Made by a program: the position numbers and the translations under genes | Virus genome (UHGV): UHGV-1347164 | Source: a virus | Length of the DNA stretch: 14,343 nucleotides | Reading direction: 5' to 3' (one strand) | The notes under the pieces: generated by a model | Told to the model about the DNA's origin: nothing | Databases searched by the model: none | Seen by the model: only the letters and a program-made list of their open reading frames with translations | Shown here: piece by piece, positions 1 to 14,343 of the stretch | How the letters are laid out: the number at the start of each line of letters is the position of its first letter | Numbering within the stretch: position 1 is the first letter of the stretch

Positions 1-2
1 CA

Positions 3-1271
3 CGCCAGATCGGCGCGACCTTTTACTTTGCCCGTGAAGCCCTGATTGACGCCCTGCTTACCGGACGTAACCAGATTTTCCTTTCTGCCAGTAAGGCACA
101 GGCTCACGTCTTTAAGCAGTACATCATCGACTTCGCCAAAGAAGTCGAGGTGGAGCTGAAAGGTGATCCGATAGTGCTTCCTGACGGGGCCACGCTTTAC
201 TTCCTCGGCACCAATGCCCGCACGGCCCAGAGTTACCACGGCAACCTGTATCTGGATGAATATTTCTGGATCCCGAAATTCCAGGAGCTGCGCAAAGTGG
301 CTTCCGGTATGGCTATTCACAAGAAATGGCGGCAGACCTATTTTTCCACGCCATCCAGCCTGACACACAGTGCTTATCCGTTCTGGTCCGGTGCGCTGTT
401 CAACCGTGGGCGCAACAAAGCCGATAAGGTGGACATCGACCTGTCCCACAGCAATCTGGCCCCCGGCCTGCTGTGCGCAGACGGGCAATACCGCCAGATA
501 GTCACCGTGGAAGATGCGGTGCGCGGCGGCTGTAACCTGTTCGACCTCGACCAGCTACGCATGGAATACAGCCCGGACGAATATCAGAACCTGCTGATGT
601 GCGAGTTCGTGGACGATCTCGCGTCCGTGTTCCCGCTCAGCGAACTGCAGGCGTGCATGGTGGACAGCTGGGAAGTCTGGACCGACTTTCATGCACTGGC
701 CCTGCGCCCGTTTGGCTGGCGCGAGGTGTGGATCGGTTATGACCCGGCAAAAGGTACGCAGAACGGCGACAGCGCCGGATGCGTGGTGGTGGCACCGCCA
801 GCCGTGTCAGGCGGTAAGTTTCGCATTCTTGAGCGTCACCAGTGGCGCGGGATGGACTTCCGCGCCCAGGCTGATGCAATCAAAAAACTGACCGAGCAGT
901 ACAACGTGACCTATATCGGCATCGACTCGACGGGTGTCGGTCACGGGGTTTACGAGAACGTGAAAGCGTTTTTTCCAGCCGTCCGGGAGTTTGTCTACAA
1001 CCCCAACGTTAAAAACGCCCTGGTACTCAAGGCCTACGACATTATCAGCCACCGCCGTCTGGAGTTTGACGCCGGACACACCGACATTGCGCAGTCATTC
1101 ATGGCAATCCGTCGCGCCACCACCGCCAGCGGCAACCGCCCGACCTATGAAGCCAGCCGCAGCGAAGAAGCCAGCCACGCCGATCTGGCCTGGGCAACGA
1201 TGCACGCATTGTTTAACGAACCGCTGCAGGGCGAATCCGCCAATACCAGCAATATTGTGGAGATTTTTTGA
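3..1271 (+). CDS. P: Terminase large (ATPase) subunit, P2 gpP-like; 5-prime partial, open reading frame continues to the window edge
   Basis: Frame of ORF 150..1271 is open with no stop back to position 3 (translation begins RQIGATFYFAREAL...). Large-terminase-like protein immediately upstream of a portal gene, with its TGA overlapping the portal ATG (TGATG at 1269-1273). The product is recognised from family resemblance, not from a search. Confidence 0.8.
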   Translation, partial: RQIGATFYFAREALIDALLTGRNQIFLSASKAQAHVFKQYIIDFAKEVEVELKGDPIVLPDGATLYFLGTNARTAQSYHGNLYLDEYFWIPKFQELRKVASGMAIHKKWRQTYFSTPSSLTHSAYPFWSGALFNRGRNKADKVDIDLSHSNLAPGLLCADGQYRQIVTVEDAVRGGCNLFDLDQLRMEYSPDEYQNLLMCEFVDDLASVFPLSELQACMVDSWEVWTDFHALALRPFGWREVWIGYDPAKGTQNGDSAGCVVVAPPAVSGGKFRILERHQWRGMDFRAQADAIKKLTEQYNVTYIGIDSTGVGHGVYENVKAFFPAVREFVYNPNVKNALVLKAYDIISHRRLEFDAGHTDIAQSFMAIRRATTASGNRPTYEASRSEEASHADLAWATMHALFNEPLQGESANTSNIVEIF

Positions 1272-2317
1272 TGGGAAAGAGTAAGAAGAACCGCGCTGCG
1301 GCGACGAAACAGATCCAGCTTAAAAGTCAAACTACAGCCGAAGCATTCAGCTTCGGCGATCCCGTTCCTGTTCTGGACCGCCGAGAACTGCTGGACTATG
1401 TGGAATGCGTACAGACAGATCGCTGGTATGAGCCGCCAGTAAGCTTTGACGGACTGGCGCGCACCTTCCGCGCCGCCGTGCATCACAGTTCACCAATTGC
1501 GGTGAAATGCAACATTCTGACCAGTACCTACATCCCTCACCCGCTGCTCAGCCAGCAGGCTTTTTCACGTTTTGTGCAGGACTATCTGGTATTTGGTAAC
1601 GCCTACCTGGAGAAACGCACGAACCGCTTCGGTGAAGTTATCGCCCTTGAGCCTGCTCTGGCAAAATACACCCGACGCGGGTTAGACCTGGATACCTACT
1701 GGTTTGTGCAATACGGTATGACAACCCAGCCGTATCAGTTCACGAAAGGCAGCATTTTTCATCTGATGGAACCGGACATCAACCAGGAGATCTACGGCCT
1801 GCCAGGTTATCTTTCTGCCATTCCATCAGCCCTGCTCAACGAGTCCGCCACGCTGTTCCGCCGGAAGTATTATATTAACGGCAGTCATGCAGGCTTCATC
1901 ATGTACATGACCGATGCCGCGCAGAACCAGGAGGATGTGAACAACCTCCGCAATGCAATGAAAAGTGCCAAAGGGCCAGGCAACTTCCGCAACCTGTTTA
2001 TGTACTCTCCTAACGGCAAAAAGGACGGGCTTCAGATTATCCCGTTGTCAGAAGTCGCGGCGAAGGATGAGTTTCTGAATATCAAGAACGTGAGCCGGGA
2101 CGACATGATGGCGGCACACCGTGTGCCGCCGCAAATGATGGGGATAATGCCTAATAATGTTGGGGGCTTTGGTGATGTGGAGAAGGCTAGTCGTGTTTTT
2201 GTCCGCAACGAACTGATGCCCCTGCAGAAACAGCTACAAGAACTTAACTATTGGCTAGGCGAAGAAGCAATACGCTTTGATGCCTACTCCCTAAATTTCA
2301 CAAACGATTCTTTTTGA
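1271..2317 (+). CDS. Q: Portal protein, P2 gpQ-like
   Basis: About 348 aa from the ATG at 1271 (the track starts 3 nt earlier at a TTG). Size and position after the terminase gene match the P2-family P-Q operon. GC-rich like the rest of the backbone. Confidence 0.8.
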   Translation: MGKSKKNRAAATKQIQLKSQTTAEAFSFGDPVPVLDRRELLDYVECVQTDRWYEPPVSFDGLARTFRAAVHHSSPIAVKCNILTSTYIPHPLLSQQAFSRFVQDYLVFGNAYLEKRTNRFGEVIALEPALAKYTRRGLDLDTYWFVQYGMTTQPYQFTKGSIFHLMEPDINQEIYGLPGYLSAIPSALLNESATLFRRKYYINGSHAGFIMYMTDAAQNQEDVNNLRNAMKSAKGPGNFRNLFMYSPNGKKDGLQIIPLSEVAAKDEFLNIKNVSRDDMMAAHRVPPQMMGIMPNNVGGFGDVEKASRVFVRNELMPLQKQLQELNYWLGEEAIRFDAYSLNFTNDSF

Positions 2318-2322
2318 TAAAT

Positions 2323-2344
2323 ATGCTGGGCCCCCCCCCGGCAT
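2323..2344. terminator. Candidate bidirectional stem-loop (ATGCTGGG / CCCGGCAT arms) containing a C9 homopolymer, lying exactly between the stops of the convergent Q and GmrSD-like genes
   Basis: Read directly: 8-bp arms with one G-T wobble around a C-rich loop. Q stop is at 2315-2317 and the minus-strand stop at 2345-2347. Flanks are only moderately T-rich, so intrinsic terminator function is uncertain. Confidence 0.3.
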
Positions 2345-4099
2345 TTACTCACGCCCCAATTTCCATACTGAATTATACGATAAAATACTTAGTTCAGCAG
2401 CTCTTGACCTCATATGATCGGGCGTCCATTCTCCTTGATATTTATTTTCAAATTCATCAATAAAAATTTTAACTAGCGCATATTGTGATTGTTTATAAAT
2501 TTCAAGCTTATCCACAACAGACTTATTTCCAGCTTTTTCATTTAATTCTTTTGAAAGTGGTAATAAATTTCCTATCATGCTATATACTTCAGAATCCCCC
2601 ACACTCTGAGGCTGAATATGCTCTAATGTTAATGAATCAGGCATATACTCCCCCGTTTTCATGTGATGTAACTCAAGTCTATTAAAAATGTACTGAATCA
2701 ACCTTTTATTTTTCAACTCTTGATTTGAAAATTTAAGCATAACAAACTTTTCAACAAACATATTAATGTCTGGTTTTCTCTTCACCAACATTTCAAGCAA
2801 AGACTTTATTACTTGTCTATTACTAGCTTTAGTAGAACCTTCATCCACTAAAGCCCTAGCAGCTTTAGCATACGCACTTTCAATACCTGATGGTCGCAAT
2901 GAACAAATAGCATTAAACATAAAATGAAAGCGTTCAATTGACAGCACTGCATTATTCATATCAACAAGTTTTAGCGTTCCTCTTGCTCTTGCCTTAAATA
3001 AAGATAACAAAAATGGTTTATTCTGAGATATGTTAAACAGCCTTAATGCCTGCAAACCTCGATAAACTGGTTTCATTTCCAGTTCAGGAAAATCCTGTTC
3101 TGTAGGCGATGATATTTTCACATATATCTCGGCATCTGAAAGTAGCTCATCAATGAACGCTGAAGCATCAATGTCGCCTTTTTTCCACTTATCCAGAAAA
3201 GCTTTATAAAGAGTGTCACTACTTACATAAGAATATTTTGACACCCACCAATGACGGATAAATGTCTCGATAGAACCGACACCATTACGACTAGCAATTA
3301 TTTGCCTAATTTTATTCCATTTAGTTTTTGCATCATCATCAGGATGTGTGCCATTCAGTTTCTTAAATAATTTGTTTTTTATAAGATCTACATAACTTAA
3401 GTTTAATCCCCTAGCATTCAGAGTTTCAAAGATTGTATAAGCTTCATCTTCATCATTAACTGTAATATAAATCACTTTCAGATACCGTAGAACTTGATCC
3501 CGCACAGCCTTCAACGCTTCCAAGTAGATAAATTTCTCTCTATCTACTCCTAATGTCTGGCAAAGATTATCTTCTGAAAGATACTCAGTTAAATCATTAT
3601 ATGAAGATTGCAAGTTTCTTTCTTCAAGGGACTCCGGCCCTTCATTTCTCTTATCAATATGCTGAATGTTGTTTTGAAAGTATGGCTTAGGAGTTTCATT
3701 AACTAATTTAAAAAAAGGTCTGCCATCGTCATCCATACCAGATATATAATTATTATATATTGATTGAGCTACAGCCAACTCATTTATCAACTTAAATTTA
3801 TCACATAATGCTGATAACAATATAGTAAGAGTCGTAAGACGTTGTTGACCATCTACAATCATCAGCTCAGAGCTAGTTTCCTGCCCGACCAAAACGAGAG
3901 CACCGATGAAATACTCATCATATTGATACTGCCCATCCTCCTGGTAATGAATATTGGAAACTATATCATGCCAAAGTTCACTTACTTGTTCCTTCCCCCA
4001 AGAATATTCTCTTTGGAATCTAGGGACTATATATTTTTTATTTACAGATAACACGTTTGTTAAGGTTCGAGCATTTGCTTGCAGTTCCACTGAGGCCAC
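2345..4099 (-). CDS. GmrSD-family type IV (modification-dependent) restriction endonuclease-like protein: N-terminal DUF262 (ParB-like NTPase/nuclease fold) plus C-terminal DUF1524 (His-Me finger nuclease)
   Basis: N-terminal motifs FQREYSW and DGQQRLTT are the DUF262 hallmarks. C-terminal LEHIQPQS ... GNLLPLSKELNEKAGNKS matches the DUF1524 His-Me finger pattern. 584 aa, visibly AT-rich against the GC-rich phage genes. No early ATG: the start is probably GTG at 4099 or the GTG at 4090, which is preceded by AGGTGG. Confidence 0.7.
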   Translation of the reverse strand: MASVELQANARTLTNVLSVNKKYIVPRFQREYSWGKEQVSELWHDIVSNIHYQEDGQYQYDEYFIGALVLVGQETSSELMIVDGQQRLTTLTILLSALCDKFKLINELAVAQSIYNNYISGMDDDGRPFFKLVNETPKPYFQNNIQHIDKRNEGPESLEERNLQSSYNDLTEYLSEDNLCQTLGVDREKFIYLEALKAVRDQVLRYLKVIYITVNDEDEAYTIFETLNARGLNLSYVDLIKNKLFKKLNGTHPDDDAKTKWNKIRQIIASRNGVGSIETFIRHWWVSKYSYVSSDTLYKAFLDKWKKGDIDASAFIDELLSDAEIYVKISSPTEQDFPELEMKPVYRGLQALRLFNISQNKPFLLSLFKARARGTLKLVDMNNAVLSIERFHFMFNAICSLRPSGIESAYAKAARALVDEGSTKASNRQVIKSLLEMLVKRKPDINMFVEKFVMLKFSNQELKNKRLIQYIFNRLELHHMKTGEYMPDSLTLEHIQPQSVGDSEVYSMIGNLLPLSKELNEKAGNKSVVDKLEIYKQSQYALVKIFIDEFENKYQGEWTPDHMRSRAAELSILSYNSVWKLGRE

Positions 4100-4166
4100 C
4101 TACTTTAGTTGTTTGTATTACACAGTTTTATAGCATTGGAGTTTGAATGACAACCCGTTGCGCGCG

Positions 4167-4185
4167 CTCGTATCCCCGCCACGCC
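4167..4185 (-). other. cos-like cohesive-end motif (minus strand GGCGTGGCGGGGATACGAG)
   Basis: Minus-strand 19-mer matches the 186 cohesive end as I recall it (GGCGTGGCGGGGAAAGCAT) at 15 of 19 positions, and P2 (GGCGAGGCGGGGAAAGCAC) at 13 of 19. Orientation is the one expected for a P2-type left end reading toward Q. Exact ends and identity are unverified. Confidence 0.45.
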
Positions 4186-4564
4186 TGCCCGCTTTATGCA
4201 GTGGTTTTCATGCACATGCATGACATGAGCAAAAGCCCGCCAGTTCTGGCGGATCTGAGCAAAGACGATCCTCAATCGATCATGCGATTTCATGCAGCAT
4301 AGTCATGCACTGTCAAGGAAGTGAAAATCCGTATCTGAATGGCCACTTGAAAAACGGATCATACGGGTTTACAAAGATGAATGTTCGCTGTGAACGGGAA
4401 GCGGAAGTTAACTTTCAGATAACATAATCCATATGCACGAGAACCTCTAAAATAGAATGGGACACCTAAGCGGGGTACTTACAACGATTCTTTCCATATT
4501 CACAGTTAACACTCTGTTTGGCGTATTTTTATTCAAATAGCAAACACCAATAAAAGGAGTTTCC

Positions 4565-4900
4565 ATGAACAATATTCCCCCTATACCACAGTTAGGAATT
4601 TATGTCTCAAAAATCGATCCCACCCTACGTATCACTGTAACCGATGTTGATATTGTTGATGGTGAGGATGATTCTCCTGATGATGAATTGTTTTATTTAG
4701 TCCACTGGATCGAGGGGGAAGATGAAAGTGATATGACAGCAATGGGATTTGAGCTAGACCCAGTAGAGTGGCAGGCTTTCGTTGAATCTGAGCAATTAGT
4801 GTTTGAGCGTGATCCGTACATGGATTCAATCCCCGAAAATTCAAACTTGGCAAAGATTCGGGATTTTCTCATGAAGACTAAACAGAATGATCATTCGTAA
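4565..4900 (+). CDS. Hypothetical, highly acidic small protein (111 aa); function unknown
   Basis: Clean ATG with an AGGAG Shine-Dalgarno 6 nt upstream (aaaAGGAGtttccATG). About 26 Asp/Glu against 7 Lys/Arg by manual count. AT-rich; lies in the accessory region between the cos-like site and the end of gene A. Confidence 0.6.
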   Translation: MNNIPPIPQLGIYVSKIDPTLRITVTDVDIVDGEDDSPDDELFYLVHWIEGEDESDMTAMGFELDPVEWQAFVESEQLVFERDPYMDSIPENSNLAKIRDFLMKTKQNDHS

Positions 4901-5092
4901 GTGTAAGCATCCATCAGGAAAATGGTTTTGTAAGTGAATCATCAACTTTTAGAGAGTCTCAGACACTCCCACTTCTGCTTCTGACACAAAGCGGACGATC
5001 ACTTATCAAAATAACCGCCCACCTTACGCCTTATTTCACTCATTGCCCAAACTAGCCCCCATCAGAATGAATCCTCCTGGGGGCAACATTTC

Positions 5093-5326
5093 TTAATGCA
5101 GCCAGCTGTCGTCCTCCCACACCTTCTGCATAATTTTCATCACTTGTTTTCTTTCTTCATCCAGTTGCAGTCCGGTTAGTTCCACACCGTTAGAGCTACC
5201 TTTGCGAATGCGAATTACCGTTTTGGGATACAGGGGGCGCAGATTGCGGTAAAGCTCGGATTCAAGTGCGTCCAGGGTAGACTGGCTAATCTTCTGCTCT
5301 TTATCGATCATTATTTCAATGCGCAT
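5093..5326 (-). CDS. dinI: DinI-family protein (SOS-inducible RecA modulator homologue), about 77 aa from the internal ATG
   Basis: From Met25 of track ORF 5093..5398 the protein reads MRIEIMIDKEQ...DALESEL...KIMQKVWEDDSW, which aligns by eye with E. coli DinI (MRIEVTIAK...DALAGEL...ETWESADDW). A GAGGTG Shine-Dalgarno sits 6 nt upstream of this ATG and overlaps the stop of the preceding ORF. Confidence 0.7.
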   Translation of the reverse strand: MRIEIMIDKEQKISQSTLDALESELYRNLRPLYPKTVIRIRKGSSNGVELTGLQLDEERKQVMKIMQKVWEDDSWLH

Positions 5327-5336
5327 AAAAGTCACC

Positions 5337-5525
5337 TCAGCTGATGACATCCATTGAGCGGTTGTATTCGTGGCTTCTGATTTTTGCCATGAGTTCATCA
5401 GTCAATTCAGAAACCCACTGCAGAGCCAGCCCCTTCTCTTCATCACTACACTCACTAGCCGCTACAAGCTTAAGAAAAAAATCAATGCGCTGGAGCTTCA
5501 AAGACTCCAAAAAATAGTCCTGCAT
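5337..5525 (-). CDS. Hypothetical small protein (62 aa), first gene of a putative LexA-regulated operon; candidate Tum-like antirepressor component
   Basis: ATG at 5525-5523 is preceded by GGAGG (GGAGGaaaaATG). The track's longer 96-aa version starts at a TTG and would run through the LexA box and promoter, so the shorter form is preferred. Its TGA stop is embedded in the Shine-Dalgarno of the DinI-like gene, suggesting translational coupling. Confidence 0.5.
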   Translation of the reverse strand: MQDYFLESLKLQRIDFFLKLVAASECSDEEKGLALQWVSELTDELMAKIRSHEYNRSMDVIS

Positions 5526-5566
5526 TTTTCCTCCTATGACACCACAAGCAATACTGTATGCATAAC

Positions 5567-5586
5567 CACTGTTTATATTTACAGTA
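5567..5586 (-). promoter_or_regulatory. LexA (SOS) box overlapping a candidate promoter for the small-ORF / DinI-like operon
   Basis: Plus strand reads cACTGTttatatttACAGta, i.e. CTGT-N8-ACAG with an AT-rich spacer, a near-consensus match to TACTGTATATATATACAGTA. It lies about 45 bp upstream of the ATG at 5525. A candidate -35 TTTACA and -10 TACTGT on the minus strand overlap the box. Confidence 0.55.
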
Positions 5587-5678
5587 TATAATAATCTTAC
5601 TGATGTAAAACGTTTTTTTACGTTCATCGGCCTGATATGCCTGGTATTATTAAGAGCACGAATTGTTAACCCGCGTAA

Positions 5679-8093
5679 TTAATACAGGTTCCGCCACTTA
5701 TCATCTTCCTTCAGACGCTGGTTCCGATAGAAGATACGCAGGCCTGCTCCTGACGGAATACTGCCGCCGCGAAGGAGCAAATCGACTTCTTTCTCGCTGC
5801 CATCAAATCCCCTGGACTTCAGTTCATAGACGAGCTGCTGTCGCTGATGGTCTGTAATTCGCTGTTTGTAGTCTTTACGCCGTTTCGGTTTCACCTGGCG
5901 TAACCTTGCAGCCAGTTCCCGGCGCTCTTTTTTGCTCATACTGTGCAGGTAATCGTGCAACTCCTTGTCATCCATGCGGGTAATGTCCGTTCTGGTGTCC
6001 CCATCAGCTGATTTATCTTTCTCCTGTTGGTTCAAATTTTCAGCAAGGGGACAGTTATTGCCACGAGTCCAAGGGGCGCAAGCGCCCTGGTCGGCTGCCG
6101 CCTCCTGAACGTCAACGGCTTTACGAACCATTTTCCACTTCACTGCATGAGTGCAGATCTTGCCCTCTGCAATGGGTGACCAGATGCCATAAATACGAAT
6201 GCCGTGATCGCCATAGGCGGTCGGCTCTTCGTTGATTTCATAAGCGGTTCTGATGAGGTGATATTTACGGGGAACCAGTACGCCGCCCTGCTTCATGATG
6301 TAGGTGGCAAAACAACCAGCATCAGCAGCAGCCAGGATTGCATCAAGGCGCGGGTTATCCAGTACCGGCGCACCTGCTTTTTTGTCACCCTGTTGCCTTG
6401 CCGCCTGACCAGCCAGCAATCGCAGTTCACGGTAAGCCTGACGCCCCGGAATGCCAAAGAAGCGGAATTGCTGAACACGATGCAGAGACGCCCAGGCATT
6501 TACGTATTCAGCGTTATCACGCAGGGATTTACCCGTTTCCTTGCTGATCTCGCCAGCCAGACCACGCCCGTCAATGTTCTTACTGATGTATTTCGCGATA
6601 TAGCTTGTTGGCGTACCTTTGCGCGGGTTTATCAGCTCAGACTTAAAGCGTGGTCCCGTGTTATTGCCCAACTCCTCGCGGTCTTCACGGATGGCAAACT
6701 TACGCAGTAATGCAGTGATGGCGCGGCGGTCTTTTTTACGCATGAAACACATGAGATGCCAGTGCACAGTACCGTCATGATGCGGCTCAGCTACCCGCAC
6801 GCCATACCAGCGCAACCCGGCTTTATGCATAGCCTTACGAAATGCAGCAAACATGCCGACCAGATAATCGCTACTTTGTCTTACCGTCGCGTTTGTCCAG
6901 GTCGGGTTTGGTCTGCCGTTATTGAGCGTGGAATGGAAACGCGACGGACAGGTGATAGTGTAGAAAACGGCACAGTCACTGCGCATTTCCGCGATAAGCT
7001 CCAGACCTTTAACACAGGCCATCATCTCATTGCGGCGATGCGCAGGGTTGCTGCTGCTGGCGTTTACCACATCCTCCATGTCCAGCGTGTCGCCGTCTTC
7101 GTTCACCAGTTCATGAGAACGGAAAAACTCCAGCGACTTACGGCGCTGCTCACGTTTATGCAACACGGCTTCATAGCTGACATAGGGAGATGCTTTTTTG
7201 CTGACAAGGCAGACAGCACGCAACTGCTCTTCCCGCCATTCGCAACGCATCTTCCATAATTTCCGATACCACCAGTCGGCACACAACATACGCGCCAGCG
7301 AACCCGGGATGAGTTCATAGGGCACTGGTTTGCGGCGGTTTCTTTTCCGACGAAGTTTCTCAAACGCAGGCGGGATAACATCCAGACGCAGGGTTTCCGC
7401 TGCCACCTTTTCCCATGTCTTGCGGATTTCTTCTGGCTTAACGTCATCGGTGGCATACAAATCACCACAAGCGGCCTCAAGACACATGCTCATATGCGCT
7501 GCTACCAGGGTGGACAGGCGTTTTACCTGATCCTGACTCATTTCAGGCAGGATCAGCAGGCCCTCAAGCCCTTGATGGCTTGCCATAAAACGGAAAGAAG
7601 CGGATAGCTGACTGTCGCGTACATACTCCAGTCGCTCCAGACATGGCTTAATCGTCTCACGCAAATAGCGGGAATAAGCCTTTGGCCTGCCCAGGCTGCT
7701 GAAGTATTCGATACGTTGCATCAGCGGCTTGCTGATGTGGGTAGGCTGGGCGCTGACGTCCGACAGAATGACCATGTCCGGGTCAAAACGCTGCTGCTCA
7801 TGCGCCAGCTTTGCCCGGCTAATGAGCTTATCCTGCTCCATTTCGCGCTGGACAGGATCACGGGATTCATTAAAGAAATAACGTTCCCAGACCTGATCAC
7901 TCAGTGCCTCGCGGCGCTGCTGTTCCTGCTCGTTATCGGCAGCGTACAGAGTGATCATGTTTGAAAGTGCAGACTCCGGCGCAACTTCCTCCGGTTCCAG
8001 ATAAGGGTTAATGGCCTTTTTCGGGCCGTTCCATGAAAATGCTGCGGCAGCCTCGTTAAAGCCGCTAGAGTTGCTCATATCGTCATTACTCAT
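5679..8093 (-). CDS. A: Replication initiation endonuclease, P2 gpA-like rolling-circle (HUH) initiator
   Basis: 804 aa, ATG start at 8093-8091. Contains an HUH-type motif (TVHWHLMCF) and a tyrosine motif (YIAKYISK). Size and position downstream of the early operon match P2/186 gene A. GC-rich. Confidence 0.85.
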
Positions 8094-8947
8094 ACACGCA
8101 CCTCGTACACAGCAGAACTATCCACGCCACGCGAAGGATCAAATCCCATCCAGCAGCGCGGCCCGGAAACAGCAATGATTTCTGTTGCAGATTTACTCTC
8201 GCCAGCTGACACGCCGATGCTGCGTTTTGCCTTGATGTAGTGGTGAGTGAAATTGCGATACAGCGAACGGATCAGGGATGTGTCACTGTTAGAAACAATG
8301 ACCGGATGTCCTTCTGATGACCGATGTTCAAGAACAGATGCCAGGTGATACTGGTCATCTTCAGTGAAGCCGTCAGTGTGATAGCCGGAAAACGTACCGT
8401 CATACGGCGGATCGCAATACACCACATCCCCCGCCTTCAACATCGCCAGCGTTTCATCAAAGCTGGCGCAGATAAACGTTGCTCGCTGGGCCTTTTCTGC
8501 AAATGCGCGAATTTCTTTTTCAGGGAAATACGGATTTTTATAATTACCGTAGGGAATGTTGAAATGCCCGCTCTTGTTATAGCGACATAAACCACGATAA
8601 CCGTGACGATTGAGATACAGGAAATATATCGCCTTCATGAAATCAGTAATTTCAGTTGAGTAATTAAACTCCTGCCTTATGTTGTAATAAGCCAGCTCAC
8701 TGTTTGCTTCCTCAAATAAAACTCTGGCACGAGATATAAACGCTTCGCAATCAGCGGCAATCTTTTTATAGAGGTTGATTAAATCAGGATTAATATCCGC
8801 AACCAGATAGCTGGGGTAATCCGTCTCCATCATCACAGCACAGGAACCCGCGAAAGGTTCAACCAGTCGCGGGCCAGCAGGAAGGTGTTTTTTCAGTTCG
8901 GACATAATGGCGGTTTTATTTCCCGCCCATTTCAGGATGGTGCTCAT
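8090..8947 (-). CDS. dam: DNA adenine methyltransferase (Dam-like, N6-adenine MTase)
   Basis: From the internal ATG the protein begins [11 protein letters not shown], the typical Dam N-terminus, and contains the DPPY catalytic motif. The track ORF starts upstream at a TTG. Its TGA overlaps the ATG of gene A, and its ATG overlaps the stop of the upstream TraR-like gene. Confidence 0.8.
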
Positions 8948-9171
8948 ACAGCACCTCCGTTGTAATGTTTGCCTTTCAGCTCTGCGATCTCCTGGCAGGT
9001 AATGCAAAGCTGCACTCCCGGAATGGCGCGTCGTCTTGCTGGCGGAATTGGCGCTTCACATTCAATGCAAAGCACGCGTGACACGCCCGGCGTTCTGGCA
9101 CGGGCAGCACGGATATGACGCTGGCGTTCTTCTTCAACGCGCTGCTGTACGAGATCCATTGCATCAGCCAT
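8944..9171 (-). CDS. TraR/DksA-family C4 zinc-finger protein
   Basis: 75 aa with CIEC-x17-CITC, a C-x2-C ... C-x2-C zinc finger typical of TraR/DksA-like proteins found in P2-family early operons. ATG start at 9171-9169; stop overlaps the Dam start. Confidence 0.7.
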   Translation of the reverse strand: MADAMDLVQQRVEEERQRHIRAARARTPGVSRVLCIECEAPIPPARRRAIPGVQLCITCQEIAELKGKHYNGGAV

Positions 9172-9404
9172 TAGTGGATCTCCTGCGCTTCGTTCTGGAT
9201 TGCTTCAGCAGTCACACGCAGCAGTTCTGCTGCTTCGACGTGGTTTAGCTGGCGGGATGTGATATGACACGCCAGGCTATCAAGGCGGGCAGCCATTGCC
9301 TCAGCCCTTGCCCGACGTTCTTCAAGACGGGCCTCTGTCAGTAAAAGATTAAGACCTGCATCATCCGGTCCGGTTTTAGTCGTGAGGGTTTCAATATTAC
9401 GCAT
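9171..9404 (-). CDS. Hypothetical early-operon protein (about 77 aa)
   Basis: ATG at 9404-9402 preceded by GGAG (GGAGaattgattATG); the track starts 2 codons earlier at a TTG. Its stop overlaps the TraR-like start (TAATG). No recognisable motif. Confidence 0.5.
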   Translation of the reverse strand: MRNIETLTTKTGPDDAGLNLLLTEARLEERRARAEAMAARLDSLACHITSRQLNHVEAAELLRVTAEAIQNEAQEIH

Positions 9405-9471
9405 AATCAATTCTCCTGAATTTAGATAAAGGGATGCCCGGCGGGTTTACGCCATTAATTTCATGAGTTGG

Positions 9472-9813
9472 TTAATTCGGCATGGTTAGCCGTCTGGGAA
9501 ATAAGCTCACCACTGCACGAAAATGATTCATTGCTTTAATCAACTCCCGCTTTTCGTCAGTGGTCAGCTCATTGATGCTGATGCTATGACGTTCAGCCGG
9601 AATTTTTGCCATAAAGAATATGGCTGCCAGTGCTCGTTTATTTTGTTCGTTATTGATATCCCGTGGATCACGCATATCTTTAATAAACCGCTCAAGCTCT
9701 GACTCAATATTCAGGCCAAAAACTTTTGCCCTTAATTCCGCTATGTGATTAAGTCCATTCAGGCGTTCACCGGGGCTTAATGGAACAGTCGCCGCAGCGC
9801 CTTCAATAGCCAT
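9472..9813 (-). CDS. Hypothetical early-operon protein (113 aa)
   Basis: ATG at 9813-9811 preceded by GGGGG (aaacGGGGGaacaaATG). Overlaps the end of the upstream ORF by 37 nt in another frame. No recognisable motif. Confidence 0.5.
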   Translation of the reverse strand: MAIEGAAATVPLSPGERLNGLNHIAELRAKVFGLNIESELERFIKDMRDPRDINNEQNKRALAAIFFMAKIPAERHSISINELTTDEKRELIKAMNHFRAVVSLFPRRLTMPN

Positions 9814-9977
9814 TTGTTCCCCCGTTTATTCGTTGATAGTTCCGCCAGCAATTCATCTTGTGAACGGCACGGATGCCAGCGTTTTCCATCCTCACCCATG
9901 ATCCAGCCGTGACCGTAGTGCATTGCCGGGCTTTGTTTTACCAGCAGCGATGCAAATGATGGTTCTTTCGTCAGCAT
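9777..9977 (-). CDS. Hypothetical small protein (about 66 aa) directly downstream of cII, in the position of 186 fil
   Basis: Internal ATG at 9977-9975 lies 8 nt after the cII stop with GGTG just upstream (TGAGGTGcttATG). The track's longer version starts at a GTG inside cII. Function not recognisable from sequence. Confidence 0.45.
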   Translation of the reverse strand: MLTKEPSFASLLVKQSPAMHYGHGWIMGEDGKRWHPCRSQDELLAELSTNKRGNKWLLKALRRLFH

Positions 9978-9984
9978 AAGCACC

Positions 9985-10494
9985 TCACAGCAAACCGAAT
10001 GAAGCACCGAGGCCAGTCACGGTATCAACTGCACTCGCCATCGCAGGATTAGCCTGTAAACGGGCCTGCAATGAAACAGCAGCCAGCGCCATCAGTCGTG
10101 TTACAGAGTTAATGCTGCTGATAGCATCACGACGACCTGCACTGGTTTTTACATCGCCAGATACCGCACCTGCAGCAACACGCCCGATCTCTGCGGTTGC
10201 ACTCATGACGTAATGCGGCAGTTTCTCTTTTGCCACCTCATTAATCGGTACGCATGGCAGGCAGTGAATCTGAGCCAGAAAACCATCTACCAGCGTTGAA
10301 TCTTCAGTCAGATCGGTAAGCAGCCAGATTTCTGGTGCGGTTAATAAATGAGGCTGAGCTGGGTTCAGCTTGTTCCGCAGAATCTGCACATTCATGCCTG
10401 CACGTTCTGCCAGTTGCACCAAGTTGTGGCGCAACGCGAATGTACGACAGGCTTCGTCAAAATGTGGATGTTTGGAAACTTGGTAATCAAACAT
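9985..10494 (-). CDS. cII: CII-type transcriptional activator of lysogeny establishment (phage 186 CII-like)
   Basis: From the ATG at 10494 the protein begins [15 protein letters not shown]... and is 169 aa. This closely resembles phage 186 CII as I recall it, which has the same length. The track ORF starts 3 codons upstream at a TTG. Confidence 0.7.
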
Positions 10495-10557
10495 GGTTTT
10501 CAACTCCGAACTTATCGCAAAATCGAACTCAGTGTCTTAATGCGAAATAGACATCTA

Positions 10558-10761
10558 TTAAGCAGACAAAGCATCAACAGTCAGAGCAGCCAGGTTAATC
10601 ATTACCTTTTCACGTTTTTTGTCTTTACGAAGACGATGACGAGGTAGTCGGCCATCAGCCAACATGTCGTTAATCGTATCAATAGAAAGGCCTGTCAGTT
10701 CGCTATAACGTTCGATCGTGACATGGGGTGTATTCAGAGTAATTGAAATGTTAGGTGTCAT
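10558..10761 (-). CDS. apl: Apl/Cox-like excisionase and switch regulator (Xis/AlpA-type HTH)
   Basis: First gene of the leftward early operon, immediately upstream of cII. Sequence YSELTGLSIDTINDMLADGRLP resembles an AlpA/Xis-type helix-turn-helix. Start taken as the ATG at 10761 (MTPNISITL), which has AAGGAA upstream; the track's longer form begins at a TTG, so the true start is uncertain. Confidence 0.55.
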   Translation of the reverse strand: MTPNISITLNTPHVTIERYSELTGLSIDTINDMLADGRLPRHRLRKDKKREKVMINLAALTVDALSA

Positions 10762-10850
10762 AAGGCAACATTCCTTATCAGTATGGCTTGTGGCGAGCCG
10801 TAGTTTGTCGTGATTAGTTGTGAAGGCTCCAAAAGAACACTTCTGGTTCA

Positions 10851-10879
10851 ACTTTAAGATCGCTTTTGGAATCTGTCAA
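10851..10879 (-). promoter_or_regulatory. Candidate early lytic promoter (pR-like) in the apl-cI switch region
   Basis: Minus strand has a consensus -35 TTGACA (10879..10874), a 17-nt spacer and -10 TAAAGT (10856..10851), oriented toward apl-cII. The placement is by eye only; operators and the opposing pL were not resolved. Confidence 0.3.
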
Positions 10880-10905
10880 CGGTTTTAGATTTCTTTGGAG
10901 GACTT

Positions 10906-11481
10906 ATGGATTTCAGCAGCGGTGGTAAGAAAGTCATTGAACGTCTAGTTGAGGCGTATGGGTTCTCTACTAGACAGGCTCTTTGCGATCACTTGGGAGT
11001 ATCCAAGAGCACTATGGCTACACGTTACATGCGAGACATCTTCCCTGCAGATTGGGTTTTGCAATGTGCTATCGAAACTGGTTATTCACTAGAATGGTTG
11101 TCATTCGGTATAGGTGATAAAAATATTTCAAATACAAATGCGCAAATTTTAGTACCAAAGAAAAAATTAATTTCTGGAACACTAATTGAAGATGGGGCAT
11201 ATGTTTTTGATAAAGCATTCTTACCTGAAAAAATATGTAACCCATTCATCATTGAAGATCTGGATAACGAATATATATGTAGTTTTGAATATGATGATAT
11301 AAGCGATGGATTGTGGCTAATAGGTATCGACGAAAAAATTTCGGTCCGAACCCTGACCCGCTTACCTAATAACAGATTATATGTTGAAGGAGGAAATCGT
11401 GGTTTTGAGTGTTCTAGAGACGAAATACAGATTGTTGGAATTGTGTGGTGTTGCATACTAAGAAGAGCAGAAAAATTTTAA
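10906..11481 (+). CDS. cI: Immunity repressor CI (186 CI-like, N-terminal HTH; no obvious S24 Ser-Lys autocleavage motif)
   Basis: 191 aa, ATG at 10906 with GGAG 5 nt upstream. Divergent from apl-cII across a 144-bp switch region. N-terminal HTH-like segment (TRQALCDHLGVSKSTMATRYM); C-terminal part ends in a LexA/CI-like beta-rich tail (NRLYVEGGNRGFECSRDEIQIVGIV) without a GDSM-type serine motif. The C-terminal half is AT-rich. Confidence 0.65.
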   Translation: MDFSSGGKKVIERLVEAYGFSTRQALCDHLGVSKSTMATRYMRDIFPADWVLQCAIETGYSLEWLSFGIGDKNISNTNAQILVPKKKLISGTLIEDGAYVFDKAFLPEKICNPFIIEDLDNEYICSFEYDDISDGLWLIGIDEKISVRTLTRLPNNRLYVEGGNRGFECSRDEIQIVGIVWCCILRRAEKF

Positions 11482-11512
11482 CACACAATATATTAAATAA
11501 CTGGAGTTCTAA

Positions 11513-12844
11513 ATGCCTATTGAATATACGTTTGATTATCGTGACGAGTTCCTTCGTAAGCCTATTGCTGAAAAATTAATATCGCTACTTGACTCTGATA
11601 TTAACTTATCTCCACTGGTTATAGATGGCGGATGGGGCACGGGGAAAACAGAGTTTTGCAAAAAAGTTGCAAATCTAATTGAAAGCAATAATCAAAAACA
11701 TAAAGTAGTTTACATTGATGCTTTCGCTGAAGATCATAATGATGCCCCAATTTTGACGTTAATGGCTGGTGTTGCTGCACTTCTTCCCGAAAATGAACGA
11801 AAGGAGTTAATAAATAAAACACTTCCAGCAATACGTTTTGGTTTGAAAACCATTTTCAAAGCAGGCACTGGATGGGTGTTAAAACAAAATGCAGATGACA
11901 TTGTTGATGGCTTCGAAGATGCTATCAAAGAAGCAACTTCGAGTGCAATTGACAGTACAATTGAAACATTATTAGACGATCATATAGAGGCGCAGAAAAA
12001 CATCGAGACACTGAGAAGTACAATATCGCATCTTACAGAGGAATATAAAATAACGATTTTTATAGACGAACTGGACAGATGTAAACCTACATTCGCTCTT
12101 TCAATCATAGAAAATATCAAACACATTTTTGAAATAAAAAATTTAAATTTTGTATTGGTTGCAAAGACTCAACAACTCAAGGCATCAATAAGGCATCTGT
12201 ATGGTTTATCCATAAATGCAGATCAGTATTTAGACAAATTCATTAAGTTTACATTTGTATTGCCAGATACATATAAACCAGATAACTATACACCTGCATA
12301 CGCATCTGTTGCTTTATGGGGAATATTAAAAAATGATTCTCAAAAACTGCAAGAAGTAGACGAATCATGCGGGCATATCATAAAAACGATAATACAAAGG
12401 GCTAAGTTGTCTTTACGTGAAGTAGAAACATTATCACGCCACTTTGAAATATATCAGGTGCTATCTCAATCTGGAATTGGTCCAGGGAAAGTATTTGGTT
12501 ATTCATTATATCGAATGTTAGGGGTAATATTATACTCTCTAAATCGCCCTTTGGCATTAAGTTATCTAGATAATTCTGTGGATGCAGAAAGCATTATCAA
12601 AACCTTAGGCTTTGAATATTTAAGTTACGATGAAGATATTTATAGGATAGATAATACTGAATGTGCTATTTATGGGATCGTACTGGACTATATTGATACA
12701 ACATCTCCATTCTTTATAAAAGATGATGAAACCAGAAGAAAATGGACTGAACGTGCTACCTATGATTTCTTTCAAAACGGCTTAGACGCAGTGCCTCCCC
12801 GAACACTTGTTTCGTCCACCATTGAAGCTTTAATGTTGAACTAA
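11513..12844 (+). CDS. KAP-family P-loop NTPase (candidate prophage-encoded defence or lysogenic-conversion gene)
   Basis: 443 aa with Walker A GGWGTGKT and the KAP-type Walker B IFIDELDRC, separated by a moderately hydrophobic segment (APILTLMAGVAALLP...). GGAG 6 nt upstream of the ATG. Strongly AT-rich; starts 31 bp after the cI stop and ends 80 bp before int. Confidence 0.8.
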   Translation: MPIEYTFDYRDEFLRKPIAEKLISLLDSDINLSPLVIDGGWGTGKTEFCKKVANLIESNNQKHKVVYIDAFAEDHNDAPILTLMAGVAALLPENERKELINKTLPAIRFGLKTIFKAGTGWVLKQNADDIVDGFEDAIKEATSSAIDSTIETLLDDHIEAQKNIETLRSTISHLTEEYKITIFIDELDRCKPTFALSIIENIKHIFEIKNLNFVLVAKTQQLKASIRHLYGLSINADQYLDKFIKFTFVLPDTYKPDNYTPAYASVALWGILKNDSQKLQEVDESCGHIIKTIIQRAKLSLREVETLSRHFEIYQVLSQSGIGPGKVFGYSLYRMLGVILYSLNRPLALSYLDNSVDAESIIKTLGFEYLSYDEDIYRIDNTECAIYGIVLDYIDTTSPFFIKDDETRRKWTERATYDFFQNGLDAVPPRTLVSSTIEALMLN

Positions 12845-12871
12845 AGATGTATTATTGACTGATTTCATACA

Positions 12872-12900
12872 TTGACACTGGTTATACATACAGTAAAAAT
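12872..12900 (+). promoter_or_regulatory. Candidate promoter upstream of int (TTGACA, about 17 nt, AAAAAT/TAAAAA)
   Basis: Consensus -35 TTGACA at 12872-12877 and an A/T-rich -10-like hexamer at about 12894-12900, roughly 25 nt upstream of the int ATG. Unverified pattern match. Confidence 0.25.
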
Positions 12901-12924
12901 GTTCTCCACTGGAGGGCATTTTTT

Positions 12925-13956
12925 ATGGCAGTACGAAAACTCACCACAGGAAAATGGCTTTGCGAATGTTACCCCGCCGGACGTAGTGGGCGTCGTGTAC
13001 GTAAACAATTCGCCACCAAAGGCGAAGCACTGGCTTTTGAGCGTCACACGATGGAAGAAACCGAAGCAAAGCCCTGGCTGGGTGAATCCGTGGATCGTCG
13101 AACACTGAAAGACGTGGTTGAGCTATGGTTCAAACTACATGGTAAATCTCTGACAGCTGGGCAGCATGTCTATGACAAATTGCTGTTGATGGTTGACGCT
13201 CTGGGCAATCCTCTTGCAACCGATCTCACCTCTAAAATGTTTGCCCACTATCGAGATAAACGCCTGACAGGTGAGATCTACTTCAGCGAGAAATGGAAGA
13301 AAGGAGCAAGCCCGGTCACCATTAACCTGGAGCAAAGCTATCTAAGTAGTGTTTTTAGCGAACTATCCCGCCTGGGCGAATGGTCGTATCCAAACCCACT
13401 GGAGAACATGCGAAAATTCACCATCGCAGAAAAAGAGATGGCATGGCTTACCCATGAGCAGATTGTTGAACTGCTGGATGATTGCAAACGTCAGGACCCA
13501 ATTCTGGCACTGGTAGTCAAGATATGCTTAAGCACAGGCGCACGCTGGCGAGAAGCAATAAACCTTACCCGATCACAGGTGACCAAATACCGAATTACCT
13601 TTGTAAGAACGAAGGGGAAGAAAAACAGAAGCATCCCTATCAGTAAAGAGCTTTATGAAGAGATCATGGCGCTTGATGGGTTCAATTTCTTCACAGACTG
13701 CTATTTTCAATTTTTATCCGTGATGGAAAAAACGTCTATCGTGCTCCCTCGCGGTCAACTGACACACGTTCTGCGCCATACGTTTGCGGCGCACTTCATG
13801 ATGTCGGGTGGAAATATCCTGGCCTTACAAAAAATTCTCGGGCATCACGATATAAAAATGACTATGCGTTACGCACATCTGGCACCGGATCACCTTGAAA
13901 CTGCATTACGGTTTAATCCGCTGGCAACACTACCAACATCAATAGCAAGTTTTTGA
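12925..13956 (+). CDS. int: Tyrosine site-specific integrase (P2/186 Int-like)
   Basis: 343 aa. The C-terminal catalytic region LTHVLRHTFAAHFMMSGGNILALQKILGHHDIKMTMRYAHLAPDH contains the R...H-x-x-R...Y pattern of tyrosine recombinases. GGAGGG Shine-Dalgarno upstream of the ATG. Position at the end of the lysogeny operon matches P2/186. Confidence 0.85.
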   Translation: MAVRKLTTGKWLCECYPAGRSGRRVRKQFATKGEALAFERHTMEETEAKPWLGESVDRRTLKDVVELWFKLHGKSLTAGQHVYDKLLLMVDALGNPLATDLTSKMFAHYRDKRLTGEIYFSEKWKKGASPVTINLEQSYLSSVFSELSRLGEWSYPNPLENMRKFTIAEKEMAWLTHEQIVELLDDCKRQDPILALVVKICLSTGARWREAINLTRSQVTKYRITFVRTKGKKNRSIPISKELYEEIMALDGFNFFTDCYFQFLSVMEKTSIVLPRGQLTHVLRHTFAAHFMMSGGNILALQKILGHHDIKMTMRYAHLAPDHLETALRFNPLATLPTSIASF

Positions 13957-14014
13957 AAATGCGTATTTTGCCCTGTTGAGCTAATATTCCTTTTTTTCAC
14001 ATGGAGCACTATCA

Positions 14015-14284
14015 ATGAATAAGTTTCAGCATCAGGGAGCGGAATTGCGCAACAGAGCAAAAGAATTGGCTTTATCCGTACTTAAAACTCACCCAGATGC
14101 CCAAAAAAACGGCAACGGCGTTAAGCAAGCTGAGGTATTTCGTCTAAGCGGCCTCGATTGGGGAGAAAAACGGAAAGCAACAAGTTCGAACCAACAATAT
14201 TGGGTTGTTGCACTATTGCGTGAACTAGAAGAGGAAGGGTTAGTCGAACAGATTGAAGATAGAGGCCCCTGGCGTCTAAGGTAA
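14015..14284 (+). CDS. Hypothetical protein (89 aa) beyond int; either flanking host DNA or another element
   Basis: Clean ATG with GGAG about 9 nt upstream. No recognisable motif; the C-terminal part (QYWVVALLRELEEEGLVEQIEDRGPW) could be winged-helix-like. Lies after the expected att junction. Confidence 0.4.
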   Translation: MNKFQHQGAELRNRAKELALSVLKTHPDAQKNGNGVKQAEVFRLSGLDWGEKRKATSSNQQYWVVALLRELEEEGLVEQIEDRGPWRLR

Positions 14285-14343
14285 AACAAGTGGCGACAAA
14301 GTGGCGGCAGCGGTTGGCATTACCCCGTAATAACCACCACTGA

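What the first reader, a model, noticed from the sequence alone, without database searches (positions are those of the whole stretch)
2345..4099. GmrSD-like type IV restriction enzyme between portal gene Q and the cos-like site
The 584-aa protein has DUF262 motifs (FQREYSW, DGQQRLTT) and a DUF1524 His-Me finger (LEHIQPQS, GNLLPLS...NEKAGNKS). This is the architecture of single-chain GmrSD/BrxU/SspE-type modification-dependent nucleases. The gene is an AT-rich island with abrupt composition boundaries. The known P2 cargo site (old/tin) is on the A side of cos, whereas this gene is on the Q side. Its length is close to that of P2 Old, but the domain content is unrelated, which suggests replacement of one defence gene by another of different mechanism.
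Basis: partly seen in the sequence, partly recalled or inferred. Interest (0 to 1): 0.7.

Follow-up and report, generated by a model that had tools for sequence, protein, structure and literature searches.

The report
Prophage-carried GmrSD-like defence nuclease
A P2-type prophage carries, next to its DNA-packaging site, one intact gene for a GmrSD-like nuclease (nearest tested relative: HEC-06) that most likely protects the host from other phages; the gene family, the insertion hotspot and this exact protein are already in the literature, so the finding is real but ordinary.

Summary
Window 2345-4099 (-) is an intact ORF with GmrSD_N/DUF262 (1e-38) and GmrSD_C/DUF1524 (1.2e-11). All quoted motifs are present. 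GC is 0.34 against 0.55 for the flanking P and Q genes. The true start is probably the second GTG (4090), giving 581 aa. A cos-like 19-mer lies at 4167-4185, so the gene is on the Q side of cos.

The best defence-family match is PADLOC HEC-06 (3.8e-90, full length). HEC-06 is an experimentally validated stand-alone GmrSD-like defence. The tested protein is 26% identical over the full length, and the four residues whose mutation abolished its defence are conserved here. The nearest solved structures are DndI, SspE and BrxU.

None of this is new. The locus is the published P2 gpA-gpQ hotspot. The identical protein, WP_000422658, is listed there as DUF262/DUF1524 cargo. The Q-side slot is occupied in 51 of the 60 related species-level prophages in which cos could be located.

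"Replacement of Old" is not literal. Old's slot, on the A side of cos, is a separate slot that here holds a different 771-bp insert.

Modification dependence is inferred from relatives and was not shown for this protein. Low interest.

The parts
2345..4090 (-). CDS of the GmrSD-like (HEC-06-like) nuclease, 581 aa. The mechanical ORF extends to a GTG at 4099 (584 aa).
   Evidence: M-E-L start invariant in 22 homologues. Protein identical to RefSeq WP_000422658 in E. coli MB51.
3365..4057 (-). N-terminal DUF262 / GmrSD_N (ParB-like NTPase) domain. Includes the FQR motif and DGQQR (nt 3839-3853).
   Evidence: Pfam PF03235, 1e-38. F25-Q26-R27, D80-G81-Q82-Q83-R84 and F221/E222/N225 invariant in 22 homologues (motif positions).
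2390..2731 (-). C-terminal DUF1524 / GmrSD_C His-Me finger nuclease domain. E490-H491 lie at nt 2618-2623; N508 and N517 follow.
   Evidence: Pfam PF07510, 1.2e-11. E490, H491, N508, N517 invariant. E-H aligns with E471/H472 of tested HEC-06.
4096..4101 (-). Shine-Dalgarno-like AGGTGG, 5 nt upstream of the GTG at 4090.
   Evidence: Read directly from the sequence.
2323..2344 (.). G+C-rich hairpin between the convergent Q and nuclease genes. Probable bidirectional terminator.
   Evidence: RNA fold of 2310-2360 gives -12.9 kcal/mol. The consensus terminator scan did not list it, so this is an inference.
4167..4185 (-). cos-like 19-mer GGCGTGGCGGGGATACGAG, the predicted cohesive-end site.
   Evidence: 4 mismatches to 186 cos and 5 to P2 cos, with similar flanks. 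The same 19-mer in L001 and L003 and a one-base variant in L002; its 12-nt core found in 60 of 80 related species-level loci.
4160..4311 (.). Conserved cos region. Only 7 nt beyond the 19-mer are conserved on the Q side; more than 100 nt are conserved on the A side.
   Evidence: Conservation profile over 54 unique loci. BLASTN breakpoints at 4157-4160 and 4308-4311.
2212..2317 (+). 3' end of portal gene Q that varies together with the cargo. This is the left boundary of the exchanged cassette.
   Evidence: Homology to L002/L003 stops at 2229/2211. The C-terminal ~28 aa of Q differ between relatives carrying different cargo.
1268..2317 (+). Portal gene Q, a flanking core gene.

Best explanation
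The gene encodes a stand-alone, single-chain GmrSD-like nuclease of the HEC-06 group. It is carried as lysogenic-conversion cargo in the cos-proximal hotspot of a P2/186-like prophage.

Inferred mechanism, by analogy with characterised relatives: the N-terminal ParB-like DUF262 domain binds and hydrolyses NTP through DGQQR and controls the C-terminal DUF1524 His-Me finger nuclease (E490/H491, N508, N517). The nuclease then nicks or cleaves incoming phage DNA, most likely DNA with modified bases such as T-even hydroxymethyl- or glucosyl-hydroxymethyl-cytosine. The unmodified host and prophage DNA would be spared. The lysogen would thus be protected from competing phages.

Shown here: the domain architecture, the conserved catalytic residues, the fold, the family assignment, the cargo status and the absence of a linked partner gene in the contexts examined. 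Inferred: expression in the lysogen, nuclease and NTPase activity, and which DNA feature is recognised.
For: - Both Pfam domains score above the gathering cut-off.
- PADLOC HEC-06 is the best and full-length hit, 3.8e-90.
- The tested HEC-06 gene was recovered from E. coli S3 (first 399 nt of the gene 100% identical). Its protein is 26% identical over the full length, 127 bits, E 2e-35. PRFQR, DGQQR, FETLNARG and LEHIxP all align.
- In HEC-06, the Q79A, R80A, E471A and H472A mutations abolish defence (bioRxiv 10.1101/2024.01.29.577857). The equivalent residues Q83, R84, E490 and H491 are invariant in 22 homologues.
- HEC-06 is reported to block T4. A Bacteroides homologue protected against T-even phages but not the cytosine-unmodified T4-GT7 (bioRxiv 10.1101/2025.02.28.640651).
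- The AF2 model has pLDDT 84. Its only significant PDB fold matches are DndI, SspE and BrxU.
- The slot is variable. Close relatives carry a retron St85 system, a Hypoth_Ymh gene or AIPR/Abi genes in place of this gene.
- The hotspot is published (PMC9122126), and its Table S5A lists this exact protein.
- A 55%-identical allele sits in the same slot in Klebsiella prophages. Other homologues stand alone in chromosomes. No dnd or ssp genes are adjacent in any context examined.
Against: - No experiment exists on this protein. It is only 26% identical to the tested HEC-06.
- By sequence profile and by fold, the nearest solved relatives are DndI and SspE. These sense self phosphorothioation and attack unmodified DNA, which is the opposite logic to a type IV enzyme.
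- PADLOC 'Orf5' (DndI-type) models score nearly as well as HEC-06, 258 vs 301 bits.
- No consensus sigma-70 promoter was found between cos and the start codon. Expression in the lysogen is therefore assumed.
Confidence: 0.72

Rival explanations
1. It is a self-modification-sensing nuclease of the DndI/SspE type. It would nick unmodified invading DNA and be held off host DNA by a host-encoded backbone or base modification such as phosphorothioate.
For: DndI (PDB 9JFL) is the best solved match by profile (1.3e-22, full length) and by fold (3.9e-14). SspE comes next. DndI itself hits the HEC-06 HMMs at about 200 bits, so the two groups are sisters. The DndI mechanism is described in PMC11662687.
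Against: No dnd or ssp genes are in the window or next to homologues in four other contexts. The gene travels on a phage between hosts. The window protein scores only 115 bits on the true DndI model PDLC02701, and by BLASTP scores 64+29 bits against DndI versus 127 bits against HEC-06. The phosphorothioate-sensing Y25 of DndI is an invariant F here, as in HEC-06. HEC-06 works alone in E. coli K-12. Per the DndI paper, cell filamentation persisted in a mutant lacking dndBCDE and dndFGH but not when dndI was also deleted.
Confidence: 0.08
2. It is a defence nuclease triggered by a phage cue other than DNA modification. This would be abortive-infection style: an NTPase switch releases a non-specific nuclease.
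For: Specificity is untested for this protein, which is only 26% identical to HEC-06. Neighbouring cargo in this hotspot is often Abi-like, for example retrons and AIPR.
Against: The characterised stand-alone members of the superfamily discriminate DNA chemically. These are GmrSD and BrxU (modified DNA) and the HEC-06 Bacteroides homologue (T-even phages but not T4-GT7).
Confidence: 0.13
3. It is not a defence gene. It would be a phage nuclease used in the phage's own cycle, or a decaying remnant.
For: None specific. The gene lies next to cos and the packaging genes.
Against: It is absent from most close relatives, which are otherwise about 95% identical and carry unrelated cargo there. The ORF is intact and all catalytic residues are invariant. 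The copy in MB51 differs by 1 nt and no amino acid. The composition is foreign.
Confidence: 0.03

Closest known systems
HEC-06 (Hma-embedded candidate 06; PADLOC; Payne et al. 2024 bioRxiv 10.1101/2024.01.29.577857)
   Same: Single-gene system of about 560-580 aa. DUF262 + helical linker + DUF1524. Full-length HMM match at 3.8e-90. PRFQR, DGQQR, FETLNARG and (L)EHIxP motifs are shared. The residues essential for HEC-06 defence are conserved. A near-identical copy of the tested HEC-06 gene (first 399 nt 100% identical) also sits in a prophage, a Rac-like element in E. coli S3.
   Different: Only 26% identity. Different genomic niche: the P2 cos-proximal slot rather than an Hma-embedded or Rac-like site. 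This protein has not been tested.
DndI (PDB 9JFL; PADLOC 'Orf5'; PMC11662687)
   Same: Same length and architecture. Best solved match by sequence and by fold. DGQQR and the EH..N..N motifs are present.
   Different: DndI is co-transcribed with dndFGH and works with IscS-DndBCDE as a phosphorothioate sensor. No such partner is here. DndI Y25 corresponds to F25 here. BLASTP similarity is limited to the two end domains.
SspE (PDB 6JIV/7DRS)
   Same: DUF262 + DUF1524 and a related fold (Foldseek 1e-12).
   Different: SspE is 771 aa and depends on SspABCD phosphorothioation. Sequence similarity covers only the first ~100 residues.
BrxU / GmrSD (type IV restriction; PDB 7P9K; PADLOC mREase_IV)
   Same: Same superfamily and domain order. 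Stand-alone and modification-dependent, which is the logic proposed here.
   Different: Very distant. Profile versus 7P9K gives E 0.3 and fold E 3e-5. The mREase_IV HMM matches the N-terminal domain only. Not BREX-embedded.
P2 old/tin cargo and the P2 gpA-gpQ hotspot (Rousset et al. 2022, PMC9122126; Vassallo et al. 2022, PMC9519451)
   Same: Cos-proximal variable region of P2-like prophages that carries anti-phage genes. This exact protein is listed in Table S5A.
   Different: Old and tin lie on the A side of cos, while this gene lies on the Q side. There is no sequence relation to Old.

Membership tests
GmrSD-like (DUF262-DUF1524) nuclease superfamily | N-terminal DUF262/ParB-like domain above the Pfam gathering score | tested here: met
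   PF03235, 133.9 bits vs cut-off 33.2.
GmrSD-like (DUF262-DUF1524) nuclease superfamily | DGQQR NTP-hydrolysis motif | tested here: met
   D80-R84 present and invariant in 22 homologues.
GmrSD-like (DUF262-DUF1524) nuclease superfamily | C-terminal DUF1524 His-Me finger with (D/E)H...N...N | tested here: met
   PF07510, 45.2 bits vs cut-off 23. E490, H491, N508, N517 invariant.
GmrSD-like (DUF262-DUF1524) nuclease superfamily | Fold matches solved members | tested here: met
   AF2 pLDDT 84. The only significant PDB hits are DndI, SspE and BrxU. Global TM is only 0.3-0.47; the HEC-06 authors report that AlphaFold misplaces the DUF262 domain relative to the rest in this family, which may contribute.
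GmrSD-like (DUF262-DUF1524) nuclease superfamily | NTP-dependent cleavage of (modified) DNA | not testable with these tools
   Needs biochemistry.
HEC-06 | Full-length match to the PADLOC HEC-06 HMMs as best defence family | tested here: met
   PDLC04154, 3.8e-90, residues 1-581 vs profile positions 1-566 of 569. The DndI-type 'Orf5' models are close behind at 258 bits.
HEC-06 | Residues shown essential in HEC-06 (Q79, R80, E471, H472) conserved | tested here: met
   Pairwise alignment with the recovered HEC-06 gene product. The equivalents are Q83, R84, E490 and H491.
HEC-06 | Acts alone, with no linked partner genes | tested here: met
   Single gene between Q and cos. Homologues stand alone in the contexts examined.
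HEC-06 | Confers phage resistance (reported for T4) | not testable with these tools
   Experimental. Shown only for proteins at most 26% identical.
DndI / SspE phosphorothioate-sensing nucleases | Genetic linkage to dnd or ssp modification genes | tested here: not met
   None in the window or in the loci fetched (L007-L015).
DndI / SspE phosphorothioate-sensing nucleases | Phosphorothioate-sensing Tyr before the QR motif (DndI Y25) | tested here: not met
   Invariant F25. Tested HEC-06 also has F. F is also hydrophobic, so this is only weakly discriminating.
BrxU | Close sequence similarity to BrxU and embedding in BREX | tested here: not met
   Profile vs 7P9K gives E 0.3. There are no BREX genes in the window.
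OLD family nuclease (P2 Old) | Sequence similarity to P2 Old (annotated AAA family ATPase, exonuclease) | tested here: not met
   BLASTP vs P2 Old gives E 0.37. No OLD or TOPRIM Pfam hit.
P2 gpA-gpQ cos-proximal hotspot cargo | Lies between Q and A, and is replaced by unrelated genes in otherwise near-identical phages | tested here: met
   The exact protein is listed in PMC9122126 Table S5A.

The most novel reading that the evidence does not exclude
The most novel reading not excluded has two parts. First, this protein and its close homologues (82-89% identical in Enterobacter and Klebsiella, 52-56% in cyanobacteria) may form a distinct subfamily, 26% identical to HEC-06. Its target could be neither hmC/ghmC DNA nor phosphorothioate, for example another phage hypermodification or a non-DNA cue. 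Second, the very sharp cargo boundary, 7 nt from the cos cleavage site and about 100 nt inside the 3' end of Q, could reflect a cos-end-driven cassette-exchange mechanism.
Probability: 0.15. Interest if true: 0.45.

Novelty: already known. Interest (0 to 1): 0.15.

Why it matters
It matters little beyond annotation. The result confirms that this prophage carries accessory genes in three variable positions: a candidate defence gene on the Q side of cos, another between cI and int, and an uncharacterised ORF on the A side of cos. It allows the RefSeq label 'DUF262 domain-containing protein' to be refined to 'HEC-06-like GmrSD-family nuclease'.

The protein could be a convenient natural test case for the specificity of a divergent HEC-06 relative. 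The hotspot, the family and this protein's presence in the hotspot are already published.

Tried and rejected
- NCBIfam gave no hit.
- A cos search with the P2 19-mer at up to 3 mismatches found nothing. The site was found only after allowing 5 mismatches and comparing with 186.
- The consensus promoter scan found nothing between cos and the start codon. The best hand-read candidate is TTGTCA (4153-4148), then N15, then TATAAA. It is weak, so no promoter is claimed.
- The 50,697 deposited phage genomes hold no close homologue; the best is 27% identity.
- Literature searches combining GmrSD with 'P2-like' found no paper. Vassallo et al. do not mention DUF262.
- The idea that the gene replaced Old was rejected on position and on sequence.
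- A functional link to the prophage Dam methylase (8090-9007) was considered. It was dropped because Dam is present in the relatives examined, whatever their cargo.
- The small ORFs inside or overlapping the gene (2485-2685 +, 3842-4051 +, 4105-4293 -) were treated as spurious. The last one spans the conserved cos region and is a pseudogene call in RefSeq.

Full report
**What is there**

The window is the early/late junction of a P2/186-like prophage. Its gene order is:
- terminase P (150-1271 +, cut at the window edge)
- portal Q (1268-2317 +)
- the gene in question (2345-4099 -)
- a cos-like site
- a small insert
- a DinI-like gene (5093-5398 -)
- replication endonuclease A (5679-8093 -)
- a Dam-type methylase (8090-9007 -)
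- cII and apl-like genes
- cI (10906-11481 +)
- a KAP NTPase (11513-12844 +)
- integrase (12925-13956 +)

This layout rests. The nearest deposited phages are Escherichia phage vB_EcoM-813R9 and Klebsiella phage 4LV2017. Both are about 95% identical over roughly 64% of the window, and the unmatched parts are exactly the cargo regions.

**Check of the observation**

Pfam places GmrSD_N/DUF262 at residues 15-245 (1e-38) and GmrSD_C/DUF1524 at 457-570 (1.2e-11). Both are well above the gathering cut-offs.

GC is 0.343 for the ORF, against 0.551 for P+Q and 0.48 for the cos region.

The N-terminus M-E-L is invariant in 22 homologues. The upstream GTG at 4099 lies inside an AGGTGG Shine-Dalgarno-like sequence. 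The real start is therefore most likely the GTG at 4090 (581 aa), as RefSeq annotates it.

A G+C-rich hairpin at 2323-2344 separates the convergent Q and nuclease genes.

**The cos site**

The P2 19-mer is not matched at 3 mismatches or fewer. However, GGCGTGGCGGGGATACGAG at 4167-4185 (-) differs at only 4 positions from 186 cos and at 5 from P2 cos, and the flanks also match.

Its 12-nt core was found in 60 of 80 species-level P2-like loci fetched with the Q protein.

The gene therefore sits between Q and cos. In P2 itself, old and tin lie on the other side of cos, the A side.

**Family assignment**

The best PADLOC match is HEC-06 (3.8e-90, full length). Next come models named 'Orf5' (up to 3.8e-77). 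SspE and mREase_IV match only through the N-terminal domain.

HEC-06 is a validated single-gene GmrSD-like defence. The Q79A and R80A (DGQQR) mutations and the E471A and H472A (EHICP) mutations abolish protection (bioRxiv 10.1101/2024.01.29.577857).

It is reported to block T4. A Bacteroides homologue protected against T-even phages but not the cytosine-unmodified T4-GT7 (bioRxiv 10.1101/2025.02.28.640651).

I recovered the tested gene from a complete E. coli genome, using the partial sequence in that paper's supplement. Its protein is 26% identical to the window protein over the full length (127 bits, E 2e-35). PRFQR, DGQQR, FETLNARG and LEHIxP all align.

In an alignment of 22 homologues, the following residues are invariant:
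- F25, Q26, R27
- D80 to R84
- F221, E222, N225
- E490, H491
- N508 and N517

**Relation to solved structures**

The best solved relative by sequence is PDB 9JFL (1.3e-22, full length). This is DndI, the phosphorothioate-sensing nuclease of the IscS-DndBCDE-DndI system (PMC11662687).

Scoring the DndI sequence against PADLOC showed that 'Orf5' is DndI (922 bits on PDLC02701). DndI also hits the HEC-06 models at about 200 bits. HEC-06 and DndI are therefore sister groups.

An AlphaFold2 model has mean pLDDT 84. Its only significant PDB fold matches are DndI (3.9e-14), SspE (1e-12) and BrxU (3e-5).

Membership of the GmrSD-like superfamily is thus secure, but two mechanistic logics exist within it:
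- Type IV enzymes cut modified foreign DNA. Examples are GmrSD, BrxU and apparently HEC-06.
- Phosphorothioate sensors cut unmodified DNA and are restrained by self modification. Examples are SspE and DndI.

**Why I favour the stand-alone HEC-06 logic**

- The window protein is nearer to HEC-06 (127 bits, full length) than to DndI (64+29 bits, end domains only).
- It scores only 115 bits on the true DndI model.
- The phosphorothioate-sensing Y25 of DndI is an invariant F here, as it is in HEC-06.
- No dnd or ssp genes are in the window or next to homologues. This holds for an E. coli P2-like prophage, Klebsiella P2-like prophages carrying a 55% allele in the same slot, a Pectobacterium chromosomal island and a Leptolyngbya chromosome.
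- The gene rides on a phage that moves between hosts.
- In the DndI study, filamentation persisted without dndBCDE and dndFGH and disappeared only when dndI was also deleted. HEC-06 alone is protective in K-12.

Modification dependence remains an inference for this protein.

**Context and novelty**

Relatives that are about 95% identical elsewhere carry other cargo at this position: a retron St85 system, a Hypoth_Ymh gene or AIPR/Abi genes.

Homology to those relatives stops at 2211-2229, about 100 nt inside the 3' end of Q. It resumes at 4157-4160, 7-10 nt from the cos 19-mer. The C-terminal ~28 residues of Q differ with the cargo.

Of the 60 species-level loci with a recognisable cos core, 51 have more than 300 nt between the Q stop and cos. 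The ORFs there are almost all on the strand opposite Q. Only 9 loci have the short P2/186-type spacing. The Q-side slot is therefore the norm in this lineage, not an oddity.

The whole gpA-gpQ interval is the published P2 defence hotspot (Rousset et al. 2022, PMC9122126; also noted by Vassallo et al. 2022).

The window protein is identical to WP_000422658 of E. coli MB51 (0 amino-acid and 1 nucleotide difference). Table S5A of Rousset et al. lists WP_000422658 as 'DUF262/DUF1524' cargo at this locus.

The island is present at 99% identity in 6 of 5,426 complete E. coli genomes. No close homologue is present in deposited phage genomes.

**The 'replacement of Old' idea**

Old is unrelated in sequence (E 0.37), and its slot is on the other side of cos. 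In this window that A-side slot is separately occupied by a 771-bp insert (4312-5082) holding a 111-aa ORF. The insert is absent from MB51 and from vB_EcoM-813R9. The similar protein lengths are coincidental.

**Verdict**

This is a real, intact, almost certainly functional prophage-borne GmrSD-like (HEC-06-like) nuclease gene in a known hotspot, and it is already catalogued. It is low in interest. The only open questions are its exact specificity and the mechanics of cassette exchange next to cos.

Noticed in passing
window 4312-5082 (ORF 4565-4900 +): A second cargo slot lies on the A side of cos, the position of P2 old/tin. It holds a 771-bp insert (GC 0.41) that is absent from L001 and L003, where the cos region joins the DinI region after 69 bp. 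The insert encodes a 111-aa very acidic protein with no Pfam or PADLOC hit in my scans. Precomputed annotation calls it PF26332/DUF8087. Its function is unknown. An anti-defence or other accessory role is possible.
   Followed up: partly
window 10804-12865 (cI 10906-11481 +; KAP NTPase 11513-12844 +): A third variable region lies between cox/apl and int. It holds an AT-rich cI (GC 0.37) followed by a KAP-family P-loop NTPase (GC 0.35). The NTPase matches Pfam KAP_NTPase at 2.4e-50 and PADLOC candidate PDC-S20 at 1.3e-173. Relatives carry a different cI plus a 'SNIPE associated' / 'chromosome segregation ATPase' gene, or other genes, at this position.
   Followed up: partly
window 2212-2317: The cargo cassette's left boundary lies inside portal gene Q. 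The last ~28-35 codons of Q differ between relatives carrying different cargo, so the portal C-terminal tail appears to be exchanged together with the cargo.
   Followed up: partly
window 4160-4311: The conserved cos region is highly asymmetric. Across 54 unique related loci, only 7 nt (GCGCGCG) beyond the 19-mer are conserved on the Q side. More than 100 nt are conserved on the A side, including TGCATG repeats and a CCCGCCAG..CTGGCGGG hairpin. Cargo therefore abuts the cleavage site almost directly.
   Followed up: partly
proteins P0038-P0116; locus L015: Full-length homologues at 52-56% identity are abundant in cyanobacteria, including Leptolyngbya, Nostoc, Anabaena, Stanieria and Moorena. 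This is an unusually high cross-phylum conservation for a defence gene and suggests horizontal transfer.
   Followed up: no
PADLOC models PDLC02686-02702: The PADLOC family named 'Orf5' corresponds to DndI. The PDB 9JFL sequence scores 922 bits on PDLC02701. DndI also hits the HEC-06 HMMs at about 200 bits, so PADLOC's HEC-06 and Orf5 labels separate sister groups largely by genomic context.
   Followed up: yes
L096 6001-7683: In E. coli S3, a copy of the experimentally tested HEC-06 gene (first 399 nt 100% identical; 30 of 5,426 complete E. coli genomes carry it) sits in a Rac-like lambdoid prophage, near sieB, kilR and recET. This differs from the Hma-embedded context it was named for.
   Followed up: no
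L009-L011 8001-9740: A 55%-identical allele of the same nuclease family occupies the same Q-side slot in Klebsiella P2-like prophages. The family has therefore entered or diversified in this slot more than once.
   Followed up: no

Follow-up and report, generated by a model that had tools for sequence, protein, structure and literature searches.

A likely cos site parts the gpA–gpQ hotspot of a P2-family prophage into two cargo slots

Introduction

Does a prophage restriction gene sit at the very end of the packaged genome? We asked this of a 14,343-nucleotide stretch of viral DNA (UHGV-1347164; the whole stretch is called the window below), in which a GmrSD-like gene lies next to a G-rich 19-mer. 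The original prediction, made from the letters alone, was that this 19-mer is the cohesive-end site (cos) of a P2-like phage, that the GmrSD-like gene starts just inside the left end of the virion DNA, and that accessory genes flank cos on both sides.

A variable locus near cos, between gpA and gpQ, is already known in P2-like phages (Rousset et al. 2022, PMC9122126; Odegrip et al. 2006). Rousset et al. reported 1,650 arrangements in 18,150 E. coli loci (PMC9122126), and a 2026 survey confirmed gpA–gpQ as the main P2 hotspot (PMC13586616). The terms GmrSD and DUF262 are absent from the main text of Rousset et al. (PMC9122126). The position between the left cohesive end (cosL) and Q has also been described as a hotspot for the uptake of foreign genes.

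Our analysis identifies the 19-mer, with high probability, as the cos of a P2/Fels-2-type prophage. The prediction is a correct reading of an architecture that was already known: cos is where a specialist in P2-like phages would expect it, cargo alongside it would be no surprise, and nothing is overturned. What is new is the exact boundaries of a 151-bp cos block, the split of the hotspot into two slots, an orientation rule for the left slot, and the recognition of an ORF and PHROG family over cos as an artefact.

Results and Discussion

A P2-family prophage segment

The window covers part of a P2-family prophage, with the P2 map reversed: terminase P, portal Q, the GmrSD gene, cos, a 111-amino-acid ORF (ORF111), DinI, and gpA (Table 1). 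The large subunit of terminase lies inside the window and the small subunit (gpM) lies outside it. The C-terminal 423 codons of the large subunit are open, from base 3, and are collinear with the 588-amino-acid protein of prophage MB51. Further genes in the window encode a Dam methylase, a CI-type repressor, a KAP-NTPase-like protein, and an integrase. Among database records, the nearest to the window are Peduoviridae from Klebsiella and Escherichia (Elveevirus and Felsduovirus) and many E. coli prophages. Their backbones are 94–98% identical to the window, and the alignments have gaps exactly in the portal-to-A interval.

The methylase gene (8090–9007, minus strand) encodes a D12-class N6-adenine (Dam-like) methyltransferase; it and the start of gpA share 4 bp. 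Such a gene is present in roughly half of the relatives that we surveyed; P2 and 186 are without it.

Table 1. Features of the window around the predicted cos site. Positions are those of the window. A1 and A2 are the alignments described in the text.
Feature	Position	Strand	Evidence or remark
Terminase large subunit (P2 gpP homologue)	1–1271	+	Terminase_6N/6C; cut by window edge
Portal gene (P2 gpQ homologue), a backbone gene that bounds the left slot	1268–2317	+	Pfam Phage_portal; annotation in relatives
Left-slot cargo: intact GmrSD-type (DUF262 + DUF1524) putative type IV restriction gene	2345–4099	-	
Putative GmrSD promoter	4127–4153	-	Manual reading and one comparison (L150)
Left-end flank, CGCGCGC	4160–4166	-	Conservation profile, A2; cargo starts right beyond
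cosN, predicted 19-nt 5' cohesive end	4167–4185	-	Matches to P2/186/P4; identity to SEN8 and Cartapus sites
Predicted nicks	4186/4185 (minus strand); 4166/4167 (plus strand)		Extrapolated from P2/186
Right-end flank, presumed terminase-recognition region (125 bp)	4186–4310	-	Conservation; aligns with right flanks of P2/186/P4
Five YGCATGA heptamers	4208–4214, 4217–4223 (inverted), 4280–4286, 4290–4296, 4303–4309		In the right flank of cos
GC hairpin (CCGCCAG/CTGGCGG), then CTTTTG T-run	4236–4253	-	51–68 bp from the nick
GATC sites	4267–4270, 4278–4281		In the right flank of cos; conserved
Right-slot variable cassette, with ORF 4565–4900 (111 aa, phrog_17127)	4312–5082	+	
Backbone boundary of the right slot	5093–8093	-	Pfam DinI, Phage_GPA 1.7e-126; PHROGs; homology restarts at 5083
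DinI/Tum-like gene	5093–5398	-	Pfam DinI
Small ORF	5337–5627	-	
Replication gene A	5679–8093	-	Phage_GPA 1.7e-126; 804 aa

The 19-mer and its flanks align with the ends of P2, 186, and P4

The minus strand of the 19-mer reads GGCGTGGCGGGGATACGAG (plus strand, CTCGTATCCCCGCCACGCC), letter for letter as predicted. There is one copy of its 13-base core, GGCGWGGCGGGGA, in the 14.3-kb window, also if one mismatch is tolerated, and 200 dinucleotide-preserving shuffles gave no matches to it. The reference ends are GGCGAGGCGGGGAAAGCAC for P2 cosL, which is also the end sequence of P4, and GGCGTGGCGGGGAAAGCAT for 186 cos. The predicted resemblance to the 186 and P2 ends is borne out: the window's 19-mer matches the 186 end at 15 of 19 positions, with the first 13 bases identical, and the P2/P4 end at 14 of 19. 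The 19-mer is of the G-rich 19-nt cosN type of the P2 family, GGCGWGGCGGGGAAAGCAY. What it has in common with P2, 186, and P4 is a G-rich 19-mer beginning GGCGWGGCGGGGA, but bases 14–19 differ (ATACGAG in the window versus AAAGCAT or AAAGCAC). As only two of the final six bases agree with 186, the exact positions of the nicks are extrapolated.

We compared the window with P2, 186, and P4 after joining the ends of each of the three. Alignment A1 contains the window, Escherichia phage Cartapus, P4, P2, and 186; alignment A2 contains 58 sequences. The homology to the P2, 186, and P4 cos regions covers the 19-mer and both flanks. The right-end flank aligns with all three at GCATGAAAACC...AAAGCGGGCA, and ...TGCATGAAAACCACTGCATAAAGCGGGCA aligns with ...TGCATTAAAACCGACCCATAAAGTGGGCA of 186 and with the equivalents in P2 and P4. 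The shared right-end flank can be written GCATKAAAACC...AAGCGGGC, and clustered TGCATG repeats lie about 100–125 bp into it in the reference phages as in the window. GCAT.AAAACC, AAG.GGGC, and the TGCATG repeats are invariant in A1, and A2 agrees. On the left-end side, the shared flank is YGCGCGC: the 19-mer is followed by CGCGCGC in the window and P4, and by TGCGCGC in P2 and 186.

Conservation by column stays high between 4310 and 4160 and falls off abruptly outside these limits, so the module is 151 bp long (4160–4310): a right-end flank of 125 bp, the 19-mer, and CGCGCGC. That heptamer is the sole conserved sequence on the portal side of cosN. BLAST homology to the prophage of E. coli BL21 and to Klebsiella phage 4LV2017 restarts exactly at 4160, and matches to the cos block across E. 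coli begin at about 4160.

Could a G-rich 19-mer match 14 or 15 of the 19 positions of the classical ends by chance? The probability of this is negligible. The shuffles, the alignment of the flank (where the homology runs on for 125 bp on one side), and the 58-sequence alignment already refute it, and both the position and the orientation are identical in 57 loci of different species.

These 57 loci, from enterobacterial prophages, belong to a set of 80 species-representative loci that we gathered via the portal protein, and in which we located the block by profile search. All 57 strong-scoring blocks lie between the portal gene and gpA, in one orientation. The block of the window also sits between portal Q and replication gene A with its left end facing Q; gene order and strands bear out the prediction that the left end reads toward Q, and this is the same in the 57 loci. 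More broadly, the cos block was matched in 1,263 of 5,426 complete E. coli genomes, and an exact 30-mer scan of IMG/VR found at least 120 loci with the cos 30-mer. P4-like satellites with the window's cos variant would be independent evidence that it functions; we screened 80 of the IMG/VR loci for them, using P4 alpha, sid, delta, psu, and int as queries, and found none (76 loci are P2-like and 4 are unclassifiable fragments). None of the IMG/VR contigs from the 30-mer scan ended exactly at the nick. One metagenomic viral contig (L161, IMGVR_UViG_3300011853_000021) has two copies of the cos 30-mer in inverted orientation with 3.2 kb between them (3441–3470 and 6699–6728), perhaps through chimeric assembly at the cohesive ends.

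The 19-mer is identical in 32 of the 57 loci. The commonest difference is at its position 13 (window 4173), which is A in 34 loci, C in 15, G in 7, and T in 1; a few loci also vary at other positions. The presence of all four bases suggests that position 13 is not read by the terminase nuclease. If two such phages with different bases at this position recombined at cos, their overhangs would mismatch there.

The same 19-mer has been annotated as cos in two isolated phages. Bases 1–19 of Salmonella phage SEN8 are identical to it and are annotated as a "putative cos site" (PMC5427200); the SEN8 record begins at the 19-mer by its authors' choice. In Cartapus, it lies within a 59-bp "putative cos site, homologous to the cos of P2". 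The right flanks of SEN8 (a Felsduovirus) and Cartapus (an Elveevirus) are about 90% identical to the window's. Both sites were assigned by similarity and without end mapping, and we found no published end mapping for this variant of the 19-mer in the literature. Unlike these two phages, the window is a prophage segment, and its cargo between portal and cos is unlike theirs (a hypothetical gene and an HNH endonuclease in SEN8; a DUF4145 protein in Cartapus).

At the level of sequence, the homology to cos, the position, and the polarity are established. We are confident that 4160–4310 serves as the cos packaging site, and that the prophage is a member of the P2 family, of Fels-2/SEN8/Elveevirus type.

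The block is unlikely to be a gene, an RNA, or a fossil

We also considered that the block might be conserved as a small protein or a structured RNA instead of as a packaging site. A 62-amino-acid ORF (4105–4293, minus strand) crosses cos and appears in the annotations of phage 4LV2017, SEN8-like records, and RefSeq E. coli genomes; it matches phrog_28685 at 6e-27. However, stops or frameshifts interrupt its reading frame in 10 of 35 relatives (RefSeq flags a pseudogene with an internal stop), variability is alike at the three codon positions (0.107, 0.116, and 0.120), and conservation ends at 4160, in the middle of the ORF. For these reasons we reject the ORF as a gene and view it as conserved cos DNA. 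As for a structured RNA, the block does contain a conserved hairpin with a T-run, but there is no match in Rfam at E ≤ 1 in 3900–5200. Moreover, the block can be aligned base by base to the cos annotated in P2 and in 186, as well as to the P4 record's ends. Both readings, protein and RNA, are very improbable. A spurious "hypothetical protein", along with the PHROG family phrog_28685, is often annotated over cos.

A different concern is that cos might be a fossil. In a defective prophage nothing would be packaged, and for this copy it would be physically meaningless to speak of the "end of the virion genome". E. coli B/BL21 has the cos block and the right cassette (99–100% identity) together with a truncated gpA and CII, and just 14 kb or so of the element is visible, with most of the prophage lying beyond the window. 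But in the window, the genes for the portal, gpA, the Dam methylase, CI, and the integrase are all full length, the terminase frame is open up to the window edge, and the block shows no decay relative to the consensus of A2. A fossil seems unlikely.

Repeats, GATC sites, and a hairpin in the right flank

Of the window's 11 YGCATGA matches, 5 lie within 102 bp in the right flank of cos. If lambda cosB and the core of P2/P4 cos are a guide, this cluster is likely to be where the small terminase subunit binds. (The P2/P4 core is given as 55 bp, after Ziermann & Calendar 1990, as cited in PMC5694545.)

The flank also has two GATC sites, 11 bp apart, which are kept in 53–54 of the 58 sequences; the spacer between them varies. 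The pair is specific to the window's clade and is lacking in P2, 186, and P4. We considered that the phage's own Dam might act on cos through these sites, as at the pac site of P1, but we dropped this idea: there is no correlation with phage dam, and in 22 loci both GATC sites are kept and a phage dam was not detected. Host Dam or SeqA may have a role in packaging at these sites.

On the strand that reads from the DinI/gpA side toward cos, a hairpin is followed by a T-run. The stem is 89.9% paired over the 58 sequences, with modest covariation (6 doubly changed cells). A few loci have wholly different yet complementary stems at this position. The hairpin may be a terminator that insulates the left slot, or it may be part of the terminase site. 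We do not accept it as a proven terminator; with six doubly changed cells, the evidence is suggestive.

A GmrSD-type gene starts less than 100 nt from the predicted virion end

The left-slot gene points away from cos and toward the portal gene; the two genes converge. Its product matches the Pfam families GmrSD_N (PF03235, 1e-38) and GmrSD_C (PF07510, 1.2e-11), and among the PADLOC models it has full-length matches to HEC-06 (3.8e-90) and a match to mREase_IV. It combines a DUF262 domain that contains DGQQR (as VDGQQRL) with a DUF1524 His-Me finger domain; the C-terminal motif EH...N...N appears as LEHIQP...GNLLPL...NEKAGNK, which is His-Me-finger-like. Both Pfam domains and the motifs are shared with the GmrSD type IV enzymes (see also BrxU and the N-domain of SspE). 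The window's version is a single polypeptide and is phage-borne.

The start codon could be GTG 4099, which gives the longest ORF, or GTG 4090, which gives a protein of 581 amino acids. Comparisons with homologues make GTG 4090 the likely start: it matches the ATG of an 84%-identical homologue (in locus L150) and the start in the RefSeq annotation of the 99%-identical gene (581 amino acids; WP_000422658.1). The distance to the inner edge of the 19-mer is 67 bp from GTG 4099 or 76 bp from GTG 4090, which agrees with the predicted 70–80 bp from the virion DNA end; to the 5' tip of the 19-mer it is 86 or 95 nt. If the prophage is packaged, then this would be the terminal gene of the packaged DNA.

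A promoter for the GmrSD gene can be proposed between the gene and cos. It would have a -35 hexamer of TTGTCA (4153–4148), a 15-nt spacer, and an extended -10 of TGC + TATAAA (4135–4127), and the -35 hexamer would begin 14 bp inside the duplex left end. The region upstream of the L150 homologue keeps the -35, the spacing, and TGC-(T/G)ATAAA, while the sequence of the spacer differs. A scan for consensus promoters between cos and the GmrSD gene called none; it would have missed this one because the spacer is under 16 nt. We infer that TTGTCA/TGC-TATAAA is the gene's own promoter.

Two other loci have GmrSD-family genes in the portal-side slot: L184 (from IMG/VR, at about 9011–10910; 37% identical to the window's protein) and L150 (at 1–613; 84% identical). 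These genes start 132 and 66 nt from cos, respectively. So this family of enzymes was acquired in this slot more than once.

Cargo beside cos is the norm in this clade

The distance from the portal stop (2317) to the start of the 19-mer (4167) is 1,849 bp in the window. The original prediction put the interval from the left end to Q in P2 at only a few hundred base pairs. It is 167 bp; in 186 it is 176 bp, and both are geneless. But P2 and 186 are in the minority. Across the 57 species-representative loci, the distance from the portal stop to cos ranges from 148 to 3,499 bp (median 1,684 bp); it is above 500 bp in 49 loci, and just 8 have minimal spacing like that of P2 or 186. On the other side, the gap between cos and gpA ranges from 431 to 4,378 bp and is above 900 bp in 29 of 52 loci. 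Both cut-offs are exceeded in 22 of 52. In an independent set from IMG/VR, the portal–cos distance is above 500 bp in 74 of 85 loci, and the counterpart for cos–gpA is 50 of 78.

The interval is bounded by gpQ and gpA, and its content differs among close relatives: at 94–99% backbone identity, they have genes for retrons, KAP NTPases, Abi, SIR2, PIN, or DUF262 proteins between gpA and gpQ. In the window, the GmrSD gene matches models of defence genes. The right-side cargo is the single ORF111, which matches a PHROG family without a functional assignment (phrog_17127).

Cargo on both sides of cos is the norm for this clade and has been published, and is therefore not remarkable. The published studies of the gpA–gpQ hotspot concern the same interval, with the same extreme variability and with the retron, KAP, Abi, SIR2, and DUF262 content that we see in the window's relatives. 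They treat it as a single locus "adjacent to cos", whereas in our analysis cos lies inside the interval and separates two slots.

Similar arrangements on the left side are known from more distant phages. In Pseudomonas phage phiCTX, cosL is at 1–21, a promoter is at 281–308, ctx is at 362–1222 (plus strand), and Q is at 1417–2469 (minus strand). The ctx gene has its own promoter and lies a few hundred bp from cosL; like the GmrSD gene, it reads away from cos and is convergent with Q. Ralstonia phage phiRSY1 has ORF1–4 between cosL and Q, which corresponds to the left cargo of the window. These phages are from other host clades and have other cos sequences, and their cargo is a toxin or is related to type VI secretion rather than a restriction enzyme. 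The gop and beta genes of P4 have the same layout relative to cos as the left-slot cargo.

The cos block separates two independently exchanged cassettes

The left cassette (about 2318–4159) and the right cassette (4312–5082) are each replaced or absent in prophages that are 94–99% identical to the window. This variability, on either side of cos among near-identical prophages, supports the prediction that accessory genes flank cos on both sides.

We mapped the breakpoints by pairwise BLAST of each prophage against the window. The BL21 prophage matches window positions 1–2267 and then resumes exactly at 4160 and continues through 6800 (99% identity). Its right slot is the same as the window's, and its left slot holds a retron St85/Ec86 reverse transcriptase and effector, with the effector starting 75 bp from cos. 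MB51 matches the window at 1–4311 and then from 5083, so that it has the same GmrSD gene (99%) in the left slot and an empty right slot. WL7562 matches at 1–4310 and then from 5083; it has the same GmrSD gene on the left and two different genes on the right. In Klebsiella phage 4LV2017, the backbone matches at 1–2229 and from 5095, and within the Q–A interval just 4160–4308 matches; the left slot has a retron and the right slot is unlike the window's. Thus, the left cassette is found with three states of the right slot, and the right cassette with two states of the left slot, and the cos block is the junction that all of the combinations share.

In other words, cos parts the A–Q hotspot into two slots, INDEPENDENTLY filled, with breakpoints at the edges of the 151-bp block, and among prophages that are nearly identical elsewhere, each slot has exchanged its contents independently of the other. 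In the window, a rare GmrSD cassette on the left is joined with a common ORF111 cassette of the E. coli B type on the right. The latter is 100% identical to the prophages of E. coli B/BL21 and E. coli C and was matched in 311 of the 5,426 complete E. coli genomes (as compared to 1,263 for the cos block).

The portal-side retron in BL21 (L092, NZ_CP010816, 3733–5874) is annotated as a "retron St85 family" reverse transcriptase with its effector. It is presumably the classical Ec86/Eco1 retron of E. coli B. The BL21 prophage is P2-like and defective, and its cos 19-mer is identical to the window's.

The left slot also shows a strong bias in orientation. Considering the loci whose left slot contains an ORF of at least 120 amino acids, the ORF closest to cos reads away from cos in 30 of 31, and it starts 25–227 nt from the 19-mer (with starts taken from the longest ORF).

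A model for packaging and cassette exchange

If the block is cos, then we would expect terminase (the gpP homologue and the small subunit encoded outside the window) to recognize the 125-bp right flank via the YGCATGA repeats. Staggered nicks that flank 4167–4185 would leave 5' overhangs of 19 nt, as in P2 and 186. The left end of the virion DNA would then be GGCGTGGCGGGGATACGAG/CGCGCGC, leading straight into the GmrSD gene and then to Q and P, and the right end would be the recognition flank, ORF111, DinI, and gpA. In the lysogen, GmrSD is probably expressed from its own promoter just within the left end, and, to judge by its family, it would restrict the DNA of incoming phages in a modification-dependent (type IV) manner. 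We also speculate, by analogy with lambda cosB, that packaging begins at the right end, so that the GmrSD end would be packaged last.

A broader version of this model is that the cos block is a fixed hinge between independent slots, with a rule for orientation in the left one and, in the window and one homologue, a putative promoter right next to the end; that defence genes are terminal on the virion chromosome, where they are the last to be packaged and the first to enter; and that the cassettes can be exchanged between helper phages and P4-like satellites. The data show the slot structure and the orientation bias. If defence genes are indeed terminal, this location, together with the asymmetric recognition flank, could make them the last to be packaged and the first to enter a new cell. 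The cargo of P4-like satellites is on the same side of cos as the left slot, and if the broader model is true, then cassettes next to cos could pass between helpers and P4-like satellites. As a whole, we consider this model to be tentative, and it is more doubtful than not.

Uses of the cos coordinates

Our analysis gives exact coordinates for cos in this family of prophages. The 151-bp fragment should suffice for the design of cosmids or transducing particles with helpers of the Fels-2 or Elveevirus type. The analysis also refines the gpA–gpQ hotspot to two slots on either side of cos. The recombination boundaries are sharp, and on the portal side there is a strong rule for orientation. The two-slot view should help in parsing these loci, as unrelated systems that current pipelines merge into one "arrangement" could be separated.

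The prophage also has a third cargo position. Between the CI-type repressor and the integrase, 11513–12844 (plus strand) encodes a protein of 443 amino acids that matches PADLOC's candidate defence model PDC-S20 (1.3e-173), with weaker matches to PifA/QatA-like P-loop proteins. At this position, the relatives have a KAP family NTPase or nothing.

Follow-up and report, generated by a model that had tools for sequence, protein, structure and literature searches.

A strongly acidic DUF8087 protein beside cos of a P2/186-like Escherichia coli prophage: an apparently stand-alone cargo gene with a possible charge-based function

The best-studied hotspot for anti-phage cargo in P2-like prophages contains, among the 'hypothetical' entries that surveys skip, a gene for a small and strongly acidic protein. 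Does this protein serve the defence gene that faces it across cos, or does it have a function of its own, and of what kind? We addressed this question in a window of 14,343 nt (the whole stretch of DNA that was analysed), which is part of a P2/186-like E. coli prophage and whose positions 4100-5400 find their best database match in an E. coli contig (L045, 99.8% identity). The protein family had already been catalogued (DUF8087, PHROG 17127) and its location here is a hotspot described before in print; new here are the independence of the gene from the adjacent defence gene, the history of its cassette with an integrase stump, and the conservation of charge throughout the family. The layout of the window is as follows:

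150-1271, + strand: terminase, C-terminus
1268-2317, + strand: portal gene Q
2345-4099, − strand: GmrSD-family gene (Pfam GmrSD_N and GmrSD_C; PADLOC HEC-06/Orf5-like), cargo across cos
4154-4311: P2-like cos region, a conserved block of about 150 bp, with the core GGCGTGGCGGGGA at 4173-4185 on the − strand
4554-4559, + strand: Shine-Dalgarno sequence AAGGAG, 5 nt 5′ of the ATG, read from the sequence
4565-4900, + strand: acidic ORF of 111 aa (DUF8087/PF26332, PHROG 17127, identical to WP_001059831)
5055-5084: G+C-rich hairpin between the convergent acidic and DinI-like genes (−16.2 kcal/mol, z = −2.6 on the + strand)
5093-5326, − strand: DinI-like gene
5337-5525, − strand: 62-aa gene (PHROG 698)
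5679-8093, − strand: replication endonuclease gpA
between gpA and CI, in this order: Dam, TraR/DksA, CII, Apl/Cox
10906-11481, + strand: CI repressor
11513-12844, + strand: KAP NTPase
12925-13956, + strand: integrase

The product of the acidic ORF has 26 D/E and 7 K/R residues, a net charge of −19 and a pI of 4.05. A preliminary description of this DNA had arrived at about the same charge by manual count and had pointed to the clusters DGEDDSPDDE and EGEDESD, both of which are present in the translation, and to the strong Shine-Dalgarno sequence listed above. The ATG and the AAGGA are kept in orthologues of other genera. We calculated pairwise dN/dS (Nei-Gojobori) against copies from Serratia, Lonsdalea, Proteus, Morganella, Klebsiella, Buttiauxella and other E. 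coli lineages, and obtained 0.07-0.27 in nearly all pairs with dS up to about 1.4, a range that includes cassette copies that have lost both neighbours; the highest value (0.42) came from a single comparison with only 8 differences. The acidic ORF is a genuine gene under purifying selection. At 40%, its G+C content is below that of the terminase, portal and gpA genes (51-58%), as is usual for cargo that has been acquired.

The protein is a full-length member of its family, without any difference from DUF8087/PHROG 17127. The match to PHROG 17127 covers residues 1-111 of 111 (E = 2e-70), each of its 61 homologue clusters has a precomputed Pfam PF26332 hit, and the identical RefSeq protein WP_001059831 is named 'DUF8087 domain-containing protein'. 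The preliminary description had not recognised the family, and indeed no characterised family was found: DUF8087 and PHROG 17127 carry no assigned function, a Pfam model set that lacks PF26332 and the PADLOC-DB 2.0 defence profiles each gave 0 families at E <= 1, and NCBIfam returned nothing. The protein has no transmembrane segment, signal peptide or enzyme motif. A literature search for DUF8087 and WP_001059831 returned no paper on either, and the motif GIYVSK had no match in the supplementary texts searched, sequence tables included. WP_001059831 appears only as 'hypothetical' in a table of P2 hotspot genes, alongside RVT_1, PIN_12 and others (PMC9122126, Table S5A).

The GmrSD-family gene starts at 4099 on the − strand, so that the spacer separating it from the divergent acidic ORF measures exactly 465 bp (4100-4564), as the preliminary description had estimated, and the cos-like motif noticed there lies inside it. 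This motif is the P2/186-type cos core (4173-4185), which was matched by 0 of 200 shuffles, and the block surrounding it (about 4154-4311) is common to the cos regions of Fels-2, SopEΦ, Klebsiella P2-like prophages and others. No more than 400 bp separate the acidic ORF from the cos end of the virion DNA; being on opposite sides of cos, the ORF and the GmrSD gene would be found at opposite ends of the virion DNA. On its other side the ORF is convergent with the DinI-like gene and the early operon, and the hairpin in between is a possible bidirectional terminator with weak U-tracts, to judge from its position and predicted stability. This location between cos and the DinI-like gene is the old/tin slot of P2, not an early-gene position, and old and tin occupy the same slot in P2 in the same orientation as the acidic ORF here (PMC9122126).

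Several further features of the window were recorded. A perfect LexA-box pattern (CTGTTTATATTTACAG) at 5569-5584 stands ahead of the 62-aa gene and the DinI-like gene, and together these look like a split, SOS-controlled operon of Tum-type antirepressor; the DinI-family gene at the corresponding position of the Fels-2 record is noted as similar to TumB of phage PsP3. We considered an SOS-controlled antirepressor role for the acidic gene as well and rejected it, since the only LexA box belongs to the DinI-like operon. Just 3′ of the integrase, in the int-att cargo region, an 89-aa ORF (14015-14284, + strand) had no match in PHROG or PADLOC. Rfam and tRNA scans of the whole window were empty.

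Three hotspots have been published for P2-like prophages, gpA-gpQ, int-primase and int-att, and the interval between C and int is a general cargo slot (PMC13586616). In order to examine what faces the acidic protein across cos, we compared the interval from the portal gene to the acidic gene in 40 loci that encode a protein at least 96% identical to it. About 21 different gene sets were found opposite the acidic gene, and 2 of the 40 loci had no ORF of at least 90 aa in the interval. The sets include the retron Ec86 reverse transcriptase (RT) with its effector (in BL21(DE3)), retron Ec67, other RTs, an RT-SMC ATPase system, ShosTA (ShosA/PRTase), an Old-like ATPase, AbiU, bSEFIR and AbiL, and three mutually distant GmrSD variants fill the portal-side slot in sister prophages. 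Reciprocally, the same GmrSD gene is paired elsewhere with a different, 141-aa gene in the slot of the acidic ORF, and this slot is filled in other prophages by SieB, AIPR, KAP NTPase or DUF4145 genes (PMC9122126, Table S5A).

As the acidic gene faces so many different cargo sets, cos divides two cargo slots that vary independently, and the acidic gene is one allele of the old/tin slot. The features of P2-like hotspot cargo are all found: a published variable slot, atypical G+C, replacement in sister phages and movement between slots. Conserved co-occurrence with GmrSD was not observed, and the acidic protein is not a dedicated GmrSD partner. Two genes of the window that match defence profiles may be described here for their own sake. 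The GmrSD-family gene (2345-4099) matches the PADLOC HEC-06 and 'Orf5' profiles (E = 4e-90), and the KAP-family P-loop NTPase (11513-12844) matches the PADLOC candidate defence family PDC-S20 nearly end to end (E = 1e-173); it fills the C-int slot, which DUF8087 relatives occupy in other P2-like prophages.

When positions 4100-5400 of the window were aligned by blastn with copies of the gene in unrelated contexts, a single cassette proved to be the sole shared part, and traces of other genes were found within it or at its edge:

4387-4936, + strand: mobile cassette of about 550 bp (178 nt upstream, the ORF, 36 nt downstream)
4451-4540, + strand: candidate 3′ relic of an FlkN-like, tail-anchored gene, ending ...LFGVFLFK-stop
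4887-4937, + strand: 5′ relic of a P2-type integrase gene (KHPSGKWFCK-stop in the +1 frame, compared with the Int N-terminus MTVRKLPSGKWLSECY)

The alignments (Serratia, Lonsdalea, Proteus, Morganella and others) begin at about 4387-4443 and all end at 4936, and the upstream 170 nt are 84-87% identical across unrelated contexts. The integrase relic is longer in sister cassettes, where it extends over 45-62 codons 3′ of the gene (tblastn E 1e-9 to 1e-19), and an intact int overlaps or closely follows the DUF8087 stop codon in Klebsiella aerogenes, Buttiauxella and several IMG/VR P2-like prophages. There the operon is intact and has the order C-type repressor, FlkN-like gene, DUF8087, int. The FlkN-like protein (209-215 aa, PHROG 5825) has a Flk_N domain and a C-terminal membrane anchor, and its gene lies directly upstream in every intact P2-like context of the 111-aa subfamily. 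By eye, the ...LFGVFLFK-stop of the window resembles the ...LLGAVLFK-stop of the intact upstream gene in one of these loci (L040); tblastn did not detect the FlkN-like 3′ relic, so that its assignment stays a visual one. The gene thus belonged at first to this lysogeny operon of P2-like phages, and a piece of about 550 bp with the first codons of int was later taken up by other cargo slots, among them the old/tin-type slot of the window and chromosomal islands of other Enterobacterales; the simplest reading is one capture followed by spread. As a separate observation on the intact operons (L040 5914-6976 and L008 5857-6970), one motif, GNRxAGRD[YF]xExN, occurs both in the repressor, at its C-terminus (...SGQGNRVAGRDYNENKK), and in the FlkN-like protein encoded next to it, at the N-terminus (...GRENRAAGRDFHEGN...); it may point to a duplication or to a joint left by recombination.

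Divergence in the upstream 170 nt proceeds at about half the rate of synonymous sites, which suggests that the promoter may now reside there, and the relic at 4451-4540 may serve today as promoter or leader DNA. A sigma-70 scan of positions 4050-5450 with standard spacing found no site; the lone candidate seen was a TTCACA-19 nt-TATTTT pair at 4500-4530, from which we infer, at most, a promoter-like element. The 5′ leader of the acidic gene showed no unusual RNA structure.

The nucleotide sequence of the ORF is present in 214 of 5426 complete E. coli genomes, with at least 99% identity in 132 of them, and the protein is 100% identical in BL21(DE3), E. coli B, W and E2348/69. IMG/VR adds 35 prophage-derived contigs that carry the gene. 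A tblastn search of 50,697 GenBank phages gave no match to the protein and a plasmid search returned one record only; the gene was found neither in sequenced phage isolates nor in plasmid leading regions. Further copies in unrelated contexts were seen at loci of Serratia, Symbiopectobacterium, Lonsdalea and Proteus, and a Morganella copy lies in an island downstream of a 1169-aa helicase-PLD protein.

Two E. coli settings may be noted in addition. In BL21(DE3) (L003/L047; NC_012971.2 877081-880000) the identical acidic gene lies across cos from retron Ec86 (St85-family RT plus effector), in a defective prophage whose gpA is truncated and which retains a gpA-CII fusion remnant. A copy at 90% identity is carried by about 80 complete E. 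coli genomes; in the one genome examined (L071, E. coli FDAARGOS_497, NZ_CP033850.1 3672000-3712000) this copy is outside a P2-like prophage, in a large ychF-adjacent island that contains IS1182 and IS3 elements, a 1589-aa DEAD/DEAH helicase, a 1727-aa hypothetical protein, an AAA ATPase, RadC and DUF2787.

Profile searches widened the family to 35 clusters among 1.84 billion representatives and, in a second, clustered protein database (5.8 billion clusters), to 89 clusters. Its members share a core of about 70 residues with just three invariant positions (P8, G11 and W69), and the first acidic loop has anything from 0 to about 10 residues. Net charge, on the other hand, lies between −8 and −22 in all 56 relatives examined. 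With so few invariant residues and such variable acidic loops, it is bulk charge that is conserved rather than a catalytic constellation, and negative charge is the most conserved property of the family. A Pfam scan of the 56 relatives gave scattered chance matches only, so that a link to DUF1292/DUF1653 was discarded despite one UniRef label DUF1292.

The relatives are found in varied settings. In one P2-like prophage an 82-aa member overlaps int at its 3′ end, Pantoea members stand alone at the pgsA-uvrC attachment region, and betaproteobacterial members (94-101 aa), which are extended at the N-terminus by a basic stretch, MGQAKLRGSKEERIAQ, come first among the genes that diverge from the AlpA-GPA operon of Int-GPA elements. 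DUF8087 is present in all three P2 cargo regions (gpA-gpQ, int-primase and int-att), and lies on the lysogeny side wherever the element is intact. Small Int-AlpA(HTH_17)-GPA integrative elements with a DUF8087 homologue, from Nitrosospira and a metagenome contig (L072, L077), were also seen to carry as cargo a TIR-AAA-TPR protein (TIR-NLR), or Gabija and a BglII/MT-A70 restriction-modification (R-M) system.

AlphaFold2, run with 56 sequences, gave a model with a mean pLDDT of 83.7 (81-84 over the five models, which are consistent) and a pTM of 0.70. The predicted core of about 80 residues consists of five β-strands and one α-helix (residues 11-82; strands 11-15, 22-31, 43-50, 61-64 and 78-82, helix 66-76), and is followed by a C-terminal helix (94-109) that is an addition in Enterobacterales. 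The Asp/Glu-rich loops 32-42 and 51-60 have lower model confidence. Foldseek searches with this model found nothing significant. DUF1653 (PDB 3be3), FeoA, Tudor, the CarD N-domain and EF-P domain I came up with twilight-zone scores and 8-13% identity, and the predicted fold resembles SH3-like barrels weakly, a likeness that permits no functional inference. PDB profile searches with A2 and A3 profiles gave 0 matches. A profile of distant members (A4) had the SaPI protein CpmB as its lone PDB match (E = 0.29); we took this for chance, because CpmB is helical. Structure prediction and remote homology searches, then, produced no confident match to an unrelated housekeeping fold, the result that the preliminary description had named as speaking against its idea of a DNA mimic.

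What may such a protein do? The acidic ORF appears to be a working accessory gene (a 'moron') of P2/186-like prophages that stands on its own. Its product is homologous to no validated defence gene, is far smaller and has no enzymatic domain; with P2 old and tin and the gpA-gpQ cargo it shares the slot and the moron-like arrangement (PMC9122126, PMC13586616). The high and conserved negative charge of nucleic-acid mimics is found here (−19; relatives −8 to −22), and such family-wide bulk acidity is plausibly what an inhibitor that mimics nucleic acid would show. We tentatively favour, at somewhat less than an even chance, a charge-driven protein inhibitor or decoy expressed in the lysogen, whose mechanism we infer as follows. 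The protein would be made in the lysogen, as suggested by the position of the gene, which is co-directional and overlapping with int in P2-like prophages, divergent from AlpA-GPA in others and in the old/tin slot here. It would work alone and use its dense negative charge to bind another protein, on a basic and probably nucleic-acid-binding surface that it would then occupy as a mimic, decoy or inhibitor. Either a competing phage or mobile element would supply the target protein, or the target would be a host or defence nuclease. A precedent of sorts is CarS of Myxococcus xanthus, an acidic antirepressor of SH3 topology that mimics operator DNA and sequesters the DNA-recognition helix (PMC2926617); CarS, too, is a small acidic β-rich domain, and the likeness is one of analogy, not of homology (PMC2926617). 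A bolder version, which we consider somewhat unlikely, would make DUF8087 a nucleic-acid mimic of a new fold, a constitutive decoy on the lysogeny side that acts either as a single-protein prophage defence or as a broad anti-nuclease shield.

Other explanations start from the neighbours of the gene. The acidic protein could belong to a two-gene lysogen module with the FlkN-like protein, for example in superinfection exclusion or abortive infection, where it would regulate or neutralise its partner, leaving the copy in the window an orphan of reduced or altered function. The constant upstream position of the FlkN-like gene in intact P2-like contexts of the 111-aa subfamily, and the FlkN-like 3′ end that the cassette apparently keeps, fit such a module. 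We nevertheless regard it as unlikely: partnerless cassettes are widespread (214 of 5426 E. coli genomes) and still under purifying selection, shorter relatives occur without any FlkN-like gene, and the FlkN-like protein has no match among known defence profiles.

The preliminary description had compared the protein, in principle, with Ocr or ArdA, and small size, the charge of −19, the pI of 4.05 and family-wide acidity speak for an anti-restriction mimic of this type, which would be made on phage entry and block type I R-M, BREX or similar systems. Like Ocr (T7 gp0.3) and ArdA, the acidic protein is small, cytosolic, very acidic (pI about 4) and encoded by a phage or mobile element, and its gene is within 400 bp of the virion cos end. 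The likeness goes no further, as there is neither a sequence relation (Pfam, PDB) nor a fold relation in the model, which matched no other known mimic either. Ocr and ArdA are elongated, mainly helical dimers whose carboxylates trace the B-DNA backbone, whereas a β domain with acidic loops is predicted here, and their genes lie in early or leading regions, whereas the acidic gene lies in lysogeny and cargo slots. Its relatives belong to a repressor-int lysogeny operon, not to an early lytic one, and it was not found in sequenced phage isolates or plasmid leading regions. Anti_RM and Anti_CRISPR DefenseFinder matches, moreover, were found in only 28 elements in a 2026 survey of 1511 P2-like prophages (PMC13586616). 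An Ocr/ArdA-type role is accordingly quite unlikely in our judgement.

An accessory role in site-specific recombination or replication, either as a modulator of integration and excision or as an inhibitor that silences gpA, Cox or Apl in the lysogen, is suggested by the overlap of the gene with the start or end of int in several P2-like prophages and by the distant relatives in betaproteobacterial Int-AlpA-GPA elements. We find it improbable, since orphans are under selection beside a dead int stump or in islands with unrelated integrases, and the C-int interval is open to cargo in general (PMC13586616), as the KAP NTPase (PDC-S20) illustrates in the window. Known directionality factors are, besides, basic DNA binders, which the acidic protein is not.

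Small acidic nuclease inhibitors are a known class, and an orphan immunity-type inhibitor (barstar- or colicin Im-like) might shield the lysogen from the nuclease toxin of a competitor (colicin, CDI or T6SS effector); one orphan copy adjoins an Imm42 immunity gene and another is about 5 kb from a T6SS Hcp gene. These neighbourhood signals are anecdotal, however, in none of the contexts seen does a cognate toxin gene adjoin it, and no Pfam immunity family was matched, all of which makes this role decidedly improbable. Very improbable is a decaying hitch-hiker without present function, kept because the cassette is young, even though gene relics flank the cassette and most E. coli copies are at least 99% identical: the dN/dS of 0.07-0.27 extends over dS values up to about 1.4, and the frame is intact in at least 61 clusters from many genera, with the Shine-Dalgarno sequence conserved. 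Finally, a role dedicated to the adjacent GmrSD nuclease, whether as its regulator or partner (the other suggestion of the preliminary description) or as its antitoxin, for which the divergent pair across 465 bp speaks, is hardly credible, being contradicted by about 21 cargo sets or none opposite an identical protein, and further weakened by the same GmrSD gene occurring with another gene in the acidic-ORF slot and by the separation of the two genes, by cos, to opposite ends of the virion DNA.

The integrase stump of the cassette is a clean example of cargo shuffling among the three P2 hotspots. Were the protein a charge-based inhibitor, the few known nucleic-acid mimics would be joined by one with a new fold. 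Should the bolder version, a constitutive DUF8087 decoy, prove true, the protein would disable a DNA- or RNA-binding protein or, as a shield, let the prophage coexist with a changing nuclease and retron cargo, and BL21(DE3) would be expressing such a decoy unnoticed. The presence of the gene in BL21(DE3), B, W and E2348/69 makes it readily accessible to genetics, and a charge-based inhibitor in these backgrounds could affect phage-sensitivity and retron experiments in B strains.

Follow-up and report, generated by a model that had tools for sequence, protein, structure and literature searches.

A probable SOS-induction operon encoding a TumA-like antirepressor and a DinI-family protein in a Fels-2-like prophage

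The window considered here, that is, the whole 14,343-nt stretch of viral DNA that was analysed (UHGV virus genome UHGV-1347164), carries on its minus strand a compact operon of two small genes, ORF1 and ORF2, which is headed by two overlapping LexA boxes and a candidate promoter (Table 1). All the features that a preceding sequence-only reading had described for a LexA-boxed two-gene operon are present. ORF1 starts with an ATG at 5525, preceded by the Shine-Dalgarno sequence AGGAGG (5535-5530), and its TGA stop (5339-5337) lies, as that reading had pointed out, inside the Shine-Dalgarno sequence of ORF2 (GAGGTG, 5338-5333), with ORF2 itself running from an ATG at 5326 to a stop at 5095-5093. 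A hairpin at 5331-5348, spanning the ORF1 stop and the ORF2 Shine-Dalgarno sequence, can be drawn tentatively, its fold being no more stable than that of shuffles (z about -1.1), and a scan of the window against Rfam returned no RNA family. The operon stands directly after the replication gene A and on the same strand, the gpA homologue (5679-8093, minus strand) ending 57 nt before the -35 hexamer, and the same order is found in coliphage 186, phage PSP3, and Salmonella phage Fels-2. A longer, 96-aa version of ORF1 beginning at an ATG at 5627 was rejected, since translation would then begin ahead of the promoter and operator; this start is also absent from the Fels-2 and PSP3 annotation, and the start of the 62-aa version has a strong Shine-Dalgarno sequence.

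Table 1. Features of the operon and the presumed target of its first product, in window coordinates
Feature	Position	Strand	Basis or remark
Candidate -35 hexamer TTTACA	5604..5609	-	Read from sequence; counterpart of 186 p95
Candidate -10 hexamer TACTGT	5581..5586	-	Identical to annotated -10 of 186 p95
LexA box 1	5567..5586	-	TACTGTAAATATAAACAGTG; core CTGT-N8-ACAG at 5569-5584
LexA box 2, degenerate	5552..5571	-	Core GTGG-TTATGCAT-ACAG at 5554-5569
ORF1, 62 aa, TumA-like, presumed CI antirepressor	5337..5525	-	Profile and Fels-2 homology
ORF2, 77 aa, TumB, DinI-family	5093..5326	-	Pfam DinI and Tum/PSP3 homology
Possible transcript-end hairpin (tentative)	5055..5084	-	7-bp G+C-rich stem, 9 nt after ORF2 stop
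186-type CI immunity repressor, 191 aa, presumed ORF1 target	10906..11481	+	Pfam

The second gene is the more readily placed of the two. ORF2 matches the Pfam DinI family (PF06183) over the full profile (1-63 of 63) with an E value of 6.6e-23 and 81.3 bits against a cut-off of 24.2, and it also matches the structure of E. coli DinI (1GHH) over residues 1-75 (E 2.7e-6), both of which agree with its earlier description as DinI-like. In the NCBIfam equivalog for the chromosomal DinI, however, it reaches 42.7 bits where the cut-off is 111, and it is therefore a paralogue and not DinI itself. Among phage proteins, it is 100% identical to the DinI-family protein of Fels-2, 78% identical to TumB of PSP3, and 41% identical (E 3e-24) to residues 71-145 of the 186 Tum protein, whose C-terminal part the earlier reading had described as DinI-related. 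From its membership of this family, which is the basis for the expectation, ORF2 would bind RecA filaments and modulate the co-protease. Downstream, a stem of GCCCCCA/UGGGGGC may mark the end of the transcript; its fold is not better than that of shuffles (z -1.1) and its T-tract is poor, and its position agrees with that of t95a of 186.

ORF1 is 97% identical at the protein level to STM2728 of Fels-2 and falls into phrog_698 in a search against PHROG profiles (E 5.9e-38), but its kinship with 186 Tum is far more distant. The pairwise alignment with Tum that had been proposed for both products succeeds for ORF2, whereas BLASTP aligns no part of ORF1 with 186 Tum, and here the link emerges from profiles. 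The N-terminal 70 residues of Tum match phrog_698 in register (6-44 against 6-44, with an E value of 5.9e-6); a bridging family, phrog_8554, is matched both by ORF1 (E 1.1e-8) and by the Tum N-terminus (E 3.4e-12); and in hhalign the ORF1 family pairs with the Tum N-terminus over columns 3-42 to 3-42, with an E value of 6e-5 and a probability of 64%. The resemblance to phrog_1993, the family of PSP3 TumA, is fainter, the match of ORF1 having an E value of 0.002 and the family-to-family comparison being weak (hhalign E 0.027). These comparisons support homology of ORF1 to the Tum N-terminus and TumA as a remote relationship, at profile level only. The AlphaFold2 model of ORF1 is a two-helix hairpin (pLDDT 90); when Foldseek compared this model with the PDB and with predicted structures of viral proteins, no match reached E <= 0.001, and those that came up were generic helical hairpins. 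Pfam, NCBIfam, and PADLOC searches likewise assigned ORF1 to no family, and a sequence search for a relative of known structure found none. In RefSeq and GenBank the homologues of ORF1, among the matches listed, are mostly labelled "hypothetical protein", often with the wrong 96-aa start, and they could carry the name TumA-like antirepressor.

The operator and the promoter are interwoven. The core of box 1, CTGTAAATATAAACAG (5584-5569, minus strand), is the one exact CTGT-N8-ACAG site in the 14.3-kb window, where 0.15 would be expected by chance, and the 20-mer around it (5586-5567) departs from TACTGTATATATATACAGTA at three positions, a match that arose in 0/200 shuffles, which bears out the claim of a near-consensus box. 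From the end of box 1 to the ATG of ORF1 there are 43 nt, close to the 45 bp given earlier. The sequence-only reading had described this box and missed a second, overlapping and degenerate one, whose core GTGGTTATGCATACAG (5569-5554) shares one base with box 1. As judged by their sequence, the two boxes make up a colicin-type double LexA operator. The corresponding pattern, CTGT-N8-[AC]CAGTGG-N8-ACAG, occurs in 74/83 Fels-2-type loci and in 0/162 loci of the 186 and PSP3 types, and a 53-nt query taken from the Fels-2 operator finds matches in more than 1000 plasmids, two of which were inspected and have the match some 40 nt ahead of the gene for colicin N and of a colicin-E1-like gene, respectively. 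The likeness to these colicin operators (ColE1-like, colicin N) extends over about 35 nt, TATACTGTA-N-ATA-N-AA-N-CAGTGGTTATAT-N-TACAGT, and in each case a pair of overlapping SOS boxes precedes the Shine-Dalgarno sequence, whereas the sequence upstream of the boxes, including the -35 region, differs and the genes downstream, colicins in the one case and antirepressors in the other, are unrelated. In colicin genes two LexA dimers are reported to sit on such an operator and to repress very tightly (PMC2994835); by analogy, the same occupancy and tightness are predicted for the promoter of the window.

As for the promoter itself, the two candidate hexamers are separated by a 17-bp spacer, and the position of the -10 hexamer (5586-5581) makes it the left arm of LexA box 1, so that box and promoter overlap as had been proposed. 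The layout is that of the experimentally annotated p95 of 186 (TTCACA, 18 bp, TACTGT), where the -10 TACTGT likewise lies inside the box of a LexA-repressed promoter. A generic sigma-70 scan of 4400-5800 called no site; TACTGT agrees with TATAAT at only 3/6 positions, which explains the missed candidate, and given that the scanner made no call the assignment leans on the analogy with p95. Since p95 is annotated as an SOS-dependent promoter in the 186 record, transcription from the window promoter is predicted, again by analogy, to be LexA-dependent and induced by DNA damage. One could object that box 1 is a chance AT-rich palindrome and that the operon, which follows gene A immediately and in the same orientation, is expressed by read-through of early lytic transcription, free of SOS control, a reading with which the silent promoter scan and the appearance of at least one CTGT-N8-ACAG in 27/200 shuffles of the window would be in keeping. 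We consider this very unlikely in view of the rarity of the full 20-mer match and of conservation: in 236/245 related loci an exact core box precedes the TumA-like gene by no more than 200 nt, and its spacing from the start codon is constant across three divergent families, with the half-sites kept and the spacers variable. The sharing of the operator with LexA-regulated colicin genes and the annotation of the 186 counterpart as SOS-dependent point in the same direction, namely to a genuine LexA operator.

The nearest described relative is Fels-2, which carries essentially the same element (STM2728, STM2726.1), the operon DNA being 96.7% identical; the two have in common the double LexA operator, an intergenic gap of 11 nt, and the position after gene A; its record is annotated with a TumB-like DinI protein. 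It differs in that a gene of orf97 size (STM2726, 732 bp) continues after the operon, where the window has other cargo. In PSP3 a LexA-boxed promoter directly after gene A likewise serves a gene of about 60 aa and then a DinI-like gene of 77 aa, the former (tumA) recorded as "similar to 5' end 186 tum; UV induction of prophage" and the latter (tumB) as "similar to dinI and 3' end of 186 tum"; the differences are that its TumA belongs to another sequence family, phrog_1993, and that it has a single LexA box. The 186 phage itself combines a distant N-terminal homologue of ORF1, the N-terminal parts being only about 20% identical, with a DinI-like C-terminus in one fused polypeptide of 146 aa, which acts as antirepressor of 186-type CI by binding it and blocking its binding to the operator (PMC3121763), and it differs further in its annotated nested internal starts, its single LexA box, and the orf97 gene downstream. 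A looser parallel is offered by the dinI-gfoA/gftA operons of the Gifsy prophages, which are LexA-controlled and pair a DinI homologue with a small antirepressor (Lemire et al. 2011, PMC3121763) that inactivates a non-cleaved repressor and can act in trans (PMC3121763), although there the order is reversed, with dinI first, the phages are lambdoid, and the repressor is of another family (PMC3121763). That a stop codon divides tum into two genes in both Fels-2 and PSP3 has been stated before, and the upstream PSP3 gene was there given as the antirepressor, second-hand, from a personal communication (Lemire et al. 2011, PMC3121763). The split Tum module is thus already described for Fels-2 and PSP3, it is very common in enterobacteria, and as established knowledge it makes the window another copy of the module and not a discovery.

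The combined length of the two products, 62 + 77 aa, is indeed close to the 146 aa of Tum, as had been noted, and this, together with the existence of a single gene in 186, could also be taken to mean that the pair is a broken tum, a pseudogene decaying after a nonsense mutation in the fused gene, in a prophage that is no longer inducible. We hold this to be extremely unlikely, for several features speak for two working genes instead. ORF2 has its own ATG and Shine-Dalgarno sequence; dN/dS lies at 0.03-0.12 for the two halves (0.06-0.12 for ORF1, at dS 0.5-1.3, and 0.03-0.10 for ORF2), with dS reaching about 1.6; 82/83 Fels-2-type and 51/81 PSP3-type loci carry the split form; and even in the 186 record nested starts are annotated in frame, among them a GTG at 29292 from which a DinI-like C-terminal product would arise. 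Moreover, Fels-2, a carrier of the split form, is reported to be responsible for the lethal lexA-null phenotype, which implies LexA control in that phage. Both genes are real and under strong purifying selection.

The module is spread over 484 homologous protein clusters and at least 593 viral contigs, it is also present in phages of Salmonella, Klebsiella, and Yersinia, and part of it matches 1166/5426 complete E. coli genomes, at up to three places per genome. Of 245 related loci, 78 have a fused DinI part, 135 have it as a separate gene, and 32 lack it, with the LexA box and the TumA-like part retained, and the TumA part is accordingly the core of the module. The repressor on which it would act consists of Phage_CI_repr (E 7e-29) and Phage_CI_C (E 1.5e-23), and the Pfam scan of CI found no further family, hence no LexA-like peptidase domain, which makes induction by self-cleavage unlikely. 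Among PSP3-type phages, by comparison, CI mostly has two N-terminal domains (64/72 loci). The family of TumA agrees with that of the CI N-terminal domain in 210/212 loci, two mosaic loci breaking the rule, and it tracks this domain and not the C-terminal one. The match spans about 6 kb of conserved genes and holds between 186-type and PSP3-type phages, in which the intervening cII and A are each about 90% identical to those of 186; in more distant relatives the relationship is graded, and the co-variation is partly confounded by the shared ancestry of linked genes. Within the Fels-2 type the median pairwise identity is 100% for TumA, 75% for the CI N-terminal domain, and 34% for the C-terminal oligomerisation domain of CI. 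Over their whole length, the CI proteins that accompany near-identical TumA copies share only 37-63% identity, which a strictly specific binder would not predict unless its target is the conserved N-terminal domain.

This last pairing may equally be cited for the view that ORF1, as a small conserved protein induced by the SOS response, serves some other purpose, such as a host-directed or replication-related one, the prophage being induced by another route and the action of ORF2 on RecA being the main output, and the remoteness of the ORF1-Tum link and the lack of a Pfam, NCBIfam, or PADLOC family, a solved relative, or an informative fold match for ORF1 would fit such a view. We nevertheless regard it as unlikely. 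ORF1 shares its position, promoter type, and an in-register profile match with the Tum N-terminus and PSP3 TumA; TumA type follows CI type across the intervening conserved genes; CI has no self-cleavage domain; and the 32 loci that have lost the DinI gene and kept the LexA box and TumA-like gene mean that DinI cannot be the core output. The alignment of ORF2 with Tum, the ORF1 profiles, and the position, strand, and promoter together support what the earlier reading had proposed, a split Tum-like system or an antirepressor with a RecA modulator, and the region is very probably the SOS-induction operon of a Fels-2-like prophage of the P2/186 family, encoding a TumA-like antirepressor and TumB.

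In this prophage the module would work as follows. In an undamaged cell, host LexA would sit on the double operator over the -10 region and keep the operon off, and upon DNA damage the RecA-stimulated self-cleavage of LexA would free the promoter. Both small proteins would then be made from a single transcript, their translation being closely coupled. ORF1, the 62-aa helical hairpin, would act as the antirepressor and bind CI, most likely through the N-terminal DNA-binding domain of the latter, and CI thus bound would be kept off its operators, allowing lytic growth without CI cleavage. TumB would bind RecA filaments and modulate the SOS signal as an accessory and not an essential component. 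When the dinI homologues were deleted from Gifsy prophages, induction did not change significantly (PMC3121763), which makes the role of ORF2 less certain. The sequence features, homologies, selection on both genes, LexA box conservation, and CI co-variation were obtained here, and the antirepressor activity of 186 Tum and PSP3 TumA and the LexA control in Fels-2 are taken from the literature. A search of that literature for the binding site of Tum on 186 CI found none, and one for TumA/TumB returned unrelated papers only.

We would go further only tentatively, with a suggestion that is possible and somewhat short of probable: the TumA-like antirepressor may read the conserved N-terminal domain of CI, so that one near-invariant allele serves many CI variants and co-resident Fels-2-type prophages induce one another in trans, and the double operator may set a high and late SOS threshold. 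Neither the recognition of the CI N-terminal domain by TumA nor the double-operator threshold was found in the literature searched, and the tracking of this domain by TumA and the colicin-like operator of the Fels-2 type furnish testable hypotheses on antirepressor specificity and induction threshold. The module matters in that it sets the moment at which prophages of a very common enterobacterial family give up lysogeny after DNA damage, a step that influences how their cargo spreads, for instance the defence genes next to the copy in the window.

With regard to these surroundings, homology to Fels-2 ends at the ORF2 stop, and the cargo that follows consists of a 111-aa ORF and a GmrSD-like gene; defence genes flank the module in the window. 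The apparent truncation of the terminase gene P in the list of open reading frames is an artefact, the frame being open to the window edge.

The window is part of a Fels-2-type prophage of the P2/186 family (Peduoviridae), and the operon that it carries is real, correctly interpreted and already described. The sequence-only reading had proposed a LexA-boxed pair of genes that may encode a split version of Tum, the 146-aa SOS-induced antirepressor of coliphage 186, or else an antirepressor and a RecA modulator, and the sequence, on the minus strand, reads as it described. Over the 700-bp operon segment, identity is 96.7% with Salmonella phage Fels-2 and 97-98% with several phages of Escherichia and Klebsiella. 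Of the Fels-2 counterparts, STM2728 is annotated as hypothetical and STM2726.1 as "DinI family protein; similar to TumB of PsP3"; in the same position, the PSP3 record has tumA, described as "similar to 5' end 186 tum; UV induction of prophage", followed by tumB, described as "similar to dinI and 3' end of 186 tum". According to Lemire et al. (2011, PMC3121763), Tum resembles an antirepressor fused to DinI; citing a 2002 paper and what G. E. Christie had told them personally, they add that a stop codon divides tum in Fels-2 and PSP3 and that the antirepressor is the upstream PSP3 gene. The Fels-2 identity, the PSP3 annotation and this statement together make the interpretation correct but not new, and the residual novelty lies in a colicin-type double operator and in the link of TumA to the N-terminal domain of the immunity repressor CI. 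The title of Bunny et al. (2002) attributes a lexA-null lethal phenotype to the Fels-2 prophage. Homologues of the element form 484 protein clusters and occur in at least 593 viral contigs; of 5426 complete E. coli genomes, 1166 have a match, at up to three places per genome; among the RefSeq E. coli matches listed, ORF1 is labelled "hypothetical protein".

Features of the window, in window coordinates
Feature	Position	Strand	Remark
Terminase P	left end	+	cut by window edge
Portal Q	right of terminase P	+	
Variable cargo region	between portal Q and operon		
GmrSD-type protein	2345-4099	-	584 aa; in the cargo region
phrog_17127 ORF	4565-4900	+	111 aa, acidic; convergent with ORF2
tum operon region	5610-5093	-	
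ORF2 (TumB)	5326-5093	-	77 aa
Hairpin	5331-5348	-	spans ORF1 stop and ORF2 Shine-Dalgarno
ORF1 stop codon, TGA	5339-5337	-	
ORF1 (TumA-like)	5525-5337	-	62 aa
ORF1, long call	5627-5337	-	96 aa, from ATG
Second LexA box	5569-5554		degenerate
First LexA box	5584-5569		near-consensus
Proposed LexA-covered stretch	5552-5586		
Replication gene A	5679-8093		followed by Dam-type methylase and other early genes
CI repressor, 186-type	10906-11481	+	
KAP-family NTPase	11513-12844	+	443 aa; between cI and int
Integrase	right of KAP-family NTPase	+	

ORF1 is preceded by an AGGAGG Shine-Dalgarno sequence, and its stop codon falls, as had been noted, within that of ORF2 (GAGGTG). Both genes are under strong purifying selection: across phages of Escherichia, Salmonella, Klebsiella and Yersinia, with dS of 0.5-1.6, dN/dS is 0.06-0.12 in ORF1 and 0.03-0.10 in ORF2, and these low values reject the idea that either is a decaying fragment. 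Database gene calls for ORF1 are often longer (78-109 aa); their start codons precede both the promoter and the LexA boxes, and are therefore probably mis-called. A 6-bp hairpin (GTCATC...GGTGAC, then TTTTAT) is no more stable than the folds of shuffled sequences (z -1.2); it could couple translation of ORF2 to that of ORF1 or attenuate transcription.

ORF2 is a DinI-family protein, as the first reading held: it matches Pfam PF06183 (E 6.6e-23) and aligns with E. coli DinI as solved in structure 1GHH. The resemblance to 186 Tum expected of both ORFs is direct for ORF2 (Tum residues 71-145, 41% identity, E 3e-24), and for ORF1 it emerges from profiles and not from BLASTP, which gave no alignment. 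ORF1 belongs to no family in Pfam, NCBIfam or PADLOC, and no solved relative was found, but it matches phrog_698 (its own family, E 5.9e-38), phrog_8554 (1.1e-8) and phrog_1993 (0.002), the last defined by PSP3 TumA; the first 70 residues of Tum match the same three in reverse order (phrog_1993 1.5e-23, phrog_8554 3.4e-12, phrog_698 5.9e-6), in register for phrog_698 (6-44 to 6-44). Profile-profile comparison aligns columns 3-42 of ORF1 with 3-42 of the Tum N-terminus (E 6e-5), the common pattern being a hydrophobic helix, a conserved Cys and then x5-6-(L/I)AL-x2-(V/I)-x-E(L/I). These profile links, the ORF2 match, the PSP3 record and PMC3121763 all bear out the split Tum-like reading. In the AlphaFold2 model (mean pLDDT 90), ORF1 forms a hairpin of two helices, residues 2-23 and 28-61, a fold too generic for its structural neighbours to be informative.

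Upstream of ORF1, the near-consensus LexA box overlapping a candidate promoter was confirmed, although it proved to be not single but one of two overlapping boxes. Its core, CTGTAAATATAAACAG, is the sole exact CTGT-N8-ACAG in the 14.3 kb (0.15 expected by chance), and the 20-mer has 3 mismatches to the consensus TACTGTATATATATACAGTA, equalled in 0 of 200 shuffles. The candidate SOS promoter (TTTACA, 17 bp, TACTGT), whose -10 hexamer doubles as the box's left arm, has the layout of the annotated SOS promoter p95 of 186 (TTCACA, 18 bp, TACTGT); a generic promoter scanner did not call it, because TACTGT matches TATAAT poorly. The second box, GTGG-TTATGCAT-ACAG, overlaps the first by one base. Of the 83 Fels-2-type loci, 74 share this paired pattern, which is missing from all 162 loci of 186 or PSP3 type; divergent relatives keep the LexA half-sites with a variable spacer. 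A 53-nt Fels-2 operator query matched more than 1000 plasmids, mostly predicted to be mobilizable. Of the two matches inspected, one precedes a colicin N gene and the other a colicin-E1-like gene, each by ~40 nt; the operators of these genes (~35 nt) align base for base with the Fels-2-type operator. For colicin genes, occupation of such a double operator by two LexA dimers is reported to repress very tightly (PMC2994835). By analogy, repression of the window promoter is probably very tight as well, so that it would fire only in a strong SOS response.

We collected 245 related loci (L-numbered below), whose TumA-like sequence is of Fels-2, PSP3 or 186 type. In 236 of them the 200 nt upstream contain an exact LexA box. 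The DinI part takes three forms: it is fused in 78/81 loci of 186 type, a separate gene in 82/83 Fels-2-type and 51/81 PSP3-type loci, and absent altogether from 32, Cronobacter phage ESSI-2 among them. The constant core is thus the LexA box with the TumA-like part, and DinI is an optional partner, which fits the report that Gifsy dinI deletions had no induction phenotype (PMC3121763). ESSI-2 (L244, 7971-8195), in whose record the TumA-like gene is unannotated, and 31 IMG/VR loci have the box and this gene, the locus as a whole lacking a DinI-like gene.

In 80 loci with ORF1 98-100% identical, CI, 5.4 kb away, is (with one exception) only 37-63% identical to that of the window. Much of this puzzle disappears when the two CI domains are compared separately: median pairwise identity within the Fels-2 type, which is 100% for TumA, is 75% in the N-terminal helix-turn-helix domain of CI and 34% in its C-terminal domain, the last no better than between families. 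Among distant relatives, N-terminal identity to the window falls stepwise with that of TumA (61-64%, 48-52% and 40% at TumA identities of 88-92%, 48-52% and 20%), the C-terminal values being 25-35%, 26-37% and 31%. Each TumA family is paired with its own CI N-terminal-domain family in 210 of 212 loci. Shared ancestry partly confounds this co-variation; the pairing nevertheless holds between 186-type and PSP3-type phages despite intervening cII and A genes both ~90% identical to those of 186, and linkage alone is therefore not a sufficient explanation. The simplest reading is that TumA would contact the CI DNA-binding domain, in agreement with the report that Tum keeps CI off its operator (PMC3121763). 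The two mismatched mosaics, L210 (186-type fused Tum with PSP3-like CI) and L147 (PSP3-type TumA with 186-like CI), offer natural test cases of antirepressor specificity. Some 186-type CI proteins carry two tandem N-terminal helix-turn-helix copies (8/72 Fels-2-type and 64/72 PSP3-type loci), reaching 308-318 aa (e.g. L049, L060, L026, L073, L021, L072).

In the mechanism that we propose, LexA, probably as two dimers, would block the -10 region, as the operator sequence and analogy suggest. Upon DNA damage LexA would be cleaved and both genes transcribed, and TumA would sequester CI through its N-terminal domain, opening the early lytic promoter without CI cleavage; these two steps draw on the literature on 186, PSP3 and Fels-2 and on the TumA/CI co-variation. 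A Pfam scan found no peptidase domain in CI. TumB, judged by its family membership, may modulate the SOS signal by acting on RecA filaments.

The GmrSD-type protein (Pfam GmrSD_N and GmrSD_C; PADLOC candidate HEC-06, E 4e-90) is encoded in the variable slot that separates portal gene Q from the tum operon; an identical copy of it occurs only in L054, and 37%-identical relatives in L037 and L082. The KAP-family P-loop NTPase (PADLOC candidate PDC-S20, E 1e-173; weak PifA and QatA similarity) is present in just 3 of 80 Fels-2-type loci (L018, 92%; L006 and L045, 54%). The 111-aa ORF (function unknown) has no match in Pfam or PADLOC; named DUF8087 protein in some RefSeq records, it is common to the 132 E. 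coli genomes with a match covering at least 80% of a 1.3-kb query.

What the first reader, a model, noticed from the sequence alone, without database searches (positions are those of the whole stretch)
8090..9171. Phage-encoded Dam methyltransferase and TraR-like zinc finger chained to gene A by overlapping stop and start codons
Three consecutive genes are linked by stop-start overlaps: TAATG into the TraR-like gene, ATGA between the TraR-like gene and Dam, and ATGA between Dam and A. This suggests tight translational coupling in the early operon. A prophage Dam could protect against GATC-targeting restriction, or alter host methylation-dependent regulation. It may also interplay with modification-dependent nucleases such as the GmrSD-like gene in the same element.
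Basis: partly seen in the sequence, partly recalled or inferred. Interest (0 to 1): 0.35.

Follow-up and report, generated by a model that had tools for sequence, protein, structure and literature searches.

The report
Prophage Dam gene chained to replication gene
This is the ordinary, already annotated tail of the early lytic operon of a 186/Fels-2-type prophage, in which a small RNA-polymerase-binding protein, a GATC DNA methylase and the replication initiator are joined by overlapping stop and start codons, an arrangement found in about a quarter of complete E. coli genomes.

Summary
On the minus strand, DUF2732 (9404-9171), a TraR-like zinc finger (9171-8944), Dam (8947-8090) and gene A (8093-5679) are joined by TAATG, ATGA and ATGA.

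The identities are secure. Dam scores 261 bits on PF02086 and is 47% identical to E. coli Dam, with DPPY and six of seven GATC-reading residues conserved. The TraR-like protein has four Cys plus D3 and D6.

The overlaps are under selection. In 38 diverged relatives (Dam 55-97% identical), 36 of 37 keep a 4-nt overlap at the Dam start and 35 of 36 at its stop. They persist through ATG/GTG switches and when other cargo genes are inserted.

None of this is new. Phage 186 has the same chain, and its record says translation through orf84 is needed to translate A. Fels-2, SopEPhi and the retron-Ec67 prophage carry this Dam. The module is in 1243 of 5426 complete E. coli genomes.

The suggested GmrSD interplay is unsupported, and an effect on the host in lysogeny is unlikely because Dam lies in the CI-repressed pR operon.

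One side observation deserves follow-up. In Dam-carrying relatives a GATC sits one base upstream of the pR -10 in 83 of 91 loci, and two GATCs lie next to cos. Phage 186, which lacks Dam, has neither.

The parts
10851..10879 (-). Predicted early lytic promoter pR (TTGACA-17 nt-TAAAGT). It is the only sigma-70-like site on the minus strand upstream of the chain.
   Evidence: Its position corresponds to the mapped pR of phage 186 between cI and apl.
10858..10861 (.). GATC in the pR spacer, one base upstream of the -10 hexamer (side observation).
   Evidence: The same position holds GATC in 83 of 91 Dam-carrying loci and in 0 of 5 comparable Dam-lacking loci.
9171..9404 (-). DUF2732 gene (77 aa), equivalent to 186 Orf79 and P2 Orf80. 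It ends in the TAATG junction.
   Evidence: PF10809, E = 3.7e-29; junction read; 186 record.
9169..9173 (-). TAATG stop/start overlap (1 nt) between DUF2732 and the TraR-like gene.
   Evidence: The overlap is 1 nt in nearly all relatives where both genes were located.
8944..9171 (-). TraR/DksA-family C4 zinc-finger gene (75 aa), equivalent to 186 Orf80 and P2 Orf82. It has Cys35, Cys38, Cys56 and Cys59. The N-terminal motif reads D3-x-x-D6-x-V8.
   Evidence: PF01258, E = 3e-11; F-plasmid TraR, E = 3e-9; translation; DxxDxA motif described in PMC9239242.
8935..8958 (-). Predicted RNA hairpin that pairs the Dam Shine-Dalgarno sequence (GGAGGUGCU) with Dam codons 2-5 and leaves the AUG in the loop. 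It is predicted for this sequence only.
   Evidence: The 101-nt fold has z = -3.07, and 0 of 200 shuffles fold as well. There is no covariation in 32 sequences.
8944..8947 (-). ATGA stop/start overlap between the TraR-like gene and Dam.
   Evidence: conserved in 36 of 37 relatives.
8090..8947 (-). Orphan D12-class N6-adenine DNA methyltransferase (Dam, 285 aa). It has DPPY at 179-182 and GATC-contact residues K6, Y117, L120, R122, P132 and Y136. R118 replaces EcoDam N120.
   Evidence: PF02086, 261 bits; EcoDam PDB 2g1p, E = 2e-74; residue mapping against contacts listed in PMC4417163.
8090..8093 (-). ATGA stop/start overlap between Dam and gene A.
   Evidence: an [AG]TGA overlap is conserved in 35 of 36 relatives.
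5679..8093 (-). Gene A, the rolling-circle replication initiator/endonuclease (804 aa).
   Evidence: PF05840, E = 1.7e-126; 96% identical to the replication endonuclease of Klebsiella prophages.

Best explanation
The region is the distal half of the early lytic (pR) operon of a 186/Fels-2-type temperate phage of the Peduoviridae. The gene order is DUF2732, a TraR-like RNA-polymerase-binding zinc finger, an orphan GATC-specific Dam methyltransferase, and the rolling-circle replication initiator gpA.

**The overlaps.** UAAUG, AUGA and AUGA are conserved architecture of this operon. A ribosome finishing one gene stops on or next to the next start codon, which has a Shine-Dalgarno sequence a few bases upstream. 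It can therefore re-initiate. This ties synthesis of gpA to translation of the genes ahead of it, as was reported for orf84 and A in phage 186.

**The slot.** The position between the TraR-like gene and A is an insertion slot for accessory DNA-modification and DNA-processing genes. Each gene found there keeps an ATGA-type junction. In this phage the slot holds Dam alone.

**When Dam acts.** Dam is made only when pR is derepressed, that is, on infection or induction. It then methylates GATC on rapidly replicating phage DNA, for which host Dam is limiting, so progeny DNA leaves fully methylated. The TraR-like protein, made from the same transcript, most likely binds the RNA polymerase secondary channel and shifts host transcription, as P2 Orf82 and lambda Orf73 do.

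**Shown here:** gene identities, catalytic and DNA-reading motifs, the junction sequences and their conservation, and the variable cargo in the slot.

**Inferred:** actual coupling in this phage, Dam activity and its timing, and the benefit of the methylation.
For: - **Identities:**
- **Catalytic and reading residues:** DPPY and six of seven EcoDam GATC-contact residues are conserved here and across 34 family members (contact list from PMC4417163).
- **Junction conservation:** 36 of 37 loci at the Dam start and 35 of 36 at the Dam stop, over 55-97% Dam identity, with ATG/GTG switching. The junctions persist when other genes fill the slot: DUF3850/ASCH, an RNase_T exonuclease, a second D12 methyltransferase, a C5 methyltransferase and a PAPS-reductase-like gene.
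- **Phage 186 precedent:**
- **Same module in relatives:** Fels-2 (STM2732-2729), SopEPhi, E. coli AR_452 as annotated by PGAP, and 1243 of 5426 complete E. coli genomes.
- **Single promoter:** pR is the only predicted minus-strand promoter upstream. In 186, pR is repressed by CI.
- **Host Dam is limiting:** stated for high-copy DNA in Bobonis et al..
- **TraR homologue function:** P2 Orf82 binds RNA polymerase, inhibits rRNA promoters and complements a dksA deletion (PMC9239242).
Against: - Every downstream gene has its own good Shine-Dalgarno sequence, so independent initiation is possible and coupling need not be obligatory.
- The Shine-Dalgarno-sequestering hairpin at the TraR/Dam junction shows no covariation: 0 compensatory pairs, and 79.5% of cells paired against 80.4% in shuffles.
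- The Dam/A junction has no unusual structure (z = +0.54).
- No 186 tM1-like terminator was found just inside gene A.
- GATC is neither enriched nor avoided in the window: 55 sites, observed/expected 0.86-1.0. Composition therefore gives no sign of selection by GATC-cutting enzymes.
- EcoDam N120 is replaced by an invariant Arg, so a shifted specificity cannot be strictly excluded.
- No activity data exist for this exact protein.
Confidence: 0.78

Rival explanations
1. The overlaps are genome compaction with no functional coupling. Each gene is translated independently from its own Shine-Dalgarno sequence, and ATGA/TAATG junctions persist only because they are the easiest way to abut two reading frames.
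For: - Strong independent Shine-Dalgarno sequences sit at all three junctions.
- The sequestering hairpin shows no covariation.
- There is no significant structure at the Dam/A junction.
- From general knowledge, 4-nt and 1-nt overlaps are the commonest classes in prokaryotic genomes.
Against: - The overlap is kept in 35-36 of 36-37 diverged loci, through ATG-to-GTG changes and through replacement of the neighbouring gene.
- The 186 record reports that A translation depends on translation to the end of the upstream gene.
Confidence: 0.2
2. The phage Dam acts mainly on the phage's own control sites. It methylates a conserved GATC one base upstream of the pR -10 hexamer and a pair of GATCs beside cos. 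This would time early transcription and/or packaging, comparable to Dam-dependent pac cleavage in P1. This reading is compatible with the best explanation and would add a function to it.
For: - GATC occupies spacer positions 13-16 of TTGAC[AG]-N17-TAnnnT in 83 of 91 Dam-carrying loci (28 distinct promoter sequences) and in 0 of 5 comparable Dam-lacking loci.
- At the family level, 9 of 16 Dam-carrying switch families have it against 0 of 12-16 Dam-lacking families (Fisher p = 0.003 to 0.0008).
- The rest of the spacer is only 46% identical among these families.
- Fels-2 has it. The mapped pR of phage 186 does not.
- The GATCs at 4267 and 4278, 11 bp apart, are kept in six relatives although the sequence between them varies. 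They are absent at the aligned 186 positions.
Against: - The comparison is confounded by lineage: Dam-carrying loci were found through Dam, and Dam-lacking loci through 186 cII.
- The site is dispensable. SopEPhi reads GATT, and other Dam-carrying families read GAAC, AGAA or GCAA.
- The GATC could belong to a repressor operator.
- Host Dam would methylate these sites anyway.
- The promoters in relatives are predictions, not mapped sites.
Confidence: 0.25
3. The prophage Dam is expressed in the lysogen and reprograms host methylation-dependent gene regulation.
For: - Dam overproduction does change host phenotypes and can trigger a retron toxin system.
- A review notes that Dam methylation influences several Salmonella prophages, including SopEPhi excision.
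Against: - Dam sits about 1.9 kb inside the pR operon, with no predicted internal minus-strand promoter. pR is CI-repressed in 186.
- The hosts that carry this module are Dam-positive enterobacteria, so their GATC sites are already methylated.
Confidence: 0.07
4. Dam functionally interacts with the GmrSD-like nuclease in the same element, for example through self-protection or modification-dependent targeting.
For: Both genes lie in the same prophage. The GmrSD_N and GmrSD_C domains are real.
Against: - No phage record carrying this Dam has this GmrSD; the best phage hit is 27% identity in a Listeria phage.
- The 99%-identical Dam module in E. coli AR_452 has a TIGR02391-family gene in that slot.
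- The GmrSD gene has 34.5% GC against about 50% for the phage backbone, so it looks like a separately acquired add-on gene.
- From general knowledge, GmrSD-family enzymes recognise modified cytosines.
Confidence: 0.03

Closest known systems
Phage 186 early lytic operon (orf79-orf80-orf81-orf83-orf84-A)
   Same: - Same order: a DUF2732 gene, a TraR-like gene, cargo, then gene A.
- Same 1-nt TAATG junction followed by 4-nt overlaps.
- Coupling of A translation to the upstream gene is annotated in the record.
- Same CI/Apl/CII/Fil switch genes upstream.
   Different: - 186 has no Dam. Its slot holds an RNase_T-type exonuclease (Orf81), a DUF5405 protein (Orf83) and a PAPS-reductase-like protein (Orf84).
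- gpA is only about 35% identical.
- The 186 pR has no GATC.
Fels-2 (STM2732-STM2729), SopEPhi (orf6-orf9) and the retron-Ec67 prophage Dam
   Same: - Identical gene order and overlaps: DUF2732, zinc finger, Dam, gpA.
- Dam is 73% identical in SopEPhi.
- Both records describe the gene as similar to 'retron EC67 DNA adenine methylase'.
- The title of Hsu, Inouye & Inouye 1990 states that the Ec67 element encodes Dam methylase function (reference list seen).
   Different: - Different immunity regions and add-on genes.
- In these relatives the Dam/A junction uses GTGA rather than ATGA.
- SopEPhi lacks the pR GATC.
E. coli Dam (EcoDam, PDB 2G1P)
   Same: - Full-length alignment, 47% identity, E = 2e-74.
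- DPPY, K9, Y119, L122, R124, P134 and Y138 equivalents are all present.
   Different: - N120 is replaced by Arg.
- The third Gly of FxGxG is Cys.
- There is a 22-residue C-terminal extension that carries the gene A ribosome-binding site.
- The gene is phage-borne and part of a lytic operon, not a host housekeeping gene.
F-plasmid TraR and its phage homologues (P2 Orf82, lambda Orf73)
   Same: - About 75 aa, with a C4 zinc finger and D3 and D6 of the DxxDxA motif.
- Same position in the early operon as P2 Orf82.
- P2 Orf82 binds RNA polymerase and complements a dksA deletion.
   Different: - A8 of the motif is Val here. [quoted passage not shown]
- No biochemical data exist for this protein.
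Other phage orphan GATC methyltransferases (T4 Dam, P1 Dmt)
   Same: - D12-class enzymes, carried without a restriction partner and made during lytic growth.
- P1 Dmt is annotated as methylating GATC.
   Different: - Only 22% (T4) and 36% (P1) identical.
- Different genomic context.
- P1 uses Dam methylation for pac cleavage (general knowledge). No such role is established in P2-like phages.

Membership tests
D12-class N6-adenine DNA methyltransferase, Dam (GATC) subgroup | Full-length match to PF02086 above the curated cut-off, and to solved Dam structures | tested here: met
   261 bits against a cut-off of 22, profile positions 1-253 of 253. EcoDam chains match at E = 2e-74 over residues 4-263.
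D12-class N6-adenine DNA methyltransferase, Dam (GATC) subgroup | Catalytic motif IV, DPPY | tested here: met
   D179-P-P-Y182 aligns with EcoDam D181-Y184 and is invariant in 34 family members.
D12-class N6-adenine DNA methyltransferase, Dam (GATC) subgroup | AdoMet-binding motif I (FxGxG) | tested here: met
   The motif reads F32-A-G34-S-C36. The Phe and the first Gly are conserved. The last Gly is Cys in the whole family, and T4 Dam has Leu there.
D12-class N6-adenine DNA methyltransferase, Dam (GATC) subgroup | Residues that read GATC in EcoDam (K9, Y119, N120, L122, R124, P134, Y138; PMC4417163) | tested here: met
   Six of seven are identical: K6, Y117, L120, R122, P132 and Y136. N120 is Arg118; T4 Dam has Ser at this position.
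D12-class N6-adenine DNA methyltransferase, Dam (GATC) subgroup | Orphan status: no cognate restriction endonuclease next to it | tested here: met
   The neighbours are the TraR-like gene and gpA. The same holds in relatives.
D12-class N6-adenine DNA methyltransferase, Dam (GATC) subgroup | Demonstrated N6 methylation of adenine in GATC | not testable with these tools
   This needs DpnI/MboI digestion or methylation-aware sequencing of DNA made in a dam-negative host.
TraR subfamily of DksA/TraR C4 zinc-finger proteins | PF01258 match with four zinc-binding cysteines (CxxC-N17-CxxC) | tested here: met
   43.5 bits against a cut-off of 24.9. The cysteines are Cys35, Cys38, Cys56 and Cys59. F TraR matches at E = 3e-9.
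TraR subfamily of DksA/TraR C4 zinc-finger proteins | Short protein (about 73 aa) lacking the DksA coiled coil, with the N-terminal DxxDxA motif | tested here: inconclusive
   The protein is 75 aa. D3 and D6 are present but position 8 is Val, not Ala. PMC9239242 suggests that imperfect motifs could contribute to lower activity in P2 Orf82 and X. bovienii Gp34.
TraR subfamily of DksA/TraR C4 zinc-finger proteins | Binds the RNA polymerase secondary channel and alters initiation | not testable with these tools
   This was shown for the positional homologue P2 Orf82, not for this protein.
186-type translationally coupled early operon ending in gene A | Gene order DUF2732, TraR-like gene, cargo, gpA, downstream of the CI/Apl/CII/Fil switch | tested here: met
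186-type translationally coupled early operon ending in gene A | Stop/start overlaps of 1 or 4 nt at successive junctions, conserved among relatives | tested here: met
186-type translationally coupled early operon ending in gene A | Translation of A depends on translation of the upstream gene | not testable with these tools
   Documented only as an annotation note for 186 orf84/A.
186-type translationally coupled early operon ending in gene A | Terminator just inside gene A that acts when A is not translated (186 tM1) | tested here: inconclusive
   The scan found no terminator-like site within the first 900 nt of gene A. The fold of the first 144 nt is not exceptional (z = -0.93).
   None of the phage records carrying this Dam holds this GmrSD. 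E. coli AR_452 has different cargo in that slot.

The most novel reading that the evidence does not exclude
In the Dam-carrying branch of 186-like phages, the phage methylase acts on the phage's own control DNA. A GATC one base upstream of the -10 hexamer of the lytic promoter pR, and a pair of GATCs one helical turn apart beside cos, are kept in this branch although the surrounding sequence diverges. Phage 186, which has no Dam, lacks both. Dam is encoded in the pR operon itself, so this would be an epigenetic feedback on early transcription and possibly on packaging. It would also give a concrete candidate site for the reported but unexplained influence of Dam methylation on prophages of this group. 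However, SopEPhi, the phage for which that influence was reported, lacks the pR GATC.
Probability: 0.22. Interest if true: 0.55.

Novelty: already known. Interest (0 to 1): 0.17.

Why it matters
The finding as stated matters little. It re-describes a standard, routinely annotated module of 186/Fels-2-type prophages, and its coupling logic was worked out in phage 186.

Three points have some practical value:
- The slot just upstream of gene A collects DNA-modification genes in this phage family, always joined in phase by ATGA.
- The Dam gene belongs to the lytic operon, so it should not be read as a lysogenic-conversion or virulence factor.
- The GmrSD-like gene is an unrelated add-on.

The side observation gives a cheap, testable hypothesis for why these phages carry a second copy of an enzyme their hosts already have: conserved GATC sites sit at pR and beside cos only in the Dam-carrying branch.

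Tried and rejected
1. **Shine-Dalgarno-sequestering hairpin at the TraR/Dam junction.** It is significant in this sequence alone (z = -3.07). In 32 diverged sequences there are no compensatory changes, and pairing is no better than in column shuffles. I do not count it as evidence.
2. **A 186 tM1-like terminator inside the start of gene A.** None was found.
3. **GATC avoidance or enrichment as a sign of selection.** Observed/expected is 0.86-1.0, unremarkable among 4-nt palindromes.
4. **Dam and GmrSD co-occurrence.** There is none.
5. **The pR GATC as the explanation for Dam-favoured SopEPhi excision.** Rejected for SopEPhi itself, which reads GATT at that position.
6. **Primary papers.** Hsu et al. 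1990 is not held, so only its title, seen in a reference list, is used. No paper on 186 orf84/A coupling or on Fels-2 STM2730 function was found in the library.
7. **A 2026 Salmonella methylome preprint.** I checked it for the methylation state of Fels-2 sites. Its text does not mention Fels-2.
8. **Per-position conservation table of the pR spacer.** The representatives were chosen for having GATC, so the 100% conservation there is circular. Only the family and locus counts are informative.
9. **Structure prediction and the large protein searches.** I did not use them, because the sequence matches are unambiguous.


Full report
**1. What is in the sequence**

All the genes of the finding are on the minus strand.

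| Gene or junction | Coordinates (minus strand) |
|---|---|
| DUF2732 gene stop, TAA | 9173-9171 |
| TraR-like gene start, ATG | 9171-9169 (TAATG, 1-nt overlap) |
| TraR-like gene stop, TGA | 8946-8944 |
| Dam start, ATG | 8947-8945 (ATGA, 4-nt overlap) |
| Dam stop, TGA | 8092-8090 |
| Gene A start, ATG | 8093-8091 (ATGA, 4-nt overlap) |

These were read directly. The mechanical ORF list extends Dam to a TTG at 9007, but three things fix the start at 8947:
- the alignment with E. coli Dam, where query residue 4 aligns with EcoDam residue 7;
- the GGAGG at 8958-8954;
- the PGAP annotation of a 99%-identical E. coli prophage.

Each downstream gene has its own Shine-Dalgarno sequence inside the preceding gene.

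**2. What the genes are**

Pfam assignments:

| Gene | Family | Score |
|---|---|---|
| 8090-8947 | PF02086, D12-class N6-adenine methyltransferase | 261 bits, full-length |
| 8944-9171 | PF01258, DksA/TraR C4 zinc finger | E = 3e-11 |
| 9171-9404 | PF10809, DUF2732 | E = 3.7e-29 |
| 5679-8093 | PF05840, phage replication protein A | E = 1.7e-126 |

Upstream on the same strand lie DUF5347, Fil, CII and an Apl-position ORF. CI, a KAP-family NTPase and an integrase lie on the other strand. Terminase, portal, a GmrSD-like gene and a DinI-like gene fill the other end of the window. The window is therefore a 186-type temperate phage of the Peduoviridae. The only sigma-70-like promoter predicted on the minus strand upstream of the chain is at 10879-10851 (TTGACA-17-TAAAGT). 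This is where phage 186 has its CI-repressed lytic promoter pR.

*Dam.* The best solved-structure match is E. coli Dam (E = 2e-74, residues 4-263), at 47% identity. Horton et al. 2015 (PMC4417163) list K9, Y119, N120, L122, R124, P134 and Y138 as the residues that intercalate into or read GATC.
- Here they are K6, Y117, R118, L120, R122, P132 and Y136, with DPPY at 179-182.
- Only N120 differs. It is Arg in all 34 family members examined, and T4 Dam, a GATC enzyme, has Ser there.
- GATC specificity is therefore very likely but not proven.

*TraR-like protein.* It matches F-plasmid TraR (E = 3e-9). It has Cys35, Cys38, Cys56 and Cys59, and D3 and D6 of the DxxDxA motif, with Val at position 8. 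Gopalkrishnan et al. 2022 (PMC9239242) showed three things about P2 Orf82, which sits at the same place in the P2 early operon:
- it binds RNA polymerase;
- it inhibits rRNA promoters;
- it complements a dksA deletion, although it showed lower activity than TraR in vitro.

**3. Are the overlaps meaningful?**

One ATGA proves nothing, so I looked at relatives. I collected 80 near-identical viral contigs and 37 species-representative enterobacterial genomes carrying this Dam at 55-97% identity, plus SopEPhi.
- All 80 near-identical contigs have ATGA at both ends of Dam.
- Among the 38 diverged loci, 36 of 37 scorable loci have a 4-nt [AG]TGA overlap at the Dam start and 35 of 36 at the Dam stop.
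- About 15 loci use GTGA rather than ATGA at the stop, so the start codon changed while the overlap was kept.
- The DUF2732/TraR junction is the 1-nt TAATG in nearly all loci.

The overlap also survives changes of neighbour. Some relatives carry extra genes between the TraR-like gene and Dam, or between Dam and A, and each extra gene is joined by ATGA. Pfam identifies these as DUF3850/ASCH, an RNase_T-type exonuclease, a second D12 methyltransferase, a C5 cytosine methyltransferase and a PAPS-reductase-like protein.

Phage 186 fills the same slot with an RNase_T exonuclease (Orf81), DUF5405 (Orf83) and a PAPS-reductase-like protein (Orf84). These are joined by the same 1/4/4/4/4-nt chain. Its GenBank record states that 'translation to end of orf84 appears necessary for translation of A protein'. 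P2-type phages show a similar though looser chain.

The overlaps are thus a selected feature of the operon, and the position upstream of A is a cargo slot. Coupling in this particular phage is inferred, not shown.

I looked for an RNA basis for coupling, with three results:
- The TraR/Dam junction folds into a hairpin that pairs the Dam Shine-Dalgarno sequence with Dam codons 2-5 and puts the AUG in the loop (z = -3.07).
- In 32 diverged junctions there is not one compensatory change, and pairing (79.5%) equals the shuffle mean (80.4%). The pairing potential can be explained by conservation of the Shine-Dalgarno sequence and of the protein N-terminus.
- The Dam/A junction has no unusual structure (z = +0.54), and no 186 tM1-like terminator was found early in A.

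**4. How it most likely works**

On infection or induction, pR fires and one transcript carries apl, cII, fil, DUF5347, DUF2732, the TraR-like gene, dam and A. Ribosomes terminating at each overlap re-initiate on the next gene, which sets the yield of gpA relative to the genes before it.
- The TraR-like protein probably reprograms host RNA polymerase.
- Dam methylates GATC on replicating phage DNA. There are 55 sites in this 14.3-kb window.
- Host Dam is reported to be limiting for high-copy DNA (Bobonis et al. preprint). A phage copy would therefore ensure fully methylated progeny.
- The usual benefit is protection from methylation-sensitive GATC-cutting enzymes in the next host (stated). A known cost is that Dam overproduction can trigger a retron toxin system by methylating its msDNA.

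GATC frequency in the window is ordinary (observed/expected 0.86-1.0), so composition neither supports nor contradicts this.

**5.

*Host reprogramming from the prophage is unlikely.* Dam lies deep in the repressed lytic operon with no predicted internal promoter, and the hosts are Dam-positive enterobacteria.

*Interplay with the GmrSD-like gene is not supported.*
- No phage record with this Dam has this GmrSD.
- E. coli AR_452 has the same Dam module at 99% identity, but carries a TIGR02391-family gene in that slot and a different gene in place of the KAP NTPase.
- The GmrSD gene has 34.5% GC against about 50% for the backbone.

**6. Comparison with what is known**

The module is annotated in several places:
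- Fels-2, as STM2732-STM2729, with 'DNA adenine methylase-like protein';
- SopEPhi, as orf6-orf9, 'similar to retron EC67 DNA adenine methylase';
- 45 of 56 matching phage records cover at least 80% of the query; the listed records are Klebsiella prophages;
- 1243 of 5426 complete E. coli genomes, where PGAP calls the same coordinates and names.

The exact TraR-like protein is on at least 1000 contigs in the protein collection. The title of Hsu, Inouye & Inouye 1990 states that the retron-Ec67 element encodes Dam methylase function (reference list). I could not read the paper itself.

Distribution among P2/186 relatives:
- This Dam clade accompanies the gpA clade that is at least 80% identical to the window's. 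There are 57 such gpA records against 56 records with Dam above 60% identity.
- It is absent from 186, PSP3 and the P2-type phage L-413C.

Nothing in the finding as stated is new.

**7. A side observation that may be new**

While mapping GATC sites I saw one at 10858-10861, inside the pR spacer and one base upstream of the -10 hexamer.

*Evidence for a link with Dam*
- Among loci anchored on cII, a strict TTGAC[AG]-N17-TAnnnT promoter at the expected distance carries GATC at exactly these spacer positions in 83 of 91 Dam-carrying loci (28 distinct promoter sequences). It does so in 0 of 5 Dam-lacking loci.
- Grouped into switch-region families, 9 of 16 Dam-carrying families have it, against 0 of 12-16 Dam-lacking families (Fisher p = 0.003 to 0.0008).
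- The other twelve spacer positions are only 46% identical among those families.
- A locus whose CII is only 58% identical to the window's (L114, a Pantoea genome) still has it.
- Fels-2 has it. The mapped pR of phage 186 does not.

*A second site near cos*
- Two GATCs 11 bp apart (4267 and 4278) lie next to a minus-strand terminator hairpin. They are about 80-95 bp from a 186-like cos sequence at 4168-4186 (read).
- They are conserved in AR_452, SopEPhi, KP12, ST437-OXA245phi4.1 and Yersinia phage MLG42 although the sequence between them varies. They are absent from the aligned 186 sequence.
- I confirmed a Dam gene for AR_452, SopEPhi and KP12 only.

*Caveats*
- The two sets of loci were ascertained differently and are separate lineages.
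- The promoters in relatives are predictions.
- The site is dispensable: SopEPhi reads GATT, and other families read GAAC, AGAA or GCAA.
- It could be part of an operator.
- A review notes that SopEPhi excision is favoured by Dam methylation through unknown targets (PMC7380047). This site cannot be that target in SopEPhi.

I rate a real Dam-related function at roughly one in four or five.

**8. Verdict**

This is an ordinary, already known module of 186/Fels-2-type prophages, so interest in the finding as given is low. The conserved GATC sites at pR and beside cos in the Dam-carrying branch are the only part worth a follow-up experiment.

Noticed in passing
window 10858-10861 (pR at 10879-10851, minus strand); relatives L005-L121, L250: A GATC sits in the pR spacer one base upstream of the -10 hexamer. 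The same position holds GATC in 83 of 91 Dam-carrying 186-like loci (28 distinct promoter sequences, including Fels-2) and in 0 of 5 comparable Dam-lacking loci. Phage 186 lacks it, SopEPhi reads GATT, and the comparison is confounded by lineage.
   Followed up: yes
window 4160-4290 (cos-like sequence 4168-4186; hairpin about 4222-4250; GATC at 4252, 4267, 4278): Three GATCs lie within 30 bp beside a minus-strand terminator hairpin and a 186-like cos sequence. The pair at 4267 and 4278, 11 bp apart, is conserved in AR_452, SopEPhi, KP12, ST437-OXA245phi4.1 and Yersinia MLG42, and is absent at the aligned positions of phage 186. It may be a methylation-sensitive packaging or termination element.
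   Followed up: partly
relatives L087-L113, between the TraR-like gene and gene A; L003 (phage 186) 751-2608: The position just upstream of gene A is a variable cargo slot. Relatives carry DUF3850/ASCH, an RNase_T exonuclease, a second D12 methyltransferase, a C5 cytosine methyltransferase or a PAPS-reductase-like gene there, each joined by ATGA. 186 Orf81, Orf83 and Orf84 are an RNase_T exonuclease, DUF5405 and a PAPS-reductase-like protein.
   Followed up: yes
window 11513-12844 (+): A KAP-family P-loop NTPase gene (PF07693, E = 2e-50; 34.8% GC) sits between cI and int in the lysogenic operon. The 99%-related E. coli AR_452 prophage has a different gene there. It is probably an add-on gene expressed in the lysogen, possibly for defence.
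   Followed up: partly
window 2345-4099 (-): A GmrSD-like gene (DUF262 plus a GmrSD_C nuclease domain; 34.5% GC) occupies the slot between the portal gene and cos. No phage record in the collection has it at more than 27% identity, and AR_452 has a TIGR02391-family gene there instead. The exact protein is on 43 contigs, named from E. coli.
   Followed up: partly
Dam residue 118 (window about 8594-8596): EcoDam N120, a base-contacting residue, is replaced by Arg in all 34 members of this prophage Dam clade. The third Gly of motif I is Cys in all of them. The effect on specificity or kinetics is unknown.
   Followed up: no
protein collection, cluster containing window 8090-8947: The 90%-identity cluster that holds this 285-aa Dam has an 804-aa 'replication endonuclease' as its representative and mixes both proteins. 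This suggests that some database entries are Dam-gpA fusion calls across the ATGA junction, or that the clustering chained them together.
   Followed up: no
L002 (Yersinia phage vB_YenM_42.18) 3001-3780: A Dam-like stretch (54% identical, 90% coverage) is not annotated as a methyltransferase. Only two small hypothetical CDSs are called there, and the annotated gpA start (3644) lies inside it. It may be a decayed or mis-annotated Dam.
   Followed up: no
window 4565-4900 (+) and 5337-5627 (-): Two ORFs (111 aa and 96 aa) have no Pfam match. The first is annotated as a hypothetical protein in AR_452. They flank a DinI-like gene (5093-5398), at the position where 186 has its SOS-controlled tum operon.
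   Followed up: no

Follow-up and report, generated by a model that had tools for sequence, protein, structure and literature searches.

The C-terminal domain (CTD) of the phage 186 immunity repressor, CI, assembles the protein into dimers and, from seven of these dimers, into a 14-mer wheel; operators of such repressors lie at pR and at the flanking sites FL and FR. The antirepressor Tum blocks DNA binding by CI, and 186 induction is both reversible and titratable by CI levels. This induction proceeds by LexA derepression of the p95 promoter, after which Tum inactivates CI (PMC7708051). Passages of Lemire et al. (PMC3121763) describe Fels-2 as a close analogue of this antirepressor-regulated phage, and report that tum is split by a stop codon in both Fels-2 and PSP3, with the upstream gene of the PSP3 pair acting as the antirepressor.

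Here, we describe a 14,343-nucleotide stretch of DNA (hereafter, the window) from a P2/186-like (Peduoviridae) prophage of Escherichia coli that is inserted next to rcdA. The window covers the early and immunity half of this prophage. Thirteen complete E. coli genomes match positions 9900-14343 at 99.5% identity, and the gene order was established from open reading frames (ORFs), Pfam, and RefSeq annotation for strain E2 (Table 1). The cI ORF is the immunity repressor gene of this 186/Fels-2-type prophage. In the reading we favor, with a probability of roughly 85%, the repressor does not self-cleave and is most likely inactivated by an antirepressor under LexA control, while its CTD and the neighboring KAP gene constitute one exchanged low-GC cassette. 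For the repressor, the mechanism is the one established for phage 186, found here in another member of the family. What is added is a sharply defined cassette comprising the CI CTD and KAP, together with a recurrent recombination joint between the N-terminal domain (NTD) and CTD of CI at the cargo site between cI and int.

Table 1. Features of the window, with positions counted from its first nucleotide.
Feature	Position	Strand	Basis and remarks
Terminase	150-1271	+	
Portal	1268-2317	+	
GmrSD-like gene	2345-4099	-	
Unknown ORF	4565-4900	+	
TumB, DinI-like, 77 aa	5093..5326	-	Pfam DinI 1.2e-22
TumA-like ORF, 62 aa; predicted LexA-controlled antirepressor	5337..5525	-	First gene after the LexA box
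LexA box TACTGTAAATATAAACAGTG	5586..5567	-	Exact CTGT-N8-ACAG; 17/20 consensus positions
p95-like promoter (putative)	-35 TTTACA 5609..5604; 17-nt spacer; -10 TACTGT 5586..5581	-	Read by eye
Gene A, replication endonuclease	5679..8093	-	ORF; RefSeq "replication endonuclease" in strain E2; separates the immunity region from the SOS operon
dam methylase	8090-9007	-	Longest ORF; RefSeq gives 858 bp in strain E2
TraR/DksA-like gene	8944-9171	-	
cII (CP76 family), lysogeny-establishment activator	9985..10494	-	Pfam Phage_CP76 6e-42
apl/cox-like gene, 67 aa	10558..10761	-	Divergent from cI; RefSeq CDS at the equivalent place in strain E2; position as 186 apl
Candidate early lytic promoter (pR-like), TTGACA, 17-nt spacer, TAAAGT	10851..10879	-	10/12 consensus match; directed towards apl-cII
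cI, 191-aa 186/Fels-2-type immunity repressor	10906..11481	+	ORF; Pfam, PDB match, AlphaFold model
CI N-terminal HTH domain (residues 1-71)	10906..11118	+	Conserved backbone; GC 0.45
CI C-terminal oligomerization domain (residues 72-191)	11119..11481	+	LexA-like fold without catalytic dyad; left part of the low-GC cassette; GC 0.33, GC3 0.225
KAP-family P-loop NTPase, 443 aa; candidate anti-phage defense gene	11513..12844	+	Right part of the cassette
Tyrosine integrase (int)	12925..13956	+	Pfam Int_N + Phage_integrase; 96-97% DNA identity to sibling prophages L001/L002; backbone right of the cassette

The order of these genes is that of 186, running from int through cI and the divergent apl-cII genes to A, and then to the LexA box and tum. 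The surroundings of cI depart from it: whereas cI abuts int in 186, here a 1.4-kb KAP gene is interposed between the two in the predicted lysogenic operon. PSP3 resembles the present prophage in this respect, with a cargo gene (DUF2511) located between cI and int. In contrast, the CI of Fels-2 (STM2738), a 210-aa protein with 37% identity to the present CI, abuts a different integrase and is without cargo. On the other side of cI, a longer 97-aa ORF at the apl-like gene gave no Pfam match. By analogy with the position of 186 pR, we infer that the promoter-like site in front of apl may serve as the early lytic promoter, and the N-terminal helix-turn-helix (HTH) of CI would bind operators at the divergent pR/pL switch. 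A repeat search for CI operators around pR returned only short repeats at chance level, such as TTTGGA/TCCAAA.

An earlier note on this DNA had described CI as a repressor with an HTH N-terminus. Indeed, a Pfam search assigned residues 10-71 to PF07022 (Phage_CI_repr HTH; E = 7.1e-29) and residues 83-180, in the CTD, to PF16452 (Phage_CI_C; E = 1.5e-23). The closest solved relative is 186 CI (PDB 2FJR; E = 4e-27), to which the protein is 34% identical over its full length (39% in the NTD and 30% in the CTD); the immunity specificities of the two phages presumably differ. By BLASTP, P2 C gave only a weak match confined to the HTH (E = 0.015), and neither lambda CI nor LexA showed similarity to CI. 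An AlphaFold model of CI reached a pLDDT of 85.6. In a Foldseek search, its CTD matched 186 CI first (2fkd_A; target TM 0.90, rmsd 1.4 Å), and the next matches were all to LexA, the lambda CI C-domain, and UmuD' (E values of 7e-6 to ~1e-2, target TM 0.5-0.63, 9-13% identity, probability 1.0). Both Pfam domains and the fold are thus shared with 186 CI, as is the lack of self-cleavage machinery. By analogy with 186, the present CI may also assemble into a wheel. In a family alignment, the HTH core (…AYGF.TRQALCDHLGVSKST.ATRYMRD.FPA.W…) is nearly invariant across genera.

The note had also placed a LexA-controlled operon beyond gene A and had proposed 186-style rather than lambda-style induction; both proposals are upheld by a 186-type CI and by the LexA box, TumA-like ORF, and TumB found in place on the minus strand. 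The box is the only exact CTGT-N8-ACAG match in 14 kb, where an estimated 0.2-0.4 would be expected, so that it is weakly significant alone. It is convincing because of its position and conservation: an identical box is present in Fels-2, and one lies at the equivalent place in 186, in PSP3, and in 76 of 80 related loci. These loci were collected by scanning IMG/VR with TumA, and all encode a TumA of 98% identity or more; a CI was detected in 70 of the 80. The -35 and -10 elements of the putative tum promoter were assigned by analogy with the annotated 186 p95, and a generic promoter scan called none at this site. As read, the -10 hexamer forms the first half of the LexA box, and the SOS promoter -10 likewise overlaps the LexA box in 186.

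The operon that follows has the split form known from PSP3 and from Fels-2, where STM2728 is paired with a DinI-family gene. Whereas Tum is a single 146-aa protein in 186, its place is taken here by ORFs of 62 and 77 aa. The first is 97% identical to Fels-2 STM2728 and occupies the same position as PSP3 tumA, annotated as "similar to 5' end 186 tum; UV induction of prophage". The second, TumB, shares 41% identity with the C-terminal half of 186 Tum (residues 71-145). For two overlapping ORFs of 96 and 101 aa in the tum region, a frameshift or pseudogene reading was rejected in view of the conserved layout of 62 and 77 aa in RefSeq and phage annotations.

In the proposed pathway, DNA damage would lead to LexA cleavage and derepress the p95-like promoter (~5581-5609), from which the split tum operon would be expressed. 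Once made, the 62-aa TumA-like protein would associate with CI and keep it off the DNA, with a modulating role for the DinI-like TumB. The antirepressor activity of TumA is predicted from its position, its architecture, and the literature. If the prophage is induced by SOS via such an antirepressor, induction should be reversible and titratable by CI levels.

Alternatively, the prophage might not be SOS-inducible via CI at all, the small LexA-controlled ORFs being DinI-like SOS modulators and the 62-aa ORF having some other function. We consider this distinctly unlikely. In its favor, the TumA-like ORF belongs to no Pfam family, shows no BLASTP similarity to either 186 Tum or PSP3 TumA, and does not covary with CI type. 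Against it, the position, size, and operon structure match those of PSP3 tumA/tumB and of Fels-2, and it is for these two phages that the passages of PMC3121763 cited above assign antirepressor activity to the upstream gene (PSP3) and a close kinship with 186 (Fels-2). Moreover, a profile comparison (hhalign) aligned the TumA family with residues 4-42 of 186 Tum, without gaps and in register, albeit weakly (E = 3e-4, probability 39%). TumA is also 82-100% conserved across Enterobacterales, and so too is the HTH core of CI, a plausible binding partner.

Which CI domain a LexA-controlled antirepressor would contact was approached through the same 80 loci. Here, the near-identical TumA (at least 98%) occurs alongside CIs that share only 60-97% identity in the NTD and 25-95% in the CTD. 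Covariation between TumA and the CI domains gave no discrimination in this set, in which TumA is essentially invariant and both CI domains vary; nor, for the same reason, can a specific TumA-CI pairing be demonstrated in this way. The NTD is nevertheless the favored target because its HTH core and TumA are both conserved, whereas the CTDs fall to 25-32% identity. A target in the NTD would also fit the blocking of DNA binding by Tum. One conserved TumA aimed at a near-invariant HTH might constitute a universal antirepressor, enabling cross-induction in polylysogens.

The two domains of CI also differ in base composition. GC content is 0.451 in the NTD-coding part (GC3 0.408) and 0.328 in the CTD-coding part (GC3 0.225), a significant difference (Fisher p = 0.004). 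The KAP gene, at 0.349, does not differ from the CTD (Fisher p = 0.49), and the flanking genes range from 0.47 to 0.53. Two-breakpoint likelihood segmentation delimited a low-GC block at 11057-12904 (log-likelihood gain 37), with GC of 0.47 before, 0.34 within, and 0.47 after the block. The suggestion in the earlier note that the C-terminal half of cI shares the AT-rich composition of KAP is thus confirmed.

Comparison by blastn with L001 and L002, sibling E. coli prophages that occupy the same attachment site, located the boundaries of the exchanged segment independently. The cII, apl, and cI NTD sequences are 93-94% identical at the DNA level up to position 11081 (L001) or 11117 (L002). Beyond these points, blastn found no DNA homology to the siblings until 12845 or 12865, which are 1-21 bases past the KAP stop codon; from there, identity is back at 96-97%. 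Among the encoded proteins, the NTDs share 83-87% identity with those of L001 and L002, and the CTDs only 46% and 32%. KAP is replaced by a 63-aa ORF in L001 and by a different, 483-aa KAP in L002. The cassette, spanning approximately 11082/11118-12844/12864, therefore consists of the CI CTD coding sequence and the KAP gene. In prophages of the Enterobacter cloacae complex, the same CI (88% amino acid identity), a 443-aa KAP, and int are collinear with the window, with ~79% DNA identity throughout. Because the CTD-KAP pair is intact in these prophages, the linkage must be old.

The KAP protein itself matches Pfam KAP_NTPase (2.4e-50) and, over residues 4-442, the PADLOC model PDC-S20 (model positions 5-448 of 450; E = 1.3e-173), with weaker matches to PifA and QatA. 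Its Walker A motif, GTGKT, occupies residues 42-46. These matches suggest a function in defense and make the gene a candidate defense system. No terminator-like site was detected on the plus strand between cI and int, and in the lysogen KAP probably shares a transcript with cI and int.

The arrangement recurs in related prophages. For 71 loci (the window and the 70 IMG/VR loci in which CI was found), clustering at thresholds of 90% for the NTD and 80% for the CTD yielded 13 NTD clusters and 17 CTD clusters. Each CTD cluster corresponds to one cI-int spacing, of 0, about 400, 1050, 1070, 1090, 1440, 1630, 1780, 1880, 2280, or 2620 bp, a one-to-one rule between CTD and cargo that comes from a limited sample in which several CTD clusters have one or two members. 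NTD clusters, for their part, can be joined to several CTD and cargo types: N4 occurs with C4 and C5, N5 with C5 and C15, N6 with C6 and C8, and N12 with C13 and C16. Pairwise breakpoints fall in CI codons 59-85 (or at codon 166, where the NTD is duplicated), and a second breakpoint lies ~60-80 bp upstream of int. All cargos are low in GC (0.30-0.37) and are encoded on the same strand as cI; those recognized by PADLOC include PDC-S20 (the KAP of the window), PD-Lambda-1, a P2 Old homologue, and PDC-M11A. Since CTD type is tied to cargo while NTDs reassort, the cI-int junction is a cargo site, and the CTD travels with the cargo. Joint acquisition of the C-terminal half of CI and KAP, at which the earlier note had hinted, is thus supported by the sibling breakpoints and holds in related prophages as well.

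Such cassettes would be exchanged between related prophages by homologous recombination anchored in two conserved stretches, one coding for the NTD and the other upstream of int. The simplest explanation is that recombination is anchored in the nearest conserved sequences and that the divergent CTD hitchhikes. Alternatively, the GC content of the CTD could have fallen in situ, independently of KAP, if selection on this rapidly evolving domain were relaxed or of another kind; within the family, the CTD is hypervariable (mean column identity 46%), and cargo-less cI genes could also have AT-rich CTDs. This explanation is highly improbable, as identity to the siblings, at 93-94% before the domain boundary, ceases to be detectable over a span of ~40 bp and returns at 96-97% after KAP. 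Nor does it agree with the indistinguishable composition of CTD and KAP, with the same CTD+KAP pairing retained in the Enterobacter prophages, or with the reassortment of NTD types with CTD and cargo types.

The CTD that moves in this exchanged cassette lacks the hallmarks of a self-cleaving repressor. As in LexA, lambda CI, and UmuD, members of the S24 group, a DNA-binding NTD precedes an oligomerizing CTD with a C-terminal β-fold. Unlike these proteins, however, CI has no Pfam match to Peptidase_S24, contains no Ala-Gly or Cys-Gly dipeptide in its entire 191 aa, and has no G-[DN]-S-M or G-x-S-M motif in its CTD; the pattern G-x-S-[ML] occurs once, as GYSL in the NTD (residues 59-62). Conservation was assessed in alignments of 27 full-length family members and of 33 CTDs, 186 CI included. 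In neither did any Ser or Lys column of the CTD exceed 63-70% conservation, whereas G135, W137, and P154 are invariant. A catalytic Ser or Lys would be expected in every member, so that a Ser-Lys dyad can be excluded at the level of the family. With neither a Ser-Lys dyad nor an Ala-Gly site, CI is therefore most likely not induced directly by RecA.

Relationship to the S24 proteases was nonetheless visible in the structure. The only non-CI match of the CTD profile among PDB sequences was the LexA C-fragment, below significance (E = 0.2); in this insignificant alignment, the nearly invariant R148 sits opposite LexA K156, an equivalence that is suggestive only. An hhalign comparison of the CI CTD family with a three-sequence S24 alignment (LexA, UmuD, and lambda CI) produced no meaningful alignment (probability 2%). 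The S24 link of the CTD is therefore seen only by fold, plus the one sub-threshold profile match. The remark in the earlier note that no GDSM-type serine or Ser-Lys dyad could be found in the CTD stands, with no such motif, no S24 match, and no conserved Ser or Lys; any implication that the CTD is unrelated to S24 does not, as the domain has a degenerate S24-like fold. It is best read as an S24-like fold that lost, or never had, the protease machinery and that serves oligomerization. A cryptic self-cleaving CI, induced by RecA in the manner of lambda through an unconventional site (another nucleophile, or Arg148 as the base), could appeal to the LexA-like fold and to the basic residue opposite LexA K156 (R148, or Lys in some relatives), but is barely credible given the absence of an Ala-Gly/Cys-Gly site, of a Ser where the strand register would place one, and of a Pfam S24 match, the conservation of at most 70% in all Ser and Lys columns of the 33 CTDs, the inactivation of the homologous 186 CI by Tum rather than by cleavage (PMC7708051), and the retention of a complete LexA-controlled tum operon.

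Further readings concern why CTD and cargo should travel together. It is unlikely, if somewhat less so than the loss of CI-based induction weighed above, that the pairing is functional, with the cargo protein (here KAP) for example sensing the oligomeric state of the repressor, that CTDs diversified under selection against mixed, poisoned wheels between co-resident prophages of near-identical HTH, or that TumA is universal. Functional coupling of CTD and cargo, like selection for incompatible oligomerization between co-resident prophages, is at present unsupported.

Low-GC, defense-like cargo at a fixed backbone position also characterizes the defense hotspots of P2-like prophages, as described in passages of Rousset et al. 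(2022; PMC9122126) and of a 2026 article in NAR (PMC13586616). The present site differs from these hotspots in that its variable unit takes in half of a core regulatory gene, namely the CI CTD; no statement to this effect was found in the passages of PMC13586616 considered here. At the 186-like cI-int site, the variable unit thus begins inside cI, at the linker between NTD and CTD. This boundary is useful for delimiting defense cassettes and for choosing candidates among them, and the PDC-S20 KAP is probably expressed in lysogens. When defense genes turn over at this site, the oligomerization part of the master repressor is reshuffled with them, whereas neither its DNA-binding part nor the antirepressor changes.

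TumA, from the LexA-controlled tum operon, is strikingly conserved, with 82-100% identity over Escherichia, Salmonella, Klebsiella, Enterobacter, Kosakonia, Pectobacterium, and Lonsdalea; CI, presumably its target, is highly variable outside the HTH core. Klebsiella phage 4LV2017 is one of several relatives in which the HTH N-terminal domain is duplicated in tandem before the usual C-terminal domain, giving CI repressors of approximately 290-313 aa. In another related locus, from IMG/VR (L092), cI is apparently split into two ORFs, encoding an N-terminal 84 aa and a C-terminal 95 aa; this is probably a frameshifted repressor, the rest of the prophage being similar.

Coordinates of features in the window and in related loci (L-numbers)
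Feature	Locus	Position	Strand	Remarks
GmrSD-type gene	window	2345-4099	-	Pfam GmrSD_N + GmrSD_C; PADLOC HEC-06, 3.8e-90
Acidic ORF, 111 aa	window	4565-4900	+	between GmrSD gene and tum operon
TumA	window	5337-5525	-	
Promoter-like site	window	12872-12900	+	TTGACA / 17-nt spacer / AAAAAT; consensus match only
Truncated terminase gene	L006 (strain E2)	13859-15079		fused next to late-control D fragment
CI with tandem HTH N-terminal duplication	L003	1437-2378		also L063, L067, L086
Small Cys-rich protein, 63-67 aa	L001 (sibling E. coli prophage)	2094-2285		cI-int junction; also L020/L021 cargo
DUF2511 protein	L099 (PSP3)	2872-3210		cI-int junction

The GmrSD-type gene, which has a low GC content (0.345), occupies the gpA-gpQ interval of P2, a known defence hotspot, where strain E2 instead carries DUF6236 and PIN genes and strain JNE151685 a TIGR02391 protein. 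The latter strain also keeps the acidic ORF, annotated there as hypothetical; in the window, this ORF had no match in Pfam or PADLOC. The strain E2 prophage, near-identical to that of the window, is a remnant. The state of its terminase gene, truncated and fused beside the late-control D fragment, indicates that most structural genes have been deleted, while the immunity region, KAP gene, and tum operon are kept.

Other cargo occupies the cI-int junction in relatives, including the small Cys-rich protein, which bears an apparent signal peptide and in L020 adjoins another KAP homologue, which shares 54% identity with the KAP of the window. The promoter-like site falls within the conserved segment immediately upstream of int; this candidate promoter could allow int to be expressed independently of the cargo insert.

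Follow-up and report, generated by a model that had tools for sequence, protein, structure and literature searches.

Organization of the prophage and of its cI–int interval

The window analysed here, a stretch of 14,343 nt from the UHGV virus genome UHGV-1347164, is the right-hand part of a 186-like E. coli prophage (Peduoviridae), which is probably SOS-inducible and whose integration site adjoins rcdA. Its features are collected in Table 1. Between the GmrSD-like gene and cII lie a Tum/DinI-like gene, gpA and Dam, and apl/cox is located between cII and cI. The int gene is 95–97% identical at the DNA level to that of Klebsiella phage 4LV2017 and to those of E. coli prophages at rcdA. cI is the first gene of the lysogenic operon and int is its last core gene, and an ORF coding for a KAP-family P-loop NTPase lies directly between the two, with no partner gene beside it in the window.

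Table 1. Positions of the genes and other features in the window
Feature	Position	Strand	Remarks
Terminase	150–1271		
Portal	1268–2317		
GmrSD-like gene	2345–4099	minus	Low GC; occupies the classical old/tin site
cII	9985–10503	minus	
cI repressor, 186-type	10906–11481	+	PF07022, E 7e-29; PF16452, E 1.5e-23
Low-GC block differing from sibling prophages	11082–12844	+	cI C-terminal domain and KAP gene
cI–KAP spacer, 31 nt	11482–11512	+	GGAG ribosome-binding site at 11503–11506, read directly
KAP NTPase ORF, 443 aa	11513–12844	+	ATG start; Pfam PF07693, PADLOC PDLC04956
Walker A codons, GGWGTGKT	11627–11650	+	Residues 39–46
Helical insert between Walker A and Walker B	11789–12043	+	Residues 93–177; Kyte-Doolittle 0.66–0.79, not hydrophobic
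Walker B codons, IFIDELDRC	12056–12082	+	Residues 182–190
C-terminal domain, variable, all-helical	12458–12841	+	Residues 316–443; proposed specificity/sensor module
int leader, conserved	12845–12924	+	Includes the int ribosome-binding site; right-hand anchor of the cargo site
Tyrosine integrase, P2/186-type	12925–13956	+	PF24624, E 2.8e-32; PF00589, E 4.3e-22

The KAP start codon follows the cI stop (11481) after 31 nt, as originally noted, and the GGAG motif is located 6 nt upstream of the ATG. The original prediction had proposed that the gene is co-transcribed with cI, and this is plausible, given the common orientation, the short spacer with its ribosome-binding site, and the result of a sequence scan from cI through KAP to int, in which no terminator-like site was found. 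The original prediction is also correct in placing the repressor and integrase genes of the reference phages next to each other: cI shares 1 nt with int in phage 186, and the gap between C and int is 115 bp in P2. In the annotation of phage 186, the pL/pE lysogenic operon takes in cI and int and ends at a terminator on the far side of att. In our promoter scan, pL was not picked out; the sites that were returned are one on the minus strand that resembles pR (10879 to 10851) and a promoter-like TTGACA-17-AAAAAT in the int leader (12872–12900, match score 10/12). Transcription of the KAP gene together with cI and int is therefore plausible, and pL/pE would be its promoter by analogy with 186, although the promoter-like site upstream of int argues against regarding a single operon as settled.

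The GC content of the KAP gene is 0.348, compared with 0.458 for the whole window and 0.47–0.58 for the core genes. The AT-rich character noted for the cargo thus holds, but the low-GC insert is not confined to the KAP gene and also takes in the C-terminal domain of cI, in which GC is 0.328 (0.472 in the cI N-terminal domain and in int). When the window was compared with sibling prophages, the homology breakpoints were placed at 11081–11117 on the left, inside cI, and at 12845–12867 on the right; DNA homology to L003, a sibling prophage that lacks a KAP gene, ends at 11081. The N-terminal helix-turn-helix part of cI (10906–11081) is 90–97% identical to its counterparts in sibling prophages, whereas the C-terminal domain (11082–11481) is only 32–45% identical, so cI is a mosaic of a conserved N-terminal part and a divergent C-terminal domain. 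The low GC content and the homology break inside cI indicate that the C-terminal domain is part of the foreign block. In line with this junction, swaps at the site exchange the C-terminal domain of the repressor together with the cargo. The placement of the left junction inside cI may be a new point, as it is not mentioned in the available parts of Rousset 2022, Egorov 2024 and de Sousa 2026. Of 5426 complete E. coli genomes, 15 carry the cI C-terminal allele of the window, and these same 15 carry its KAP allele.

Family, predicted structure and conservation of the KAP protein

The original prediction described a 443-aa ORF with KAP signatures, and the profile search that it proposed against KAP_NTPase models supports this assignment. 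Residues 15–315 align with positions 1–290 of the 293 positions of PF07693 (KAP_NTPase) with an E-value of 2.4e-50 and a score of 171.9 bits, compared with a cutoff of 20, and the two Walker motifs are located within this region. Among 85 homologs, residues G39, W41, G42, G44, and K45 of Walker A and D185, E186, D188, R189, and C190 of Walker B are invariant, as are ∼38 further residues outside these motifs. Among the PADLOC-DB v2 models, PDLC04956 of the family PDC-S20 matches almost the entire protein (residues 4–442 to profile positions 5–448 of 450, E 1.3e-173), and three more PDC-S20 sub-models match it with E-values of 3e-60 to 2e-26. By these matches, the protein is a member of PDC-S20, a candidate single-gene family of PADLOC. 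The corresponding RefSeq record (WP_061354257.1) is named 'KAP family P-loop NTPase fold protein', and the PHROGs match is to a family of unknown function.

The NTPase domain of KAP-family proteins reportedly holds two or four inserted transmembrane helices in the stretch that separates Walker A from Walker B, an arrangement that is said to have been described as typical by Aravind et al. in 2004. No such helices were found in a scan of the whole protein with a 19-residue Kyte-Doolittle window, in which the highest mean was 1.16 and was located in the C-terminal domain. Because no window exceeds this value, the protein lacks the membrane insert that KAP proteins typically have, as does Tmn, and it is predicted to be a soluble, cytoplasmic variant of the family. 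The AF2 model has a pLDDT of 82 and a pTM of 0.79. For residues 108–151 pLDDT is below 50, and residues 101–120 are strongly conserved all the same (entropy 1.08 bits). The nearest solved folds are those of the defence ATPases RdrA and BrxC. For the C-terminal domain, no match was found among solved folds, and searching PDB sequences with a profile did not reveal a recognisable effector domain in the protein.

The two parts of the protein differ in conservation: the mean column entropy is 1.43 bits in the NTPase domain and 2.67 bits in the C-terminal 128 residues. A comparison of two alleles with 92% protein identity gave dN/dS values of 0.20 overall, 0.15 for the NTPase domain and 0.31 for the C-terminal domain, which indicates that the gene is under purifying selection. 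Several complete E. coli genomes, among them E2 (NZ_CP104509), contain the gene at full length and with a DNA sequence that is 100% identical, and copies that are at least 99% identical account for 13 hits.

Cargo exchange at the cI–int site and distribution of the family

Of the 5426 complete E. coli genomes, 15 contain the whole cI–KAP–int arrangement, and partial matches to the query occur in 1134. A comparison of related prophages for the presence or absence of the gene, also proposed with the original prediction, showed that the content of the cI–int interval varies among close siblings. Prophages at the same rcdA/ybjJ att site, with int genes that are 96% identical, have nothing but a ydcA-like ORF of 63 aa in this interval, and another sibling prophage carries a different KAP protein of 483 aa. 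In phage vB_EcoM-813R9 the interval codes for a 558-aa protein, and in Klebsiella phage 4LV2017 for a 349-aa protein. The KAP-less L003 and L008, which represents a second KAP lineage (54% identity), differ by a clean KAP indel of ∼1.3 kb, with the ydcA-like ORF on one side of it and the int leader on the other. This small ORF, which lies upstream of KAP in some relatives, is also found without KAP. The KAP gene is therefore exchangeable accessory cargo and not a core gene, in agreement with the original claim.

The range of cargo was surveyed in 80 IMG/VR contigs with an integrase at least 98% identical to that of the window (Table 2). At least 12 alternative cargo sets were distinguished, and PDC-S20 KAP proteins of three kinds occupy the site in a total of eight contigs. 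All cargoes fill 91–96% of the interval, are encoded on the strand of cI and int, and have a GC content of 0.30–0.36. The cI–int interval is thus a genuine defence hotspot inside the lysogenic operon. The location of a full-length Old homolog at this site, and not at the classical old locus, may be a new observation. With homologs of Old and PD-Lambda-1, whose anti-phage activity is established by experiment, at the same locus and the assignment of the KAP protein to a PADLOC candidate family, the role in defence that had been proposed for the gene is the best reading.

Table 2. Content of the cI–int interval in the 80-contig survey
Content	Contigs	PADLOC match
ydcA-like 63-aa ORF only	45	
PD-Lambda-1-like protein, 558 aa	13	E 3e-120
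Old homolog, full-length, 589 aa	6	Old, E 9e-235
Window-type KAP	3	
ydcA-like ORF and KAP	3	
Third PDC-S20 KAP, 505 aa	2	
PDC-M11A-containing sets	2	
Unknown proteins (323/324, 488, 349+201, 342+226, 400+176 aa)	8	

The original prediction stated that this position is not one of the classical P2 cargo sites. This is historically correct, but the position belongs to an already published hotspot. Vassallo 2022 (PMC9519451) covers no P2 hotspots other than 1 and 2 and has no KAP protein among its entries. Rousset 2022 reports a cI–int defence hotspot in K139-like, P2-related phages of Vibrio (PMC9122126), Egorov 2024 a third P2 hotspot that lies between a tail gene and CI (10.1101/2024.10.15.618418), and de Sousa 2026 an int–primase interval that holds 8% of P2 defence systems (PMC13586616). 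The supplementary table of hotspot loci of Rousset 2022 lists KAP_NTPase cargo 69 times (PMC9122126). The P2-related cI–int or third hotspot has the same position as the site described here, and in both cases unrelated defence genes are swapped between near-identical backbones; our comparison confirms the same behaviour in the E. coli/Klebsiella lineage that integrates at rcdA. Current views are not overturned, since neither the hotspot nor this kind of cargo nor a role of KAP NTPases in defence is new to the literature. In their available parts, Rousset 2022, Egorov 2024 and de Sousa 2026 do not single out this KAP family at the cI–int site.

Homologs of the KAP protein are numerous, with 2327 found at E ≤ 1e-5. 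Relatives occupy the cI–int site of 186-like prophages; their identity is 54% in E. coli, 48% in Yersinia and 49% in Serratia. That three genera of enterobacteria share this soluble KAP family at the site may likewise be new. Other relatives are located in different surroundings: one with ∼65% DNA identity occupies the Q antiterminator–holin (moron) site of a lambdoid prophage, and relatives with 42–43% protein identity are carried by islands, one in Vibrio harveyi that is Tn7-like and has a type I RM system next to the KAP gene, and one in Salmonella that is satellite-like and bears a primase, where the KAP gene adjoins BrxR. When 80 species-representative loci were searched for the cI, int, cII, gpA or portal proteins of the window, only three gave hits (one to cI, int, cII and gpA, one to gpA only and one, weakly, to int). 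Confinement of the family to P2-like phages is rejected by the other 77 loci, and the family is a mobile gene of prophages and islands.

Related defence systems and proposed function

The KAP protein shows no structural difference from PDC-S20, with which it shares the single-gene organization; the PDC entries of PADLOC are bioinformatic candidates only, and a literature search found no papers that name PDC-S20 or test it experimentally. In the RADAR system, the ATPase RdrA works with RdrB, which is an adenosine deaminase. RdrA (PDB 8fnt, 8fnu and 8hr8; complexes with RdrB, 8hr7 and 8fnw) is 13–15% identical to the KAP protein and much longer (∼800–850 residues compared with 443), and no RdrB gene is located in the KAP neighbourhood. 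The combination that defines RADAR, an ATPase of ∼800–900 aa and RdrB, is thus absent from the locus. PifA, which is responsible for T7 exclusion by the F plasmid, resembles the KAP protein in having a KAP domain and in being a one-gene system carried by a mobile element. However, the PADLOC PifA model matches only the NTPase core (residues 35–252 to profile positions 43–255 of 720, E 1.4e-16), the C-terminal parts of the two proteins are unrelated, and the similarity does not extend over the full length. The match to QatA is also restricted to the NTPase core (PADLOC, E 1.2e-11). Membership in QatABCD was rejected, as the NCBIfam score of 43.7 bits is below the cutoff of 600 and the neighbours are cI and int, not QatB–D. 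GiPD474, a defence ATPase of the Gifsy prophage (PMC12724215), is ParA/MinD-like and not a KAP protein.

The original prediction likened the gene to tmn-type systems. Tmn (Gao et al. 2020) is a single-gene P-loop NTPase defence, as is proposed for the KAP protein, but it is YobI-like, with transmembrane helices after Walker A. The likeness was not borne out, since the KAP protein has no such hydrophobic segment and no Tmn model was found among its PADLOC matches at E ≤ 0.01. EF_KAP, three KAPs from gut metagenomes and Reve are built to the same plan as the KAP protein: the KAP NTPase is followed by a C-terminal region for which neither a domain nor a structural relative is known. Anti-phage protection was demonstrated for EF_KAP and the gut-metagenome KAPs, and both Walker B and the C-terminal region of EF_KAP are needed for it (PMC13552941). 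The EF_KAP model differs in having two transmembrane helices and a C-terminal region of 322 aa; in the KAP protein there are no such helices and the domain comprises 128 aa. Reve is a KAP single-gene system from a P4 hotspot that protects E. coli (PMC13586616). It is probably not a PDC-S20 protein because it was selected from P4 genes not annotated as defence in a study that ran PADLOC 2.0.0.

On this evidence, the KAP gene is probably a single-protein anti-phage system. This reading is based on the defence genes that occupy the site in siblings and the contexts of the family elsewhere, on the combination of a conserved NTPase with a variable C-terminal domain and an RdrA/BrxC-like fold, and on the protection conferred by other KAP NTPases, which is Walker B-dependent (PMC13552941) and was observed for Reve in E. 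coli (PMC13586616). Counted against it are the lack of a recognisable effector domain, the promoter-like site upstream of int, the rarity of the allele in E. coli together with the ISKpn26 insertion in one copy, and the fact that RdrA and BrxC work with partner proteins, none of which is encoded at the KAP locus. Judging by the operon position, the protein would be produced whenever cI is, i.e. in lysogens, and its transcription would end at the switch to lytic growth, when pR takes over; this shut-off may be a built-in way for the prophage to keep its own lytic growth free of interference. The C-terminal helical domain could act as a sensor that recognises a component of the infecting phage, and recognition could lead to ATP-dependent assembly of the NTPase module, which would oligomerise as the RdrA/BrxC likeness suggests. 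As the protein has no other enzymatic domain, the role of effector would fall to the NTPase, which would either consume ATP or remodel or sequester a nucleoprotein complex of the phage, and the resulting block of infection might be abortive. The specific effector mechanism is a guess and may well be a different one. For Tmn, the reported mechanism is ATP hydrolysis and plasmolysis (cited in PMC13552941), and its ATP hydrolysis serves as an analogy only for the KAP mechanism.

A more elaborate proposal, which we regard as rather unlikely in its entirety, is that the soluble KAP protein is a complete immune module with an NTPase ring as the effector and that defence swaps also reshuffle the C-terminal domain of cI. 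The ring would then deplete ATP or jam a phage nucleoprotein machine, and turnover of cargo would be coupled to diversification of repressor oligomerisation or of its sensitivity to anti-repressors. To our knowledge, there is no earlier description of such a ring-as-effector mechanism for a soluble KAP protein. If the anti-phage function is confirmed by experiment, PDC-S20 would move from a PADLOC candidate to a validated defence system, and a compact, soluble KAP NTPase of 443 aa would become available for studying phage arrest without a recognisable effector. The locus also shows the 186-like lysogenic operon in use as an expression platform for defence cargo, including the Old and PD-Lambda-1 homologs.

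Other readings are less well supported than anti-phage defence. The KAP protein could serve the prophage's own lysogeny control by modulating cI, Int or induction, for example together with the cI C-terminal domain. The location of the gene inside the lysogeny operon would fit such a role, as would the single low-GC block that it forms with the divergent cI C-terminal domain and the co-occurrence of both alleles in the same 15 genomes; the linkage is nevertheless accounted for by the 31-nt adjacency of cI and KAP. The clean indel between L008 and L003, flanked by homologous cI and ydcA-like genes, indicates that the presence of KAP is independent of a particular cI C-terminal domain, and similarity of this domain does not track KAP presence: identity to the window's domain is 45% in a KAP-less prophage and 32–43% in KAP-bearing ones. 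On these two grounds, the idea that KAP is functionally coupled to the cI domain inherited with it was rejected as unsupported. In view also of the unrelated defence genes at the same cI–int site and of the family's occurrence elsewhere (the lambdoid Q–holin site, the Tn7/RM island, and 77 of the 80 representative loci), we consider a function in lysogeny control improbable.

We judge it similarly improbable that the KAP protein is aimed at P4-like satellites or competing P2-like phages, or that it is an addiction module that stabilises the prophage. P4 satellites exploit P2-like phages, and the hotspots are moulded by this conflict (PMC9122126, PMC13586616); expression of the cargo from the lysogenic operon, if it occurs as proposed, would suit either role. 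The sequence, however, does not indicate a satellite-specific target, an antitoxin-like partner is not present, as KAP stands alone between cI and int, and homologs occur in contexts other than P2. Finally, the rarity of the gene in E. coli (15 of 5426 genomes) and the interruption of one copy by ISKpn26, an IS5-family element, would be expected of a neutral or decaying passenger, a reading that is made very improbable by the dN/dS values (0.20 overall, 0.15 in the NTPase domain), by catalytic residues that are intact and invariant in 85 homologs, by the full-length ORF with its identical and near-identical copies, and by the finding of the 2026 survey that P2/P4 defence loci seldom hold pseudogenes (PMC13586616).

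Cargo exchange at the cI–int site

The repressor gene cI is, judged from its alignment with sibling prophages and phages (loci L003, L004, L002, L001, L008 and L013), a mosaic gene. Its N-terminal part, which contains the helix-turn-helix, shares 90–97% identity with these siblings, but the C-terminal domain (window 11082–11481) is only 32–45% identical to theirs. This combination of a conserved N-terminal part and a divergent C-terminal domain places the left-hand recombination boundary of the site within the repressor gene, and the C-terminal domain of cI is exchanged together with the cargo.

Homologs of known defence genes occupy the cI–int site in sibling phages. A full-length homolog of P2 Old is found in IMG/VR contigs such as L144, L108, L147 and L149 between cI and int, and not at the cos-proximal position of the classical old locus. 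A PD-Lambda-1 homolog, for which the existing annotation is 'chromosome segregation ATPase', lies at the same site in Escherichia phage vB_EcoM-813R9 and 13 IMG/VR contigs.

Features in the window and in compared loci (L-numbers)
Feature	Location	Strand	Length	Match or note
GmrSD-like protein	window 2345–4099	−	584 aa	PF03235 + PF07510; PADLOC HEC-06, E 3.8e-90
Acidic protein	window 4565–4900	+	111 aa	phrog_17127, unknown function
Tum/DinI-like protein	window 5093–5398	−		phrog_189, E 1.5e-30
apl/cox ORF	window 10558–10851	−	97 aa	mechanical call
ORF between int and att region	window 14015–14284	+	89 aa	within indel segment 13937–14286
P2 Old homolog, full length	L144:4158–5927		589 aa	PADLOC Old, E 9e-235; AAA_15 + OLD-like TOPRIM
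PD-Lambda-1 homolog, cI–int site	L002:3304–4980 (vB_EcoM-813R9)			PADLOC, E 3e-120
KAP relative	L019:3905–5236 (lambdoid prophage of E. coli M00057)		443 aa	DNA identity about 65% across half of the gene

KAP copies, relatives and conserved segment

Among the 15 complete E. coli genomes with the full cI–KAP–int arrangement, a disrupted KAP copy was found only in E. coli VTB97432v (L181, NZ_CP178694.1), in which a gene of the same allele lineage is broken by the IS5-like element ISKpn26. The KAP relative in E. coli M00057 is flanked by the Q antiterminator and holin genes, the classic lambdoid moron site, and the KAP family is thus cargo in two unrelated prophage types. Residues 101–120 of KAP (window 11813–11872; LPAIRFGLKTIFKAGTGWVLKQ), located in the insert between Walker A and Walker B, rank with the best-conserved stretches of the family, with an entropy of 1.08 bits, yet confidence of the AF2 model is low there. 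This segment may mediate interactions or form a pore loop.

Further cargo at the old/tin and int–att sites

The interval between the portal gene and gpA, the classical old/tin hotspot, holds the GmrSD-like gene here, which has a GC content of 0.345. Given this location, it is a second likely defence gene of the prophage, for a type IV restriction-like enzyme. The gene for the acidic protein, between the GmrSD-like and Tum-like genes, may be further hotspot cargo.

L003 and L004 share the indel downstream of int, whereas L001, L002 and L005 lack it; its position corresponds to the minor int–att cargo site mentioned in PMC13586616. Its 89-aa ORF occupies the same position as Orf69 of phage 186 and had no family match in PADLOC, PHROGs or NCBIfam (Pfam-independent libraries). 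Two GTGGCG-containing repeats follow at window 14289–14310 (aaGTGGCGaca and aaGTGGCGgca); they resemble, in reverse complement, the arm-type consensus of 186 Int, YAYCGCCAYTY. Relatives without the preceding ORF still match the final 57 nt of the window at 100% identity.

Control region and induction

The true start of apl/cox is probably at 10761, giving a protein of 67 aa; the RefSeq annotation in identical prophages is 204 bp, and residue 31 of the mechanical ORF is where its PHROG match starts. The cI–apl control region would therefore be 144 bp; on its minus strand, from 10879 to 10851, lies a pR-like TTGACA-17-TAAAGT. The Tum/DinI-like protein, which scored under the cutoff of the NCBIfam DinI model, has a parallel in the SOS operon of phage 186 and suggests that the prophage is SOS-inducible through an anti-repressor.
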